In this document: positions 1 through 64,000 of the stretch, in pieces
Position numbering within the stretch: the first letter of the stretch is position 1
Layout of the letters: each line of letters opens with the position of its first letter
Virus record (IMG/VR): IMGVR_UViG_3300005613_000019
Location: 1 to 64,000 of that record
DNA: 64,000 nt
Reading direction: 5' to 3' (one strand)
From: a virus
Notes under the pieces: model-generated
Told to the model about the DNA's origin: nothing
Database searches by the model: none
What the model saw: only the letters and a program-made list of their open reading frames with translations
Translations under genes and position numbers: made by a program

Positions 1-252
1 TTCTTCCTCAAGCTCCCTAGTTTCATCCTTACCACAAACAAAGCAATGACGGGTTTCTTGCCAACGATCATAATCAGAAAAATAATAAGATACATAAATC
101 TTATGCCAATCAGACCAATCATGACCACCTAGAGATATGCAATGCTGATACAAATCTTGCTCTAGTTGTCTTCTATAAGTACTAAGAAGATCTCTATTAG
201 TCTTCCTTTTTGCTTTGATTTTTTCTTTAGATTTGTTAGACATTTCAGACAT
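1..252 (-). CDS. small Cys/His (zinc-finger-like) hypothetical protein, runs off the window edge
   Basis: Hand-translated, not in the ORF track: MSEMSNKSKEKIKAKRK...HCISLGGHDWSDW...RHCFVCGKDETRELEEE. Strong SD (AAGGAGG) and a promoter lie upstream. Confidence 0.7.
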   Translation of the reverse strand, partial: MSEMSNKSKEKIKAKRKTNRDLLSTYRRQLEQDLYQHCISLGGHDWSDWHKIYVSYYFSDYDRWQETRHCFVCGKDETRELEEE

Positions 253-275
253 AAAAACCCTCCTTTTACGGTTTT

Positions 276-304
276 ATACTAGCAGACAATTTTGGGGAAG
301 TCAA
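276..304 (-). promoter_or_regulatory. sigma70-type promoter TTGACT-N17-TAGTAT with extended -10 TG
   Basis: Minus strand reads TTGACT tccccaaaattgtctgc TAGTAT just after the end of the tail fibre gene. Confidence 0.65.
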
Positions 305-313
305 GAAAAACTA

Positions 314-3300
314 TTAAAACGTATTTAAAGTAATACCACCAGCTAAGTTTTGTTGCTCTACTATATTAGAATTAGTTGCAGCACCTTGAATATAGCCAGG
401 AGCAGGTACAGAATAAGACCCTTGTTCATCAGCTACAGGTAATCCAGGACCCCTCCAATACTTTATAAAGTTATTAAGATAAGTAACACGATAAACATTA
501 TCAAAAAAACCAGCTCCATTTTTATATATAATAAATTCAAATAAAGTAGCACCCGCTAATTTATGTGACCCAAATATTATATTGTTTTTAATAATACCCT
601 CCGACCTGGTACCATCGGGTGTAAGATAAAAATATAAACCATTTGCGTTAGTAATACCTGGAGCACCATCCACTTGGTCATTATATATCGTATTATTAGA
701 TACATTCCAACCACCCCATACATTAGAAACGTAAACACAATGAAAAGTACCTACAGAGGTGCTATCATAATCCATATAAACTACATTATATTCAACATTA
801 ATTTCAGTACAGTTCCAAACCTTTAGCCCTGTAGTACCTGTATTTATAGTTTCGGCACTAGTACCTAAATTTATATTATTATTATTAATTTGGATGTCAG
901 ATCCATAAGAAACCTCAATACCATAACTAACAGAACTTAAACTTTTAGATAAGACTCTAATATTATTATTACATAACGTAACATTATCAGAATAAGAAGA
1001 CTCAATACCTATAGCTGAAGCTTCTATATCATTATTAGACACAACAACATTAGTAGAAGAAGTTAGTGCACTGCTCCCTAACTCTATAGCGGTAGAAAGC
1101 TCCCCCTTAATTAAGTTATTAGAAATAAAACAACCATCAGTAACTCTCAAATATATACCAATACCACGTTGATAAGTACTACCATTTAAAACATTATCTG
1201 AAATTACTATATTATCACTATCCTTAGCATTAATAACATAACTCGCCGCAGCAATAGGCTGCTCCCTCTCAAAATAATTACCCCTAATTATAGCATAATC
1301 ACAATTTACCAAAGAAAGAAGAGCATACGTAGAACTCTGAGATATAGACTCAACCCTATTATTTATAAACTGAAAATTAGTAAAAGTACCGCCCCCAGCA
1401 GAAGAAGAAAAAATAGATCTATTTACATAGATTTTACAATTTTCAATTAACACATTATCACCCGACCCAACGGATGATAAAAAATCTAAAACTTGATTCG
1501 AGCTACAGTCGCCGCAAATAATATTAGTGATGGTAACATCATCATTTAATCTAAAAAAAGCACCACTCCCGGTAGAAATATTTAAATCTGAAACACAACA
1601 ACCCTCTGACAAATACCAAGCACCATTAACAGACCCTACCGACTCACTAACAGAAGCATCACTATCCCTAACACCACACACATTAACATAAGAGGGTTGA
1701 GTAACGGCCTCCGGTATCAAAACATCACCTACAACTGTTATTGTAATTCCAGATTTATTAGTTTTATAATTTTCACATTCCAATTTAGCATAAGCAAATG
1801 CAGACCTTAAATCTCCAAACTGGCCAGAACCCATAGTTGGGGTTGTTACTGTACCACCATCCGTACCCACACTCCAATCAATAATATGCTTACCAACGCC
1901 CCTATACATAGGCTCTATTTTGGTAACAACTCCAGCCAGAGTCGTAATAAGCCAAAGAGGCATTCCTCTTTCTGGAGTAACTCCTCCATTACCTTGATAA
2001 TTTAAAAACTCCGATGGATCACCTAATTGAGGGTGTCCTACTAGCCACTCTATTACTTGATCATAATCACTATTAAAGTCTGTAGCAGAAAACAAGTCTT
2101 GATGTAAATTTCCTTCATAATCTACCCACAAAACAGTAGTAGTATTATCCGTTAAAGTATAATCATCCCCCTCTACATGAAATCTTTTACCTCTACAATA
2201 AAAAATACCACCATTAAGAGTAACATCCAAACCTGGTGCAGGCAAAGAACACCTAAAATCATATTGATTTTGCCTACTAAGCAAAATACCAGAATACTGT
2301 AACTCAGAGTTAGGATACTCATTTAACTCAAGATTAGATTCATCCGACAACTCATAGGTAGATAACGTGCCCCAAGGTCTATAATCGACTAGAGATCTTG
2401 ACCCTGGTGCTACCAATGGATCAAACCCTAGATTACCAGTAGATCCTATTGCATCATACCAATAGCTAACACCAGTTATAAGCATATTATCATCCACCTT
2501 TAAAGGTGAATAGACAGTAATGGTATCAGTATATGTATTATTTGCAGTTGGAAGATAGCCATCTGAGACTAAGATATCATCCCCCATAAATAAATCTACA
2601 TAATCATACTCATTAGGAGCGTATAACCGTATTACTCTATTAGCTACACCTCCAGTAGACGGTCTAAGATAAGACACAGCCTCACCACCCCCCCAAGAAG
2701 CCGAGATAGTAGTTCCTCCAGAAATAACTAAAACTAGGTCATAAGATCCAGAGGGATGCCCTTGATTCATTCCTATAATCCACGTACCTGTACAATTCCT
2801 AACACCTGGATAAGTAGCTTTTCTATAGGGTACTACTTCAGCACTATCATTTACATAAAATTCATAGTATTTAGTTCCCACACGAGATTCACCAGCCCCT
2901 AAAATACCAGCAGCAAAAGTTGCTGAGTCAAATACAGTAGTAACGTTAGTTAACGTATTTAATTTTTTACCATTAATATAATATAAAGATCCAGACGGAG
3001 GAGTAGTTATTTGAATAACATTTCCGTCAGAGGTACCAGCTGAAAGAGTATAATACAACGTATTTGAATTAGATCCTCTCCAAATACCATTTGAATGTTG
3101 TGTATCCTGATGCTCCTCCAAAAATGAAGAAGAAGATCCCTGTAAGTCATCTATTGAAAGTCCGTGAGGATTTTCTGGAGTAATGATACCATTACCCACT
3201 AAGCTCCTATGAAGAACATCCTCACCAGTAAATCTATCAGGATCTTGTTCATATAAATCAACAATAGTAATACTTTCATCATATGGCACTACTAACCCTG

Positions 3301-4087
3301 ACGGAAGTTGAGAAATAATTATTAAAAGAGTAATATCGTAACCAGACCCATCAGTAATTGTAACTTCAGAATCAACAGTTACATTTTCAACACCTGAGAT
3401 AACTCCACCTGGAGATGTCCAATAAAACTTATAAATAGGAGCTGCCGTATCATCAAATCTAATAGTAGCGGTGCCTGTAGGACAATCAGGGTCTACTGCA
3501 GTAACAGTAACTCCCGAAATAACAGACAATTGATTAGGATTAGAATACTTCAAATTGTCAAAACCTGAAGTATACGTAAAATCCGAAAGAGCGCCACCAC
3601 CATTAGCTACTACATATCCTAAGATCAGACATCTATCTAATGCAATATTATCTAAATTATCATCCGTCAAAGGTACAATAGAGGTATTAGCAAAATCAGT
3701 CTCATTTAGTGTTCTTATTTCATAGGTAGCTTCACTATATACTGGATACGTAGATCCGTCAGACTCATGAGGCATATACTTTGTATTATTCTCAGTATAC
3801 AACGCAAATACTACATTAGTAACTCCAAGAGTTGAGTCTTCTAATGCAACGTTAGTGTTAGAACTTGTAGCCTCTATCCACTCACCATTAGGCGTATACC
3901 CTGAAAATGCAGATATATCAATTCTATCAGTATTTACTGCATTAGCCGTAATAACCCCCCCAGAATATACACCTCTAGAGGTTACATCAGTTCTAAGCCT
4001 TTTTATTTGCTCAGCCTTAGTAGTCTCAGTATGCTTAAGAGTAGCATTGTCAACTAAAACACCATCTGGATACCTAGAACCTTCCAT
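314..4087 (-). CDS. tail fibre/tailspike with C-terminal right-handed parallel beta-helix (pectin-lyase-like) receptor-binding domain
   Basis: C-terminal repeats such as ISDNVL/ISNNLI/VSNNDI/INNNNI/VSNNTI are typical of beta-helices. It is the last gene of the baseplate module. Confidence 0.75.
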   Translation of the reverse strand: MEGSRYPDGVLVDNATLKHTETTKAEQIKRLRTDVTSRGVYSGGVITANAVNTDRIDISAFSGYTPNGEWIEATSSNTNVALEDSTLGVTNVVFALYTENNTKYMPHESDGSTYPVYSEATYEIRTLNETDFANTSIVPLTDDNLDNIALDRCLILGYVVANGGGALSDFTYTSGFDNLKYSNPNQLSVISGVTVTAVDPDCPTGTATIRFDDTAAPIYKFYWTSPGGVISGVENVTVDSEVTITDGSGYDITLLIIISQLPSGLVVPYDESITIVDLYEQDPDRFTGEDVLHRSLVGNGIITPENPHGLSIDDLQGSSSSFLEEHQDTQHSNGIWRGSNSNTLYYTLSAGTSDGNVIQITTPPSGSLYYINGKKLNTLTNVTTVFDSATFAAGILGAGESRVGTKYYEFYVNDSAEVVPYRKATYPGVRNCTGTWIIGMNQGHPSGSYDLVLVISGGTTISASWGGGEAVSYLRPSTGGVANRVIRLYAPNEYDYVDLFMGDDILVSDGYLPTANNTYTDTITVYSPLKVDDNMLITGVSYWYDAIGSTGNLGFDPLVAPGSRSLVDYRPWGTLSTYELSDESNLELNEYPNSELQYSGILLSRQNQYDFRCSLPAPGLDVTLNGGIFYCRGKRFHVEGDDYTLTDNTTTVLWVDYEGNLHQDLFSATDFNSDYDQVIEWLVGHPQLGDPSEFLNYQGNGGVTPERGMPLWLITTLAGVVTKIEPMYRGVGKHIIDWSVGTDGGTVTTPTMGSGQFGDLRSAFAYAKLECENYKTNKSGITITVVGDVLIPEAVTQPSYVNVCGVRDSDASVSESVGSVNGAWYLSEGCCVSDLNISTGSGAFFRLNDDVTITNIICGDCSSNQVLDFLSSVGSGDNVLIENCKIYVNRSIFSSSAGGGTFTNFQFINNRVESISQSSTYALLSLVNCDYAIIRGNYFEREQPIAAASYVINAKDSDNIVISDNVLNGSTYQRGIGIYLRVTDGCFISNNLIKGELSTAIELGSSALTSSTNVVVSNNDIEASAIGIESSYSDNVTLCNNNIRVLSKSLSSVSYGIEVSYGSDIQINNNNINLGTSAETINTGTTGLKVWNCTEINVEYNVVYMDYDSTSVGTFHCVYVSNVWGGWNVSNNTIYNDQVDGAPGITNANGLYFYLTPDGTRSEGIIKNNIIFGSHKLAGATLFEFIIYKNGAGFFDNVYRVTYLNNFIKYWRGPGLPVADEQGSYSVPAPGYIQGAATNSNIVEQQNLAGGITLNTF

Positions 4088-4152
4088 ATTTTATCTCCTA
4101 TATCTTTCCAATTTTTAAATAAAAATACTCTAAAATAAAAATAATCAACAAA

Positions 4153-7100
4153 TTATCCCCAAATATTAGTTAAACCCCTAACATAGGGTGACACTCCCCT
4201 TATTTTAAGACCTTTTAACGTTAAAGACCTTATTTTAAAATCACTAATATCTCTAATACCTGAGACAGACAACCTTAATTGATGATATCTATAATAATAA
4301 GACCCTACACCATCATTAAAAAGTCTAGCTACTGAGTTTTTATCAACCTCCTCATAAGTATCAAGTAAAACTCCAGCTGATGAATTAGAATTTCTGGTTT
4401 CAAAAGTAACAATAAGATCACTAGTAGGGTATACACGCTTCTCATTATGAGTTAAATAATATTGACCTGAAGTTAAAGCACCCGCATCTATAGAAACTGT
4501 CTTATCATCTTCAAATCTCCAAAACCTGTTAGAAATAATCTTACGCTCAGTAGATCTCTGAACAAACAATTCAGAGGTAGACTTATTCATATCAGATCTA
4601 TTTTCAAGATAAGCCCTGCCGGTTTCAATATTAAAAAACAAAGGAACGGTATTTTCGTATAATCCCTGCTCCTTATCATAACGAGTCCATAAAAAATAAT
4701 CTAAAAACCACACATAATCATCAAAATTAGCCCCTAAATCAAAAACAGGAGTTTCAACCTGATATAAAAGACCATAATCTATTGTAAAAGTTGAAGATAA
4801 ACTAAGATCCCCAGAAACAAACCAAGAAACCGGTATTTGAACAGTATCATTAGCTGAAAATGACCACAAGTCATTAGGCACTGGGATACCATCTTCATAT
4901 AAAATTGCAGAAGTTTGATCTTCATCACAAATATAAGTTAAAGTTGCCTCATAATTTGCACCAACCAATGACAACAACAGAGTTTCCCCCTCTTGAGGGG
5001 GAAACTCTGGATATATATAAGAGAACCTAAAAGGGTCTGAAGAAGATAAGCTAGAGTTAATTAGTCCACACGTTGAAAAATCCGATTCACTTATAGACCC
5101 TACCAAATTAACAGGATCACCGTTTGAGTCATACTCAGTAACATCAAAAATATCTATAGAAGAATGAGCAGGAGAAATCTTTCTAGGCAAACCCTTTTCT
5201 AAACTAGAATCAGATATTATAATAGTTCTTGAAGTAGTAGATGTTATAGAACCAGATAAAACCGGTAAAAAGCTATATATAACATCAATATCAATAGTAG
5301 ACGCATCAGGAGCCGTTAACGTATAAGTTCCATCACTAAGTATAGTAGTCCACCCAGTCATAGGTGGGTATGCAGTGCCATAAGGTTGCCATCTAAATCT
5401 TCGTAAAGACGTTGAAGGATTATATTCATACTCAAACGTACCAGATCCATTAGGAGTCTCTGTAGATATCGCGCTTATCTTGATACCACCGATAACACTA
5501 GATGGAGAAGCTTCTTTATATTCTAAACCTAAATATTTTTGTTCTTGCAAAGTAAGAACTTCAGGAGACCACACCCACATTAATTCACCAAAATATTGAC
5601 GATGTCTATTTCTAGGAACAGTAGCACTATTTAAATATCTTGAAGATATATACTTAATAGTAGCAGATGGTGAATCAATTATAACATCTGAAACTGCACC
5701 TGCTGAAAAAGAACCATAAACGTCAACCGAAATTGCAAGATCTTCAAACACCGACCCAGTAGTTATACCGGCATCGTAAGGAATATCATAATAATCATAG
5801 ATATAAGTATAATCCTCATATCCAGATCCTCCAGCATCGCCCGAAACAGTATAAGACCCTATTGTATTATAACTATTAGCTTGACCATCAAAACTAAGCC
5901 CCAACTCTATAACAAAATTAGGAGACAACAAAGGTTTAACCCACATAGAAATCTCAAGTCTATAACCCTCATAATCATACGCACCAGCGTAACAAGTTTG
6001 AGGATAGCTTTGACCTCTAGGAGCATTATAAAAACTAGGATGCTTTAAAACAGGAATTACAAAATCACACACGTTAGAAGCAGAATCAGCAACTCTTATC
6101 TGAAAAGCTGGTGTAGGATCATAAGGCTCTAATTTAGCAGAAACAACCTCTGAAGGTTGAAAAACTATTGTAGACGTGGCTGAAGGCGTAGTAGGCAACC
6201 AAAGATCTGGATAATCTGTATACCCATCTGTAGCATCATCATACACAGTAACATTATCAGCTGCAATACCAGCCGGAAGATCATCTACCGTAACATTAAC
6301 CCAAGCTCCTTGAGTTTGTTGACATGCTTCTATATATCTTGTAAATCTTAAAATATAAGAAGTCGTATTAATAAGAGGGCTAGTACTAAGCTCATCAAAA
6401 TCAACATAAACTTCCAACTCATTTAAATCATTATCTGTTATAGTATAATTACCTGATTCAGTAAAAACAGTATAAGGACCAAACGACCCTCCAGGACAAG
6501 CCCAGCGGGCTTCATATACAACAGGACCAGCTAAATATACATACTGAACACTAGCAGGACCGTCATATTTCATAGCAACGCCGTTAACTTTTAATACCGT
6601 TATTCCAGGAATCGTATTAGTACCAGCAGGCATGTCCTTAATGACAGAACCAAACTTAATATCACCAGGTTTAATTCCAAAAAGCTCAGATGCTACTGAA
6701 AAAGTAGTAAAACTACCACTAGAACAAACCTTTACAGATCCTCCAGCAATTTGAGACTCAATTAAAACCTTAGTATTATAAACAGATGCTGCAGCAGCAT
6801 GAGCGATAGAATATACAGGATCAGCACCCAAAGCAGTATTGATATCTAAAACAACATTAGCTGGAGTAGGATTAGGACAACCTGTATTCAAAGTTATATC
6901 AATAATACCTAATGAATCAATATCTAAATAAATATGACTACCAGCAGCTACCGTATAAGGCGTAACTGATACATCTCTACCTAAAATCCATGCAGGTTTT
7001 GTACTAACAGGACCTGGCAAAAAAACTTCACCATCCTTAGGAATAGTTGATAAGCCTGCACTTCCGTTTGGAATCCAACTTAAATATGTACCATCCCAAG

Positions 7101-7851
7101 ATAATGAATGAGGAACACCAGGACTAGACACAACATCAGGTTCTACCTTAACTATATCAACACCAGTTACGTTATTTGTAGCTTTAGTTACAGTATGAGC
7201 CCTATCTAACAACCTATGATTTGAAAAAAAGTTTTGATCTAAAACCCAATTAGGACCCCATTTTCTACGAGAATAGCCAAAGGGCTCAACTTGAACTATT
7301 TCAGCAACAACCTCATTAAATCCTTTAAATTTACCACCATAATCCCTAAAAGCACAAGTAAACTCCTTTAACTGATTTCTATAAACACCTAAATCTTGAC
7401 CTATATCATTATAAAAATCAAAATGTCTTCCACGAGCATCTCTTAATGATTCAATCTCAGCAGTATCTATAGAAATATTACTACTAGCTTGAATTATATT
7501 ACTATCAATTACTTCAAGGACCTCAGCATAAGAAGCCAACCAAGTAGCATACTCTCTAATTGATAAATAAACAAAAACCCTAGTACCTGCAGGACTCTCT
7601 AAAGCAACTTCTACCTCTCCTAGAGGTAGAAGTCTTTCAAATTCAACATTACCTTGAGAATCTGATATAACATGTCCTGTATATATTTCATTAACATATA
7701 CGCCATATTTTGTATTAGCTATTGATACTTCTAGTCTAAATTCGGTATTGTCTGACCTATATGGTAAGACAATACCTTCATTTCTATAAAAAACACCTCC
7801 AATTATACCATTAACTAAATCAGCATATCTACTAACAGATGGAAAAGTCAT
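4153..7851 (-). CDS. large baseplate wedge/peripheral protein
   Basis: 1232 aa, beta-rich, downstream of baseplate J. The segment 'ISIDTAEIESLRDARG...YRNQLKEF' resembles P2 gpI/T4 gp7-type wedge motifs. Confidence 0.6.
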   Translation of the reverse strand: MTFPSVSRYADLVNGIIGGVFYRNEGIVLPYRSDNTEFRLEVSIANTKYGVYVNEIYTGHVISDSQGNVEFERLLPLGEVEVALESPAGTRVFVYLSIREYATWLASYAEVLEVIDSNIIQASSNISIDTAEIESLRDARGRHFDFYNDIGQDLGVYRNQLKEFTCAFRDYGGKFKGFNEVVAEIVQVEPFGYSRRKWGPNWVLDQNFFSNHRLLDRAHTVTKATNNVTGVDIVKVEPDVVSSPGVPHSLSWDGTYLSWIPNGSAGLSTIPKDGEVFLPGPVSTKPAWILGRDVSVTPYTVAAGSHIYLDIDSLGIIDITLNTGCPNPTPANVVLDINTALGADPVYSIAHAAAASVYNTKVLIESQIAGGSVKVCSSGSFTTFSVASELFGIKPGDIKFGSVIKDMPAGTNTIPGITVLKVNGVAMKYDGPASVQYVYLAGPVVYEARWACPGGSFGPYTVFTESGNYTITDNDLNELEVYVDFDELSTSPLINTTSYILRFTRYIEACQQTQGAWVNVTVDDLPAGIAADNVTVYDDATDGYTDYPDLWLPTTPSATSTIVFQPSEVVSAKLEPYDPTPAFQIRVADSASNVCDFVIPVLKHPSFYNAPRGQSYPQTCYAGAYDYEGYRLEISMWVKPLLSPNFVIELGLSFDGQANSYNTIGSYTVSGDAGGSGYEDYTYIYDYYDIPYDAGITTGSVFEDLAISVDVYGSFSAGAVSDVIIDSPSATIKYISSRYLNSATVPRNRHRQYFGELMWVWSPEVLTLQEQKYLGLEYKEASPSSVIGGIKISAISTETPNGSGTFEYEYNPSTSLRRFRWQPYGTAYPPMTGWTTILSDGTYTLTAPDASTIDIDVIYSFLPVLSGSITSTTSRTIIISDSSLEKGLPRKISPAHSSIDIFDVTEYDSNGDPVNLVGSISESDFSTCGLINSSLSSSDPFRFSYIYPEFPPQEGETLLLSLVGANYEATLTYICDEDQTSAILYEDGIPVPNDLWSFSANDTVQIPVSWFVSGDLSLSSTFTIDYGLLYQVETPVFDLGANFDDYVWFLDYFLWTRYDKEQGLYENTVPLFFNIETGRAYLENRSDMNKSTSELFVQRSTERKIISNRFWRFEDDKTVSIDAGALTSGQYYLTHNEKRVYPTSDLIVTFETRNSNSSAGVLLDTYEEVDKNSVARLFNDGVGSYYYRYHQLRLSVSGIRDISDFKIRSLTLKGLKIRGVSPYVRGLTNIWG

Positions 7852-8844
7852 TTAAATCCCCTCACCTAATCCTCTAGCCGCTGTTACTGGAGTTTTAATA
7901 ACAGAATCTCCAACTATATTCACCTTAACAGAACTAGCAACATTATCTAAAGCTATAAGCTCATCAACAAAATAATAAGTATAAGCATCTACATCATAAG
8001 AAGTTTTACCAGCAATAACACTAACATCAACTAAACCTGCATACGCCCCCTCTTTACCGTAAACATTAGTACTAGGAGGTGTAACTCCTCTTATTCTATA
8101 ATCACTTACTACCGTAACATTAGATACTGGATTAGTATCAAACATCATAAAAGGTCTACATTCTACATACTCAACAATTACACCAGACATCTCATAAGTT
8201 GCCGCATCATTAGTTGAAAAAAACCTCCAAGTATCTAATGCTCTAGTATGTTTTTTAGAATGAACAAACAAAGCACCGTTAGCATAAAAATAAGTATCAT
8301 CTGTCCAATTTAATATTTTAAAAGTTGAAACACCGTAAGTCCATAAATCTCTATAAGTCTCTACAACAGATCCACCATGGGTAATACTAACTTCTAAATA
8401 AAAACTTTTATCAGTTGATAGTATAATAGAAATATCAGAATAATTATTAGCATCTGCATAAAGCTGCATAGTAAATACATGAACTTCGCTCAAAGGATAC
8501 ACAATAGGCTTAGGTATATTAACTTTACACTCATACTGAGTGTTATCAAAAGTAGTTTGCATCTCTATACCACCTAAGCCGCCTGCTACGGCACCGGTAG
8601 CTAACTCAAGATGCGCAGCACCCGTTGATACAGACCCAGTACCGGCTGAGATATCAGTCCATTTGGCCCCATCTAAGGCTACTCCAGTAAAATCATCATC
8701 GAAATCAGTATAATCGAAACCCTCTCCTAAAATTACAATATCCTGACCACCAGTTGAAGGTCCAGAAGCTGGTAAAACATCGGTAAAATCTATAGTAGGT
8801 CCGTAAAGAACGCCCGATCCATATACAAAAGTTGAATATTTCAT
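7852..8844 (-). CDS. baseplate-associated protein with split IPT/TIG (Ig-like) domain
   Basis: 'VLPASGPSTGGQDIVILGEGF' and 'VVSDYRIRGVTPP...GLVDVSV' are IPT/TIG motifs around an inserted domain. The likely start is MKYSTF at 8844, next to the upstream stop, rather than 8904. Confidence 0.65.
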   Translation of the reverse strand: MKYSTFVYGSGVLYGPTIDFTDVLPASGPSTGGQDIVILGEGFDYTDFDDDFTGVALDGAKWTDISAGTGSVSTGAAHLELATGAVAGGLGGIEMQTTFDNTQYECKVNIPKPIVYPLSEVHVFTMQLYADANNYSDISIILSTDKSFYLEVSITHGGSVVETYRDLWTYGVSTFKILNWTDDTYFYANGALFVHSKKHTRALDTWRFFSTNDAATYEMSGVIVEYVECRPFMMFDTNPVSNVTVVSDYRIRGVTPPSTNVYGKEGAYAGLVDVSVIAGKTSYDVDAYTYYFVDELIALDNVASSVKVNIVGDSVIKTPVTAARGLGEGI

Positions 8845-8845
8845 T

Positions 8846-10282
8846 TTATACCAAATTAATAATAAAATCAGATTGAGCCAAACTTGCATAAGAAGTAGGC
8901 GCAATCTCTATATCAGCTACACTATTAGCAATGACAGTGTCAGATCTTTCCTGTAAATTAACATAAGTCCAATTATCTACACCGTAAATTTTAGAAACCT
9001 CAGAATCAATATCAAACTCCTCTAAGTTAACCCCTAGAGCTAACGAATTAACATATGAATAAACTGCCTCCCTAACTAGAGCCTCCACTATAGACGGACT
9101 TCCAGATCCTACCTTAAGATTAGCCTCTATTGCTATATTAGTAGGTTGAGACCACCTAAACAATTTATCAGCTCCCATAGTATAATACTCCTGCTGAGTA
9201 AAATAAGCCGATAACGTATTACAAAGGCTATTATAAGTATAAGTTATGATAACATCGTCATTAAGGTCTGGATGAGAACCTCCTGCAATCCACCTAATAC
9301 CATCTGACCCAAAACTACTATAAGAATACTCAGACTCACCTGTAACAACCTCATAATCGGTACCTTCAGTATATGTAAGTCCTGTAGCTACTGAAGAAAC
9401 CGAAGTAACTGAGATAATAGGTTGAAAATCTACAGATTGAAGTAACTCAGTTCCTTTATAATAGGTAACATAGCTTCTAGTTGCAGAAGTTTCACCCCTA
9501 AACCATATGTCTACTGCCCCAGCATCAGTTTCCTCACGAGTCAAATAAGAATCAGTACCATATACAACATAAACATCAGATACTGTAGATATATTATCAA
9601 GAATAAACCTCTTAATTCCTGCAGGAGTACTTATTTGAGACCCTTGAATATGAAGAAAATATCGTGTTGCAGCCTCCTCATTAGTTTCAACACCCCTAGA
9701 ACTATTAGTTGGCAGTTTATTAGTTACATACTCAAAACCAGAAATAGGTCTTAAAAAATTTGTAATTGTATAGGCACCTACTTGATTAACGACACCTGTA
9801 GTAATAGAAGACGCCGCTACAGCAAGTTCATAAACCTCAGTATCAATATTATAATAAGCTGAAGCTGAAGCAGCGTACATAGTTTTAGTTTCCAATGTCC
9901 TAAAAGTCACTATGTTTCCGGTAGCAGGATCTTGTATAGTAGCTACAGGAAAATTAACAGGAACAGTTATATCAACAGTAGGTGCAGACTCCCTACTAAA
10001 AGTTAAAGTAGTATAAGCCCTGCTACCATCCCACCTTATAATAGACTCATTAGCTAAAACAGTATCAACATCATCAGGTGATAGTGTTGATGCATTTTTT
10101 AAACTAATAAGCCTGTTAAGATAAACAATCCTATCATTTTGATTTTCTAAAACATCAGAAAAAGGATCTATAAATACATCTTTAACAGGACCTATATTAG
10201 TGTCAATCTTATCATTACGGTCATTAACACCATCACTTATTCTCTCAGCAAACTCCGTAGATGTTATTTTATTAACTGGCAT
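8846..10282 (-). CDS. baseplate J-like wedge protein (P2 gpJ/Mu gp47/T4 gp6 family)
   Basis: Motifs 'TLTFSR...ITVPVNFPVAT', 'VTNKLPTNSSRGVETNEE...R', 'AGAVDIW' and 'YVNSLALG'. Confidence 0.85.
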   Translation of the reverse strand: MPVNKITSTEFAERISDGVNDRNDKIDTNIGPVKDVFIDPFSDVLENQNDRIVYLNRLISLKNASTLSPDDVDTVLANESIIRWDGSRAYTTLTFSRESAPTVDITVPVNFPVATIQDPATGNIVTFRTLETKTMYAASASAYYNIDTEVYELAVAASSITTGVVNQVGAYTITNFLRPISGFEYVTNKLPTNSSRGVETNEEAATRYFLHIQGSQISTPAGIKRFILDNISTVSDVYVVYGTDSYLTREETDAGAVDIWFRGETSATRSYVTYYKGTELLQSVDFQPIISVTSVSSVATGLTYTEGTDYEVVTGESEYSYSSFGSDGIRWIAGGSHPDLNDDVIITYTYNSLCNTLSAYFTQQEYYTMGADKLFRWSQPTNIAIEANLKVGSGSPSIVEALVREAVYSYVNSLALGVNLEEFDIDSEVSKIYGVDNWTYVNLQERSDTVIANSVADIEIAPTSYASLAQSDFIINLV

Positions 10283-10723
10283 TTATTTCCTCGATCCACC
10301 ACTAATTGAAAAACTAGAATTATTATCCTCAGTTATTATATCAACCTTCCACCTAAATAATCTTGGATCTGTATAATCCTGCCATACATCAGGTGACGAA
10401 TAATCATAAATAAGCTCTTGAGGGGTCCTTGTAGAATATTGATATTTCCTCTGAGCTTGCTTTAACCGTGATAACCCAACATCAACCCTACTTTGAAATT
10501 CAAAAGCAATAGGAAAATGAGCAAAAGCCTCATGTGGGTCAGCATCAACTCTACCAACTACTTCGTCAAGACTCATACCAAGACCATTAGAACTCCTAAC
10601 ATCAGTAGTAATAACGCAGACTACGTCTTGTTTTACCTTATCTTTACCCTCCACGTAAGTATAACCACTGTTAGTATATAAACGCTGCATATCACCATTT
10701 TCCCATTTTAAAGTTTTAGCCAT
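10283..10723 (-). CDS. baseplate wedge/sheath initiator (gp25-like)
   Basis: Size, 'VEGKDKVKQDV...GLGMSL' motif, and position directly before baseplate J. Confidence 0.65.
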   Translation of the reverse strand: MAKTLKWENGDMQRLYTNSGYTYVEGKDKVKQDVVCVITTDVRSSNGLGMSLDEVVGRVDADPHEAFAHFPIAFEFQSRVDVGLSRLKQAQRKYQYSTRTPQELIYDYSSPDVWQDYTDPRLFRWKVDIITEDNNSSFSISGGSRK

Positions 10724-10724
10724 G

Positions 10725-11240
10725 TTATACGTCTAACCCTTCAACAACCATCCTCTGATATAAAGCATCCTCAATTACAACATTACAAGCAACTAAAGTA
10801 GCTTTAGTTGCTTCCCAATATTGTAATAATTTATCAAAATAAGTTAAAACACTAATAGATGCTTGATATTTTTCTTTATATGTTTTAAAAAATGAAAAAG
10901 AATCTATTAAAGCAATTACTGGACTAACAAAATAATTATAAAATTCAGGACACAACGCCATAGGAGGTCCAATTTTTTGAACAGCACCTAACAAAGTATT
11001 TTTAAGTTCATTTAAAATACCCTCTAAAAAAGACCATACAAAATCTATAAGAGCATTCCAAATATCAAGTTGTGCAATTATCGCCCTTAACTCCAAAATC
11101 TTAGCATCTATTAACGCAATAAGTGTAGTTACTAAAGTTTGTAGCATTCTTAAAACCGTAGCAGCTAAAGTATAAAAAAAGTTAACAACACACCTTGCTA
11201 AAATATTTGCAGACTCTAATGCAGCAGTACCAACAGTCAT
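10725..11240 (-). CDS. helical hydrophobic hypothetical protein in the baseplate module
   Basis: ORF abuts both neighbours; amphipathic helical composition. Confidence 0.5.
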   Translation of the reverse strand: MTVGTAALESANILARCVVNFFYTLAATVLRMLQTLVTTLIALIDAKILELRAIIAQLDIWNALIDFVWSFLEGILNELKNTLLGAVQKIGPPMALCPEFYNYFVSPVIALIDSFSFFKTYKEKYQASISVLTYFDKLLQYWEATKATLVACNVVIEDALYQRMVVEGLDV

Positions 11241-11244
11241 AATC

Positions 11245-11985
11245 TTACCCTATCGTGTAGTCTGAACCGCCAATAGTGGCAGTCCCGCCACTATTGGCGG
11301 TATGTATCACATCTGCTAATTTGTCCATAGCATCTTCCTTAGAAATATTACCATTTAATTCAATATAGTCATTATTATAGTCTATAGCACTTTGTATAGT
11401 ATTCTCTAAACCTGACAAAATTCCAGACGGCTTCGTTACAGCAGTAGCTGATGGAAAGTAATCCGAAGGATTACTTTCCATCTCTGACCACCACGCCTCA
11501 ATACCATCTGACAATTTACCGGCAAAAGACCCATCTGAAGTAATACCAACCATAGCAGAAGACATAACAGATGTTAGAACACTTATATTAGTAGGACTAA
11601 GTTGAGAAACAATAGTATAATCTCCTACTAAAGTACTAACGGAAGACTGACCTAATAAATCGTCAGTTTCAATATAATTATCAGAAAAAAATGATGATAA
11701 AAATATTCCAGTCTCGTTAGTTAAATTACACATAATTGAAATACTAGTTCCGGTAGAATCTCCAGCCCCAGTAATAGTATTGACTCCAACCTTTAAGTAT
11801 GTTGCCATGTCGGTTATATAAGATGGATTATAAGAAGTAGTAGAATCTAAAGAAGACATCTGAAAATAAGAGGCCCACGTTTGAGACCACGTCAAGGCTA
11901 CATTAGCATCATAAGGCTCAACGTAATTTAAAGATATATTTACCAATAAAGACTTTAAAAGATTCTTTGTTAACAACGTAGACAT
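11245..11985 (-). CDS. hypothetical baseplate/spike-associated protein
   Basis: Translationally coupled to the spike gene (TAATG overlap at 11985). Confidence 0.5.
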   Translation of the reverse strand: MSTLLTKNLLKSLLVNISLNYVEPYDANVALTWSQTWASYFQMSSLDSTTSYNPSYITDMATYLKVGVNTITGAGDSTGTSISIMCNLTNETGIFLSSFFSDNYIETDDLLGQSSVSTLVGDYTIVSQLSPTNISVLTSVMSSAMVGITSDGSFAGKLSDGIEAWWSEMESNPSDYFPSATAVTKPSGILSGLENTIQSAIDYNNDYIELNGNISKEDAMDKLADVIHTANSGGTATIGGSDYTIG

Positions 11986-13370
11986 TATTCAGTAAACACC
12001 TTCGTAGACAGAACCAACTGAGTCTTTGCCGGAAGAAAATTAAGCCCATATTGAATCGCAAAATCCGCAGATGGTCCAGTAGGTCCAACTGCTGATGGGT
12101 GTGTATGAGCTAATAACGCCGACATTAAAAGATCAAATAATATTTTCCACTGATTCCCTTTTACTAACCCCTCAATCACACCATCTTTACCTAAATGAAC
12201 CAAAGCATCGCTTGACACAACGGTTTTAATAGAACTATCTAAAACCGAAGTAGTTTCAGAGCTTGCAGTAAAACCAGCCGTAGCACTTAAGTCCATAGTA
12301 GAATTTGAAGTTAAACTCAAACCTGTAGACGTTACATCAAAAGTACCAGTAGAAGTTATTTCAGTGCTTAAGTTACTAACCTCCCAGGATGCTAAAGGTG
12401 TTGACCATTTAAAAGAAGTAGCTATACTAGACTCCAGAGAATAATTACCTAAAGCATCTACAGTCTCTAGGTAGGTTTTTAAGTTATCTGTAGGGTCAGC
12501 AGCATTAGGTAAATAAAATATGTATCTAACAGGCCCGTTATCTCCCTGCAACAAGTCATACCCTGTAACGCCCGCTGTCGGGCTTAAATCATCAACCACG
12601 TCACCTATCGCAAAATAAGCTACACGCCCTCCAGGAGGGCGTGTAGCTTCTCCTGAGCCCCAGTTAATCTCTACAGTGTATTCTTGAGCTACAGTACTAA
12701 CCCTTGAAGGATTAGATACGTCTGCAGCTATCGTAATATAGCTCTCAGACGTATCTGTAGCTAAAGCTCTCCTCTTCACGGACCCGTACCTGGTCTGTGA
12801 AGAGGAGGCCGCGCCTACTAATAATGGTGAAGAAATGACAGTTTCTTGAGCTGTCTGGTCTAAGGTTATAGCACAATTTGAAGATGATAAATTAATTTTA
12901 TCACCTAAATAAAACATACAACCTCTACTAGATTTAAAATCCCAGTCACCTGGTTTTAGAGTCTTACCAGAAGCAGAACTCCACCCTATGCCTCCTTTAG
13001 ACTCTTTTGCTGAGTCAACAACTGTATAGCTAGTGTAATAAGAAGTAGAATATCCAAACAAATGAAAAGTACCATCAGTTCCATAAGCTCCGATCATAAC
13101 ATCCCCAACTTGAGGAATATACCTCCCCCAGCCTGCTGAAGTGTAATCACGATCTCTACGATTAACAGCGTCAGGAGGACAAGATAAGCCTAATAGCGGT
13201 ATGGTAGCAGTAGTACTTACTGATAGATTTAAAAAAGTAATGCTAACCGTACCCTTTTCAACATTGACATCGGTAACCTGTACTCTGTTTATTTTACTAT
13301 AAACAGATTCATCAAAGCCTTTTCTATTACCTAAAGACCCTGCGCTAGGTATATTAGCCCTGCTTCCCAT
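11985..13370 (-). CDS. central baseplate spike (gpV/gp5/gp138-like)
   Basis: N-terminal OB-fold motif 'VTDVNVEKGTVSI...YIPQVGD', beta-helix Ser/Thr region, and C-terminal H-x-H metal site 'AHTHP...GPT'. Confidence 0.8.
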   Translation of the reverse strand: MGSRANIPSAGSLGNRKGFDESVYSKINRVQVTDVNVEKGTVSITFLNLSVSTTATIPLLGLSCPPDAVNRRDRDYTSAGWGRYIPQVGDVMIGAYGTDGTFHLFGYSTSYYTSYTVVDSAKESKGGIGWSSASGKTLKPGDWDFKSSRGCMFYLGDKINLSSSNCAITLDQTAQETVISSPLLVGAASSSQTRYGSVKRRALATDTSESYITIAADVSNPSRVSTVAQEYTVEINWGSGEATRPPGGRVAYFAIGDVVDDLSPTAGVTGYDLLQGDNGPVRYIFYLPNAADPTDNLKTYLETVDALGNYSLESSIATSFKWSTPLASWEVSNLSTEITSTGTFDVTSTGLSLTSNSTMDLSATAGFTASSETTSVLDSSIKTVVSSDALVHLGKDGVIEGLVKGNQWKILFDLLMSALLAHTHPSAVGPTGPSADFAIQYGLNFLPAKTQLVLSTKVFTE

Positions 13371-16207
13371 TATTTATCCCCACCCTGTCTATTAGTATCT
13401 TTTTTAGATCTAGACATCATATTAACCCAATTAAAGCTCTTCTCGTTATCACCAAAATGATGAAACACCGGCTCACCCCAAGGTCTAATTAGACCAGACC
13501 ATCCTCTAACCTGATTCAAGTTAATAGAGGTTGAAACATCGTTATTCCATGAGATATTATGCGAACAGCTTACGATGTTCGCATAATAATTTCTATATCT
13601 CCAAAATATCGGCCTATTAACCATTAAACCAAATTTTGGAATTGTCTCCAATCCTATATTTCTAGCTTCTGAATTTATCTGTTTTAGTTTCAAAGCTGAC
13701 AAAAGCCTACCTTCGGAGGGGGTGTCAACATAAGATTCAACCGCTCCGTCCATAAGCCTAAATCCTAAAGTTGGAATTAAAGTTTTATCCACGGCATAGA
13801 CAAACTGTTGAGCAGAGTCTACATCGCCACCTAACCACAAATTCATATTATGAGGCTTAACCCTATACACGGTTAATAATCCTTTATCAGAATTTGTATT
13901 ACTATAACTTAGCTGCTCATCAATACCTACAGAGAAATGATCTCTATATTTAAAAACAGGTCTATTCAAAAAATCTATAAGGTCTTGGTCATCTGTGTTC
14001 AATTCCAAGACGAGCTGAGTTAAATCTTCAGCTTCAGCATAACTTCCAGAATACTTCTGAGCAAACACTTTTTCATATGTTTCTAGTTTCTCATATGGCG
14101 TTAACTCAGAATTACTAGAATCACCCGATAAAGTTGTTCCAGGACTAAAGAACTCCGACGGGTCATGATCATACAGAGGGTGTTCAAAAACAAAATCACC
14201 ACGAGGAGTAGCATAAAATCTCCACTCAATAGCCTGAGCCATATCATATAATAAAGAGAGCCTATCCTTAAATACAGAATGGTAGTTGCTTACACCGCCA
14301 AACCCTCTACTCATAATTCCACCCTCATCAAACTCAATTAAGCGAGCAGGGGCTAGATAAAATACCCTACCATGACCTACTGGATAATTCTTGAGATCTT
14401 TCCCTATTAAGTCTACAATTTGCTCCGTATTAAAATTAGACGCCTTAGCTAAAGCTGAGTTATTTATATTATCAGGATTAGATCTCTCAGCTTGGGTATT
14501 CCTATTCGTAGCTGACGGATCATATTTCATAGTCTCTAGGTCAGACTCTCTTACCCTATGATGTAGGATTTCATTCCATTGCCAAAAGTTGTCTAGTTTA
14601 ATAGCACCCAAACTTAAATCATACTCGTCAGGCTCACCGTAAACATAAAATCCTACCCCAAACCTGTCAGAATTCCTCTTAAATGGAATATCACCGGGCG
14701 AAGTCATGGCCTGCCAACCTATATTCTTAATACTCTTATACGTAGCGGTTATAGTCTCATTAAATTCAACGTTAGAATATTCCTTAAGTTTTGAAACTAT
14801 CGTCTCATAAGTGTTCTCAACATCGTTATTTTGATAAATAGTATCCTGTATCTGCTCAGCCGATAATCCGAACTTATCCAAATAAAGCATCAAAGCTTCT
14901 TCATTGGATATTTGAACATAAGAATAGTCTGAGTCTTGCTGCTCATCCTTAGACGGGTCGCCCTCTACACTTATGTTTCCAGTATAATATTTCTTATTTA
15001 ATTTTGAAAACTCAAGACCTGGAAATCTAGCTGCGATTGAAACCTTAGAAGCTGAATCAGCGCCGAAAAAGTTAAGTTCAAGAACTTCAGCGACTCTTAA
15101 ACCTGAAAAAATCTCCTTAGTCAGCCTTAAATTACTTTGTTCAGACGGAGCAGAACCAACGTCATTAATAGACTTAAATAACTTCTCGATATTAGCATCA
15201 ACAAGCCCTGTTCTTACCTGAGATACAGTATACCTAGCCGTTTTAGAAACATCCGTGCAAGTAATATTAAGTACAGAATCTAGGTTAACACCCATATCTT
15301 CCGTCCACGTATCCATAAACCCCGTAAACATCCAATACCAAACACGAGGATCAAACGGATCTCTGAAGGCTACCCTTACAGGATCATTCAAATTGAATAT
15401 ACAATCACCCTCTTGAAACGGATAATTAAACACTGTCCCCTCTTGGGCATTAACAACTTTGATAACCTCCCCATATTCAGGCGGTTCCATGTATTGGCTA
15501 TTACCGTCTCCTAAAATCTTACTTCTTGCAACTTCATCTTTTATTGAGTAGTTTAAATCATCCTCACCTAACTCACCTAATACAAAATCCTTAGATCCAA
15601 ACTCAAGTAAACTTCCATTAGGAACATCTATTTTAGCGTTAGTTATGACTGAAGCTATAGCCTCAGCGTCAGCTAAAGAATTTATAGTAATTCCCTCAGC
15701 TTCTAATAAATATCTTACCTCATCATCGGTTGAAGTTGCTAAACGCAACTTCAACTCACTGAACTTATCACCGCTCATTGAACTCAAATATGTAGAAACT
15801 TGACCTGATAAATTCTGATCTAGCCCTGAACCTAATTCAAACGGATTTCCTGCATAAGGATTAGTATACTCATACCCAAAGTTACTTGGATCATAGGACT
15901 TTAAATACTCACTAGGAGTCTGAACAGTAATACCACTCTTACCACGATCTATAGATGCTTTCCACGACCCTATAATAACCATGTTTTTATGGGTTAATGT
16001 ATATTTCTCTCTTGGGTTAGCTAAAGTAATTGCACAAGTACTAGGCGATCTTTCTAAGCTACCACCGGACTGATTAACTCTAACTGAGATAACATCGCCG
16101 CTTATATCATACCCGTAAATAAATACTTTAAAAGCAGGGAAAGCGGCCCGGTATCTAGTATCTATAGATATTTCATCAATATTTTTTAGAACATCAGTGT
16201 AAGCCAT
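13370..16207 (-). CDS. baseplate hub protein (gp27/gpD-like) with large insertions
   Basis: Motifs 'DISGDVISVRVN', 'FTGFMDT...ITCTD', 'FYATPRGDFVF', 'IVSCSHNISW'; position before the spike. Confidence 0.75.
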   Translation of the reverse strand: MAYTDVLKNIDEISIDTRYRAAFPAFKVFIYGYDISGDVISVRVNQSGGSLERSPSTCAITLANPREKYTLTHKNMVIIGSWKASIDRGKSGITVQTPSEYLKSYDPSNFGYEYTNPYAGNPFELGSGLDQNLSGQVSTYLSSMSGDKFSELKLRLATSTDDEVRYLLEAEGITINSLADAEAIASVITNAKIDVPNGSLLEFGSKDFVLGELGEDDLNYSIKDEVARSKILGDGNSQYMEPPEYGEVIKVVNAQEGTVFNYPFQEGDCIFNLNDPVRVAFRDPFDPRVWYWMFTGFMDTWTEDMGVNLDSVLNITCTDVSKTARYTVSQVRTGLVDANIEKLFKSINDVGSAPSEQSNLRLTKEIFSGLRVAEVLELNFFGADSASKVSIAARFPGLEFSKLNKKYYTGNISVEGDPSKDEQQDSDYSYVQISNEEALMLYLDKFGLSAEQIQDTIYQNNDVENTYETIVSKLKEYSNVEFNETITATYKSIKNIGWQAMTSPGDIPFKRNSDRFGVGFYVYGEPDEYDLSLGAIKLDNFWQWNEILHHRVRESDLETMKYDPSATNRNTQAERSNPDNINNSALAKASNFNTEQIVDLIGKDLKNYPVGHGRVFYLAPARLIEFDEGGIMSRGFGGVSNYHSVFKDRLSLLYDMAQAIEWRFYATPRGDFVFEHPLYDHDPSEFFSPGTTLSGDSSNSELTPYEKLETYEKVFAQKYSGSYAEAEDLTQLVLELNTDDQDLIDFLNRPVFKYRDHFSVGIDEQLSYSNTNSDKGLLTVYRVKPHNMNLWLGGDVDSAQQFVYAVDKTLIPTLGFRLMDGAVESYVDTPSEGRLLSALKLKQINSEARNIGLETIPKFGLMVNRPIFWRYRNYYANIVSCSHNISWNNDVSTSINLNQVRGWSGLIRPWGEPVFHHFGDNEKSFNWVNMMSRSKKDTNRQGGDK

Positions 16208-16219
16208 AAAATCCCCTAC

Positions 16220-17005
16220 TTATGAAAAATTCTTACCAAGTGGGTTAGTAAATAAATTTCTAAGATTGTTTACTATGTTAGGATATAAATAATCCATAGA
16301 AGGCTTAGACGCTAAAGCTGTAAATCCAAACGAATAACTAATATTATAAGGATTGTTAGCAACCTCAGAAAAATCCAAAACCTTATTAAAATGACCAATT
16401 AAAGTTATATAACTATTTCCTAATAAAGGACTTGCATAAGAAATATAATAATACACAGGCTGTCCAGTTTTAGGATCTACTACAGGCTCCCTAGTAATTG
16501 AATATAAATTCCAAAATGACGCTAATTTAGCAGCTCCTGAAACAGCATAATCAGATCCTTGCAACATAACCCTCAAATCCTCGTTCTCTACTTGAGTAGT
16601 ACCATCCGATACCCTATTCAACCACTCTATAGGACCCCTACCTTGAATTTGAGACCTAAACTGACCATATATACCATTCATTACAGTAGCCGTCTTTATA
16701 TTAATATTACCCGTTTGCCCCGAAAAGTTAACATCTAATACGTCATTGTTTCTTCCAGACCTGTTAGACCAATGATAAAATACAGCACCACTCTGTGTGT
16801 CTTTTCTAGTTATTCTTTTGGCTTGAGTAAATGCTACAGTATTAGGATTTACACGCATGGATACACCGTGTATACCTAACCTCTTCCTGTAGGAAGAGGT
16901 TAGGTATAATGGAACCCTCAAAGACTTATCTTCATAAGGGTTAAAAGACTTCTCTATTACTTTAGAAAAATCAGAAATTAAATTACTTGATTCTGTTACA
17001 GCCAT
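16220..17005 (-). CDS. tail tube initiator/baseplate protein
   Basis: Motifs 'VNPNTV...KRITRKDT', 'FSGQTG', 'GHFN...FSE...PYNISYSFGF'; lies between tape measure and hub. Confidence 0.65.
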   Translation of the reverse strand: MAVTESSNLISDFSKVIEKSFNPYEDKSLRVPLYLTSSYRKRLGIHGVSMRVNPNTVAFTQAKRITRKDTQSGAVFYHWSNRSGRNNDVLDVNFSGQTGNINIKTATVMNGIYGQFRSQIQGRGPIEWLNRVSDGTTQVENEDLRVMLQGSDYAVSGAAKLASFWNLYSITREPVVDPKTGQPVYYYISYASPLLGNSYITLIGHFNKVLDFSEVANNPYNISYSFGFTALASKPSMDYLYPNIVNNLRNLFTNPLGKNFS

Positions 17006-17008
17006 TGG

Positions 17009-19798
17009 TTATCCTTCATTAGCCCCGTAAAAAGCAGAACTATCTGCTACCTCTGTTTTCTGTTTATCACCCGTTAAAGGATCTATTCCTGGATGCTTCT
17101 TCTCAAAAGATTTAATAAACTTAGTATCTAAGGACTTAGCTTCGGGAGCCTCTTCACCATTTTTATGATAAAATCTTGTAATTCTCCCCTTTTTAGTTAT
17201 TATATTTTTAATATTTTTACGCTCTTGAGCCATGGGCGGTATAGCTTTAGCCTTCTCACCGTAGCCTTTACCACCAGTATAATGTAAAAAATGAGTAGCA
17301 TTACCTACTGGGTTTTTTACCTTGCCTTGCAATATATCCCTAGCAAAATCAAGCATATCTTTACTTACGGAACGTCCTTTATTAATGTTAGGATCATCAG
17401 ATCCTACACTAGTTCCGTAAGCCCTCTTACCGCCCTGCTTACCGAAGCCATGACCGCCAGTTATCACTTCATTTAAATTTTTACCATAACCCTTCTCTTT
17501 AACCCTATTCAATGCCGTAAAAGCAACACCTGCTATTTCTGCTCTTCCCTTTTGAGTGTTTAAGGAAGCACTACCAACCTCTGACTCAAGCATGGTAGCC
17601 ATAACCCTCTCTTCTTCAGTATAATCTCCACCCTCTACCCCACCAAAAGTTAAATTACAATTAGGACAATGACCCTTTAAAGATAAATTTAAATTACCCT
17701 GTTCATCAACCCCGTCAGTAATAATAGCAAGAGAGTGATTAACATAAGCAGACGCACCTTCAACAGTAGGATACTGCGACATATCACCACTCACAGCAGA
17801 TGCGTAAGTAGATGAGGTTCCAAAACCATTAGGATCATCCCACTCCGCTTGATCGTAGTCTGGAGGAACAGACTGTTCTGGATAAGGTAGGTATACAACA
17901 GACTGAGGAGCACTTAGGCTAGCTCCTGTAAAATTAGCCGTAGGGACGTTCCTCTTAGGAAGTTCCCAAGATTCTCCGAAAACAGCCTTACCTAAATTAG
18001 TAAAAGTATCCTTTAGTCCCGATGAACTCATAAAACCTTCACCGGCTCTACCTAGCGTATCAAAAGACGACAAAGCCCTATCAATATGTTTATCAAAAGA
18101 TTGATACTTCATTACCCCTTTTATAATCTTTTCATTCTCCTTAGACCCACCAGGAGTAAGCATATTACCCATTAGCGAGGGCAAAGATCTAAAAAACGCT
18201 ATGGTAACGGCTAACGAATCACCCAAAATACCTAAAATACTGACCCCTAAACCATGTATACCTTTCATCCATTCATTATAATGAAGCTGGAAGTCTGTTA
18301 ATTTCTTTTGTTCAGTTTCAAGAGACTTAGCAACTTGCCCCTGAAACTCAGTAACTTTAGCATCTAGATCTTTTATTCTGTTTACGTCGCCTGAAGCTTG
18401 AGCCTGAATCATAGCTAAAATTAGCCTAGCCCCTCCTTTACCAAAACCTGGACCTTTTTCTAAAAATACTCTAGCCCTGTCGGTATCACCGTCAAACTTA
18501 TCTAATATCTTTTTTCCTATATTTATAACGTCATCTTTAAATCTTTCCTTAGATCCTTCAGACAACTTCATCATATCATCAACAAACTTGTTCCTAGCTG
18601 AAAGACCTTTACCATAGCCAGCATATTCAGCAGCAACAACTTCCCACTCAGTAGACATACCCTTCATACCCTGAGCAATTTGTTGAACACCTTCACCTAC
18701 GGACCTTACAGCTAAGTGCTTGGGTACTCCAATTTCCTTCCAGCGTTCAGATAATGTATAAGTTAAATCAACAATATCCGTAATTCTATATCCCATAGAC
18801 TCCAAAGAATCCGTGGCTTGGCTTATATATTCTAAAAACTTTAAAGATCCTACACCCTCTTCCCCAGACCCAGCAGACAACATACGAGTTAACGCATCTG
18901 AAGATTCAGAAATAGAAATTCCCAATTTATTTGAAAACTCAATAGACTTATCCGCCATGGTTCCAGAAGCTAACTCAAATAACTTATCCAGTGCTAGCGA
19001 ATATGTTACAGCATTTTGACCAACTTCACCTAATGCTGGGTTTATATGAGTTAAAATAGTTTCTGATACTTTTCTACCAGCCTGAGTAAAAGCATTTTGT
19101 ATTTTAAATACTTCAGCCTCACCTATACCGTAAAACTTTTGCATACGCTCAGCATATGCACCTAACCACTGAGATGACGTTTCAACTACACCACGCATGG
19201 CTGAATCAGCTGAAGCTACGATAACATTCTTAGCCTTCCCAGCTTGGGCAGCTAATCTCTGCTCCTCTGTTACTCCGAAAACCATAGCCATTATTGTACC
19301 TGCTGCAAAACCTGTTTTAGGATTAGGTATCCTTAGTTTAGTCAAAGCAGATGTAGTTAATTTTCCTACTGACTTAAACTCAGCACCGGCAATAGACTTA
19401 GCTGACTCAAAATATTTATTAGGTTTTTGTTTACGCTTATAAAATTTCTTATCTAAATTTTTATAAAGATCTTCAAACTTAGCAGATATTGAGTCAAACG
19501 AGGATATTGACGATACTGAACTAGAATTAACATTCTCTAAACCAGCTAATACTTTGGTAGATAAATCCCTCATCTTAGAAAATTTATCTAAACCTTTAGA
19601 AGCAGCATCCAACTTGTTGGATGCTGCTTCTATTCCTAATACATCTAAAGATTCTTTAACAGACTTTGAAGCCTCTACAAGAGACTCATTCAAACTCTTG
19701 AAATATTCAGAGTTAGATTCAGATAGGTCTGTTAAAGACCTTTCAAAATCTGAAAATTGAATCCGAATATTATCTAAAGCTTGTAAGTCTATGAACAT
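17009..19798 (-). CDS. tape-measure-like protein 2 with C-terminal SleB/Hydrolase_2-type peptidoglycan hydrolase
   Basis: Long helical N-terminal region. C-terminal 'MATMLESEVG...EIAGVAFTALNRV...NLNEVI...NPVGNATHF' matches the Hydrolase_2 pattern with a catalytic Glu. Confidence 0.75.
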   Translation of the reverse strand: MFIDLQALDNIRIQFSDFERSLTDLSESNSEYFKSLNESLVEASKSVKESLDVLGIEAASNKLDAASKGLDKFSKMRDLSTKVLAGLENVNSSSVSSISSFDSISAKFEDLYKNLDKKFYKRKQKPNKYFESAKSIAGAEFKSVGKLTTSALTKLRIPNPKTGFAAGTIMAMVFGVTEEQRLAAQAGKAKNVIVASADSAMRGVVETSSQWLGAYAERMQKFYGIGEAEVFKIQNAFTQAGRKVSETILTHINPALGEVGQNAVTYSLALDKLFELASGTMADKSIEFSNKLGISISESSDALTRMLSAGSGEEGVGSLKFLEYISQATDSLESMGYRITDIVDLTYTLSERWKEIGVPKHLAVRSVGEGVQQIAQGMKGMSTEWEVVAAEYAGYGKGLSARNKFVDDMMKLSEGSKERFKDDVINIGKKILDKFDGDTDRARVFLEKGPGFGKGGARLILAMIQAQASGDVNRIKDLDAKVTEFQGQVAKSLETEQKKLTDFQLHYNEWMKGIHGLGVSILGILGDSLAVTIAFFRSLPSLMGNMLTPGGSKENEKIIKGVMKYQSFDKHIDRALSSFDTLGRAGEGFMSSSGLKDTFTNLGKAVFGESWELPKRNVPTANFTGASLSAPQSVVYLPYPEQSVPPDYDQAEWDDPNGFGTSSTYASAVSGDMSQYPTVEGASAYVNHSLAIITDGVDEQGNLNLSLKGHCPNCNLTFGGVEGGDYTEEERVMATMLESEVGSASLNTQKGRAEIAGVAFTALNRVKEKGYGKNLNEVITGGHGFGKQGGKRAYGTSVGSDDPNINKGRSVSKDMLDFARDILQGKVKNPVGNATHFLHYTGGKGYGEKAKAIPPMAQERKNIKNIITKKGRITRFYHKNGEEAPEAKSLDTKFIKSFEKKHPGIDPLTGDKQKTEVADSSAFYGANEG

Positions 19799-19809
19799 AA
19801 ATTAACCTT

Positions 19810-22203
19810 TTACTTCTGTAGACCTTCGTTCCACACTGACATCATGACGTTAAAGTCACCTTGATATATTTTACCATTAACACTCACAGATTGAAGGGTA
19901 GATTGATTGTTATTACCTCCCCCCGTTAATAATTTCCCATTACTACCCGGTCTACCATTTAAAGTACTAGAGGATCCTTTAGCATTAGCATTTCGAAACT
20001 GAGCATCAGTCTCGTCCCTATAAGCCGCAAATTGTTTCTGAAGAGCCTCATAAGTCTTATCATTAACTAAACCTATATTTTTACCAAGATCAACTACACC
20101 CTCCCCCATAGACTGACCTAGATCTCTTACAGCCATCCACAAAACACCTTGATTCTCTTCCAAAAACTCTATAGATTCTCCGAGCTGTTTCCAAATATTT
20201 CCAGGATCAAACTTAGCAGCAGCTTTTATATTCTCAAAAATTTCCCCTAACACGGCAGCAGCTCCAGATTTTAAAGCCTCATACATATCCCCCAGTCCCT
20301 CCTTTATATCCTCAACACCCTTCACTATACCACCCATCTGTCTAGCATAACCAGCATCAATGGCAGAAAATAGCGCCTTGGAACCCTCCGGGTCAGTAGC
20401 CATCATACCGTAAGCTTGAAACGTATCAGGTATACTTTTAAATCCAACGATTAGAGTCCCTAAAATTCCTCCAGCAATTTTCAAAAGACCTTGCCCTAGT
20501 TTAGCCATACCCTTAACTAGCTCATACTGAACTTTTTGAAGATCAGTAAGCTGCTGACCCTCAGTTTTAAAAGCATTCATAAACTCATGCACTTCTTTAG
20601 GGTCTACCCTACCACCCCTTCTTATTTCCTCAATTTTTGGAATAGCTTCTAAAATCATTTTAGCCTGTTGAGGAGTAAATCCTAATTGGGCCTGCAAGGC
20701 ATACCGCTGTTGATCAACATCACCTACGTTAGAAACAATATCCCTAGACCATTGAAGCATCTCTATCATTAAGTTCTGCTGCTCCTCAGGCTTACCCTCT
20801 ATAAAAATATCTTGCATCTTATGTCTAGCTTTAAGACCCTGAGCACCTTGCTTTGAGAAAACACGCTCACCTAAACTTACCTCTGCCCATAAAGGCATAT
20901 TTGCAAAACCTGAGGCAAGTCCAGTAGTAACATTAGCGGCCATAGCCCCAGCCTTGGCAGGGTCTACCCCCATCTGCTTATATTGTTCCTGAATACCTCT
21001 AAGGACCTCTGAAACATCCTCTGCATCAATCTGATACTGGACTAACGCAGCCGATCCCGAATGAACAGAACTTATAAATCTCTGGATATTCATGCCAGAC
21101 TGCTGCGCTGCCAAGCCAACCTGTACTGTTTTTTCAGCAGCCGTATCTAAAGAATAACCATAGTTCTCTACCATTTGAGTAGCGTTCTGCATGGTAGATC
21201 CGGAAGCTAAATTTAAAAACTTATCTAAAGCTAAAGTTGAGGTTAACGCATTATTAGTTACATCATAAAAGTTTTTGCCGTTCTTAGTTAAAGTATCATC
21301 TATCTTGATACCTAAGTTAGCAACTTGAGATACAATACCTTGTATCTCTTTTCGAGGTATAGCCATTTTCTTTTGAGCTTCTTCAGCAAAAGCAGCCATC
21401 CAGCTAATGCCCTTTTTAACTCCTACCTCAGTAATACCTCCAGCAGCCTCTGCAGCGTTTAACATCTCACCTCGCTCAGCCCCTAAACGTTGCTCAAACT
21501 GCACTCCTCCAACTATCATACCTATTAATGAGGAAAACAACCCACCTTTACTAAGCATACCTACTAAGTTACCAACTCCAGCACTATTAGCAATACCCAA
21601 CAATGACTTTTTAGCACCTACACCCTCAGCCTTAAGCCTTTCCTTTATTTTCTCAGCTAAAGATACAGACTGTTCCTCTACTTCTCCACCTATCTTTTCT
21701 GCCTTTTCAAGCGCCTTGTTAGCAGTAGTATTAGCTGCCTCAACTTTCTTTAAAATATCCTTTAATTGATCTTTAGTACTATCTACACCAGCTGAAGCTA
21801 AATCAGCTCCAGGAGCTACTGCAGCTATTCTCTCAGCTGCAGTACTGCCGCTTTTTGCACTTTCAGATACTTTAGAAAAATCGACCTGCTCTAGTTTTTT
21901 AATGTTCCTTACAATACCGCTAGATGCCCTGCTTAGCCTAGTAAAACTAGCAAAACTAGCAGAAATATTCTCTACCTTACTCACTACGCCAGAAGCAAAT
22001 GAATCAATAGATCTTAAAGTTGTAGATAATTTATTAGCAAGTGCGTCTGTCCTTTCATGAAGGACAGACATTTGACGATCAGCTACTTGAATTGTTTTAC
22101 CAATAGACTGAGATAACGAGTCATAAGACGAACGCAGTTCGTCTATATTTCTCGTTATCTCAGATAAGTCAAAGCTTAATAGATATTGTTCTGTATCCGC
22201 CAT
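19810..22203 (-). CDS. tape measure protein 1
   Basis: 797 aa, Ala/Gly-rich and helical, directly after the frameshifted chaperone pair. Confidence 0.75.
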   Translation of the reverse strand: MADTEQYLLSFDLSEITRNIDELRSSYDSLSQSIGKTIQVADRQMSVLHERTDALANKLSTTLRSIDSFASGVVSKVENISASFASFTRLSRASSGIVRNIKKLEQVDFSKVSESAKSGSTAAERIAAVAPGADLASAGVDSTKDQLKDILKKVEAANTTANKALEKAEKIGGEVEEQSVSLAEKIKERLKAEGVGAKKSLLGIANSAGVGNLVGMLSKGGLFSSLIGMIVGGVQFEQRLGAERGEMLNAAEAAGGITEVGVKKGISWMAAFAEEAQKKMAIPRKEIQGIVSQVANLGIKIDDTLTKNGKNFYDVTNNALTSTLALDKFLNLASGSTMQNATQMVENYGYSLDTAAEKTVQVGLAAQQSGMNIQRFISSVHSGSAALVQYQIDAEDVSEVLRGIQEQYKQMGVDPAKAGAMAANVTTGLASGFANMPLWAEVSLGERVFSKQGAQGLKARHKMQDIFIEGKPEEQQNLMIEMLQWSRDIVSNVGDVDQQRYALQAQLGFTPQQAKMILEAIPKIEEIRRGGRVDPKEVHEFMNAFKTEGQQLTDLQKVQYELVKGMAKLGQGLLKIAGGILGTLIVGFKSIPDTFQAYGMMATDPEGSKALFSAIDAGYARQMGGIVKGVEDIKEGLGDMYEALKSGAAAVLGEIFENIKAAAKFDPGNIWKQLGESIEFLEENQGVLWMAVRDLGQSMGEGVVDLGKNIGLVNDKTYEALQKQFAAYRDETDAQFRNANAKGSSSTLNGRPGSNGKLLTGGGNNNQSTLQSVSVNGKIYQGDFNVMMSVWNEGLQK

Positions 22204-22817
22204 TAGTCACCGTCTACATATATTTTAGGCTTTTTAGAACGCTTAATATTTTCGTCATAGTCTTTTAAAACCTCAGCAGGATCTTCAGTCTTAGGCTTAT
22301 CAACAATCTCAACTAACGAATTTAAGGCCAATCTAGTTCCCTCACTATTCCAAATACGCTTCTTCCTAGCTTCATCAGGATCGTCAAAAACAATATCATC
22401 GTCGTCGGCCATAAAAGCATCAAGCTCCTCTGGAGTCATGTGTTTAACTTCACCAGCCTCCTCTAACTCATCATACTCATCTTGAGAATACATAGCCTTC
22501 TGCCTATCCAAAACCTCCTTAATTATCTCCTCCCTACCTACAAACATAGTTAAAGGTAGAATTTCTTCGTCTTTAGGACGCCTATAACGAACAATTGGAT
22601 CTCCAAGAGAATCTACACCAATTTGTTCTTCAATAGGTAAAAGATTTAAACCCAGCATTGATATAAAACTCTTACGAATTATGTCACCAATAGCTGTATA
22701 CTCTTCAAACTTCGTTTCCTCCCTATGATAAAGACTTTCTAATTCAAACAACCATTGAGTTGAATTCATTTCTTTAACACTAGGATCAGATATTAGAATA
22801 TCCTTCCTAGAAAGCAC
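22203..22817 (-). CDS. tail assembly chaperone, frameshift extension (gpT-like)
   Basis: The frame is open upstream as far as the slippery site at 22916-22922; no clear SD before the GTG. Confidence 0.7.
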   Translation of the reverse strand: MLSRKDILISDPSVKEMNSTQWLFELESLYHREETKFEEYTAIGDIIRKSFISMLGLNLLPIEEQIGVDSLGDPIVRYRRPKDEEILPLTMFVGREEIIKEVLDRQKAMYSQDEYDELEEAGEVKHMTPEELDAFMADDDDIVFDDPDEARKKRIWNSEGTRLALNSLVEIVDKPKTEDPAEVLKDYDENIKRSKKPKIYVDGD

Positions 22818-22873
22818 TTCAGCTTTTATTCTAATCTGCGCTACTACGTTTCTCCATCCTGGGAAACTTCGGT

Positions 22874-23356
22874 CTAGCTCGTCTTCTCTTCCGACTCCAA
22901 AGTTTCCTCTGACGAGTTTTTTAGTTCACCTTGAGCCATGCTTTGCCTAGTTTCAAGCTCCCTCCATTTAGAGTGAAGATCGTCAATATAATCAGTAGTA
23001 AACTCATTAAGAAACTCAAGCATCATATTAGCGTAAAATTCCTTTTCATTGTTATTACTAATTTTCATAAGTTCAAGTAAATCTTCCTTTGATCTACTCT
23101 CAACCGCCTCTTTAAATAATTCCTCAGGTGTTGCTCCGTCAATAGACCTAATACCTATTGCTAATTGAGCCCTACGTACATTAAACGCCAGACCAAGCTC
23201 TGTCTGATAATGAGACTTATTATAAGACCATCCAGCCTCATGATCATTTAACAGCCTCATACGATAGGTTCTACCTCGTACAATAAAATCATCTTCCAAA
23301 AAAGAAGACTCTAACTCTGTATGAATATCTCTTAAAATTTGCGCTGCACTAGACAT
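22874..23356 (-). CDS. tail assembly chaperone (gpG-like)
   Basis: Lies between tube and tape measure genes; contains CTA AAA AAC near its 3' end; SD GGAGG. Confidence 0.75.
   Translation of the reverse strand: MSSAAQILRDIHTELESSFLEDDFIVRGRTYRMRLLNDHEAGWSYNKSHYQTELGLAFNVRRAQLAIGIRSIDGATPEELFKEAVESRSKEDLLELMKISNNNEKEFYANMMLEFLNEFTTDYIDDLHSKWRELETRQSMAQGELKNSSEETLESEEKTS
22916..22922 (-). other. programmed -1 ribosomal frameshift site A AAA AAC
   Basis: A -1 shift reads K-K-L-V-R-G-N-F-G...A-E-V-L-S-R-K-D without a stop, in frame with 22203..22817. Confidence 0.85.
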
Positions 23357-23466
23357 AGCATTTACCTCCTGCTACTCACCAAAAAAATACACGTTAATTG
23401 GGTTATGTTTTTATCACTCCCACCTTAGCGGGGTTACCATAATAATATACTCGAAAAGACTAAATA

Positions 23467-24057
23467 TTAACCAAACACATTTTTGACAATACCATTAACA
23501 GTATCCTCAATACGTGATTGTATTTCTCCAACTTTATACTTTCGTACATAAGTTAAGGTAGCATTCGCTCTGGTGATTCTATCACCTTGAGCCGAATGCG
23601 ATCTTCCTAACGAATTAAACCAACAACCTGTGTAGGTATAGATTTCTATAGATCCGTCAGGATTATCCCATCTTTCGTTTATAGAAAATGGATTACTTTG
23701 ATCAGTCAACATAACTATATCGAAGTTAGGCCCCCAACAATTTTCCATTTTCTTAGTGTATAAATCAACTCTATCTATACCGATAGTAAGTCCTGACAAA
23801 GCTCCAGGACTGTTTTCACAAACAAGTCCTGGAGCTGCTGCATTAATTTCATAGACATGTTCTACAGAACGGCTTTGCTGAGGATTCCAACCTTGAATAT
23901 AGCCTATTGTTTGCCCTTGAATTCTAATGGATAAAGCATGGTCTGTTCTAATAGAAGTTTGAGGTGCTAATGTACCTCTAGTAGTTCTAGCCTCTGGATC
24001 AGATCTAGTATCATTCTTACTAAATAAATCATTTACAAAATTAAAATCTGAAGGCAA
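23467..24057 (-). CDS. tail tube protein paralogue 2
   Basis: Shares 'DHAL', 'YTGCWF.SLGR.HSAQGDRIT' and 'MLTDQ..PF' with the adjacent tube gene; TTG start. Confidence 0.8.
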   Translation of the reverse strand: MPSDFNFVNDLFSKNDTRSDPEARTTRGTLAPQTSIRTDHALSIRIQGQTIGYIQGWNPQQSRSVEHVYEINAAAPGLVCENSPGALSGLTIGIDRVDLYTKKMENCWGPNFDIVMLTDQSNPFSINERWDNPDGSIEIYTYTGCWFNSLGRSHSAQGDRITRANATLTYVRKYKVGEIQSRIEDTVNGIVKNVFG

Positions 24058-24073
24058 AATAACTACTCCTCAA

Positions 24074-24553
24074 TTACGGAATGTTAATCTTATTAGCATA
24101 GACCAAAGAAGCATTAACTTTAGTAATACGGTCACCCTGGGCAGAGTGCGTTCGACCCAACGATGTAAACCAGCATCCAGTATATTGCCATCTTTCAATA
24201 ACAGTAGTTCCCTCTACCTTATTAGTAAGAGTTTGCCACTTTTCAGTAACCGTAAAGGGCTTAAATTGATCAGTAAGCATATCTATATAAAAACCTGGAC
24301 CCCAAATAGTCTCCATTCTCTCTAAATAAAGATCATAGCGATTAACACTAATATTTAAACCGCCGATATTTCCTGGAACATTCTCAACGACGTTACCAGA
24401 TCTAACACCATCACGGGTAGGACCAATTTGAAATACAGGAGTAACGGTCAAACTCTGTTGAGGGGTCCACTCCTGAATGTGACCTATAATAACACCTTCA
24501 CACTGAATAGTCAGTGCATGGTCAGACCTGGTTGAAGTATAAGGTACTGTCAT
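24074..24553 (-). CDS. tail tube protein 1
   Basis: Immediately after the sheath; 159 aa with the gp19-like 'W.Y.GCWF' motif. Confidence 0.85.
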   Translation of the reverse strand: MTVPYTSTRSDHALTIQCEGVIIGHIQEWTPQQSLTVTPVFQIGPTRDGVRSGNVVENVPGNIGGLNISVNRYDLYLERMETIWGPGFYIDMLTDQFKPFTVTEKWQTLTNKVEGTTVIERWQYTGCWFTSLGRTHSAQGDRITKVNASLVYANKINIP

Positions 24554-24572
24554 CGTTAGCTCTCCTTACCTA

Positions 24573-27314
24573 TTAAACTGTGAAAAAAGGATTATCTACG
24601 GAATACTCACCGTAGAACCTCTTAGCTACATACTTAAGATTAAACCAATATTTAAACGTAAACGTTCTTGGATCTGTAGAATCCTGAGCTACTTGAATAT
24701 CTGTCGTAAAATCTAACTCTCTAACAGATCCATCAGAATTACGATAAGGACCTATAGACCCTGCATTAATTTGAGCCTTAATAGCAAGCGCAATCCACGA
24801 CTTAATATCCGTTATAAAATCAGAAAGGTCATCAGGAACAATACCGACAACATTTTGCTCTAAAACAGTCTCAATAGACCTTGTAACGGCATCCTTCTGA
24901 GCACTCGAACTAGGTTCTTCAAACTGAACAACCCCACCAGACTCAGTTGTAAGCGGGTCTGTAAGCACAATATTACCAGCCTTAAGAGTATTAACATTAA
25001 CACCATTGTCAGCTAACACATGCCTCTCAGATGTAAGATAGGTTGTAAAGGTACTATCAGTTAAAAATCCTGTAACATATTTATTCAATAAAGCATCTGC
25101 TGGACTAGCTAAAGAACAAAATTTAGCAGCATCAGCTGTAGCCAAATAATTACCATCAAGTGTAACAGTAATCTCAGAACCATCTTCTAAAGTAATAGTT
25201 CTAGAACAGTTACTTGGAGCACATAAGATTAAACGACCACGAGCTGGAGAATTAACACCCGGTTGCAAAGTCTGAGTAGAGGCATACACAAAGGTATCAG
25301 GTGTATCAGGATCTCCTACAACAGTATCACGAGGCATTCCGAACCAACCTCGCCTATATTTTTTCTCGGTAAGAGAAGACATATTAGCTACATGATTCAT
25401 AAGCTTAGTCTGAGTAGATGTAATATCACCAGAAACTGACGACAACACTACTACATCAGTGATAGAAGAAGAATTCTCACACCCATCCACGGCTGAATTA
25501 ATTTGAGTCTGAGTTGGAGTGCCAGCAACACTGCTATCATTAACCTGACAAACTATAAGAGAAGAAACTCCATTCTCAAAAGCGATTTCAGCCCCAATAG
25601 CAAGCTCATTAAGAGAATAATTATAAACAGTCAATGGAGAAGTATATTCATACAACTGATCTAAGTTATAAACACGAGTAGGATTCTCATAATCAGCAGT
25701 AGGTCTAGTATAATCATAAGTACAATAATAAGCAGAACCGTATGAAGGTCTAGATCCAGTTCCTAAATACGAGTAACTAACTACACCAGTAGGAAACGTT
25801 AATGAAGAAAACATATCTGTAATATAAGTATCAGTAGTAGAATAAAGAACAATCTCAGTGTCAGCACCTGTTTCAACAGGTTTATTAGCAAAATCCTTAG
25901 GCGCAGTAAATGTCATCACATCTTCCCAAGTACCGGTACCATCATCTGCTACCCAAGTATCTACAATATCAAAAGTAGTAGCAGTAACAGCTGAAGCTGT
26001 AAAATTACCATTATAATTAGTTGTTCCAGTAATTGTAACAGCATCACCATCAGAAAGAGTATGACCTACTGAAGTAACTATAACATGCGCAGCATCACCC
26101 CTATCAGCAAATGCGCTAATTGAACCAGTATTATAAGTAGCTACGTGACCATAGTAAGGACCATACCCAGCAGCAATAGCCGTAGCGTTAGTAGCTAAAA
26201 ACGTATTTATCTCAAGAGCAACTTCAGCAGCAGTAGGTGTAGCATCAGGAGACAACGTAATAGTTACCGGATCATTACCATTTATAGAAAGCTTAACCTC
26301 GTCATTAGTCCCAGCAACAATAGCTGACCACAATCCAGGCGTATCACTAGACACGGAAGACTGAACAGAAGTACCTGATATATACCAATCAATAGTATTT
26401 CCAGTCTCCTCAAAGTCAGTATCCTCCAAATAATTATAAGCACCAGGAGTAGACCCAACCCTTACAATATCAGAAAGAGGATTGGTAGCATCAGCATTCT
26501 CTAACGCATCTGTACTAGTATCAACTGTACCATAATCAATAGTAAAGGTATCACTAGAAGAATAAGACGTAGCAGCAATAGTAAGGATAGAAGATGCTTG
26601 AACACCAGTATCTACAACAGGAGCCCATGCGGCATTACTTATAGTAGACGCACCATCTAAAGAAGAATCATAAGACAAGATAACCTTAATATCAGATGCA
26701 GAAGTCGTTAAAGGTGAAGTCAAAGTAATAATAGGATTAGCAATACCTGTAGCTGAAGAAGCAAATGAAGAATAGCTAGCGCCATAATCCGAATAATAAG
26801 TTCCTGAAGCATTGCTAAGCTCGTAATTAATCCATGCTGCAACTTCTGCACCTGTTGCAGCATTGGCAGCAGTAATAACACCAGCAACTTGGCCAGCTTG
26901 AAAATCAATTACTACAGCCTCTTTACCATCTGCAGAAAAACTAAATAAAGACGTACCAGTAGCAGTAGAAACATCAACAGTTGCACCACCCCACTCAGTA
27001 CCAGTCAAAGACGCTGCATTAAAACTCCACTCACCTAAAGCTAAAGCGTTTCCATTCCTATAAACTATAGCATTATTTCTATTTCGATCAGACGTATTAG
27101 TTAATGTAGCAATATGAGGCGTACCGGAAGCTACCGTCAAAGTCTCAGCACTGACCTTACCCCTAATAATAGCCTCATCCGTAGTACGCCTAGTCCTTGG
27201 TGCAGTTCCTACCAAACACAGCACCCTATCAGAACTCACTGATACGGAGCTAGGCTGAATTCTCTCCTGAATATAAACTCCAGGATCTGTATAACCAGAT
27301 ATGTTTAAGGTCAT
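24573..27314 (-). CDS. contractile tail sheath protein with inserted surface domains
   Basis: N-terminal 'YTDPGVYIQE...CLVG'; C-terminal 'LADNGVN', 'DPLTT', 'DPRTFTFKYWF'. Confidence 0.9.
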   Translation of the reverse strand: MTLNISGYTDPGVYIQERIQPSSVSVSSDRVLCLVGTAPRTRRTTDEAIIRGKVSAETLTVASGTPHIATLTNTSDRNRNNAIVYRNGNALALGEWSFNAASLTGTEWGGATVDVSTATGTSLFSFSADGKEAVVIDFQAGQVAGVITAANAATGAEVAAWINYELSNASGTYYSDYGASYSSFASSATGIANPIITLTSPLTTSASDIKVILSYDSSLDGASTISNAAWAPVVDTGVQASSILTIAATSYSSSDTFTIDYGTVDTSTDALENADATNPLSDIVRVGSTPGAYNYLEDTDFEETGNTIDWYISGTSVQSSVSSDTPGLWSAIVAGTNDEVKLSINGNDPVTITLSPDATPTAAEVALEINTFLATNATAIAAGYGPYYGHVATYNTGSISAFADRGDAAHVIVTSVGHTLSDGDAVTITGTTNYNGNFTASAVTATTFDIVDTWVADDGTGTWEDVMTFTAPKDFANKPVETGADTEIVLYSTTDTYITDMFSSLTFPTGVVSYSYLGTGSRPSYGSAYYCTYDYTRPTADYENPTRVYNLDQLYEYTSPLTVYNYSLNELAIGAEIAFENGVSSLIVCQVNDSSVAGTPTQTQINSAVDGCENSSSITDVVVLSSVSGDITSTQTKLMNHVANMSSLTEKKYRRGWFGMPRDTVVGDPDTPDTFVYASTQTLQPGVNSPARGRLILCAPSNCSRTITLEDGSEITVTLDGNYLATADAAKFCSLASPADALLNKYVTGFLTDSTFTTYLTSERHVLADNGVNVNTLKAGNIVLTDPLTTESGGVVQFEEPSSSAQKDAVTRSIETVLEQNVVGIVPDDLSDFITDIKSWIALAIKAQINAGSIGPYRNSDGSVRELDFTTDIQVAQDSTDPRTFTFKYWFNLKYVAKRFYGEYSVDNPFFTV

Positions 27315-27364
27315 TTATCTTCTCCTTGTTAACTTTATAACTTAGATCAATACCCTATTTAGAT

Positions 27365-27386
27365 ATTATATCTTATTGTTAGTTGG
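27365..27386 (-). promoter_or_regulatory. candidate late promoter CCAACT-N10-TATAAT
   Basis: One of six same-spacing copies of the motif (see findings). Confidence 0.6.
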
Positions 27387-27410
27387 GATATTAAAGTATA
27401 AAATATTAAA

Positions 27411-28616
27411 CTATTTTTTGTAATTTATGCCTTGAAAATAATCCCCATCAGGCGAAGTCACGCTAGAAGACCCAGGATACCCAGGGTCTGATCCTCCATA
27501 TTCTGAATTTATAGTTCTAGACGCATTATCAAGAAAAGCAGGAGCAGTAACAGATTTATCTATAAAGTCTTCAACAAATATAGGTATACTTCCACGTATG
27601 GCATAAATCTGGTCATACTGCTCACCACCCTGTCTAGGTTTAGTAATTTCAGTAGACCACGCAAACTGATTCTTCAAAATGATGTGAAACCACTCTTCAG
27701 GATCTAAGCCCCTCTCAAAATAGCTTCTACCAAAGAATTGAAACCTTCTTTTTTCCATATAATATGAAAAAAATGAATAAACAAGGTCTGACAACTCGGT
27801 ACGAGTTGTCAGACTATCCGTAATAACATCTAAATTAATTACCATATCAGCACTACTAATGTACCTCCTTCGTGGTACATTAGTAGTGCTCAAATACGTA
27901 TCAGAATCACCTACAGTAAATCCAAACGCTGTTAAAAGACTAGAAGTTCCTCCAGTAATCTCTATATACTTTGACAAAGTATTCGCTGAAGCCACTCCAC
28001 CGGACATTATTCTAATAGCCCCATCAGAAGTATAACTCCAAGTCGAGTATAAAGCTTGACTCATATTTATATAGTTACACACTTCTGCGGCAGTGACGCT
28101 TGTAGCGTCACTGAACGCCCCTGAAGGAAAAGCGATAGTGCTCGATAGAGCACTATCTTCCGTGCCTCCAGGCCATGTTGTAAACTCTATATACCAAGGA
28201 TCATCAGACCCATGATCTAAATTGAAATTCTCATACTTAGTTCCAACTACTGAAGGAGCATATTGAACTACAGAAACTATATTTGATCCAATACCCATAG
28301 TCCTCTGCTTCACGTTAGCTGAAGTAATAGAAACCATAGGAAACTTATCAGGAGTATCTGCATAAGCTAAAATCGTATTAACTACAGTTTGCAAAGAGTT
28401 CTCCCCTGTAGACGCTCCTAACGCATATTTTTCAATATTAGGTACAGAAGTTATCTTTTCGCTAGCATCAGAAGTTTTATAACTAAAGTATTGATTCAAC
28501 TCAACTAAAAAAGCAGATTTAGCCGTCTCTACTAATTGACCAAATCTAGGAGGATCATCGGACGAGTAAGGAGGTGTTGATACGTACTTCCTATTATCAT
28601 AATTTTCAGCTACCAT
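27411..28616 (-). CDS. tail terminator/tail completion protein (gp15-like) with inserted domain
   Basis: Motifs 'PDKFPMVSIT' and 'DMVINLDVITDS...RTELSDLV'; position just before the sheath. Confidence 0.6.
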   Translation of the reverse strand: MVAENYDNRKYVSTPPYSSDDPPRFGQLVETAKSAFLVELNQYFSYKTSDASEKITSVPNIEKYALGASTGENSLQTVVNTILAYADTPDKFPMVSITSANVKQRTMGIGSNIVSVVQYAPSVVGTKYENFNLDHGSDDPWYIEFTTWPGGTEDSALSSTIAFPSGAFSDATSVTAAEVCNYINMSQALYSTWSYTSDGAIRIMSGGVASANTLSKYIEITGGTSSLLTAFGFTVGDSDTYLSTTNVPRRRYISSADMVINLDVITDSLTTRTELSDLVYSFFSYYMEKRRFQFFGRSYFERGLDPEEWFHIILKNQFAWSTEITKPRQGGEQYDQIYAIRGSIPIFVEDFIDKSVTAPAFLDNASRTINSEYGGSDPGYPGSSSVTSPDGDYFQGINYKK

Positions 28617-28629
28617 TTATATATTACCT

Positions 28630-28983
28630 TTACTCAATCTCATATTTTATGTACCACTCAACAAATGCAGGATCACTCTTAAACACTCTAACTGGTACTT
28701 CATCTAAACCATAAACTTTAGCCGCCATATATCTATGATGCCCGTTTAATATAACGTAGCTATCGACATCTTCATCAAAGGTTACCGAAATTGGAGGAAG
28801 ACCGTCAGGCCAACCTCTACTTCTATTAAAATCCCATAACAGTGAGTCTATTTGTTCCTCAGATTGGTCATACTCAGTTGGCTGTAACTCATACGTTTTT
28901 AAATAATCTAAATAATAAGCATCCCCAGACTCAGACTCCATTGCAATCTTATTAAAATCTAAATCAAATATAGTTAACTTCAT
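28630..28983 (-). CDS. stand-alone ParB/sulfiredoxin N-terminal domain protein
   Basis: 'LPPISV...YVILNGHHRYMAAKVYGLDEVPVRV' is the ParB-like signature. Confidence 0.85.
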   Translation of the reverse strand: MKLTIFDLDFNKIAMESESGDAYYLDYLKTYELQPTEYDQSEEQIDSLLWDFNRSRGWPDGLPPISVTFDEDVDSYVILNGHHRYMAAKVYGLDEVPVRVFKSDPAFVEWYIKYEIE

Positions 28984-28986
28984 ATT

Positions 28987-29868
28987 TTAACCTATGTAAG
29001 GCTTTGGCGGCTCTGGGAGACCTTTTCCTAATTCTGGGGCAGCATTTAATAGATTATTATATGTTGTACCATGATACTGGCCTTCACTATAATCGTCACC
29101 GTATACCAGCTCATACTCATAGTCAAAAGACCCATAGGAAAAATCCTCCATGCTTGGCACCAAAAAACCATCCCACCCATAATCAGAATCAACAACTTTA
29201 GAAATAGGAGTTAAATAATAAACTGCTTTTAGGTTGTTCTCAGGTACGTCTTCAGTATATCTAAACTGCTGGGTAACCTCCATTAAAACATTGTCTGGAA
29301 TCTCCTTAGTTACTAAATAATTCCTAACAAGATTAGAAAAATCAGTTAAATTTAAAAATACAGGAAAAGGATTCTCAAAAAAACTAAAAGTAACTTCACT
29401 TATTGAAGCTCCTGAATCCGACCAATCCACAAAATCACCAGAGTCTAAATAACTATCCTCTATAAACTCCTGACCCGCCTCCTCAATCTCACCGTCAGAC
29501 ATAGAGGTTACATCATATAAGTCAATAAACTGATCTAATTGAGACTTAAGGGTAACCTTAACAAGTTCTTCCGCATCATAATCAGTCTTAGGACTAAATT
29601 CAGACATATCTAATTTTACAACAACTAGATAATCAGTAACATAATGATTACCAGAGTCATCTTCTTCAGTAGACCAACTTAAAACTCTACCTACCGCATA
29701 CGCAGCAGCTACTTCAAAAGTTGAAGCCGTATGAAAACCAGGATACTCTAATATACCCTGATAGGTTTCAGCCTGCGACATTGGAGGGTTTGCTAAAAAT
29801 GGCATAGAAGTCTTGCTCAAAGCTTCTGCTATCTTTTTATAGTTTTTATCGTTTAAAAAGAATTTCAT
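28987..29868 (-). CDS. acidic protein with ADP-ribosyltransferase-like motifs in permuted order
   Basis: 'PGFHTASTFEVAAAYA', 'VVVKLD', 'QFRYTEDVPENNLKAVY', then a C-terminal 'YHGT...N...GL'. Confidence 0.45.
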   Translation of the reverse strand: MKFFLNDKNYKKIAEALSKTSMPFLANPPMSQAETYQGILEYPGFHTASTFEVAAAYAVGRVLSWSTEEDDSGNHYVTDYLVVVKLDMSEFSPKTDYDAEELVKVTLKSQLDQFIDLYDVTSMSDGEIEEAGQEFIEDSYLDSGDFVDWSDSGASISEVTFSFFENPFPVFLNLTDFSNLVRNYLVTKEIPDNVLMEVTQQFRYTEDVPENNLKAVYYLTPISKVVDSDYGWDGFLVPSMEDFSYGSFDYEYELVYGDDYSEGQYHGTTYNNLLNAAPELGKGLPEPPKPYIG

Positions 29869-29875
29869 ATTTATA

Positions 29876-30913
29876 CTACCAAATTAAAGAATAATAACCA
29901 ACTTCATCAGCAACTCGTAATTTAAACGTTTGAATGGTAATCTGATGCCCGCTAGGATCACTCATCTGCCAATCAGTCATTATATACTTTCTATCCCCAG
30001 CTAAAGCACCATCCTTAAATCTAAACGCTATAGAAGGCCCCTCTAATAATTCATCTTTAGTGTTAACCTCATAAGTAGCACTATCAAAAGAAGACAAACC
30101 TACAGTCCAAAAATTCATAGTGTGAGTAGGTAAATCTCCATATTCACTTTTTATATAATTCTGTCTAGGTTTACTATTATTCACATAAATCCACGGACCA
30201 TATACATATTTATCATTTACAAATTCACTTAAAGCTATAGTTGAATATCTAGCTCTCAATATCTCAAATAAAGGCGATAAGGTATCAGTACTATCCCTAA
30301 TTAACGTTACTTTAAATCTTATCGTACCAGATGCTGGATTATCCGTCGATAATCCAGCAATATCAGACCATGTTAAACCAGAATCTAACGAATACTCAAC
30401 AGTTACTGAAGAGTCATTCGCTATCCTTATAAAAGAACTAACGTCATACTCCCACACAGACCCAAAAACAGATCTGTTAAAAGACTTATCACCAGATTCT
30501 ATAATACCCGTTGTTGCAGTACTAGCTAATTGTACTTTAGATGATTTAAAAGTAGTAGTAACCTCAACATCAGTTAAGGTTACGTCTGAATCAGTAGCAG
30601 ACATCCATAAAGTCTCATACCCAAATTTAGTATATCCAGGAACTAAGCCTATCCCGTGACATGAAGCACACTTCCTATCCGCCGATTTATGATGCTCATT
30701 ATAACATGAACACTTATCACCAGACTCTACACCTAACCATAACTCCGTACGTAACCCACCTCCTACAACCTTGTCAAATAATAAGGCTCTCTCTTTTTCA
30801 TATTTTTGAAGCTCAACTATATGTTGATAAATAGATCTCCCCCAATAACCTGTAGACATATTACCTAAGCCCTTGCAACCAGACCTATTAGCCATTATTT
30901 CCTTAATTCCCAT
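29876..30913 (-). CDS. neck/head-closure protein with Cys-rich zinc motif
   Basis: 'KCSC...CASCHGIG...GY' motif of the kind seen in large-myovirus neck proteins; position. Confidence 0.6.
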   Translation of the reverse strand: MGIKEIMANRSGCKGLGNMSTGYWGRSIYQHIVELQKYEKERALLFDKVVGGGLRTELWLGVESGDKCSCYNEHHKSADRKCASCHGIGLVPGYTKFGYETLWMSATDSDVTLTDVEVTTTFKSSKVQLASTATTGIIESGDKSFNRSVFGSVWEYDVSSFIRIANDSSVTVEYSLDSGLTWSDIAGLSTDNPASGTIRFKVTLIRDSTDTLSPLFEILRARYSTIALSEFVNDKYVYGPWIYVNNSKPRQNYIKSEYGDLPTHTMNFWTVGLSSFDSATYEVNTKDELLEGPSIAFRFKDGALAGDRKYIMTDWQMSDPSGHQITIQTFKLRVADEVGYYSLIW

Positions 30914-30936
30914 ATATAAGCCCTCTAATAATTCGT

Positions 30937-31107
30937 CTAAAGTCTACCTAATAATAACTCATAAAATAGTTCATCTAGACTTCTCTTCTCATTAGGATCA
31001 GCTACAAGTTTTAAAAAAGTATTTAAACTTTGAAGATCTAAAAGGTTAGCAAAACGCTTATTGTCAGCGTTTTGAGGATCTTTTAAATCTGGGGTTATAC
31101 GTTTCAT
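30937..31107 (-). CDS. 56-aa hypothetical protein (not in ORF track)
   Basis: MKRITPDLKDPQNADNKRF...LLLGRL*. ATG overlaps the upstream TAA, SD GGAGG precedes it, and it fills the gap. Confidence 0.6.
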   Translation of the reverse strand: MKRITPDLKDPQNADNKRFANLLDLQSLNTFLKLVADPNEKRSLDELFYELLLGRL

Positions 31108-32018
31108 TATAAGTTACCTCCACTTATTGATCCTCTGAATGTAGCCCCGTTTGGTGATGTAGACAACATAACGTACCAACTTAACCCAATACTTAACTGC
31201 GCACCAAGAGTTCCACTTCTAACATATTGTAATTTAAACTCTCTAATATGCTTATCTAGTTCAGAAGCTAACGAATTTCTTAAAGATTGTAATGGAATAT
31301 AATGCGTCTGAACAAAAGATTCTCCCTGAGATGAAAATGAATTAAGATCCTGATCAACTGCAAATAAAAATTGAGAATCTAAACCAAACACTAAAGCAGA
31401 CCTACAAAGTATTTCCCAAGCAGTGTCAACTGGAAAGGTCTCAAGACTGGTCCAAATTACACTAGGCTGTGCAGCACAGATCCTAGCAAGTCCTGCTTGT
31501 AAATATATTACTAATTGAGCATCCGTATAACCTAAATTACAATATTCAAGCTGACTAACAGGTTTAATAGTCTTATCAATTAATAATCTAAATCTAGGTA
31601 GTAAAGATAAGACTTTAGGAGATACAATATCACATACTTGAGTTTTATATACGTCCTCAGAAGTTGAATTTTTCCTTATATGCCAATTAGCAAGCAATAC
31701 ACCAGCAGCATCAGTCTCGCCAGATTCGGTACCAAATGTTATTTGGTACCGACCCGTTGCAGGATGAGTTATTCTGCGATTATCAGGATAAGTAACAGGC
31801 CAATAAGTTTCACTATATAAAACAGACCCTCCAGCATTAGTTATCTCCAGATCCAACTCTCCAGACGCAGAGCCGTCTGCAAGAATTGATTCGTCAATAT
31901 CTTGAGGATTCCCATCATCATCCTGAAACGTTATGCTAATAACCTTTTTACTATTTGTTCTAATAAGTGTAGTGGAATCCAATACAGACGTTGCAGATTC
32001 TCCAGGGGTTATTAACAT
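31107..32018 (-). CDS. head-tail adaptor/neck protein with N-terminal Ig-like domain
   Basis: 'LLPRFRLLID...YTDAQLVIYL...FSSQGES' resembles adaptor proteins; position. Confidence 0.55.
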   Translation of the reverse strand: MLITPGESATSVLDSTTLIRTNSKKVISITFQDDDGNPQDIDESILADGSASGELDLEITNAGGSVLYSETYWPVTYPDNRRITHPATGRYQITFGTESGETDAAGVLLANWHIRKNSTSEDVYKTQVCDIVSPKVLSLLPRFRLLIDKTIKPVSQLEYCNLGYTDAQLVIYLQAGLARICAAQPSVIWTSLETFPVDTAWEILCRSALVFGLDSQFLFAVDQDLNSFSSQGESFVQTHYIPLQSLRNSLASELDKHIREFKLQYVRSGTLGAQLSIGLSWYVMLSTSPNGATFRGSISGGNL

Positions 32019-32082
32019 TTCTTACTCCTCACTATCATAACGATCATATTCTATACTAAACATAAATACAAGTCAGCGCCTA

Positions 32083-32463
32083 CTATGCACCAAAAAGAGC
32101 TATAGATACATTAGCATCCAAAGAATCTGCTTCTACTGAAAGAGCAGTCACAGACGCTCCGCTGATAAGAACAAAGCCGTCAGCATCAATATTAATCTCG
32201 TTAGTAGTGTTTATTGTTAGGGTGCAAGCTTGGCTAGCCCCAACATATACTAAAGTAGCTTCTGCTATCGTACCTAATGAAATACTAGTAGGTGCACCGG
32301 TAGGGACACTGTAATAAGTTATCAAACTCTCGTCAAAGGTAACACTAGGACCTGACGTGGAACTAGGACTTACCGTAGGGCTCCCTAATGCTAGACTTGC
32401 GCTAGGACCAGTCCCAGTCACATACGATGTAATAGTTCCTGTTATGGCGGCTGTACTTGACAT
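32083..32463 (-). CDS. small beta-rich virion structural protein
   Basis: Ser/Thr/Gly-rich; SD GGAG. Confidence 0.45.
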   Translation of the reverse strand: MSSTAAITGTITSYVTGTGPSASLALGSPTVSPSSTSGPSVTFDESLITYYSVPTGAPTSISLGTIAEATLVYVGASQACTLTINTTNEINIDADGFVLISGASVTALSVEADSLDANVSIALFGA

Positions 32464-32486
32464 GTTTTCTTTCTCCTATTTAATTG

Positions 32487-32936
32487 TTAATTTCTGGATT
32501 CCTGCAAACCAAAGCTCAATCCTACGGAAAGAGCACCACCAAGTAAAAGCCCGACACCGAGATACAAAGCAGGACTCCTGTACCAGGAGTCCTTTTTTTC
32601 AAGAGCTTTTCGTAAAGCACTAGTTTCTTTGATTCTAATACTCTCAGAATCATCAAAGTTTTTCTGCCAAACTTCTAAAAGTCTGGCTTGTACCTTCAAT
32701 TCTTGATTAGTAACGTCGAGCAATAAATCTTGTTTTTCTATCTTAAGCTCAAGTTCTGGTACAAGCTCAAACTTGAGCTTTTTATACTCTTCAATATCCT
32801 GCAACATTCTAGTTGCAGTATCTTCATCAAACCAAATACCTTTTACACCATTATGTTCGACAACTTCAGCTGACAAAACATTAAACGGAACCAAAAATAC
32901 TAAAACAATCAAAAATAATATAAAACACTTTTTCAA
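32487..32936 (-). CDS. spanin-like protein (signal peptide, coiled coil, C-terminal Gly-rich TM)
   Basis: Hydrophobic N-terminus with no evident lipobox, coiled coil, C-terminal 'LYLGVGLLLGGALSVGLSF'; third gene of the lysis-like trio. Confidence 0.5.
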   Translation of the reverse strand: MKKCFILFLIVLVFLVPFNVLSAEVVEHNGVKGIWFDEDTATRMLQDIEEYKKLKFELVPELELKIEKQDLLLDVTNQELKVQARLLEVWQKNFDDSESIRIKETSALRKALEKKDSWYRSPALYLGVGLLLGGALSVGLSFGLQESRN

Positions 32937-32938
32937 AG

Positions 32939-33289
32939 CTAATACCCCAACTTATTAAATCTATCAGATTTTTGCTGAATAGTTAATTTATTAATTTCTT
33001 TTTTTCGCTTAGAAATATCCTTTTTAATAGAACTAATTCTATTATTAATAGAATTAATTTCTTGTTTTACATCTTTTTTACTTAACTTAAGTAACTCAAG
33101 TTTAGCCTCAAGTTTATCAATCTCTTTTTTGTTATTAGCTAATTCAATTTTCTTTTTAGTAATAGCTAATAATACTTTATCTTGAATACCCCAATAAAGA
33201 CATAAAACAAGAGAAATTATAGAAACTGTTATAGTAATAACTTTCCAATTCTTCTTAATAAATATACAGATTTTACCCAGAGTCTTCAT
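32939..33289 (-). CDS. i-spanin (Rz)-like protein
   Basis: Single N-terminal TM followed by a Lys-rich coiled coil; overlaps the holin-like gene. Confidence 0.55.
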   Translation of the reverse strand: MKTLGKICIFIKKNWKVITITVSIISLVLCLYWGIQDKVLLAITKKKIELANNKKEIDKLEAKLELLKLSKKDVKQEINSINNRISSIKKDISKRKKEINKLTIQQKSDRFNKLGY

Positions 33290-33593
33290 TTAACAATACC
33301 TTCTTAGCAAGTTTAGCTTTAGAAGCTAAGCTTACAGTTACAACTTTATATAGAAACAAGCTCAAGCATCCTAGTCCTCCTCCGACTAGGATGCTTGATT
33401 TCCATGATTCCTCAGGTAATAAAAAGCCTCCAGCTATACCTAATATTAGAGGTAAAAAATGTATAAGTCTTAGCCCAACAGAAGTCTTAAAAAATGAAAT
33501 TTTCTTTTTAAGACCTTGAGTCAAAAAAGCTACAACAATAGGTAACCCAACATATGGACCATAATTAGTAAAAATTTCAACAATTTCTTGCAT
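33273..33593 (-). CDS. holin-like membrane protein
   Basis: 106 aa with three hydrophobic segments and a basic C-terminus. Confidence 0.65.
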   Translation of the reverse strand: MQEIVEIFTNYGPYVGLPIVVAFLTQGLKKKISFFKTSVGLRLIHFLPLILGIAGGFLLPEESWKSSILVGGGLGCLSLFLYKVVTVSLASKAKLAKKVLLNEDSG

Positions 33594-33620
33594 AATTAAA
33601 ACCTCCTTTTAATTAAAAAA

Positions 33621-34265
33621 TTAAACGTTAGTTCCTAAAGTTTCACTTACAAAAGTTACATACAAAGTTAAAGGTGAAGCCGTACCATTAACAAACTCAA
33701 CTACAACTGGATAACCTCCAGAATGATGAGACGTCGGAGATGACAATGAATTAGCAGGATGCGTAGATGCATCTTCAAAAATTAACTCAGCTACGTCACC
33801 ATGAAAAGTCCATGTCCCTGCAGCATCATCAACAACCCAAGTATCTACTATCTCAAAAGTATTAGTAGCTGAAGATGAAACAGTAAAAGTACCATTATAA
33901 TTAGTAGACCCTGTAATAGTGACAGTATCACCATCTAAAAGACCGTGCCCTGCAGAAGTAACAACTACATGAATAGCGTCACCAGCGTCTGCATATTGTG
34001 TTATTGCTCCAGTAACAACAGTAAGAGCAGAAGCTGCACCTTGTGAGGCACCACCTATATGAGTAGATGTAGAATCAAAAGGCGTACCGTTCCATCTTCC
34101 ACCTAACAAAATTTCATAAGTAAGATCATCGACCAAAACAGGTTGCGTTGATTTTACAGATATTGAAACATTTCTAAATGGCATACTGGAAGGTGCATCC
34201 CACAATCTAGCAGTACCAGCTGCCGCTATAGAAAGAGTTTTTGTAATTTGCCTGTATTGACCCAT
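33621..34265 (-). CDS. virion protein with inserted beta-domain ('HGL..GD.V.I.G...YNG', E1-FCCH-like)
   Basis: The inserted domain closely matches one in the tail sheath. Confidence 0.55.
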   Translation of the reverse strand: MGQYRQITKTLSIAAAGTARLWDAPSSMPFRNVSISVKSTQPVLVDDLTYEILLGGRWNGTPFDSTSTHIGGASQGAASALTVVTGAITQYADAGDAIHVVVTSAGHGLLDGDTVTITGSTNYNGTFTVSSSATNTFEIVDTWVVDDAAGTWTFHGDVAELIFEDASTHPANSLSSPTSHHSGGYPVVVEFVNGTASPLTLYVTFVSETLGTNV

Positions 34266-34304
34266 AATAATCTCCTTTAAAAGTTAGATCTATACCGTTA
34301 TTCT

Positions 34305-34326
34305 ATTTTATCAGATTTATATTTGG
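34305..34326 (-). promoter_or_regulatory. candidate late promoter CCAAAT-N10-TAAAAT
   Basis: Copy of the recurring motif, with extended -10 TG. Confidence 0.6.
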
Positions 34327-34344
34327 AAAGTTAAATTTTAAGAA

Positions 34345-35199
34345 TTAAAGATCATCATCTTCTTCAGAAGTAAGATCATCAAGAAACTTATTAGCAAAGT
34401 TTTTAACGCTCTTATAAACACCCTTAGTAGAAATATATTCCCAATCTTCTAAAGAAAGTTCTGGTAAAAGCATTTCTAGTTCTTCTACAAAATCTCCAGC
34501 TTTAATCCTCATAGGACCTTGATCACGAGAAGCTTTATGACACAACCCTACAACAGTAGGATTAATCTCAATAGCTTTCTCAGCTTTTTCCATAGCATCC
34601 TCTAACTCTGAAGCACGTTGTCTTTGTAACCTATCAGAAGGCATTTCCTCCTTATTTTGCAACCCACTCTTAAGCTTAAGAGCCTTACCAAGCTCATAAT
34701 CAAACGTTGTATTATTTCTATCCGCAATACGTTCATAATATTCAATATACTCATCTTCAGTAATAGTTCTCAGAGCTTGAGGAGACCTAGTAACTAACTT
34801 ACGAAAATCAGGACTTGTTTTAATAACCTCAATAGGAACCTCATTGGTCAAATTATAAGGTCTTCGAGTCTTAGGAATAATAACATGATATTCATCACCA
34901 CCTAATCCTTTAAAGGAAATAGATATTTGTGAATTAAGCATATTTTGAACAAAAATTTCAGAATTTTCAGTAAAATATTTAGAAAAATTAACAATAAGTT
35001 TACTTCTTTTACTTGTCGTTTGTTTAGGAATAGTCATATAATCATCTCCAACTTCTCCCTTTAATTGTAAAATAAAAGGGTCACGGCAAAACACTTTAGC
35101 TTTACCTTTTTTTATTAATATACGCGATTTAGCTGGATTTGTATAAGATAAAAACTTATTATTAGAATCTAATACAGGAATATTATTATCTTTACCCAT
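34345..35199 (-). CDS. protein with N-terminal PLMP/RRXRR-like domain fused to an unknown helical domain
   Basis: 'IPVLDSNNKFLSYTNPAKSRILIKKGKAKVFCRDPFILQLK' follows the IscB/IsrB N-terminal pattern; no RuvC or HNH motifs seen. Confidence 0.65.
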   Translation of the reverse strand: MGKDNNIPVLDSNNKFLSYTNPAKSRILIKKGKAKVFCRDPFILQLKGEVGDDYMTIPKQTTSKRSKLIVNFSKYFTENSEIFVQNMLNSQISISFKGLGGDEYHVIIPKTRRPYNLTNEVPIEVIKTSPDFRKLVTRSPQALRTITEDEYIEYYERIADRNNTTFDYELGKALKLKSGLQNKEEMPSDRLQRQRASELEDAMEKAEKAIEINPTVVGLCHKASRDQGPMRIKAGDFVEELEMLLPELSLEDWEYISTKGVYKSVKNFANKFLDDLTSEEDDDL

Positions 35200-35258
35200 A
35201 TTACCAGCCTTCGCTGACCTCTTACTTATAAAACATAAGTAAGGTTTAACTCTTTTTA

Positions 35259-35312
35259 TAAAATAAAGGACAACGGCCAGGGAAAGGAGGGGGAAACCTG
35301 ACCGCTGCCCTT
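35259..35312 (-). terminator. 16-bp hairpin/terminator after the major capsid gene
   Basis: AAGGGCAGCGGUCAGG pairs with CCUGGCCGUUGUCCUU (4 G-U pairs); 15-nt loop; followed by UAUUUUAU. Confidence 0.7.
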
Positions 35313-35324
35313 AAAACCTAATTA

Positions 35325-36521
35325 CTACTTAGAACCCTTAGCAGCAGCTTTAGCATTCGGAGCACCAAAACCAACCATCTCAAGAAACACCCAACCTTTA
35401 CGAGTCTCACCAAGAGCATACTTATTATAAGGCTCAGAAAACAGAGAAATACGTTCACCCATCTCACCGAGATAATCAGGGCCGGTACATGCATAAAAAG
35501 TTCCAGCAGGAATGACTTGCTCAACACCTGTACCTGCAGCCGTCAAGATCTGAGCATTTAACAGATTACCAATATGGCCAGCCAAAAGAAGCTCACGCTC
35601 ACTAACTGGGTCAACTGCAGTAGACATATTCTTGATAATATCAGAAAGCTCAGCACGATTAATAAGAAATTGCTCTACCAAAAGTCTGTGCTGCTCAACT
35701 TGAAAACGAACATCCTCGAAAGCACCAACTCCCAAAGAAGCAAACGTAGTAGTAGTATTTACAGCAGTAGACAACCTATCAAGAAGATCAATACCGAGCT
35801 TATCTTCTTGAAGTTCAATCTCCTGACGAGCTGTATCCTGAGCACGCTCCAGAACATCAAAGTTCATTTGATAAATGTCCATAATGTCGATAGCCGGAAA
35901 AGATGTAATCTTTTGCTCATTCGGAGTGATCCATTTGGTCTTAATCTTGGCTTCAGGAGTTTGACCGTCCTGACCAATGGTATAAGCAACCGAACGGATG
36001 TCTTTCGGGATACGGAACAGTTCGGCCTGGCCGAGCTGACGTACACGATAGATCTTCCTCGAAAAACCCTCGTAATCAAGGATAGCCTTAATCGGAAGAG
36101 CCAGCTCTTGACCAACCACTCGGAGTCCTTGCTCAGAAGGATCTTTAAGAGCGGCAGCCAAAATCTCACGGCGTTGATCCAAGGAGTAACTTGCAGATTC
36201 AGGAGTAGCAAAAGTCAGGCGACCTGCATTCCTCTTAGTATGGTTATTCAACAGATGAGAAACTTGAACAAGCGCATCACGCTTATCATAAGCATTAAGC
36301 TCACCATCAGAATCAAACATACGACGGGAAGTATCAGACGACGTAACGTTTCTACTAGAATCGTAGTCAAATCCTTGTGGGTTAAAAGTTCCATTCCCCT
36401 CAAAAAGAGATTCGTCTTGCTTATCAGCCATTTTCGTACGAGGACGAACAGCTAAACGACGAGGCTCTTTCGTTTCCTGAGAGGGTGTCTTTGATGCTAA
36501 TTTTCTATACGGATTATCCAT
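35325..36521 (-). CDS. major capsid protein (HK97 fold) with N-terminal prodomain
   Basis: Follows protease-scaffold-decoration genes; motifs 'LALPIKAILDYEGFSRK' and 'ERAQDTARQEIELQED'; strong codon bias; tandem stops TAG TAA. Confidence 0.9.
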   Translation of the reverse strand: MDNPYRKLASKTPSQETKEPRRLAVRPRTKMADKQDESLFEGNGTFNPQGFDYDSSRNVTSSDTSRRMFDSDGELNAYDKRDALVQVSHLLNNHTKRNAGRLTFATPESASYSLDQRREILAAALKDPSEQGLRVVGQELALPIKAILDYEGFSRKIYRVRQLGQAELFRIPKDIRSVAYTIGQDGQTPEAKIKTKWITPNEQKITSFPAIDIMDIYQMNFDVLERAQDTARQEIELQEDKLGIDLLDRLSTAVNTTTTFASLGVGAFEDVRFQVEQHRLLVEQFLINRAELSDIIKNMSTAVDPVSERELLLAGHIGNLLNAQILTAAGTGVEQVIPAGTFYACTGPDYLGEMGERISLFSEPYNKYALGETRKGWVFLEMVGFGAPNAKAAAKGSK

Positions 36522-36539
36522 AATATATCTTCCTCTCTA

Positions 36540-37331
36540 TTAAATAACCGTTTTGATTCCGATATAAGGATCAGCCGGTGTAGGAATTTGCACGCAATAT
36601 CCAACGGTAGGACCCGAACCAATAGACGAATCAGTAACTAAACCACGAAGAACTTCAGCAGTAGTTCCTGCCAAAACAGCCCCATTAATAGCCCACGTAG
36701 CCGCTGGATCAAACATAGTTGTGTAAATGATAGATCCTGGACCATGAGCAACAGTAACTTTATCAGACTGAATAGTTACATCATCATCAAAGTTCCAAAA
36801 GTTCTTACCATCATCAAGCAATTGTTGAGCAGTAAGAGCGTACTGATAATTAACATACACGTATTCACCATCTGAAATCGTACCACCTCCTACACGAGTT
36901 ACAGTACCATTAGTATAGTCAACAGTATAATCGCTACCTCCACCCTCTGTGTACACTGTACCAGCAGCAGGGTCAGTAGCAACTCGCACTCCAGCCACTG
37001 CTCCAGCAGCTGTTCTAAGATTAGCATGTGCCAAACTAGTAGCCGTAGTACCATTCAATTGAATGTACTCTCCAACCACTGCTCCGTAAAGAGTCGTAGT
37101 CTTATTATACAGAGCCCACCCATAAGGCGAACCAGCTGAACCCAATAAGGCTCCTGTAGTTACATCAACGTTACCATTCGCATCTAACTGAACAAGCATT
37201 CCAGCTTGAAAAGTAGCTGTGGAAGCAGCAACGTAATCGCCGAACGAGTTGATTACTTGAGAGCGCTGGTGGTCATATCCTCGCTCAATTGTGTCAACAC
37301 GAAAGGCTTCTCGTCTAGGTTCTAGTGCCAT
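36540..37331 (-). CDS. capsid decoration/cement protein with inserted Ig-like domain
   Basis: 'FQAGMLVQL' beta-tulip-like start and 'DYTVDYTNGTVTR' insert; lies directly before the major capsid gene. Confidence 0.65.
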   Translation of the reverse strand: MALEPRREAFRVDTIERGYDHQRSQVINSFGDYVAASTATFQAGMLVQLDANGNVDVTTGALLGSAGSPYGWALYNKTTTLYGAVVGEYIQLNGTTATSLAHANLRTAAGAVAGVRVATDPAAGTVYTEGGGSDYTVDYTNGTVTRVGGGTISDGEYVYVNYQYALTAQQLLDDGKNFWNFDDDVTIQSDKVTVAHGPGSIIYTTMFDPAATWAINGAVLAGTTAEVLRGLVTDSSIGSGPTVGYCVQIPTPADPYIGIKTVI

Positions 37332-37363
37332 TTCATATCTCCTCTTGTTAGGTTATCCTACAA

Positions 37364-39229
37364 CTATGCCTTTAGCCTCTTGAGAGCGTTACTACGCTTA
37401 CTCAATCTTGTGTTACCCATAGCTGCTCGAACTCCACCAACTAAATTATTATTTGTGGTAGAGGCATCAGGTCTACCAGTATTTACTTGAAAATTACCCT
37501 CTACAGCAGCCGTCTTTAAATTATCTCTAGACGCAGACTTAAAGGATTCTTCAGAAACTTCAACAGATTTAATATTAAGATTATTAAAATCAGACTCTAG
37601 GTCATTAAGATATTCATCAGATTTCTTCATAAGACCTGCAGTTCTCTCTAACAATATATCAACAAAATCTTCTTGGCCAGTAGAAGCTATCATTTCAATA
37701 AGTTCACTCGCATCAGATTGCGGCATACCTATATAAGCATCACCATTAGCAAAATTTTGTTGATTAGCTAAAACGTCCATAGAAGCTGCTTTATAAGGGT
37801 TCTCGTCATAATTAAGCAACATTCTAGTAGAAGCAAGTTTAACACATTTTACAAATTTTTTAATAAATTTCTCATTAGCCTCTTTAGCTAATTTTTTAGC
37901 TTTAGCTGTATAAAGCTTTTTAATATTAGCCTCTACACTCTGAAAATCAACATCAGAGCCTTCCTGAGAAGAATCAGCTGCTTGATCTAAAGACTCAGTA
38001 TGAACAGTATCTTCACCTTTCAAAATACTATCAGGCTTACTATCATAATTAGGATCAGTAACAAACTCAGCATCAGATTCAACACCTGCAATAACTTTAT
38101 CATAAGTTTCCTTAGTATTAAACTCAGCACCATCAGGAATAGTCTCAGAAGGATCATCTAAATCATCTTTAACTAAGTCATCCCCATCTTCATGTATCGG
38201 TTCAGAGGCTTCAGGCGTTAGCATCTCATCAAAAACCGGTTGAACATCATCATCAACACCCGCAATTAAAGTTGTATTAGCACGCTTAGCTGCAACTTTA
38301 GGACCCTCATAAATAATCCAACCATAGATTTGATTAGCTTTTCTCTTAAGATAATCTAAATTAGACTTATCTTTTGGTCTAGCAATAAAAAGAGGTTTAC
38401 CCTCAAAAGAAGCTAAAATATCTCTTCTAGGAAGAACTCTAACAGTGACCTTAGAGGCTGTTTTAGGGTCTTTAATACCCATATACTTAAGATTTGCATC
38501 TTTTTTATCTTCCTCTTTTTTATCTTCCTCTTTTTTATCTTCCTCTTTTTTATCTTCCTCTTTTTTATCTTCCTCTTTTTTATCTTCCTCTTCCTTCATC
38601 TGAGCAACTCTATCCAATAATTCTTCTTTATCAGATTTATCTAAGTCTTTCTTATCTTTCTTATCTTTCTTAAAATCGTCTTTCTTATCTTCCTTAAAAT
38701 CGTCTTTCTTATCTTCCTTAAAATCGTCTTTCTTATCTTCCTTAAAATCGTCTTTCTTATCTTCCTTAAAATCGTCTTTCTTATCTTTGTCCATAGAAGG
38801 CTCCATATCAAATTCCAGAGGTTTAATATCAGGTTTAGAATCAATAACCTCTTCAACTGGATTTATTAATTTATCATCAGCAAAAGAACCATCCATATCT
38901 TTATCAAGACAAGGAAGATCTGACTTCGTATTCATATCAGAACCAAGATCCAAACCTAATGAGGGTTTATCCGAATTAAACTTACCAGAATCTTCCAAAA
39001 ACCTAGAAACCATCATATAAGCATCATCAGGATTTTCAGACATCTTAAGGTCTTCCAACAACTTGTCAAAACCAGGAGGAGCCATCATCGCATATTTACG
39101 ACCAGCAGAATTCAAAAGATCCCTAGTCTCAGATTCAATAATAGATCTCTCAGAGGCTGTTAAAGAAGCTTTACCCTCTTCATGGATATTAAGAACAGTC
39201 TCAAACAGTTTTATCCTGTCAATACTCAT
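37364..39229 (-). CDS. capsid scaffold protein
   Basis: Highly charged, low complexity, between protease and capsid genes. Confidence 0.65.
   Translation of the reverse strand: MSIDRIKLFETVLNIHEEGKASLTASERSIIESETRDLLNSAGRKYAMMAPPGFDKLLEDLKMSENPDDAYMMVSRFLEDSGKFNSDKPSLGLDLGSDMNTKSDLPCLDKDMDGSFADDKLINPVEEVIDSKPDIKPLEFDMEPSMDKDKKDDFKEDKKDDFKEDKKDDFKEDKKDDFKEDKKDDFKKDKKDKKDLDKSDKEELLDRVAQMKEEEDKKEEDKKEEDKKEEDKKEEDKKEEDKKDANLKYMGIKDPKTASKVTVRVLPRRDILASFEGKPLFIARPKDKSNLDYLKRKANQIYGWIIYEGPKVAAKRANTTLIAGVDDDVQPVFDEMLTPEASEPIHEDGDDLVKDDLDDPSETIPDGAEFNTKETYDKVIAGVESDAEFVTDPNYDSKPDSILKGEDTVHTESLDQAADSSQEGSDVDFQSVEANIKKLYTAKAKKLAKEANEKFIKKFVKCVKLASTRMLLNYDENPYKAASMDVLANQQNFANGDAYIGMPQSDASELIEMIASTGQEDFVDILLERTAGLMKKSDEYLNDLESDFNNLNIKSVEVSEESFKSASRDNLKTAAVEGNFQVNTGRPDASTTNNNLVGGVRAAMGNTRLSKRSNALKRLKA
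38501..38590. repeat. 6 x 15-bp tandem repeat encoding EEDKK
   Basis: ttttttatcttcctc repeated six times perfectly. Confidence 0.95.
38669..38787. repeat. ~5 x 24-bp tandem repeat encoding EDKKDDFK
   Basis: cttaaaatcgtctttcttatcttc repeated about five times. Confidence 0.95.
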
Positions 39230-39230
39230 A

Positions 39231-40142
39231 TTATTTACCTTTTTCTGATAGATAGTTATAAATTATACTAGCTAACGAATCAGGAATATCTTTGGCATAC
39301 CTAGCCGTAAAAGAAATAATCTCTTGAAGATCTAAATCTTTGCCAGAAGCAGCCTTTCTTGCGATCTCTAGTATACCCTCTTGAATAACAGCCGTTTTAT
39401 CAGCAGGATCAGCAACAGCCGATAGTTCCTGGTACACAGTACCCCTACAAAGCTCACCAGCTATTCGATAAGTACCGTCATTCATTTTGTATTCTCTATT
39501 AGAATACTTGTTTCTAATATGATCACAAAATTCCCAAGTCGTAGTAGCAACATTACCACACACATTACAAACAGTGTCAGCAACATCAGCACCCATTGAA
39601 AAAGTCTTAATAGCCCCAGATTTATAAGCATCAGCTAACGCAGGATCTTTTGTTTGATCAACAGCTAATACCACTTCAACAAAAACATCATTATCAGGAG
39701 CAACACCAACAGACTTCATACAAGCCTCTTTAACTTCATCATCAGCAACATTTTCTAAATTCATATGAGAATCTAAAATAACGCCCCTAGCTACTTCATA
39801 TCTAGAGGCGTTGTGCTCAACAAAATGAGGCTTATTATTATAAGTTTGATAAGTTCTACACCCAAGCTCTGGACGAAAAGCTACGCTTTCATCAAAAGTC
39901 CAACCATCTAAATTAGCATTAAACCTTCCAACACTATTAGCTCTGGCAGGTATCAACAAATAATCTGAAGGGTCTCGACTTATCTTATATACGTCGGCAA
40001 CAGCATCAAGTCTCTCTTCTAGATCAATAGACCCACTCTTATTCATATAATAAGACTCAGTCTTAGTAGAAGAAATTTTATTCCAGGAACCTTTACTCAA
40101 AACTCCTAAAATCTCAACTGATGATATTTTCTTAAACGACAT
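39231..40142 (-). CDS. prohead (capsid maturation) protease
   Basis: Motifs 'KPHFVEH', 'FSMG', Zn-like 'CNVCGN...FCDH' and 'ELSAVADPAD' fit herpes/HK97-type assemblin proteases of large phages. Confidence 0.8.
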   Translation of the reverse strand: MSFKKISSVEILGVLSKGSWNKISSTKTESYYMNKSGSIDLEERLDAVADVYKISRDPSDYLLIPARANSVGRFNANLDGWTFDESVAFRPELGCRTYQTYNNKPHFVEHNASRYEVARGVILDSHMNLENVADDEVKEACMKSVGVAPDNDVFVEVVLAVDQTKDPALADAYKSGAIKTFSMGADVADTVCNVCGNVATTTWEFCDHIRNKYSNREYKMNDGTYRIAGELCRGTVYQELSAVADPADKTAVIQEGILEIARKAASGKDLDLQEIISFTARYAKDIPDSLASIIYNYLSEKGK

Positions 40143-40178
40143 ATACGTATGCTTATCCTTTTTGACAAACTATTTATA

Positions 40179-40200
40179 AGTATAATATAAAATGTGTCGG
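40179..40200 (-). promoter_or_regulatory. candidate late promoter CCGACA-N10-TATACT
   Basis: Copy of the recurring motif upstream of the protease-capsid operon. Confidence 0.6.
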
Positions 40201-40263
40201 GGGATTAAAGTTTAATTTTTAAATTTTAACTAAAGGTAGGAAAAAACTTATAACACATTTGAA

Positions 40264-40695
40264 CTAATCTTTACCAAAAAGAAGTTTTTTATTAGTCTCA
40301 AATCGTTTTACTGGAATACTAATATCTAAAATTCCATTATTAAATGAAACTTTTGAATTCTCTAAATCTAAATCCCTGTATACCTTAATCTCATGATGAA
40401 ACTTACTCCTAAATTTCTCTGAAATATTTTCCCTAGAAGTATTATCAGCCATTATATGCAACTTATCGGCTTCATTCCATACTTTAATATCAGACTCATC
40501 GTACCCAGCTAAAGCAAGCTGAATACTCCAGCCCTTTAAAACATCATCATCACTATCTGGATCAATAATAGGAAACTTGTCCATAGGCGGCTTAGTTAAT
40601 GTAGGCCAACTACCAAAAAAGTCGTTGAACAAACAATCAAAATCATTGAACAGGGAAGACATTCTTACGGTTGGATAAACGATTCTCGGTAACAT
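40264..40695 (-). CDS. small heat-shock protein (Hsp20/alpha-crystallin family)
   Basis: Motifs 'IQLALAGYDESDIKV' and 'VSFNNGILDISIP'; aromatic N-terminal arm. Confidence 0.85.
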   Translation of the reverse strand: MLPRIVYPTVRMSSLFNDFDCLFNDFFGSWPTLTKPPMDKFPIIDPDSDDDVLKGWSIQLALAGYDESDIKVWNEADKLHIMADNTSRENISEKFRSKFHHEIKVYRDLDLENSKVSFNNGILDISIPVKRFETNKKLLFGKD

Positions 40696-40814
40696 AGTTA
40701 CACCTCCATAAATATTTCGCTCGAATTTCGAGCTTCGTTAAGATCCTTAATATAAGGATCATGGTTGATGAATATCATCAAAAATTATAATACTACAACT
40801 TAGTGTCGGAATTT

Positions 40815-41132
40815 TTAATTTAAATATTTTTCTATTATAGCCTCAAGACTGTCATCTAAATCAAAATAATTACTAGCTGTAATAACCCAATGACCTGTAC
40901 ATATACGGTCCAATACAGACTTCATCCAATACTCTGAACCTAAACTTACATTAACAACGTTAAGCTTGTTAGCTTCCCTAACAAGCTTAACCCCATTTAT
41001 ATACCTTACAGATGCCTCAAATGCCCTACGAAATGCCTCAGACTTTGACCTTATTATATAAGTAAAAGCAGTCATGTCATGAAACACGACTGCTTTGTTT
41101 ATAAAATCATTACTCACTACGTAATACTTCAC
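40815..41132 (-). CDS. hypothetical protein
   Basis: ORF in the operon, overlapping the upstream ORF. Confidence 0.55.
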   Translation of the reverse strand: MKYYVVSNDFINKAVVFHDMTAFTYIIRSKSEAFRRAFEASVRYINGVKLVREANKLNVVNVSLGSEYWMKSVLDRICTGHWVITASNYFDLDDSLEAIIEKYLN

Positions 41133-41307
41133 TGAAATCCCTCCCTACCTCAAAAGATATTACTTCCCTCAACATACCAAACATAATAAAAACATCTATT
41201 AACCCTAAGACAACCTCAGAATTATAAACTATAAAATCGTCATCGCCCATAATAGAGTCTACTAATAAAAAACTTTTATCCCTTATCTTTAAACTTAAGT
41301 TCTCCAC
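41110..41307 (-). CDS. hypothetical protein
   Basis: Fills the gap in the operon. Confidence 0.45.
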   Translation of the reverse strand: MENLSLKIRDKSFLLVDSIMGDDDFIVYNSEVVLGLIDVFIMFGMLREVISFEVGRDFSEVLRSE

Positions 41308-41312
41308 AATAC

Positions 41313-41411
41313 TTATTTATCTTTCTTATCCTTCTTCTTAGAATCTTTATCTTCCTTTAAATCCTTTACCGGACCTAAAACCTTTCCATCACCTTTACCA
41401 GTCTTCTTCAT
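41313..41411 (-). CDS. 32-aa Lys/Asp-rich peptide (not in ORF track)
   Basis: MKKTGKGDGKVLGPVKDLKEDKDSKKKDKKDK*; ATGA overlap with the upstream gene; GGAG upstream. Confidence 0.5.
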   Translation of the reverse strand: MKKTGKGDGKVLGPVKDLKEDKDSKKKDKKDK

Positions 41412-42493
41412 AATACTCTCTCCATAGTCTCTACATCAAAATATACACCGTCAACATCTACTACCTTCCTACCATCAAGATAGTAGATGTCACCATCTAC
41501 TATCTTTCTCTCGATAATAGAATTAGACAACTCCTCGTAATTATCACTCGATAACCACTCAACTAAATAATCAATAGGTGAATATGAACCATAATACATA
41601 TTATGTACATATAATACTCCACCATCCTCAACTATTACTTCACTAGTTAAATTCTTGAACTTCCCCCTCAAGTTTATAAAATGAACTTCTTCCAAACTAC
41701 TGTTTGGAAGAAGTTCTACTAAGTCTACTAAATACTCAGTAGGAGCATTTATAACCTTAACATCACCTATAAAAACAGATCTATTATCTATCTCTAAACC
41801 ATTAACCTTAGACCGATCCCTTATCACAGGTATAAACTCACCTAAACAATTTCCATGTATTAAATACCTGCCAGATCCAAAAAGATCACATAAACTAAAT
41901 ACACTGTAAATATTACCGTTGAAAGCACTACATAAAGGACACCCATCTAAACACTTAAACTTGCACTCCGTAAAGCCTAAATCCTTTAAAGACATTAACT
42001 GAGCTAAAGAATCTATTATCCCATGATCTATGCCAACACTACTAGTTAAGTACTTTACCATGTACTTCTCATTTGAAGACACTATTAAATCAATCTCCTT
42101 AAAAGCTACACCAGTTAACTTCTTAGACTTTATCTCTAAAAAATTGTAATTGGATAATATTCTTCTCTTTACTTCAACATAATGATCAAAATATTGACCA
42201 TTTCCTAAACAACTGTCCTTAGCATACTCACATAAATCATCAGTTAAACCATTATCATATAACTCAATGTCCGGCTTGTTAACTAAATCTTTGTAAGAGT
42301 GTATTCCAGATAATTGAAAATTTAAACGACCTCTAGGCTTGTCTACCCTAGACATTAACTCCGCTGAACCATCTCCTACCAAAAAACTGTCAAATTCCTT
42401 TAACTCTTCAACTTCAGGATATGAATCTAGCATATCCTGAAGTTGCTTGTCTAATAACTCTTTAGATAATTCCCCACACTTTTTAACATCCAT
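41408..42493 (-). CDS. MuF/SPP1 gp7-like minor head protein
   Basis: Follows the portal; 'GCPLCSAFNGNIY...IHGNC' resembles the MuF C..C...H.NC motif. Confidence 0.6.
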   Translation of the reverse strand: MDVKKCGELSKELLDKQLQDMLDSYPEVEELKEFDSFLVGDGSAELMSRVDKPRGRLNFQLSGIHSYKDLVNKPDIELYDNGLTDDLCEYAKDSCLGNGQYFDHYVEVKRRILSNYNFLEIKSKKLTGVAFKEIDLIVSSNEKYMVKYLTSSVGIDHGIIDSLAQLMSLKDLGFTECKFKCLDGCPLCSAFNGNIYSVFSLCDLFGSGRYLIHGNCLGEFIPVIRDRSKVNGLEIDNRSVFIGDVKVINAPTEYLVDLVELLPNSSLEEVHFINLRGKFKNLTSEVIVEDGGVLYVHNMYYGSYSPIDYLVEWLSSDNYEELSNSIIERKIVDGDIYYLDGRKVVDVDGVYFDVETMERVL

Positions 42494-42498
42494 CTTAG

Positions 42499-44352
42499 CT
42501 ACCTCACATCAGAACCACCAGGACCAGGACTATCTAATGACATGTCAGAAGGTCCTGTTCCGTCTGCTGAGCCTGGAGGACCAGCCATACCTGGTTCCGT
42601 ATCCCCACCAAGACCTCCACCGCTAGAAGGCAACCCAGACGAACCTGGAGGTCTCGCCCCTCCTCCAGCTGTTCCAGGAGGCTTACCCTTTTGCATGTTC
42701 TTCTGCTCAAATTTGCCCTTTAAACCACCTAATTCTTTATTAAGTATATGCTCCCTCTCAGCAAACTCTTTGGCCGATTTAGTAGTCTCTTCCTTCCAGT
42801 CTAACCCAGCTATAGATCCAACACTGTCTAACGATATGTCAAATCCAAAATTCCTTAACTGAGAATATGCAGTCAATAACTCAGAATCTACAGCAGGATC
42901 TAACTTGTTCCTCCATTTAAGCCTTGGCTTAATATATAGATTAGAATCCTGCTTCTCCTGAGCAGTCCTCTTAACTCTATATCTGTGAGCTACCTCAGAG
43001 GGTTTTGACTTGGTCCAATCATTTATCTGAATAATAGGTTGAAAAAACTTCGGGAGTATCCAAGTGTTCTCAAAAAACTGACGCATGGACAAAAGTCTTC
43101 GTAAGAAGACTTGCAATCCGCTCTTGGCAGAGGAAAAGGTTGTCTCCCCCGTCATAAAGCTCTTAGATAAGCCTAGAGCTAAGAGCTTTACTTGCTCAAT
43201 CGTGCTGTGCTCTCGTGAGAGAGTCACAGCACGTTCGTTGATTCCTACAGTCTCGAATTGTATACCATAATTATAAATCAACCACGATCCAGGATCAATT
43301 TCACTCTGCATTAGCAGCCTTTGAAGATTAGCTTCAGCCTCTGGGCCTGGAATCCATCCTGAAGCCTGGTCCCCAATTTTGGCCACTCTTAACGGGCTAG
43401 CAGCACGCCTAAAAGTTTGGATGGTGGAATTATAGACTGCGTCTTCCACCATCCAAATCCTCCACATACGGCTAGCAAGGCTTACACCCCTTTCATCATA
43501 GGGGTGTAATTTCCTCGGAATATATGAACAATTAAGTGGTGAAAGTCTGATTTTTTGTCTTGCTAAAACTTTTGAAACAAATTCAGAAGGAAGTTTTTGT
43601 CTCAACTCCTGAGACTCAGGAGTTGTATCCAACAACATATTTCTAAGATTATCATCTGGTATAAAATAAATAATTGGATCCATATCAATAATAGGAGAAT
43701 CCTGAATATCAATATAATCTGGATCATGAAAACCTATATAAGACCATTTGTTAGTCTTATCATCAAAAAAATTATGAGGGAGAACCTCACCCGTTACTAA
43801 ATACTCTTTAACCATACTTTGTAGTTTTTCTAATAGAAAAACATCATCAGCCATGTCTTCAAGTTCGTTTTTAAGAGTTTGGTCACTTTGATTTTCAAGA
43901 ATGATGTCAAATTCTGAAACCATCATTTGAGAGTACATATCAACGGCAGTACCAAAAACTGGATCATACTTATAAAACATTCTCCAATATTTATTAGCAA
44001 CTGCTCGATCATGAGGGTAGAATTGTCTTTCAGGAGAATCAAATTCAGGTAAATAGGGTCTTTGTGTATGAAAATTTGAAGATCCATAACCTCCAGACAT
44101 AGATGACCCACCAGTAAAAGGAGCAAACACGTCTGCCTTTTTAGATCCTACAGCTAGAGTATGCCCCTCTGGGAGAACTTCTCTAGCCATTTCTTGTCTA
44201 ATAGAATCTTGGTTAGATGTAACCAATCTAGGTTGCATAGACTCAGCTCTGGCCCTCATACGATCCCTAAAATCATCCGAAGCACCAATTCTCGCGTTAG
44301 CTATATTTGATCGTTCTCTGGCTAGTTCTTTAACATCTTTTTTATAGGACAT
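42499..44352 (-). CDS. portal protein
   Basis: Motifs 'DPVFGTAVD', 'EYLVTGEV', 'DERGVSL', 'LALGLSK', 'PRLKW'; Gly/Pro-rich C-terminal tail. Confidence 0.85.
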   Translation of the reverse strand: MSYKKDVKELARERSNIANARIGASDDFRDRMRARAESMQPRLVTSNQDSIRQEMAREVLPEGHTLAVGSKKADVFAPFTGGSSMSGGYGSSNFHTQRPYLPEFDSPERQFYPHDRAVANKYWRMFYKYDPVFGTAVDMYSQMMVSEFDIILENQSDQTLKNELEDMADDVFLLEKLQSMVKEYLVTGEVLPHNFFDDKTNKWSYIGFHDPDYIDIQDSPIIDMDPIIYFIPDDNLRNMLLDTTPESQELRQKLPSEFVSKVLARQKIRLSPLNCSYIPRKLHPYDERGVSLASRMWRIWMVEDAVYNSTIQTFRRAASPLRVAKIGDQASGWIPGPEAEANLQRLLMQSEIDPGSWLIYNYGIQFETVGINERAVTLSREHSTIEQVKLLALGLSKSFMTGETTFSSAKSGLQVFLRRLLSMRQFFENTWILPKFFQPIIQINDWTKSKPSEVAHRYRVKRTAQEKQDSNLYIKPRLKWRNKLDPAVDSELLTAYSQLRNFGFDISLDSVGSIAGLDWKEETTKSAKEFAEREHILNKELGGLKGKFEQKNMQKGKPPGTAGGGARPPGSSGLPSSGGGLGGDTEPGMAGPPGSADGTGPSDMSLDSPGPGGSDVR

Positions 44353-44355
44353 GGT

Positions 44356-44853
44356 TTAGTCTTTCTCAATCATTAAATATATAGAATCAAATGACTCTTT
44401 AGTCATATTATCAGGAAGGTTCAATTCATTTATTGAAAATAAATGCAATTGAACCTCTGAGTCCCCTATATAATAAAACTCATACCATTTTTGTTTCTTA
44501 AGTTTTACTTCAGCTAACAAGTCTTTATAGTCTTCATTAAAATTTAACAATAATGTTTTGACTTCATCTTCAAAACCCTGCATTATTTGTAACTTACCGT
44601 TAGCCCTCACATAAGAACCATCTACTTTTACTAAATAAGAGTCTAATAATTCGAGTCTTTTTTGATCATACTGTAAAGATTCTTCAGTAGGCTCAAGAAA
44701 ACTATCTCGAATTTGAATCAAATTCTCTACCTCTTTTTTAAGAATTTCAATGTTTTGCTGTATTTTTATATGAACAGCAACAGCGCACTTTATTTGTGCG
44801 CTGTTGCTGGAAGTGAGGAATTCCAATAATTTTTGAACTTCAAAGTTTTTCAC
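44356..44853 (-). CDS. helical hypothetical protein, possible fibre chaperone
   Basis: Follows the large fibre gene; SD AAGGAG with GTG start. Confidence 0.5.
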   Translation of the reverse strand: MKNFEVQKLLEFLTSSNSAQIKCAVAVHIKIQQNIEILKKEVENLIQIRDSFLEPTEESLQYDQKRLELLDSYLVKVDGSYVRANGKLQIMQGFEDEVKTLLLNFNEDYKDLLAEVKLKKQKWYEFYYIGDSEVQLHLFSINELNLPDNMTKESFDSIYLMIEKD

Positions 44854-44921
44854 AGTTTAGGTCTCCTTTTTATTAAAATACCCCTTTTAGTTCAAAATTA
44901 GAGGATTATAATATCCCAGTA

Positions 44922-47900
44922 TTAATCTCTTCTATAACCGTAAATTCTTAAGTCTTCAATTAGACAATTAGATTGATAAGTTTGATTATAAAATGCTCCA
45001 ACTTCTAAGCGATCCGTATAAAAAGGCATTTCACAATCAGTATCAGCTACCCCATCTGGAGTTCCATCAATTTCAATATCTAAATTGTCATCTTCTAAAT
45101 AAGTTAAAATAGAATGTTTTACGCCGTCAACTACTACAGTAGTAGAATCCACACTACCAGAAGTTCCGTTAAAAGCAGTAAAAGCTACATAGTGCTCAGC
45201 TGTAGGATTAAGGTATGGTGAAAATCTTTCAGTAGCTGATCCGCCATCATTAATATCTAAAACTCTATGATTATCCGAGGCATCATAAGAATCTGATAAA
45301 ACATTAAAACCTACAGTTCTTCTTTGATTATCTACAATGTTTCCATCAGAACCATCATACTCAAGTTCATCTTTAAGCCTAGTTGCAGCAGCTGTAGTTG
45401 TAGGTACATAGGAAGTGGCGTAACCGAGTCCATTGCACTCAACCTGAAAACCCCACATATAGCCATTGACTGTTACTCCGTCGCCTGCAAAATCATCGTC
45501 GTTATCTGCATTCGCGATCTTGAATTTGATGGTGTGGGCAGCTGCTGTGCCGGTTACGATTGCAATACATCTGACTGTATCGTTGTATTTGCCAGGCTCG
45601 ATATACAGCGCATCAATACCGGCTCCAGGAGTTGCACCAACAACACCGTTGTCAATGTCGAAAAAGGCTTTGCAATCAGCTATTGTTTCATCTTCGATGC
45701 ATATCCAGGTTTTATCACCTTTCTTTGCGTAACAGGAAATAGCAGTTGATGTAGCTGTAAGCGTACATACCTTTGTTATACCGTGTTCGGTGTCGGTTGA
45801 ATCTGCAATAATACCGTCCATGGTTGTTTCACCGTTTGGAGCATCAATAGCGTTTAAGTCGAAAGTATCGGCCAAGTTAATAGGCCATTGATTTTCGTAT
45901 ACTTTTACATCGTCGAAATCAACAACACCAGAAGAAGAACTAGAACCTATATATATAACTGCCGAGATGGCAATAAGAGTTATGTCAAAGCCCTGCCAAT
46001 CTGTAGAAGAAGTACCTGTCCATTGCCCAAACCCACAATAAATATAGGGTAGAGCACCTCCACTAACAGACCTGGCAACTCCAGTAACCCTATAAGTTTT
46101 GCCAACAGTGCAAACAGTTTGACTCGCATAGAAGGTAGCAGCTGTGGAGGTAATTCTTAAATGTTGGGTACCTTGATATAATGGAGCAGTTGTATCTTTT
46201 GTTAAAACAGAATCAAGTGCTGTCCAATCACCAACCCCAACAGCTTCCATATCGCCGTCTACAATAACGTCGGTTACTGCTGACATATCCTCAGACTGCA
46301 ACGCTAGGTTCTCAGCCTCTGGCTCAGGTAAATAACCATACATATCATTAGCTAAAGAATCTTTTCTATGGCACATGCGCAACCATTCAGCGCCAACTTG
46401 GTAAAGTTTACTTGAACCATCAGATTCAATTTTATCTAAATATGCAGGAAAAGTTCTTGTTGCCGTTGTTGGCATATAAGTACCCTTAGCCAATTGTGGA
46501 TAAACTCCTGATAATTTTGTAAATCTTTCAGCGGATATTGTTGCCCATTCGGCGGGGCCTGATGCACCGGCTTGATGCCATGAGGCTTTTTTCCACATTG
46601 CGAGGTAGGCGATGTTGGAATTTGTAGGTGTCGATGCCGACACATTAGAACCTATATTAAAAAAACTATTTGTCATATCTCCAACGGAAGAACAGTCAAT
46701 CCCAGAACCAGACACGTTTCCGTTAACGTACCACTTAGCACCATTGGTGGAGGCTTCATCTCTATTACAAAAGACTAATGCATGATACCATTTATTATGT
46801 GTACCTTGGCTTGGTGCTGCTTGAATTGCTACAGTATTAACACCGTCCCCTATCCTCAAATAATAACTACCAGATCCAGATCCATCGTTAACCATAAAAT
46901 AACCATTTGTTGAAGAAAAACAATCAAAAAGATATTCAATTGTATCTTGTGCTTTCCATATAATTTCAACTACAAAATCTTCTGTACCAATTTGGCAAGC
47001 AGTGTTAGAGGCATCTTTGTAATAATCAGAAACATTGAACTTCACCGAATCATCATCCGTGCCAAGCAATGGAGAGCCATCATTATAAGTTGGAGGAGTA
47101 GCTACAGCAATCCTTGATAAAGTCTCGCCACCAACTCTAGGCACCCAACCCGTTGCATCAGCGTCTCCACCGTAATACACATAAGATGCAGTTACTGTGG
47201 AACCGTTGATAGTTAAATCGCTGTCAAGGTTTGCTACTCCGGGTTTTGTTGCGCCGGTAGAATCAAAATCAAATAGTCTAAATCTTTGAAAACCTTCAAA
47301 ATCGCCGCTTGGGATTATATCATTATAAATTCTGAGGCTTGAGATTAGGCAAAATGATTGCAATACAGCTGTACTACTTTGACCAACGCTAATTCTATCA
47401 ATATCATCCGGCATATCACAACTTGTATCAGTGGCTCCGTCAACATAATTTCTTGTTGCTGTTAAACTGTTTGTTATAAACCTACTCCTGTAATGTTGTA
47501 TTTCTCCGTTTACTGAATCACCAGCATTTGATGAAACGCCAGGATTTCCGCCACTAGCAGCCGTCGCACATGCTGTAACATTCCCACCAAAATAAACATA
47601 ATTAAGAATACTATCAGCAGCTGAACCCCCATCAGACACGGCTAATAAGTGAGAGGTTTTAAGTAAGTCAAAATCTTCATATAAAAAATCAAGCACAAAA
47701 GTACCTTGTTTCTCATTTATATAAGCACCATCATTAGCAACATATCTTAATTGATCTTTAAGTCTAGTAGCTGCTCCAGCATCGGTAATAATCTGAGAAG
47801 TCATATAATCGTTTTTTTCACACTGAGCGCCCCAAAAATAGGTATTAGTTGTTGCGCCGTCTCCAGAAAAGTCATCATCAGTATCAGCATGAGCAGACAC

Positions 47901-49367
47901 AACTCTAAGTGTATGAGCAGCTACAGTTCCAGTAAACCTTATACCAACCCTATAAGAATCATTAAAATAAGGGCCTATTATGTAAGCCTCATCAGAACCG
48001 GCACCTTTGGTTCCTAAAACACCATTTGTTACGTCAAAATAACAATAACAATTAGCTACAGTTGTATTCTCAATCTTTACCCAGTCTTTATTACCAGGTT
48101 TAACAAAACAAGAAAACACATAAGTATCAGCGGTTAATGTAGGTCCTATTGAAAACCCATGTTGAGTGTCAGTTGCATCTCCTACAATACCATCCATGAC
48201 TTGTCTTCCGTCTGGACAGTTATCTGCATTAGCGTCTATACTATCACCAGCCGTTATTTTAGCCCAAGTTGTTGAAAAATCTTCTGACTCCACAATTAAA
48301 TTTTCCATTTCAAGCTCGGGAAAATAACCATAAGTATAGTTGGAACCATCATAACGCGAACACATTCTAAGCCACTCAGATCCTACATTATATAGTTTTA
48401 TATATCCACTTTCATATTTATCCAAATAAGCTTGGTAAGTTCTAGTATTAACACTCGGCATCGCTGTTTCAGATTTATAAAGCTCTGGATATTGACCTGT
48501 TAATTTTACAAAACGTTCTTTGGCGATTAGAGCCCATTCGGCGGGGCCAGCTGCACCGGCTTGATGCCATGAGGCTTTTTTCCACATTGCGAGGTAGGCG
48601 ATGTTTGAGTCAAAAGAGGTTAAACCATTATGAGATGCACCTATTGTAAAATAATCAGCGTTTGCCAAAGTCAAAGCATTGCTGCTGAAATCAGCACTAT
48701 CAGCCAATGCTCCATTGATGTAAAGGTTTGCACCATCTGCTGATGCCTCATCACGATTTACGAAAATTAACACATGATTCCATGTGCCTAATGTTGTTGC
48801 ATCTACCCAAGTGAATCCGCCGCCATCATTTATCACAAAATAAAAAGCACCTGCATTGTTTTGGTACATATAATAGGTACTGCCCTTTGAAAATAATCTA
48901 AGATTACTAGCCGTACCACCGTTCCTACTTTTCCAAATAACTTCAATAACAAAATCTTCTGTGGCAATATTCAACGCATCTGCTGATGCAGCGCGATAAT
49001 AATCACTTTCGTGAAACAATACCGAATCATCGTCAGATCCAAGCAATGGAGAGCCATCATTATAAGTTGGAGGAGTAGCTACTGCAACCCTCGATAAAGT
49101 TGCACCCCCAACTTGTGGCACCCAACCCGTTGCATCTGCATCACCTCCATAATACACATAAGAGGCTGTTTCTGTAGAACTATTGATTGTCAAATCACTG
49201 TCAAGGTTTGCTACTCCAGATAAATAAGTAGAAGAACTAGTTTTATGTAACGGACCCCACCAAGTGGTATCATTAACTTTTTTGATATGCCTATAAGGTA
49301 TACCATTAATTTTACCAACATTCTGAAGACTTATTCCGTTTATTTTATTAACATCATTGTTAGCCAT
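44922..49367 (-). CDS. large fibre/adhesin with two duplicated LamG (ConA-like) units and CBM-like domains
   Basis: Two ~660-aa homologous halves ('EDFV.E.IWK', 'W.H.L.F.NRDEAS', 'NIAYLAMWKK'); 'WGAQ.E' and 'DGDME...DDVKVY' CBM-like motifs. Confidence 0.75.
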   Translation of the reverse strand: MANNDVNKINGISLQNVGKINGIPYRHIKKVNDTTWWGPLHKTSSSTYLSGVANLDSDLTINSSTETASYVYYGGDADATGWVPQVGGATLSRVAVATPPTYNDGSPLLGSDDDSVLFHESDYYRAASADALNIATEDFVIEVIWKSRNGGTASNLRLFSKGSTYYMYQNNAGAFYFVINDGGGFTWVDATTLGTWNHVLIFVNRDEASADGANLYINGALADSADFSSNALTLANADYFTIGASHNGLTSFDSNIAYLAMWKKASWHQAGAAGPAEWALIAKERFVKLTGQYPELYKSETAMPSVNTRTYQAYLDKYESGYIKLYNVGSEWLRMCSRYDGSNYTYGYFPELEMENLIVESEDFSTTWAKITAGDSIDANADNCPDGRQVMDGIVGDATDTQHGFSIGPTLTADTYVFSCFVKPGNKDWVKIENTTVANCYCYFDVTNGVLGTKGAGSDEAYIIGPYFNDSYRVGIRFTGTVAAHTLRVVSAHADTDDDFSGDGATTNTYFWGAQCEKNDYMTSQIITDAGAATRLKDQLRYVANDGAYINEKQGTFVLDFLYEDFDLLKTSHLLAVSDGGSAADSILNYVYFGGNVTACATAASGGNPGVSSNAGDSVNGEIQHYRSRFITNSLTATRNYVDGATDTSCDMPDDIDRISVGQSSTAVLQSFCLISSLRIYNDIIPSGDFEGFQRFRLFDFDSTGATKPGVANLDSDLTINGSTVTASYVYYGGDADATGWVPRVGGETLSRIAVATPPTYNDGSPLLGTDDDSVKFNVSDYYKDASNTACQIGTEDFVVEIIWKAQDTIEYLFDCFSSTNGYFMVNDGSGSGSYYLRIGDGVNTVAIQAAPSQGTHNKWYHALVFCNRDEASTNGAKWYVNGNVSGSGIDCSSVGDMTNSFFNIGSNVSASTPTNSNIAYLAMWKKASWHQAGASGPAEWATISAERFTKLSGVYPQLAKGTYMPTTATRTFPAYLDKIESDGSSKLYQVGAEWLRMCHRKDSLANDMYGYLPEPEAENLALQSEDMSAVTDVIVDGDMEAVGVGDWTALDSVLTKDTTAPLYQGTQHLRITSTAATFYASQTVCTVGKTYRVTGVARSVSGGALPYIYCGFGQWTGTSSTDWQGFDITLIAISAVIYIGSSSSSGVVDFDDVKVYENQWPINLADTFDLNAIDAPNGETTMDGIIADSTDTEHGITKVCTLTATSTAISCYAKKGDKTWICIEDETIADCKAFFDIDNGVVGATPGAGIDALYIEPGKYNDTVRCIAIVTGTAAAHTIKFKIANADNDDDFAGDGVTVNGYMWGFQVECNGLGYATSYVPTTTAAATRLKDELEYDGSDGNIVDNQRRTVGFNVLSDSYDASDNHRVLDINDGGSATERFSPYLNPTAEHYVAFTAFNGTSGSVDSTTVVVDGVKHSILTYLEDDNLDIEIDGTPDGVADTDCEMPFYTDRLEVGAFYNQTYQSNCLIEDLRIYGYRRD

Positions 49368-49403
49368 ATTGTATAGCTCCTATAAATCCACACTATCCAA
49401 AAA

Positions 49404-50795
49404 TTAAACTATTTCTATAAACAGAGTATTCGGATTAAAATATATTATTGCTGAGGTAATAGCAAAACCTATAGGCTGCATATAATCACCAATGCCGGAT
49501 GGTACAGTTTGAGTAATTCCACCGGCAGTTGTACTAGCGTACAACGTGCCTCCAGGTGTCCAAGCCCAGGAGTCATCTCTCATGACTCCTTGAAACAGTA
49601 AAAGCTTATTAGCGCCAGCACCTGTATCAATAGCCAAAGCCCTACAAGGCATTGTACCTACTGCATCAGCATCACAAGCTTGATAAGTTCCTGCATTATC
49701 CAAATATAAAGCATATCCAAAAGTTGCAGCAGGTCCTACTGTTCCTTCAATTTCAATACCATGCGCAGTAGTATCCGCTAAATTTGTAGATAGTGGTATA
49801 TTAATTCCAGTCCCGTTATATAAAAATATTGATCCAGCAGAAACCAAGCTTATATCACTACCATCCGACTCAATTTCAATAGAATCACCTCCCAATGAAA
49901 CAGCACCATCAGAATCTAAATTAAGACTAGTAGTAGTTGCTACGTCTACAGTTGCTGAGTCAACGTCTATTGTTGCACCAGCGTTAGAAATATCAATATC
50001 ATTAGCACCGTCCCCTGTAAGGGCCAGAATACCTCCGTCAGATTCTACAGTGACAGACGCCCCACCTATAGAGGTGGCGGCGTCTGAATCCATTGTAAGG
50101 GCTCCAGCTGCGTCCAGATCGAGGGTAGACGTTGTTTCGATGTCTACGACATCGGAATCAACGTCGATTGTTGCACCAGCGTTAGAAATGTCAATATCGT
50201 TAGCACCGTCCCCAGTGATAGCCAGGATACCACCGTCAGCTTCTACAGTGACAGACGCTCCACCTATAGAGGTGGCGGCGTCTGAATCCACTGTAAGGGC
50301 TCCAGTAGAGTCTAAGTCAAGCGTACCTGAAGTAACCAAATCAATATTTCTAAGGGCAGTTTCTAAGTCAATTGCAGCGTCTGCTTTTCGAATAAGTTGA
50401 AAATATTCTGCAGACGTATCAATTAATTTAAATCCGTAAGTTGTCCCTGTAACTTGTTCAATATCAATTGTAAAGTCTTGAGTACCTACTAATGTATAAT
50501 ATAGACCGCTAGATGAAGGAACAACTCCAGACGAATCAATATATTTCCATTGTCCTATTTGATTTGAAGTAAAAACAGTTCCATCAAGTTTAGCAATTAT
50601 CTCACTTGAATCTACCAGATTGCACAGTGTATCAATGAATAATATATCATGTTGAATGTCTGATAAATCTATGTTTACTGTTGTATTTTTAAGTACGACT
50701 ACATTATAGCCCTCATCTCCTTCAATAGATAAAGATTTAGGTGTACCCAAAGTATGCGTGTTATTTATAAGAGTTACCGTATGTGATACTGTCAT
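49404..50795 (-). CDS. fibre/decoration protein with beta-helix-like repeats and C-terminal beta-tulip/DUF2190-like domain
   Basis: Internal 66-aa repeat; C-terminal domain paralogous to that of 53077..54516. Confidence 0.6.
   Translation of the reverse strand: MTVSHTVTLINNTHTLGTPKSLSIEGDEGYNVVVLKNTTVNIDLSDIQHDILFIDTLCNLVDSSEIIAKLDGTVFTSNQIGQWKYIDSSGVVPSSSGLYYTLVGTQDFTIDIEQVTGTTYGFKLIDTSAEYFQLIRKADAAIDLETALRNIDLVTSGTLDLDSTGALTVDSDAATSIGGASVTVEADGGILAITGDGANDIDISNAGATIDVDSDVVDIETTSTLDLDAAGALTMDSDAATSIGGASVTVESDGGILALTGDGANDIDISNAGATIDVDSATVDVATTTSLNLDSDGAVSLGGDSIEIESDGSDISLVSAGSIFLYNGTGINIPLSTNLADTTAHGIEIEGTVGPAATFGYALYLDNAGTYQACDADAVGTMPCRALAIDTGAGANKLLLFQGVMRDDSWAWTPGGTLYASTTAGGITQTVPSGIGDYMQPIGFAITSAIIYFNPNTLFIEIV
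49955..50305. repeat. intragenic ~198-bp-period direct repeat
   Basis: 'gaggtggcggcgtctgaatcca' occurs at 50071 and 50269; the protein repeats DSDAATSIGGASVTVE.DGGILA.TGDGANDIDISNAGATIDVDS. Confidence 0.9.
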
Positions 50796-50840
50796 AGCTG
50801 CTCCCTCTATGAAAAAATGTATAGTATTACAATCATAGCT

Positions 50841-50862
50841 AGTTTATCATAAATATATTCGG
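50841..50862 (-). promoter_or_regulatory. candidate late promoter CCGAAT-N10-TAAACT
   Basis: Copy of the recurring motif, with extended -10 TG. Confidence 0.6.
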
Positions 50863-50891
50863 TAGACTAAAGGCAGGAAAAATATTTTAAG

Positions 50892-51152
50892 TTAAGTCCA
50901 AACTTCCCAATCTAGTGCTAATACTTTCAATCTGTATTTTGTACCTTCTTTAAATATAAGCATAGTATCTTCATCATCTATACCTGATGAAAAAGAAAGA
51001 GCAGCTCCAGACTCTGTTAAAACTGTACCTCCACTAACTGAAGAACTAGTTATAGATCTACTACCTGATCCGTCTTGAACAACAGTAACTATCCACATAC
51101 CATCACCTATATTTCCTGTATCTACTATAGTCATAGTATAGTTTACAGTCAT
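50892..51152 (-). CDS. small fibre-associated beta protein
   Basis: 'VVQDGSGSRSIT' motif of the kind common at tail-fibre C-termini. Confidence 0.5.
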   Translation of the reverse strand: MTVNYTMTIVDTGNIGDGMWIVTVVQDGSGSRSITSSSVSGGTVLTESGAALSFSSGIDDEDTMLIFKEGTKYRLKVLALDWEVWT

Positions 51153-51167
51153 ATTATTTATACATTA

Positions 51168-51992
51168 CTAACCGTAATGATTAAAACCATCCCTAATAAG
51201 CAAAAAAGAAGTAGAAACAGTTACATTAGTATCATTAACATTCACATTCATACGAGGTATAAAGTCAGTTCCAGCAGTTAGAGGTATTGGAATTTCAAAT
51301 TTTTGTGTAGAAACACTTGTACCGTTTGTTGTAATAGATCCTTCATCAACTAACCTAGAATATTTACCATAATCCCTAACATAAATTCTTAATTCAGCGA
51401 AATTAGCAACTTTAGTTACTAAGCTAACTCTACTCCACAAAACATACGCAGTATAATTAGCAGGACATGTAAATAAAGCATTAAGGAAATTATTTTTACC
51501 GTTATTTGCGTAAGCTTTTACATCCGTATCTACATCAGGTTTACCATTAGTAATTCCGTTTATTGCTACAGCTGCAGAGCTGTAGCAATAAACGTCTCCA
51601 GCAAAGCCTGTACCTACTGACGGAGTTGTAGAAGAATCTTCATTAGTTAAACTAAATACTCTGCACAACGGAGTTGTTAAAGAAGCTGTAGTTTGACCTG
51701 TCAAATTAATATCTTGAACAGTCCAATTTAAATTAGCATCTAATCCTATTATATTAACTGGTTGAGTATCACCATTATCATCACTAGATATACTATCAAT
51801 TATTGCACTACCGTCATTAGAAAAAGTATAATTAGTATCTCCTAAAGACGCACTTCCATATTCCCAAACATCATGAAACACAGCATCATTATCTATAGTT
51901 GTTTTACCAAACTGGTTCCAGGTGAAAGCACCTGGAACCAGTCCTCTTGAAACACGATGAATATAACCTGGCTTAAAGGGTAAACCTATCAT
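51168..51992 (-). CDS. beta-rich virion structural protein
   Basis: Composition; coupled to the upstream gene. Confidence 0.5.
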   Translation of the reverse strand: MIGLPFKPGYIHRVSRGLVPGAFTWNQFGKTTIDNDAVFHDVWEYGSASLGDTNYTFSNDGSAIIDSISSDDNGDTQPVNIIGLDANLNWTVQDINLTGQTTASLTTPLCRVFSLTNEDSSTTPSVGTGFAGDVYCYSSAAVAINGITNGKPDVDTDVKAYANNGKNNFLNALFTCPANYTAYVLWSRVSLVTKVANFAELRIYVRDYGKYSRLVDEGSITTNGTSVSTQKFEIPIPLTAGTDFIPRMNVNVNDTNVTVSTSFLLIRDGFNHYG

Positions 51993-52543
51993 TAAACAAA
52001 CTCCAATGTTGATCCATTATACAATTCATATTCAAACACAATATGCATTGAAAAATCCAAAGTAGTATTAGTTGTAACATGAAACCTTATATAGTTATCA
52101 ACACCAGATTTACCGTTAACAGTAAAAGGTCTACCCATTTTCTTATCTACAACAGTCTCAAGAACTCTAACTTGATCAGAAGATAACTTAGAATAAGTTT
52201 CAGCTTTTACCTTATCTTTAGTAAATAAAGTACCTACAGATTCACCAGAAAGAGATATACCATCAGCAGTTAAATCTTCACTAAGAGTACCATCATAAAC
52301 TGTTGCATAAACATTAGTACAATTAGATAGATCAGCAGCATCAATTATTATAGCATACTGGTCTAAAATACGAATTGATCCTGTAAATTTAAAAACATTA
52401 AATATTTTAGTTTCATTATTTGCAGTAATATTTACGTCTGAACATAGTTTTCTACCGCAAGTACGATTATACATGTCAGTAATAGAATTATCTTCACCTG
52501 TAGGTTCTATTATACAATCTGGATAAAGTCCTGGATATCTCAT
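51992..52543 (-). CDS. beta-rich virion structural protein
   Basis: Composition; operon position. Confidence 0.5.
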   Translation of the reverse strand: MRYPGLYPDCIIEPTGEDNSITDMYNRTCGRKLCSDVNITANNETKIFNVFKFTGSIRILDQYAIIIDAADLSNCTNVYATVYDGTLSEDLTADGISLSGESVGTLFTKDKVKAETYSKLSSDQVRVLETVVDKKMGRPFTVNGKSGVDNYIRFHVTTNTTLDFSMHIVFEYELYNGSTLEFV

Positions 52544-52547
52544 AATA

Positions 52548-53057
52548 CTACCTAGCCCTAAAATCTAATTCATTTGTATTAGTGGCGTTATCTATAATTA
52601 GTTTAAATCTAATTAATGACACATTTAAATTATCAAAATTTAAACAAAAATTTCCGGTTGCGTCAGTAATCGAAACAGCTCCTACAGAATTAGTTCCTAA
52701 CTCATAACCTGTAGGAGTAATATCAATCCACGTACCTGTAAGAGAATTTCTAACCTCTACCGTTAAAGTACTAGCAGCACCTGAAGTAGTCATAACTCCT
52801 GCTAGCGAAATATCAGTGTAGCCATCCATTAAAAAGCCAGAAGCTGACGGTAAGTAGTGAGTATCTACCGTTAGGTTATCAGATCCTAAAGACGCTTCAT
52901 AAGCAGATCTAGGAGAAGCCGCTGTTGTCATCTCACCAGACGAATTTATGGTAATAGGTTGAGGGTTAGTACCGTCGGAACCGGCTATTAGTAAAGCTTT
53001 ATCCGTATTAGTATCTACTCCAGTTTTATAGACAGCATCGTCAATTCTTAATGCCAT
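52548..53057 (-). CDS. beta-rich virion structural protein
   Basis: Strong SD GGAGG; jelly-roll-like composition. Confidence 0.5.
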   Translation of the reverse strand: MALRIDDAVYKTGVDTNTDKALLIAGSDGTNPQPITINSSGEMTTAASPRSAYEASLGSDNLTVDTHYLPSASGFLMDGYTDISLAGVMTTSGAASTLTVEVRNSLTGTWIDITPTGYELGTNSVGAVSITDATGNFCLNFDNLNVSLIRFKLIIDNATNTNELDFRAR

Positions 53058-53076
53058 GATAACCTCCGAAAAATTA

Positions 53077-54516
53077 CTAAGTAATCTCTATAAAATATAA
53101 TTGAGGATCAAAAAAGATTGTATCTGCAGCTACAGCATAACCAACAGCTTGTACCTGATCTCCTAATCCTGAAGGTGCCGTTTGAGTAAGATCTCCACCT
53201 GTAGTGCTAACATATACAACATCACCAACCGTCCAAGCCCAAGCACTATTATTTATATAACCCTTCAACAAAACTTCTTTATCCGACCCAGATCCAGTAT
53301 CAATAGCCAGCGCAACACAAGGCATTGTAGTTATACTGTCTGCATCAGCTAACACATAAGTACCATCGGTATGAACATGTAAAGCTTGAGAAAAAGTAAC
53401 TGCAGGGGTAGTAGTTCCAAAAGATGTAAGGCCGTTAGCAGAGTCAGCAGAGACTGTACTATCTAGCTGCAAAGACTCATGAACTCTAACATTATTAAAA
53501 GAAGATACTGTATGCTTATCATCAGAAGTCTCTACGTATATAGTACCATTAGGCGCTGCAGATGAATTAAGAGCATAACCTACTTTAATAACTTTTTCAG
53601 GAGAAGAGGGAACAGAATCTGTAAAATCACCTGAAGAACTATCTAGATACAAAGTATTACCTGAACCTACACCTGAAGTATCAATTCCTGTAATTATTCC
53701 AAATAATTTTACATAACCGTATCCCAAAAAACTAATATCAGTAGCAGCAACACCAAATGTTTGAGAATTAGGTGCTGTTGAAACAGCTTTGATTGCTGCT
53801 AAAGAAGTACCTCCAGCACCGGCTCCCGAAACATTAACAACGTCACCTTTAGAAATTCCACCAGCCTCTAAACCAGCAGCATATACAATTAAATCCCTAC
53901 CAGCTAATAGTCTTACATCACTAGAATCAGTGTCAATTCCTAAAGAATGATTTGTAGAATCCCAATAAACTTGACCCTCTACATACGAAGGAGTTGACAT
54001 ACTAGAATCTAGAGCAAAAGGAGAATTAATATTAATTAAACCCTTTGTAGCATTAGATGTAGAATCCAAAGTAAGGTTGTTAGAAGCAGCAGTTCCACCA
54101 TTTAAAGATTGACCTCCCGCTCTACCGGCTAAAAGAGCATACTGTGTATGCACATCTCCAACAGTTAAATTATCCAGAGTATTATGATCAGATAAATTAA
54201 GATCAGTTCCAGCAGAATCTGTATAAATTAATCTATGAGGGGTTAGAGTACTATCAACCCATAAAGTGTCATTACCTGCAGAGGCTGCAATCCCTGTAAA
54301 AGCTATGTCACCTATACCGGATAACTCTCCACCGTCAATCCCAAGTTTAGTCTCTATTGCTAAAATAGACTCAGATAATGTATTAACGTGGTTAGCTAAA
54401 ACATCATCAATAAAATCGATCATATACCCAGTTCCTGCAGCAATATTTCTAACAGTTGGATGATAATAATCATCCAAAGCAGTAGGGTACTGTATTGCTT
54501 TCCAAACTAATGTCAT
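53077..54516 (-). CDS. fibre/decoration protein with two beta-tulip/DUF2190-like domains
   Basis: 'YPTALD...AIETKLG' N-terminus, 'DVHTQY' fibre motif, two 'G....Y....G..T...P......VGYA' domains. The likely start is MTLVWK (SD GGAG) rather than 54552. Confidence 0.6.
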   Translation of the reverse strand: MTLVWKAIQYPTALDDYYHPTVRNIAAGTGYMIDFIDDVLANHVNTLSESILAIETKLGIDGGELSGIGDIAFTGIAASAGNDTLWVDSTLTPHRLIYTDSAGTDLNLSDHNTLDNLTVGDVHTQYALLAGRAGGQSLNGGTAASNNLTLDSTSNATKGLININSPFALDSSMSTPSYVEGQVYWDSTNHSLGIDTDSSDVRLLAGRDLIVYAAGLEAGGISKGDVVNVSGAGAGGTSLAAIKAVSTAPNSQTFGVAATDISFLGYGYVKLFGIITGIDTSGVGSGNTLYLDSSSGDFTDSVPSSPEKVIKVGYALNSSAAPNGTIYVETSDDKHTVSSFNNVRVHESLQLDSTVSADSANGLTSFGTTTPAVTFSQALHVHTDGTYVLADADSITTMPCVALAIDTGSGSDKEVLLKGYINNSAWAWTVGDVVYVSTTGGDLTQTAPSGLGDQVQAVGYAVAADTIFFDPQLYFIEIT

Positions 54517-54567
54517 TAAAAATCTCCAAAAACTAAATGTAAAAAGATACAATTAACCTTATAAAAG

Positions 54568-54589
54568 ATTTTACCACATTACTATTTGG
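54568..54589 (-). promoter_or_regulatory. candidate late promoter CCAAAT-N10-TAAAAT
   Basis: Copy of the recurring motif, with extended -10 TG. Confidence 0.6.
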
Positions 54590-54606
54590 AGAATTAAAAA
54601 GGAATA

Positions 54607-54897
54607 TTATTCTACACGATTAAAGGCATAACCAGGAACTTTTATATTTTGATTAAGATATATACCCTTTGAAGTAGCATAAAGTAACCCTTCATACAAA
54701 TCATAAGATACGTCATAATACTCATATAATGCCCCATTATAAAACCTAACCATCAAAGTAAACGAGTTCTCATCGTACCCTATTTCAGAAATATGAGAAG
54801 ATTCTACAGGGAACATTTCAACTTCACTAGGGTTAGGTACAGCAGTACCTCCTAGTGCATTATCAGTAGGTAATCCATCATTTCCATAAATAGGCAT
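54607..54897 (-). CDS. KTSC domain protein
   Basis: 'VESSHISEIGYD...LMVRFYNGALYEYYDV...LLYATSKGIYLNQNIK' is the KTSC signature. Confidence 0.9.
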   Translation of the reverse strand: MPIYGNDGLPTDNALGGTAVPNPSEVEMFPVESSHISEIGYDENSFTLMVRFYNGALYEYYDVSYDLYEGLLYATSKGIYLNQNIKVPGYAFNRVE

Positions 54898-56595
54898 CTA
54901 ATCCCTCCAATTAAAAAAAGATTCAAGTAAAGAAGCCTCAACGCTCTTCTGCGAAGAGACGTTGCGGCTAACTATTTCAAGAGCCTTAAGGATTTCTTCC
55001 GAATCCTTAGCTTTATCATACTGGGAACCCTTGTATTCGTCAAGCATTGCTTGCAGATTTTTTACAGGTTCCAGATAAGATTGATAAGACCCAGCGCTAA
55101 ATTCTTCAGAAAATTCGGATAACTCATTAATTTTATTCTGCAAGCCACCCTTAATATCGTTTAACCCTTTAGCTATAGTTGAGATACTATCGTCGGTACT
55201 ACGCTCGTTATATTTAAATTTAGAAAGTATTTCTAGAGTTCCTTCAAGTTTTTCCATCGTTGTAAATATATCGTCACTGATAGTATCAAGAGTTTTAGAA
55301 AACCCGGATAAGCTATCCTGAAGTTCTCCTAAACGAGAAAGTTCACGATTAGCTGAGTTATAACCTTGTTGAAAAAATTTCATAGCCCTATCAATAGGCA
55401 TAGAAGTAACAACATTAGGATCTAAAAGATAAGAAAGATTAGCTACGCCTTCCCCCTGAATACCCGAAGATCCTTGATGAAACGTTACAGTTCCATCTTC
55501 ATTAACTTTTATATTTTTCTCTATTAAGAACTCTTCAGCCTGCCTAAGATCTTCGTCAGATTCCATTGAGTTAACTTCAGACTCACCAGGAGCCATCTCA
55601 GACGGCTCCTGGTCCAAGTAACGCTCTTCTAGTATCTCATAGCCAGGGTCAGACTCTTCCAAGTCCTCTAGGTCATCTTGGTCCTCCGGGTCAGTAACAC
55701 GACCATAAAAGGGTCCAGACTCTTCCAAGTCCTCTAGGTCATCTTGGTCCTCCGGGTCAGTAACACGACCATAAAAGGGTCCAGACTCATTATACAAAGA
55801 ATCGTCCAAACCTTCAAACATTTGTTCATCATCAGCATCACCATATTGAACTTCAGGTACATCTAAAATAGCTTGAGCAGCCTTAATTAATGAATCTACA
55901 ACACTCTGTTGTTTTTTACGTATATTCCTAGTATTAGGTCCAGTTTCCTCAACAGATGGGTCTAAAGAAAGATCCATTTCTGGATCGTACTCTTCTTCGG
56001 TCTGGCCTTGATCCGTATAAACCATACCAGGTTGAGATGGCCAAAACCCTTCCGGCTCTTCTGGATATGTTTGTTGAGTTATTTGAGTTTGATCATACCC
56101 CATTTCAGGATCTACTGAAAGATCCATATCTGGGTCATATTCTAATTGACTCTGAGATTCATCTGTATAGACTTGACCGGGTGACTGAGGCCATAAAGGC
56201 CCATCGCCAGCTGAAGTGTCTTGAACAGGCCAGGTAGGATTAGTTTCACCTTTATCCATAAGCATAGTTTTATCATAAGGATTTAACTCTTCTTCCTCCC
56301 AGTCAATATCAAGACCTTCGTAAACGTCTGAGTCTTCGTCTTGCTGAGCAAATTTTAAGAACTCGTCGGTTACGTCGTAATCTTTACGGGATATTATATT
56401 CCTCATATATAATTCATCTTCCTTTTTAGAATATTTAGCCATAATGCCAAGCTGAACGAGAGATGTCACGTAAGCGTGACGATCTCTCTCGTTCAGCGCT
56501 TGCAAAAATTGGTCAAACAATTCCTGAGAAATGTAATTAGAATCGTCAGCCGAAAGTTTAGTACGCTCAATTGCATCTTGAAGTGTTATAGGCAT
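54898..56595 (-). CDS. acidic repeat-rich protein with C-terminal coiled coil, candidate internal head protein
   Basis: Asp/Glu-rich with two classes of internal repeat. Confidence 0.55.
   Translation of the reverse strand: MPITLQDAIERTKLSADDSNYISQELFDQFLQALNERDRHAYVTSLVQLGIMAKYSKKEDELYMRNIISRKDYDVTDEFLKFAQQDEDSDVYEGLDIDWEEEELNPYDKTMLMDKGETNPTWPVQDTSAGDGPLWPQSPGQVYTDESQSQLEYDPDMDLSVDPEMGYDQTQITQQTYPEEPEGFWPSQPGMVYTDQGQTEEEYDPEMDLSLDPSVEETGPNTRNIRKKQQSVVDSLIKAAQAILDVPEVQYGDADDEQMFEGLDDSLYNESGPFYGRVTDPEDQDDLEDLEESGPFYGRVTDPEDQDDLEDLEESDPGYEILEERYLDQEPSEMAPGESEVNSMESDEDLRQAEEFLIEKNIKVNEDGTVTFHQGSSGIQGEGVANLSYLLDPNVVTSMPIDRAMKFFQQGYNSANRELSRLGELQDSLSGFSKTLDTISDDIFTTMEKLEGTLEILSKFKYNERSTDDSISTIAKGLNDIKGGLQNKINELSEFSEEFSAGSYQSYLEPVKNLQAMLDEYKGSQYDKAKDSEEILKALEIVSRNVSSQKSVEASLLESFFNWRD
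55650..55788. repeat. 2.1 x 66-bp perfect tandem repeat (ESGPFYGRVTDPEDQDDLEDLE)
   Basis: Units start at 55650, 55716 and 55782 (partial). Confidence 0.95.
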
Positions 56596-56635
56596 GTCTG
56601 CTTCCTTTAAATTTTAAATATAATTACACAAATTT

Positions 56636-56657
56636 ATATTAGCACAAAAATGCTTGG
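56636..56657 (-). promoter_or_regulatory. candidate late promoter CCAAGC-N10-TAATAT
   Basis: Copy of the recurring motif, with extended -10 TG. Confidence 0.55.
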
Positions 56658-56680
56658 TAGGAATAAAGAGATACTTAATT

Positions 56681-57067
56681 CTAATCTTCTTGAGTAAGAT
56701 TCGGATTCCTTACAAATCTTTTAATAAAAAGGGGCTCAACCTCAGACCCACACATTGGGCAAGCTTCAAGATCTTTAGAACCCTCTACATCATGAGCTAC
56801 ATCACACGTACATACATAGCCATATTCAGCTACAATAGCACTTTGACCTTTAGAATCTACACCAAAAATACCATTTACGACACCTAATAATCCTAAAGTA
56901 GCTTCATAGTCAACATGAAACCCAGTTTGGATAGTGTCATCAAAAGCCACATCAATTGAACACGGTATCCTAATGTCTACTAAACACGTTGCTGCTACCT
57001 TATCTTTCTCAACTAATCTATTCAAAACTTCAAGAGCCTCTTCGATTCCTACAAATTCCTTAATCAT
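56681..57067 (-). CDS. hypothetical protein with C-terminal zinc ribbon
   Basis: 'YVCTC...ACPMCGS'; SD AGGAGG. Confidence 0.65.
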   Translation of the reverse strand: MIKEFVGIEEALEVLNRLVEKDKVAATCLVDIRIPCSIDVAFDDTIQTGFHVDYEATLGLLGVVNGIFGVDSKGQSAIVAEYGYVCTCDVAHDVEGSKDLEACPMCGSEVEPLFIKRFVRNPNLTQED

Positions 57068-57231
57068 TTCTTCCTCCTTTTACACGCTTCATAACACTCC
57101 TTACCACATAATTCAGGAGTACAATATTCTACCCAGCTTCCAAAACAAGCTGGCTTATACTGAGTATCTTCGCATAGCTTAGGTTCGAAGTCAATAGTTA
57201 TTTTGGAATCTTTTGCTCTTTTTTTAGCCAT
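57064..57231 (-). CDS. 55-aa Cys-rich protein (not in ORF track)
   Basis: MAKKRAKDSKITIDFEPKLCEDTQYKPACFGSWVEYCTPELCGKECYEACKRRKK*; ATGA overlap with the next gene. Confidence 0.7.
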   Translation of the reverse strand: MAKKRAKDSKITIDFEPKLCEDTQYKPACFGSWVEYCTPELCGKECYEACKRRKK

Positions 57232-57234
57232 GGC

Positions 57235-57996
57235 TTAAATCTCTATCAAAAACTCCTCTTTATAATGACCTTTATTATTATATTCAAAAGGATAACCCCA
57301 AGGATTACAATAAATTTTAGTATTTCCTATCTTATAATCAAAATAATAATGAGTATGCCCACATAACCATAAATTAGGCTCAGTCTTAAGCATCGTCTCT
57401 GACATATCTACATAAAAACCTCCATTTATAGATGAACTTCTATAAATGTCGGGTATGACTGAAGTAGTAGGAACATGATGAGTTACAACTACAGTTTTAT
57501 CATTTTTATTTATGCTCTTATTAAGCCAATCTCTATCTTTCCTATGTTCCGTTAATATATCATAAGTATCTACAGTCATAATCTCACAATCATCATTTAC
57601 TTTATTAATCTTCCTATAATCTGGAAAAGAATAATACACTTCACTCTCACCCCTACGATTATCAAAATCAGTCCATAAAGTAGTGCCTAAAAAAGTAACA
57701 TCGTCTATTTTAACTGAAGACCTAGACAAAATATGTATATTTTCAAACTTAGCAGCAACCGACTGTAAGTCGGTTGCTGCTTTATTCAAAAATCTATTAT
57801 AATAGTCATGGTTTCCCAAAACCATGACTACAGGCATATTATAATTTACCCTAAGTTCTTTAAAATATTTTCTAAGCCTTTTACGACTAGAATCAATATC
57901 TCCAGCCATTACAAGCACGTCTGCCTCGTCTGAAATACGAGGCAGACGTTTATGCTCAAAAATTAAATGTAAATCTGATAATAGTTGTATTTTCAT
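57235..57996 (-). CDS. calcineurin-like metallophosphoesterase
   Basis: Motifs SDLH, AGD, GNHD, THH and GHTH in canonical order. Confidence 0.95.
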   Translation of the reverse strand: MKIQLLSDLHLIFEHKRLPRISDEADVLVMAGDIDSSRKRLRKYFKELRVNYNMPVVMVLGNHDYYNRFLNKAATDLQSVAAKFENIHILSRSSVKIDDVTFLGTTLWTDFDNRRGESEVYYSFPDYRKINKVNDDCEIMTVDTYDILTEHRKDRDWLNKSINKNDKTVVVTHHVPTTSVIPDIYRSSSINGGFYVDMSETMLKTEPNLWLCGHTHYYFDYKIGNTKIYCNPWGYPFEYNNKGHYKEEFLIEI

Positions 57997-58029
57997 ACCA
58001 CACCTTAAATTAATAATATTTTATAAAAA

Positions 58030-58058
58030 ATTATAAAATAAATTTATAAGATTGTCAA
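58030..58058 (-). promoter_or_regulatory. perfect consensus sigma70 promoter TTGACA-N17-TATAAT
   Basis: Minus strand reads TTGACA atcttataaatttattt TATAAT. Confidence 0.9.
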
Positions 58059-58061
58059 GAA

Positions 58062-60245
58062 CTATTTCTTTATGTTTTTAAAATTAGGCATTGCTACACC
58101 GTAGGAACGACCCCCAGTAGCAAGTTGTCGTTGAAGAAGTTGAGCTTTTCTACCTTGAGGCTCATTAACAACAGAAGATTTAATAACACTATTTAGACCT
58201 ACAAGGCACCTTGCTAAGTCGTCAGACCCTCTACCTCTAACCTTACCCTTCTTACTAGGTGAGATTATCTTCCTCAAGTCTTCGCTTCTCTCAAGTCTTA
58301 AAGATTCGAGCAAACAGACACCCTCACCTGACATCTCTTCCTCGTTTCTAGTCATCTGAATGGTACCTTGAGGGCTCAAAGAAAAACCATCTGAGAGGGC
58401 AGGAGGAAGCAAGCTAACTTGATCGTTATAAACTTGAGTTCTAAAGGACATAAAATCCTGCATTCTAATACTATACCTGTTAGCTGCGATTCCTAAAGAC
58501 CTAATATTCTGTATTGCATTTGCAGAGTTCCAAGCGTCAAACCATACTCCAGCTATATGTATCTTCTTAGATAATTCTTTTATAATATCTGTTACTGAAT
58601 TAAAATAAATCTCTCTAGATCTAGTAGGAACAATTCTAATACAAAAATCAACTACCGTAATTAGTCTATCTAACGATTGCGGATCTGGATAAAATGGTTT
58701 ACCTCCTACTAAAACTCTACCTTTGGACCTTGGAGAATCTTTAGCTGATGGTAAACTAGATAATAAAATTCTACCATCACCGTAAGGTCCAGGATCTCTA
58801 GTTTTTATACCTTTACTTTCAACTTGATAATCCCCCTCATCTTTTAGTTCAGGATGACCACATACTATGGCAAAAGAGTCAAATGTTAAACCGGCATCTA
58901 AAAACATATAATGATAGTTTTCAAAATCATAATTTACAGATTCTAAATTCAAACCTACATATTGTTTTCCTGTTTTATCAGTTATATTAACGTCTCTAAA
59001 AGCAGCTATAGGCTCACGATCATAGCGCACACAACTCCAAAACCTTAAAGGTTGATCAAATAGAGGACTTTGAGCTGCTGGAGGATCTGCAGCGAAGTCT
59101 CGTTGTGCAGCTACTGGATCTTTAATAAACTCCTCGTCAAAGTTCTTTCTTTTTTGTTCAGGATTAAATTCCCAAGTAGCACCTTTCCAAAAAAAAGTTC
59201 TCTTAAGCTCTCCGTGTTCTGCTTTATTATAAAGCTGCATAGCTATGTCATCAATTGACATAGGACTAGTAACATTAATCATGAGTCCTAAGAATGGAAA
59301 TAAATTATAGTTGTCAACCGAGGATCTTACAGTTTTTAAGGACTGGTTTATAACTCGATACAACTCTTGTGCAGAGGTCTTTGCCTCAGTATGCGATAGA
59401 CGAGCAAGCTCGTCTATCGCTCCAAGGATACGAGTCCTACCTGCAACACCGCCTGAGTTTGAAGAAATTCTGTTAAATCTTACCTGAAGCCACCCGTCTA
59501 TTACAGAGTCTTCAAGAACTTTATACTCCCATGGATCTAAAGAACCTAATTGTTGTTTCTCTTTTCCTTTAACCCATCTAACATGTCTGTTAATCCAAGG
59601 AGAATTATCCCTCATTCCTCTATATTTAGCATAAATAGTATTCTTAGCCTGCTCAGCAGTTGAAGCAGCAAACGTTACTTCAAACCATTCAGATTTCTCT
59701 TGCCTCAAGTATCTCTGCAACGCAAATCTACCTTCGGTAGATTTTACCCTTAAACAATGCTCAATATATCCTCCTATATGAGCACCTAAATAAGACTTAC
59801 CGGATCTCATTCCAGCAATACAAATTAACTCATTATATGGAGTTATGACACCGTCATAAATTAAACCCTGCATCGAATTTTTACAAGACGGGCATTCAAA
59901 ATCATTAATTTGAGAATTCCAAACAAACAAGTTTTCTGACTCAAGATAAGATCTAGATTTATTCCAACAATCCATAGCTTCAGGATCTTGAGAATTACAA
60001 AAAGGACATCTTAAATTAAACATATCCCTTAAAATTTGATATTGACGCCAATATCTAAAAGTTGAAGGTACATTCCAATAATCAAGCCCTGTAACCCATT
60101 CAACAATATTTGGGGCAGGTTTTAACAAATAAGACCTTTCAGAGTCTAAGGATATATCTAAACCTGTTACACGATCATCTATTAGATCCTCTATGTCTTT
60201 AATAAAACTTTTCTTCATGTTATACATTTCTACAGTCTTAGCCAT
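58062..60245 (-). CDS. terL: terminase large subunit
   Basis: Walker A 'AGMRSGKS', Walker B 'LGAIDE', 'ATWEFNP', and RNase H-like 'FLDAG...D', 'FDAWNS', 'SDDL'. Confidence 0.92.
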   Translation of the reverse strand: MAKTVEMYNMKKSFIKDIEDLIDDRVTGLDISLDSERSYLLKPAPNIVEWVTGLDYWNVPSTFRYWRQYQILRDMFNLRCPFCNSQDPEAMDCWNKSRSYLESENLFVWNSQINDFECPSCKNSMQGLIYDGVITPYNELICIAGMRSGKSYLGAHIGGYIEHCLRVKSTEGRFALQRYLRQEKSEWFEVTFAASTAEQAKNTIYAKYRGMRDNSPWINRHVRWVKGKEKQQLGSLDPWEYKVLEDSVIDGWLQVRFNRISSNSGGVAGRTRILGAIDELARLSHTEAKTSAQELYRVINQSLKTVRSSVDNYNLFPFLGLMINVTSPMSIDDIAMQLYNKAEHGELKRTFFWKGATWEFNPEQKRKNFDEEFIKDPVAAQRDFAADPPAAQSPLFDQPLRFWSCVRYDREPIAAFRDVNITDKTGKQYVGLNLESVNYDFENYHYMFLDAGLTFDSFAIVCGHPELKDEGDYQVESKGIKTRDPGPYGDGRILLSSLPSAKDSPRSKGRVLVGGKPFYPDPQSLDRLITVVDFCIRIVPTRSREIYFNSVTDIIKELSKKIHIAGVWFDAWNSANAIQNIRSLGIAANRYSIRMQDFMSFRTQVYNDQVSLLPPALSDGFSLSPQGTIQMTRNEEEMSGEGVCLLESLRLERSEDLRKIISPSKKGKVRGRGSDDLARCLVGLNSVIKSSVVNEPQGRKAQLLQRQLATGGRSYGVAMPNFKNIKK

Positions 60246-60253
60246 AAAATTAG

Positions 60254-60292
60254 GCGCAGGGAACCACGGCGGCTTGCCCCGTGGCAGGTTAC
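60254..60292. other. GC-rich palindrome resembling an IS200/IS605-family end
   Basis: Minus strand GTAACCTG CCACGG GGCAAGCCG CCGTGG TTCCCTGCG. Confidence 0.45.
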
Positions 60293-60293
60293 T

Positions 60294-60500
60294 TTAGGTC
60301 TCGTTATCTCTACAAACTTTTTCTTTTGAACCATAAAACCAAAAAGTAGATCCTATCTTTTCTATACTAAAACTATGATAACCACTACTCTCGTAAGAGC
60401 GCTCTAAGCCTTTTAAATAATCACAAATTTCAGACACGCTACCAGTTAAATACTCTACATTAATAGCACATAACTTCTCAAGAACAAAATGTTTAATCAT
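60294..60500 (-). CDS. hypothetical protein
   Basis: ORF in the operon. Confidence 0.5.
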   Translation of the reverse strand: MIKHFVLEKLCAINVEYLTGSVSEICDYLKGLERSYESSGYHSFSIEKIGSTFWFYGSKEKVCRDNET

Positions 60501-60503
60501 AAT

Positions 60504-60791
60504 TTAAACTCTTTTCAAAATAAAGTTTGTTACAATTATCTCCTTAGTAATACTACGTATTTTTAATTTATTTAAATCTGAAGGAATTTTATATTTGACT
60601 CCGTCAATATAAAATTCATATCCTAAAACATTAGTACAGTAATATTTCAAAACTTTTAAAACAGCTACATTAAAAAACTCAGCCCCTTTTTTATAAGAAG
60701 CTGAGTTTACTAAAATCATCCTGCCTACCGATTTTCCTTTATCGTTCCTAATTAAAGCATCTTGTTGATATGAATTTGTTTCTAAAACCAT
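60504..60791 (-). CDS. hypothetical protein
   Basis: ORF in the operon. Confidence 0.55.
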   Translation of the reverse strand: MVLETNSYQQDALIRNDKGKSVGRMILVNSASYKKGAEFFNVAVLKVLKYYCTNVLGYEFYIDGVKYKIPSDLNKLKIRSITKEIIVTNFILKRV

Positions 60792-60793
60792 AA

Positions 60794-61630
60794 CTATTTA
60801 ATACTAAATTCTTCAAAAACTTCATCTATAATTTCTTTAAAGGATTGCTTAATACTCTCAGCCATCTTATTTCTTAAAGTTTCAATAATTGCATCACCTA
60901 CACTAGAATCAGGATTAGCTTCTTTAAATGACTCAGCAGCTTCCTGAGTTATAGCAATTAAACTATTCATAAACATCTCCACACTCATAGAAACAGCTCT
61001 TTGCACAGCAGAACCAGCTACATGAGATGAATTTCTAAGTTTAGTGAGTTTAATCTTCATATCAGTTAAATCTGAAAGTAATTTATTAAAATCATTAATT
61101 TGTCTTATAGAAATAGGTCTTCGCTTTTTACCTGAATCCTCAACAGGATTTAAAGTCTCACGTTCATATCTATAAAGCATGTCTTCAAACATACTAATAT
61201 ATCGGGTAATTGAAGTATAATCTGTAAGCTCTTCAGTTTTTTCATATATTAACGTTTCAGCCGTCTCTTTACGTAACGCAGATTGAGGACCCGTTAAATC
61301 TTTGTTTGTAAGATCCTTTTTCATTGCATGTCTTAAATCTTTAGCTATAAGTTCTGCTTTTGTAACATGCTTACTAAAATGTTTTGAAAGATTAGCTGAA
61401 TTAAAATGAGGCAAATAATCACTTTCAGGTGCATCATCCGATAATTGAGCATTTAAAAAATCAACCTTTGAATTCATCCATCTCATAGTTGAATTATTAG
61501 ATTGATCTTCCTCCATAATCTTATTATGTACTTCTATATAAAAATCTGGATGAGTTTTTCTTAAAGAACAAATTTTACAATTATTTACTAATTTATTTAA
61601 ACGAGGTAACTCTTTTTTAGATTTTACCAT
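60794..61630 (-). CDS. probable terminase small subunit (Zn/HTH N-terminus, helical oligomerisation region)
   Basis: 'CKIC...NLSKHFSKH' C2H2-type arrangement; upstream of terL; strong SD. Confidence 0.55.
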   Translation of the reverse strand: MVKSKKELPRLNKLVNNCKICSLRKTHPDFYIEVHNKIMEEDQSNNSTMRWMNSKVDFLNAQLSDDAPESDYLPHFNSANLSKHFSKHVTKAELIAKDLRHAMKKDLTNKDLTGPQSALRKETAETLIYEKTEELTDYTSITRYISMFEDMLYRYERETLNPVEDSGKKRRPISIRQINDFNKLLSDLTDMKIKLTKLRNSSHVAGSAVQRAVSMSVEMFMNSLIAITQEAAESFKEANPDSSVGDAIIETLRNKMAESIKQSFKEIIDEVFEEFSIK

Positions 61631-61673
61631 AATAACCTCTCCTTTAAAAACTACATAACATAATATACTCTAT

Positions 61674-62102
61674 TTAACTAGAATTGTTATTAATTAATTG
61701 TCTTAATAACTCTTTTAATTCTTTTTGACTGTCTAAATATTTTTGTTTATAAGATTCAAGCTCATCTTCGATGACTTGAATCTTTTCTTTATTAGCATCT
61801 GTCTCATAACTTATTTTATCAACATATCTAAACCAAGCCAAACCTACTGAAATAAAAAACAGGAGTAGGCTGATGCCTACTCCTGCTTGCCAAGTTAACA
61901 TCCTTTTATTCATTTTAGAATTTTCTTTAATTTGATTCTGAAGTGAATCAAATAACGGAAGTTGAGTACATTTATCTTTTTCTAATATTTTAGTTTCTAG
62001 TTTATCCATACGATCATCTAACTTTAAAAATTTACCGTCTACACGTTCTTTATTTAATTCATAAAGTCTCTTTTTTAAAGACTCAGTTGTTGAATCAGAC
62101 AT
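61674..62102 (-). CDS. single-TM coiled-coil membrane protein
   Basis: TM 'AGVGISLLLFFISVGLAWF' flanked by coiled coils; holin/XhlA-like layout. Confidence 0.55.
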   Translation of the reverse strand: MSDSTTESLKKRLYELNKERVDGKFLKLDDRMDKLETKILEKDKCTQLPLFDSLQNQIKENSKMNKRMLTWQAGVGISLLLFFISVGLAWFRYVDKISYETDANKEKIQVIEDELESYKQKYLDSQKELKELLRQLINNNSS

Positions 62103-63225
62103 ATTAAAATTCCTATTAAAAATAATTTTAATTTCATTATACCATTATTTATATTATTTTTTATAAAGTTTATAAGCAATTACAATTAAGTTATAATTTA
62201 AATATTTTTACATATAAAATTTATGTAAAGTCTATCGTATGCCGTTTGGCATACGATAGACGCACCTGTAGCCAAAAATCTCAAAAATTCTTCTTTTTTA
62301 AAAAGTTGTTTAAAAGAAGTTTTTAAATGCTTTGCTTAAGTGCTCTACTCGTTGCCTTTCAGGCTTTCTCGTTCGAGCAGACCCTTTTTCAGGGTCATTT
62401 TTTTAAAACACATTTTTTAAATTTTTCTTTTAAAATTAAGATTTTATATTAAAAAAAGGTAATATAAAAAGTTAGAATCGAGTGAAACGAGATTCTTTAC
62501 AGCGACAAGGTCCGTAGGACCTGTCAGAAGCTGTAAACTTAACAGTATAAGTTAAAGTTTTTAGTTTTAAAAGAATTTTTTAAGAAGTTTAAAATTTGAA
62601 AAGTTTTTTGAAAGTTTTTTAAGAACAAGATTTTAAGTCTTTTTTAAAGCCGAGAAAAACAAAAGTTTTGTTTTCTCAGCTGTCCTACAAAATTTTCCCC
62701 TCTCAACCAAAGATTCGTCCCCTCACTATGTGCATAAATAAAAAAAAAGAAACCTCAAAAAATATAAACCGATACCGCCATGTCCTTGAAGTTATCTCCG
62801 CATGTACGTTTTTCAGGATAGGCCGCGTGGATCACATCGCTGAGATCCCGCCCCGCCAGTGCGTCTCCGTCGAACGGGGGTCCATCCCTCCTTTTTATTA
62901 GATCTTAGTCTTATACACACCTAATAAAAAGATCAATTTATATCCGATTACGACATTGCTATTTAAAGCACCTCTCCGCAATTCTATGTTATTAACATAC
63001 TCGTTTTTTATTAGGTCTTAATCTTATACACACCTAATAAAGATCAATTTACATATAGTTACAGTATTGCTTAACTCTAAGAGTTGCAATTTTAAGTAAC
63101 TAATATTAATATACCCGGTTTAGTTTAAAAACAAGCAACAAATTTTTGTTGCTTGTTTTATAATAAAAACGTGTATTTTTATGTTAAAACGAAGTATAAT
63201 ACTATAAATTTAGATTTTTTAAAGT
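62103..63225. other. 1.1-kb non-coding divergent control region with hairpins and repeats (candidate origin, pac or ncRNA locus)
   Basis: No credible ORF; poly-A/T tracts interspersed with several inverted repeats and a GC-rich island. Confidence 0.6.
62891..63118. repeat. two degenerate ~113-bp tandem units, each starting with a palindromic ~50-bp core
   Basis: tttttattag.tctta.tcttatacacacctaataaa(aa)gatcaattta occurs at ~62892 and ~63005; the downstream halves share 'attgct', 'gcaatt' and 'tattaa.atac'. Confidence 0.85.
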
Positions 63226-63606
63226 TTGGAATTAAAAATGAGTAAAAACCGAAAACATAAAAAAGTTAAATACAAATATAAAGAGGGAGATCCGTGCTCT
63301 ATATGTAAGAGTCCATTAATCTGGTCATACGTTGACAATAGATGGAAATTAGTGTGTCCTACTCCTGAAAATCATCTTAGTGTTGAGGATAGAGCTGAAT
63401 ATAAACGTTTTCATGCTTTAAATGAAGTAAATAGTGTTATATGTAAAAATTCTAATATTTTAAATTATGAAAAAGAGTATATAAAATATAAAAATAAGTG
63501 TGAAAAATTAGAAGACGATAATTTAAAAAACAAAGAACTTATTAATTTATTAAAAAAAGAAGTTGAAAGACTATCTGCACTTGTTGACAATATTATAAAT
63601 CGTTAA
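63226..63606 (+). CDS. hypothetical protein with CxxC...C...H zinc motif and coiled coil
   Basis: Only credible plus-strand gene; the start may be ATG at 63238. Confidence 0.6.
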   Translation: MELKMSKNRKHKKVKYKYKEGDPCSICKSPLIWSYVDNRWKLVCPTPENHLSVEDRAEYKRFHALNEVNSVICKNSNILNYEKEYIKYKNKCEKLEDDNLKNKELINLLKKEVERLSALVDNIINR

Positions 63607-63775
63607 TTGTATTTTTAAGTTTTTGTAAATCTTGTAAATTTTTTTCTAGCTCAGAAATCATATCTTTTTTAATACAACCATAACCTCCAGGTATTAAAGC
63701 TTGAGCAATTAAATATTCTGATCGTTCAACTATACTATCTATTATTTTTAATATTTCTTTATTTTTTATTTTCAT
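63593..63775 (-). CDS. hypothetical protein
   Basis: Short ORF convergent with 63226..63606. Confidence 0.45.
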   Translation of the reverse strand: MKIKNKEILKIIDSIVERSEYLIAQALIPGGYGCIKKDMISELEKNLQDLQKLKNTINDL

Positions 63776-63959
63776 CTAAGTCTTCTAATTTAAAAAGTTT
63801 CTCTTCTTTTTCTGTTTGTTGTAATGGGCCAATTAAGGCATTTAATTTTCCATTTTTAGACATGTAGTATACTAAATGTTTTTTAGGACTATTAACTGAA
63901 ATAGAAAAATGTGAATTTACAAATTCAAATGTTAAAACCATTATTGATACTCCCTGCAT
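63759..63959 (-). CDS. hypothetical protein
   Basis: Short ORF overlapping the next gene. Confidence 0.4.
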   Translation of the reverse strand: MQGVSIMVLTFEFVNSHFSISVNSPKKHLVYYMSKNGKLNALIGPLQQTEKEEKLFKLEDLDENKK

Positions 63960-64000
63960 GTGTAAATTGACGATTTGTTTTTAAAAGGGCTTTCTCTGTA

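Follow-up and report, generated by a model that had tools for sequence, protein, structure and literature searches.

The open reading frame (ORF) at 34345–35199 on the minus strand of the window, as we call the whole 64,000-nucleotide stretch of DNA that was analysed, encodes 284 amino acids followed by a stop codon and comprises three parts: an N-terminal PLMP domain, a linker and a core. These coordinates and the N-terminal peptide quoted in an earlier note on this DNA are all correct. So is the position directly after the major capsid gene given there, as the adjoining upstream gene (35325–36521, minus strand) matches the major capsid family phrog_2522 with E 5.7e-56. The PLMP-core gene is flanked by the capsid gene on one side and by a 214-amino-acid phage gene on the other. 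Farther upstream of the capsid gene there are a decoration-like gene and the genes for an acidic repeat protein, a head maturation protease, an Hsp20 protein and the portal protein, and the PLMP-core gene has its place within the head module after the capsid gene and ahead of the neck genes. The source IMG/VR record has 97,991 bp and is estimated to be 56% complete; a close relative is available as a complete genome of 175,002 bp with terminal repeats. A scan of GTDB genomes found no relative, and therefore gave no clue to a host or prophage.

Several neighbouring genes deserve mention in their own right. The Hsp20-type small heat-shock gene (40264–40695, minus strand; phrog_432, E 5e-11) is located inside the head module, in the interval from the portal region to the maturation protease. 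Between the protease and the capsid gene, a 621-amino-acid protein (37364–39229, minus strand) contains long acidic/lysine tandem repeats built of DDFKEDKK and EEDKK units; it has no family match and is probably scaffold-like. Two genes downstream of the PLMP-core gene, in the structural block, the segment 32487–33593 (minus strand) holds three small genes of 106, 116 and 149 codons, whose products appear by eye to be membrane or coiled-coil proteins, and which may represent an unusually located lysis cassette.

The N-terminus of the ORF is a genuine IscB/IsrB-type PLMP domain. It comprises residues 5–52 (35044–35187, minus strand), contains four strands and one basic helix, and is identified by Pfam, profile, fold and tblastn evidence. 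Residues 7–54 match positions 1–48 of the 174 positions of the Pfam RRXRR profile (PF14239) with 33.8 bits and E 3.8e-8, the curated cut-off being 25 bits. When the profile of the phage family is compared with solved chains, the PLMP domain of TbaIscB is matched with E 6.9e-7 and six more IscB chains with E 0.008–0.02. The AlphaFold2 model shows strands at residues 7–10, 16–20, 34–38 and 43–46 and the helix at residues 22–30, and the best nine Foldseek matches to it among solved structures are all IscB or IsrB. The VIA aligner, which is independent of Foldseek, likewise places IscB chains first, with Z 7.5 (rmsd 3.3 Å over 48 residues, 42% identity) and Z 7.1 (rmsd 1.3 Å over 45 residues), and aligns DtIsrB with Z 6.5. 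The PLMP pattern had been read from the letters in the earlier note, and both comparisons that were to decide on it, the RRXRR profile and the predicted structure against IscB, bear it out.

A tblastn search of 72,556 plasmids with the 47-residue domain yields eight records at 43–50% identity, seven of them annotated as iscB and one as an HNH endonuclease; the identity to solved IscB PLMP domains is 38–42%. The eponymous P-L-M-P motif is replaced: the aligned positions read F-L-S-Y, and the family motif is F-L-S-Y-T for P-L-M-P-T. In the family alignment S18 is invariant, and F16, L17 and Y19 are nearly so. Invariant residues K24 and R26 are located in the basic helix, A-K-A-R-I-L-I-K-K-G-K-A. 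A word-based search of limited sensitivity for short or otherwise-fused PLMP proteins gave only family members and one fragment of 53 amino acids.

The nuclease parts that follow PLMP in the known enzymes are missing, as the earlier note had stated for RuvC, the bridge helix and HNH. Nothing in the ORF matches RRXRR profile positions 49–174, which comprise RuvC-I and the arginine-rich helix, there is no Pfam HNH match in the ORF at E ≤ 1, and the model of the core finds no RNase H-like match among solved structures. The omega RNA family HEARO (RF02033) has no match at E ≤ 10 in 34900–35800; as a positive control, the same Rfam search finds HEARO at 85–167 bits upstream of five of five plasmid iscB genes. 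This phage record and three relatives (G001–G003) contain one RRXRR match each, above the curated cut-off and always within profile positions 1–51, and no IscB, HEARO RNA or further RRXRR match was found in the phage genomes checked. The matches to Pfam RuvX (E 0.092) and to the phrog families ‘baseplate’ and ‘HNH’ (E 0.006–0.018) were judged to be noise or PLMP-only matches. RuvC was considered as a partner of PLMP and rejected, being absent from the 56%-complete record and far from the head module in the complete relative.

The core (residues 72–284; 34348–34986, minus strand) contains a small alpha/beta domain, long charged helices, a C-terminal helical bundle and an acidic tail. It had previously been described as helical; the model corrects this, with the small alpha/beta domain preceding the helical bundle. 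Modelled alone from a 102-row alignment, the core reaches a pLDDT of 93.9, and residues 60–278 match positions 4–223 of the 225 positions of phrog_17686 with E 2.7e-11. A Foldseek search of the PDB with the core alone gives no match at E ≤ 0.001, a wide VIA search gives at best Z 7.1, to generic helical repeats, and a search of the ESM Atlas gives no usable match. GINS subunits recur in the fold searches, with probabilities below 0.2. Among the predicted viral structures of BFVD, the core matches uncharacterised proteins of the phages PaBG, Motura and BcepSaruman (Foldseek E 2e-9), and hhalign of the core against PaBG_00154 (PaBG gp154) gives a probability of 95.9%. These relatives have approximately 205–245 amino acids, lack the PLMP domain and begin where the short isoform described below begins. 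The gene of PaBG gp154 is surrounded by primase, RecB/Cas4 and RuvC genes and is far from the PaBG capsid gene (gene 80). In the clade studied here the core is most likely a head-assembly or head-associated protein, because of the fixed position of its gene.

The fusion of PLMP to this core is conserved. Alignment of 17 full-length homologues with 42–81% identity (alignment A1) shows the same length and architecture throughout, with PLMP as the best conserved stretch and M55 invariant. A profile search of 1.84 billion representatives returned 365 matches, which include apparent core-only proteins starting at profile positions 60–69. An intact in-frame PLMP is present just upstream in 33 of the 34 loci fetched with such proteins, which shows the short database entries to be genes called from an internal start rather than unfused genes; judging from these sequences, the ‘core-only’ proteins of the databases appear to be mostly start-site artefacts. 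The N-terminal domain is thus carried by the 17 homologues as well as by these 33 loci, which answers in the affirmative the question, raised earlier, of whether orthologues possess it. In total, an intact in-frame PLMP is found in 42 distinct ORFs from uncultured phages, down to 28% identity.

The gene order is equally stable: protease, decoration-like gene, capsid gene and PLMP-core gene follow each other in 34 of 34 further loci, with capsid identities of 44–71%. Two near-complete genomes of the phage clade have 163–175 kb. Phage Rctr197k, at 28% identity, shows the same PLMP-core architecture after its putative capsid gene. Over those pairs in which synonymous divergence is not saturated, dN/dS has a median of 0.27 for PLMP as against 0.43 for the core, which at the level of the coding sequences shows PLMP to be under purifying selection. 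The earlier note proposed that an RNA-binding module had been domesticated into the head operon; PLMP may have come from an IS, but transfer in the other direction is also possible.

The Rctr197k homologue (L002:5995–7134; KX853510, Rctr197k_050) is an intact frame of 380 codons with a Q/G-rich insertion in the core, and its record holds only a misc_feature ‘similar to hypothetical protein’. A stand-alone PLMP-like ORF of 71 amino acids, with 24–27 bits to Pfam RRXRR, occurs in an 88-kb fragment of another phage (L012:3965–4180, plus strand). It is located between a decoration-like and a capsid-like gene, its stop codon overlaps the Shine-Dalgarno (SD) sequence of the latter, and no core gene was found in this fragment.

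PLMP and the core are connected by a linker (residues 53–71; 34987–35043, minus strand), which is predicted to be disordered (pLDDT < 50 for residues 50–72) and which holds an internal ribosome-binding site. An SD-like GGAG at 35046–35049 (minus strand) is positioned 8 nt before an ATG at 35035–35037 (minus strand), which encodes M55 and is the predicted start of a core-only isoform of 230 amino acids. The earlier note had pointed to this GGAG-preceded ATG and to a possible second isoform without PLMP; the former is indeed present, and the latter gains strong comparative support, since an in-frame start in the linker is found in 42 of 42 distinct ORFs, as ATG in 41 and as GTG after AAGGAGG in one. 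The internal start is preceded at 5–9 nt by GGAG, AGGGAGG, AAGGAGG or a similar sequence. Its predicted anti-SD pairing is at or beyond the 5th percentile of its own ORF in 33 of 41 cases, the reference being all in-frame positions of the same ORF, and the internal SD is stronger than that of the first start in 33 ORFs. In Rctr197k and in a further locus (L010) the peptide before the methionine differs, yet the GGAG is kept in another codon phase, which points to selection on the nucleotides. Two nested isoforms, the second being a core-only product, are likely on this comparative evidence.

The first start is placed in a different environment. From the capsid stop codon to the first ATG the leader forms three predicted hairpins, with z −3.1 for the whole leader. 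Hairpin H1 (35266–35312, minus strand), a GC-rich stem of 16 bp after the capsid gene, is followed by a U-rich tract at 35258–35265 and looks like a terminator. Its 15-nt loop (35282–35296) exposes an anti-SD-like CCUCCU, and comparison of 11 loci shows a conserved loop on a stem of varying sequence. The loop is a candidate for pairing with SD sequences and could bind that of the first start or the internal one. In the window and in loci L003–L025 the H1 stem covaries around the conserved CCUCCU.

In hairpin H2 (35219–35244, minus strand) the 5′ arm, ACCUU or ACCUC, pairs with a purine run, AAGAGG or GGAGG. The AAGAGG at 35218–35223 (minus strand), part of which is in the 3′ arm of H2, is likely to be the SD of the first ATG, judging from its position and conservation; it is the only plausible SD for this start, from which it is separated by H3. 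Hairpin H3 (35204–35217, minus strand) is a 5-bp stem with a four-base loop, UCAGC-GAAG-GCUGG, and ends 4 nt before the first ATG. The H3 motif occurs once in the window and is conserved with compensatory changes (GGC/GCC, AGC/GCU), and in H2 compensatory changes affect seven of the eight pairs.

A 13-sequence alignment of the leader has 98.8% of its cells paired, with compensatory changes in 8 of the 14 pairs. The observed values are not equalled by any of 500 shuffles, and pairing in slid controls amounts to 21–47%; the alignment was fitted to the covariance model, and this biases the figures towards the structure. The covariance models R1 and R2 find one match per locus, always adjoining the start, and no other match in the 64-kb window at E < 1. 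R2, the model of H2 and H3, does not reach the second subgroup, Rctr197k or L010. In the second subgroup, reading by eye alone shows a comparable hairpin, ACCCCGC...GCGGGAGG, and another one that covaries. H2 and H3 are both missing from the sole locus that lacks PLMP (L067), where the terminator is followed by a plain AAGGAGG-ATG at which the core gene begins. In another locus (L016:212–310, plus strand) part of the leader and of the first codons is present twice: H3 is followed by the short ORF MTSKNIPVLGSKWL and a stop codon, and some 40 nt farther on the full gene starts anew.

Comparison of the leader with Rfam gives only noise and no family match. Applied to five real iscB loci, R2 finds nothing significant (at most 11 bits, E 0.12), and homology of the leader to the ends of omega RNA is therefore unsupported. 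Real iscB leaders differ from H2 in that their SD is unpaired after the last hairpin.

These features can be combined in a model in which a conserved late gene makes two nested proteins and the PLMP domain of the long form binds its own leader and sets the ratio of long to short form. We regard the chances of this model as evenly balanced. The long form of 284 amino acids would be translated from the weak first ATG, embedded in RNA structure, and would carry PLMP on the flexible linker; it would probably be a regulated minor species. The short form of 230 amino acids would be made from the conserved internal SD and ATG and would represent the core alone. PLMP would probably clamp the hairpins just upstream of its own start codon, by analogy with IsrB and IscB, the candidate targets being H2 and H3, which include or flank the SD, or the terminator H1. 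Such binding would feed back on translation or on read-through, and in this way on the ratio of the two proteins.

SL7 and SL8, two terminal hairpins in tandem, are bound by the PLMP domain of IsrB, and SL7 holds the SD of the isrB ORF, for which the authors suggested a role in regulating expression (PMC9581776). In IscB, PLMP recognises the terminal hairpins mainly without sequence specificity (PMC9640706). A review calls the function of PLMP still unclear (PMC10734217). The analogy with these enzymes makes PLMP binding of the phage leader plausible. In both of them, PLMP works inside a large ribonucleoprotein, where it packs against RuvC and TI, and its RNA contacts may therefore not stand alone; moreover, the P-L-M-P motif of IscB, which touches both RuvC and RNA, is the site where the phage domain has F-L-S-Y. 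The location of the PaBG homologue of the core, which sits among replication genes and not head genes, was counted against this model, as were the missing homology of the leader to omega RNA ends, the unpaired SD of real iscB leaders, the limited reach of the model of H2 and H3, and the stand-alone PLMP ORF of L012, which has no such hairpins. That PLMP is a self-sufficient RNA-hairpin-binding module, which together with the covarying leader would form a minimal switch reading its own ribosome-binding region or the capsid terminator, and so setting the ratio of nested head proteins, appears doubtful to us.

The main rival to the binding of the leader is that PLMP serves as a structural adaptor without RNA feedback, which we consider possible though somewhat unlikely. 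The core would be head-associated and a minority of its subunits would carry PLMP as a protein- or DNA-binding handle inside or on the capsid, directed for instance towards packaged DNA, the portal or the capsid protein, and the hairpins of the leader would merely keep the long form rare. A similar logic is known from nested phage genes whose long and short products have the C-terminal part in common, and the rival reading agrees with the fixed place of the gene between the capsid and neck genes and with a weak, structured first start as opposed to a strong internal one. The core, however, matches no known capsid, decoration or connector fold, and the PaBG homologue is encoded in a replication/recombination region. 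A handle would be in line with the extensive protein contacts which PLMP also makes in IscB and IsrB (PMC9581776, PMC9640706), and with the stand-alone PLMP ORF of the 88-kb fragment, which adjoins a capsid-like gene and has no such leader hairpins; but the covarying SD-sequestering hairpin and the tetraloop hairpin of the main family are explained by it no better than by a plain weak ribosome-binding site.

In another, purely inferential and very improbable reading, PLMP acts on the translation machinery. Its fold would resemble the N-terminal domain of IF3, a likeness which has been reported for PLMP (PMC9581776); the Foldseek rows to IF3 in 30S complexes obtained here are weak (5lmn_X and 9a5a_B, probability 0.44–0.51). 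With the anti-SD loop of H1, the long form or a stand-alone PLMP would then bias initiation on late mRNAs. The conserved CCUCC loop and the position of the stand-alone PLMP ORF directly before a capsid-like gene fit this proposal, but the domain is far closer to IscB PLMP (E 7e-7, 38–42% identity) than to IF3. The notion of a decayed IS remnant, i.e., the leftover 5′ end of an IscB, IsrB or IshB gene with an N-terminal frame open by chance and only the internal ATG in use, which the earlier note had held up as the outcome that would refute it, is hardly credible: gene callers do often begin at the internal ATG, and the internal SD is usually the stronger one, but the scenario is excluded by a PLMP frame intact in all 42 distinct ORFs down to 28% identity and forming the best conserved part of alignment A1 and by the PLMP dN/dS of about 0.27, a start codon keeps the same spacing to the domain and to H3, and the phage genomes checked contain no IscB, HEARO RNA or further RRXRR match.

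A gene whose long product may bind its own leader can be compared with known systems of several kinds. Nested phage genes with an in-frame internal start include lambda C/Nu3 and the dual starts of holin and antiholin. The PLMP-core gene is like the C/Nu3 type in having one frame, two starts and a shared C-terminal part, with the long form probably in the minority; it differs in that what the long form gains at its N-terminus is the RNA-contacting domain of RNA-guided nucleases, and its two products are predicted from the genes alone. Leaders bridged by a hairpin or sequestering the SD are represented by ribosome-binding sites of the type of T4 gene 38 or gene 25. The phage leader resembles these in placing a small hairpin between SD and AUG and in pairing the SD within another hairpin upstream, whereas it differs in having a specific covarying architecture of three hairpins, with the anti-SD loop in the terminator of the preceding gene.

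The PLMP domains of IscB, IsrB and IshB share with the phage domain the fold of about 48 amino acids, the homologous sequence, the N-terminal place and the helix A-K/R-A-R-x-L-x-K-x-G-K-A, and in IscB and IsrB, as in the phage, the coding sequence of PLMP follows closely on hairpins that adjoin its start codon. Unlike these proteins, the phage PLMP is joined to a non-nuclease core where they have RuvC and/or HNH, has no bridge helix and no HEARO or omega RNA, is set in a capsid operon whose adjoining genes show no IS context, carries F-L-S-Y for P-L-M-P and can be bypassed through an internal start.

In the literature cited here, including PMC10734217, PLMP is described only in IscB, IsrB and IshB. 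The phage gene shows a known domain in a new architecture and combines it with an unclassified leader RNA and what is probably a dual start, in a large clade of uncultured phages. The same domain, kept under purifying selection without a nuclease or omega RNA and beside a covarying RNA at its own start, provides a reduced natural system in which the function of PLMP can be approached. The analysis also leads to a correction in the annotation of a widespread family of phage genes, since PLMP is hidden in many database entries that take the internal codon as the start. For this clade it defines a conserved gene with two starts and an as yet unclassified motif in the leader RNA. If the reading as a switch were true, the contact of PLMP with terminal hairpins in OMEGA systems would be found here stripped of the nuclease, as a simple test system for PLMP, and the possibility would be raised that IscB-type nucleases recruited PLMP from such a regulatory module and not the reverse.

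The interval between the capsid and PLMP-core genes is itself variable in some phages. In two loci, L058:676–5800 (plus strand; on the same contig as L010) and L036:4135–5812, several genes are inserted at this place, and the insert of the former includes a Mom-family/Vsr-like/HTH protein and an HNH endonuclease, which suggests that the interval is a hotspot for mobile insertions.
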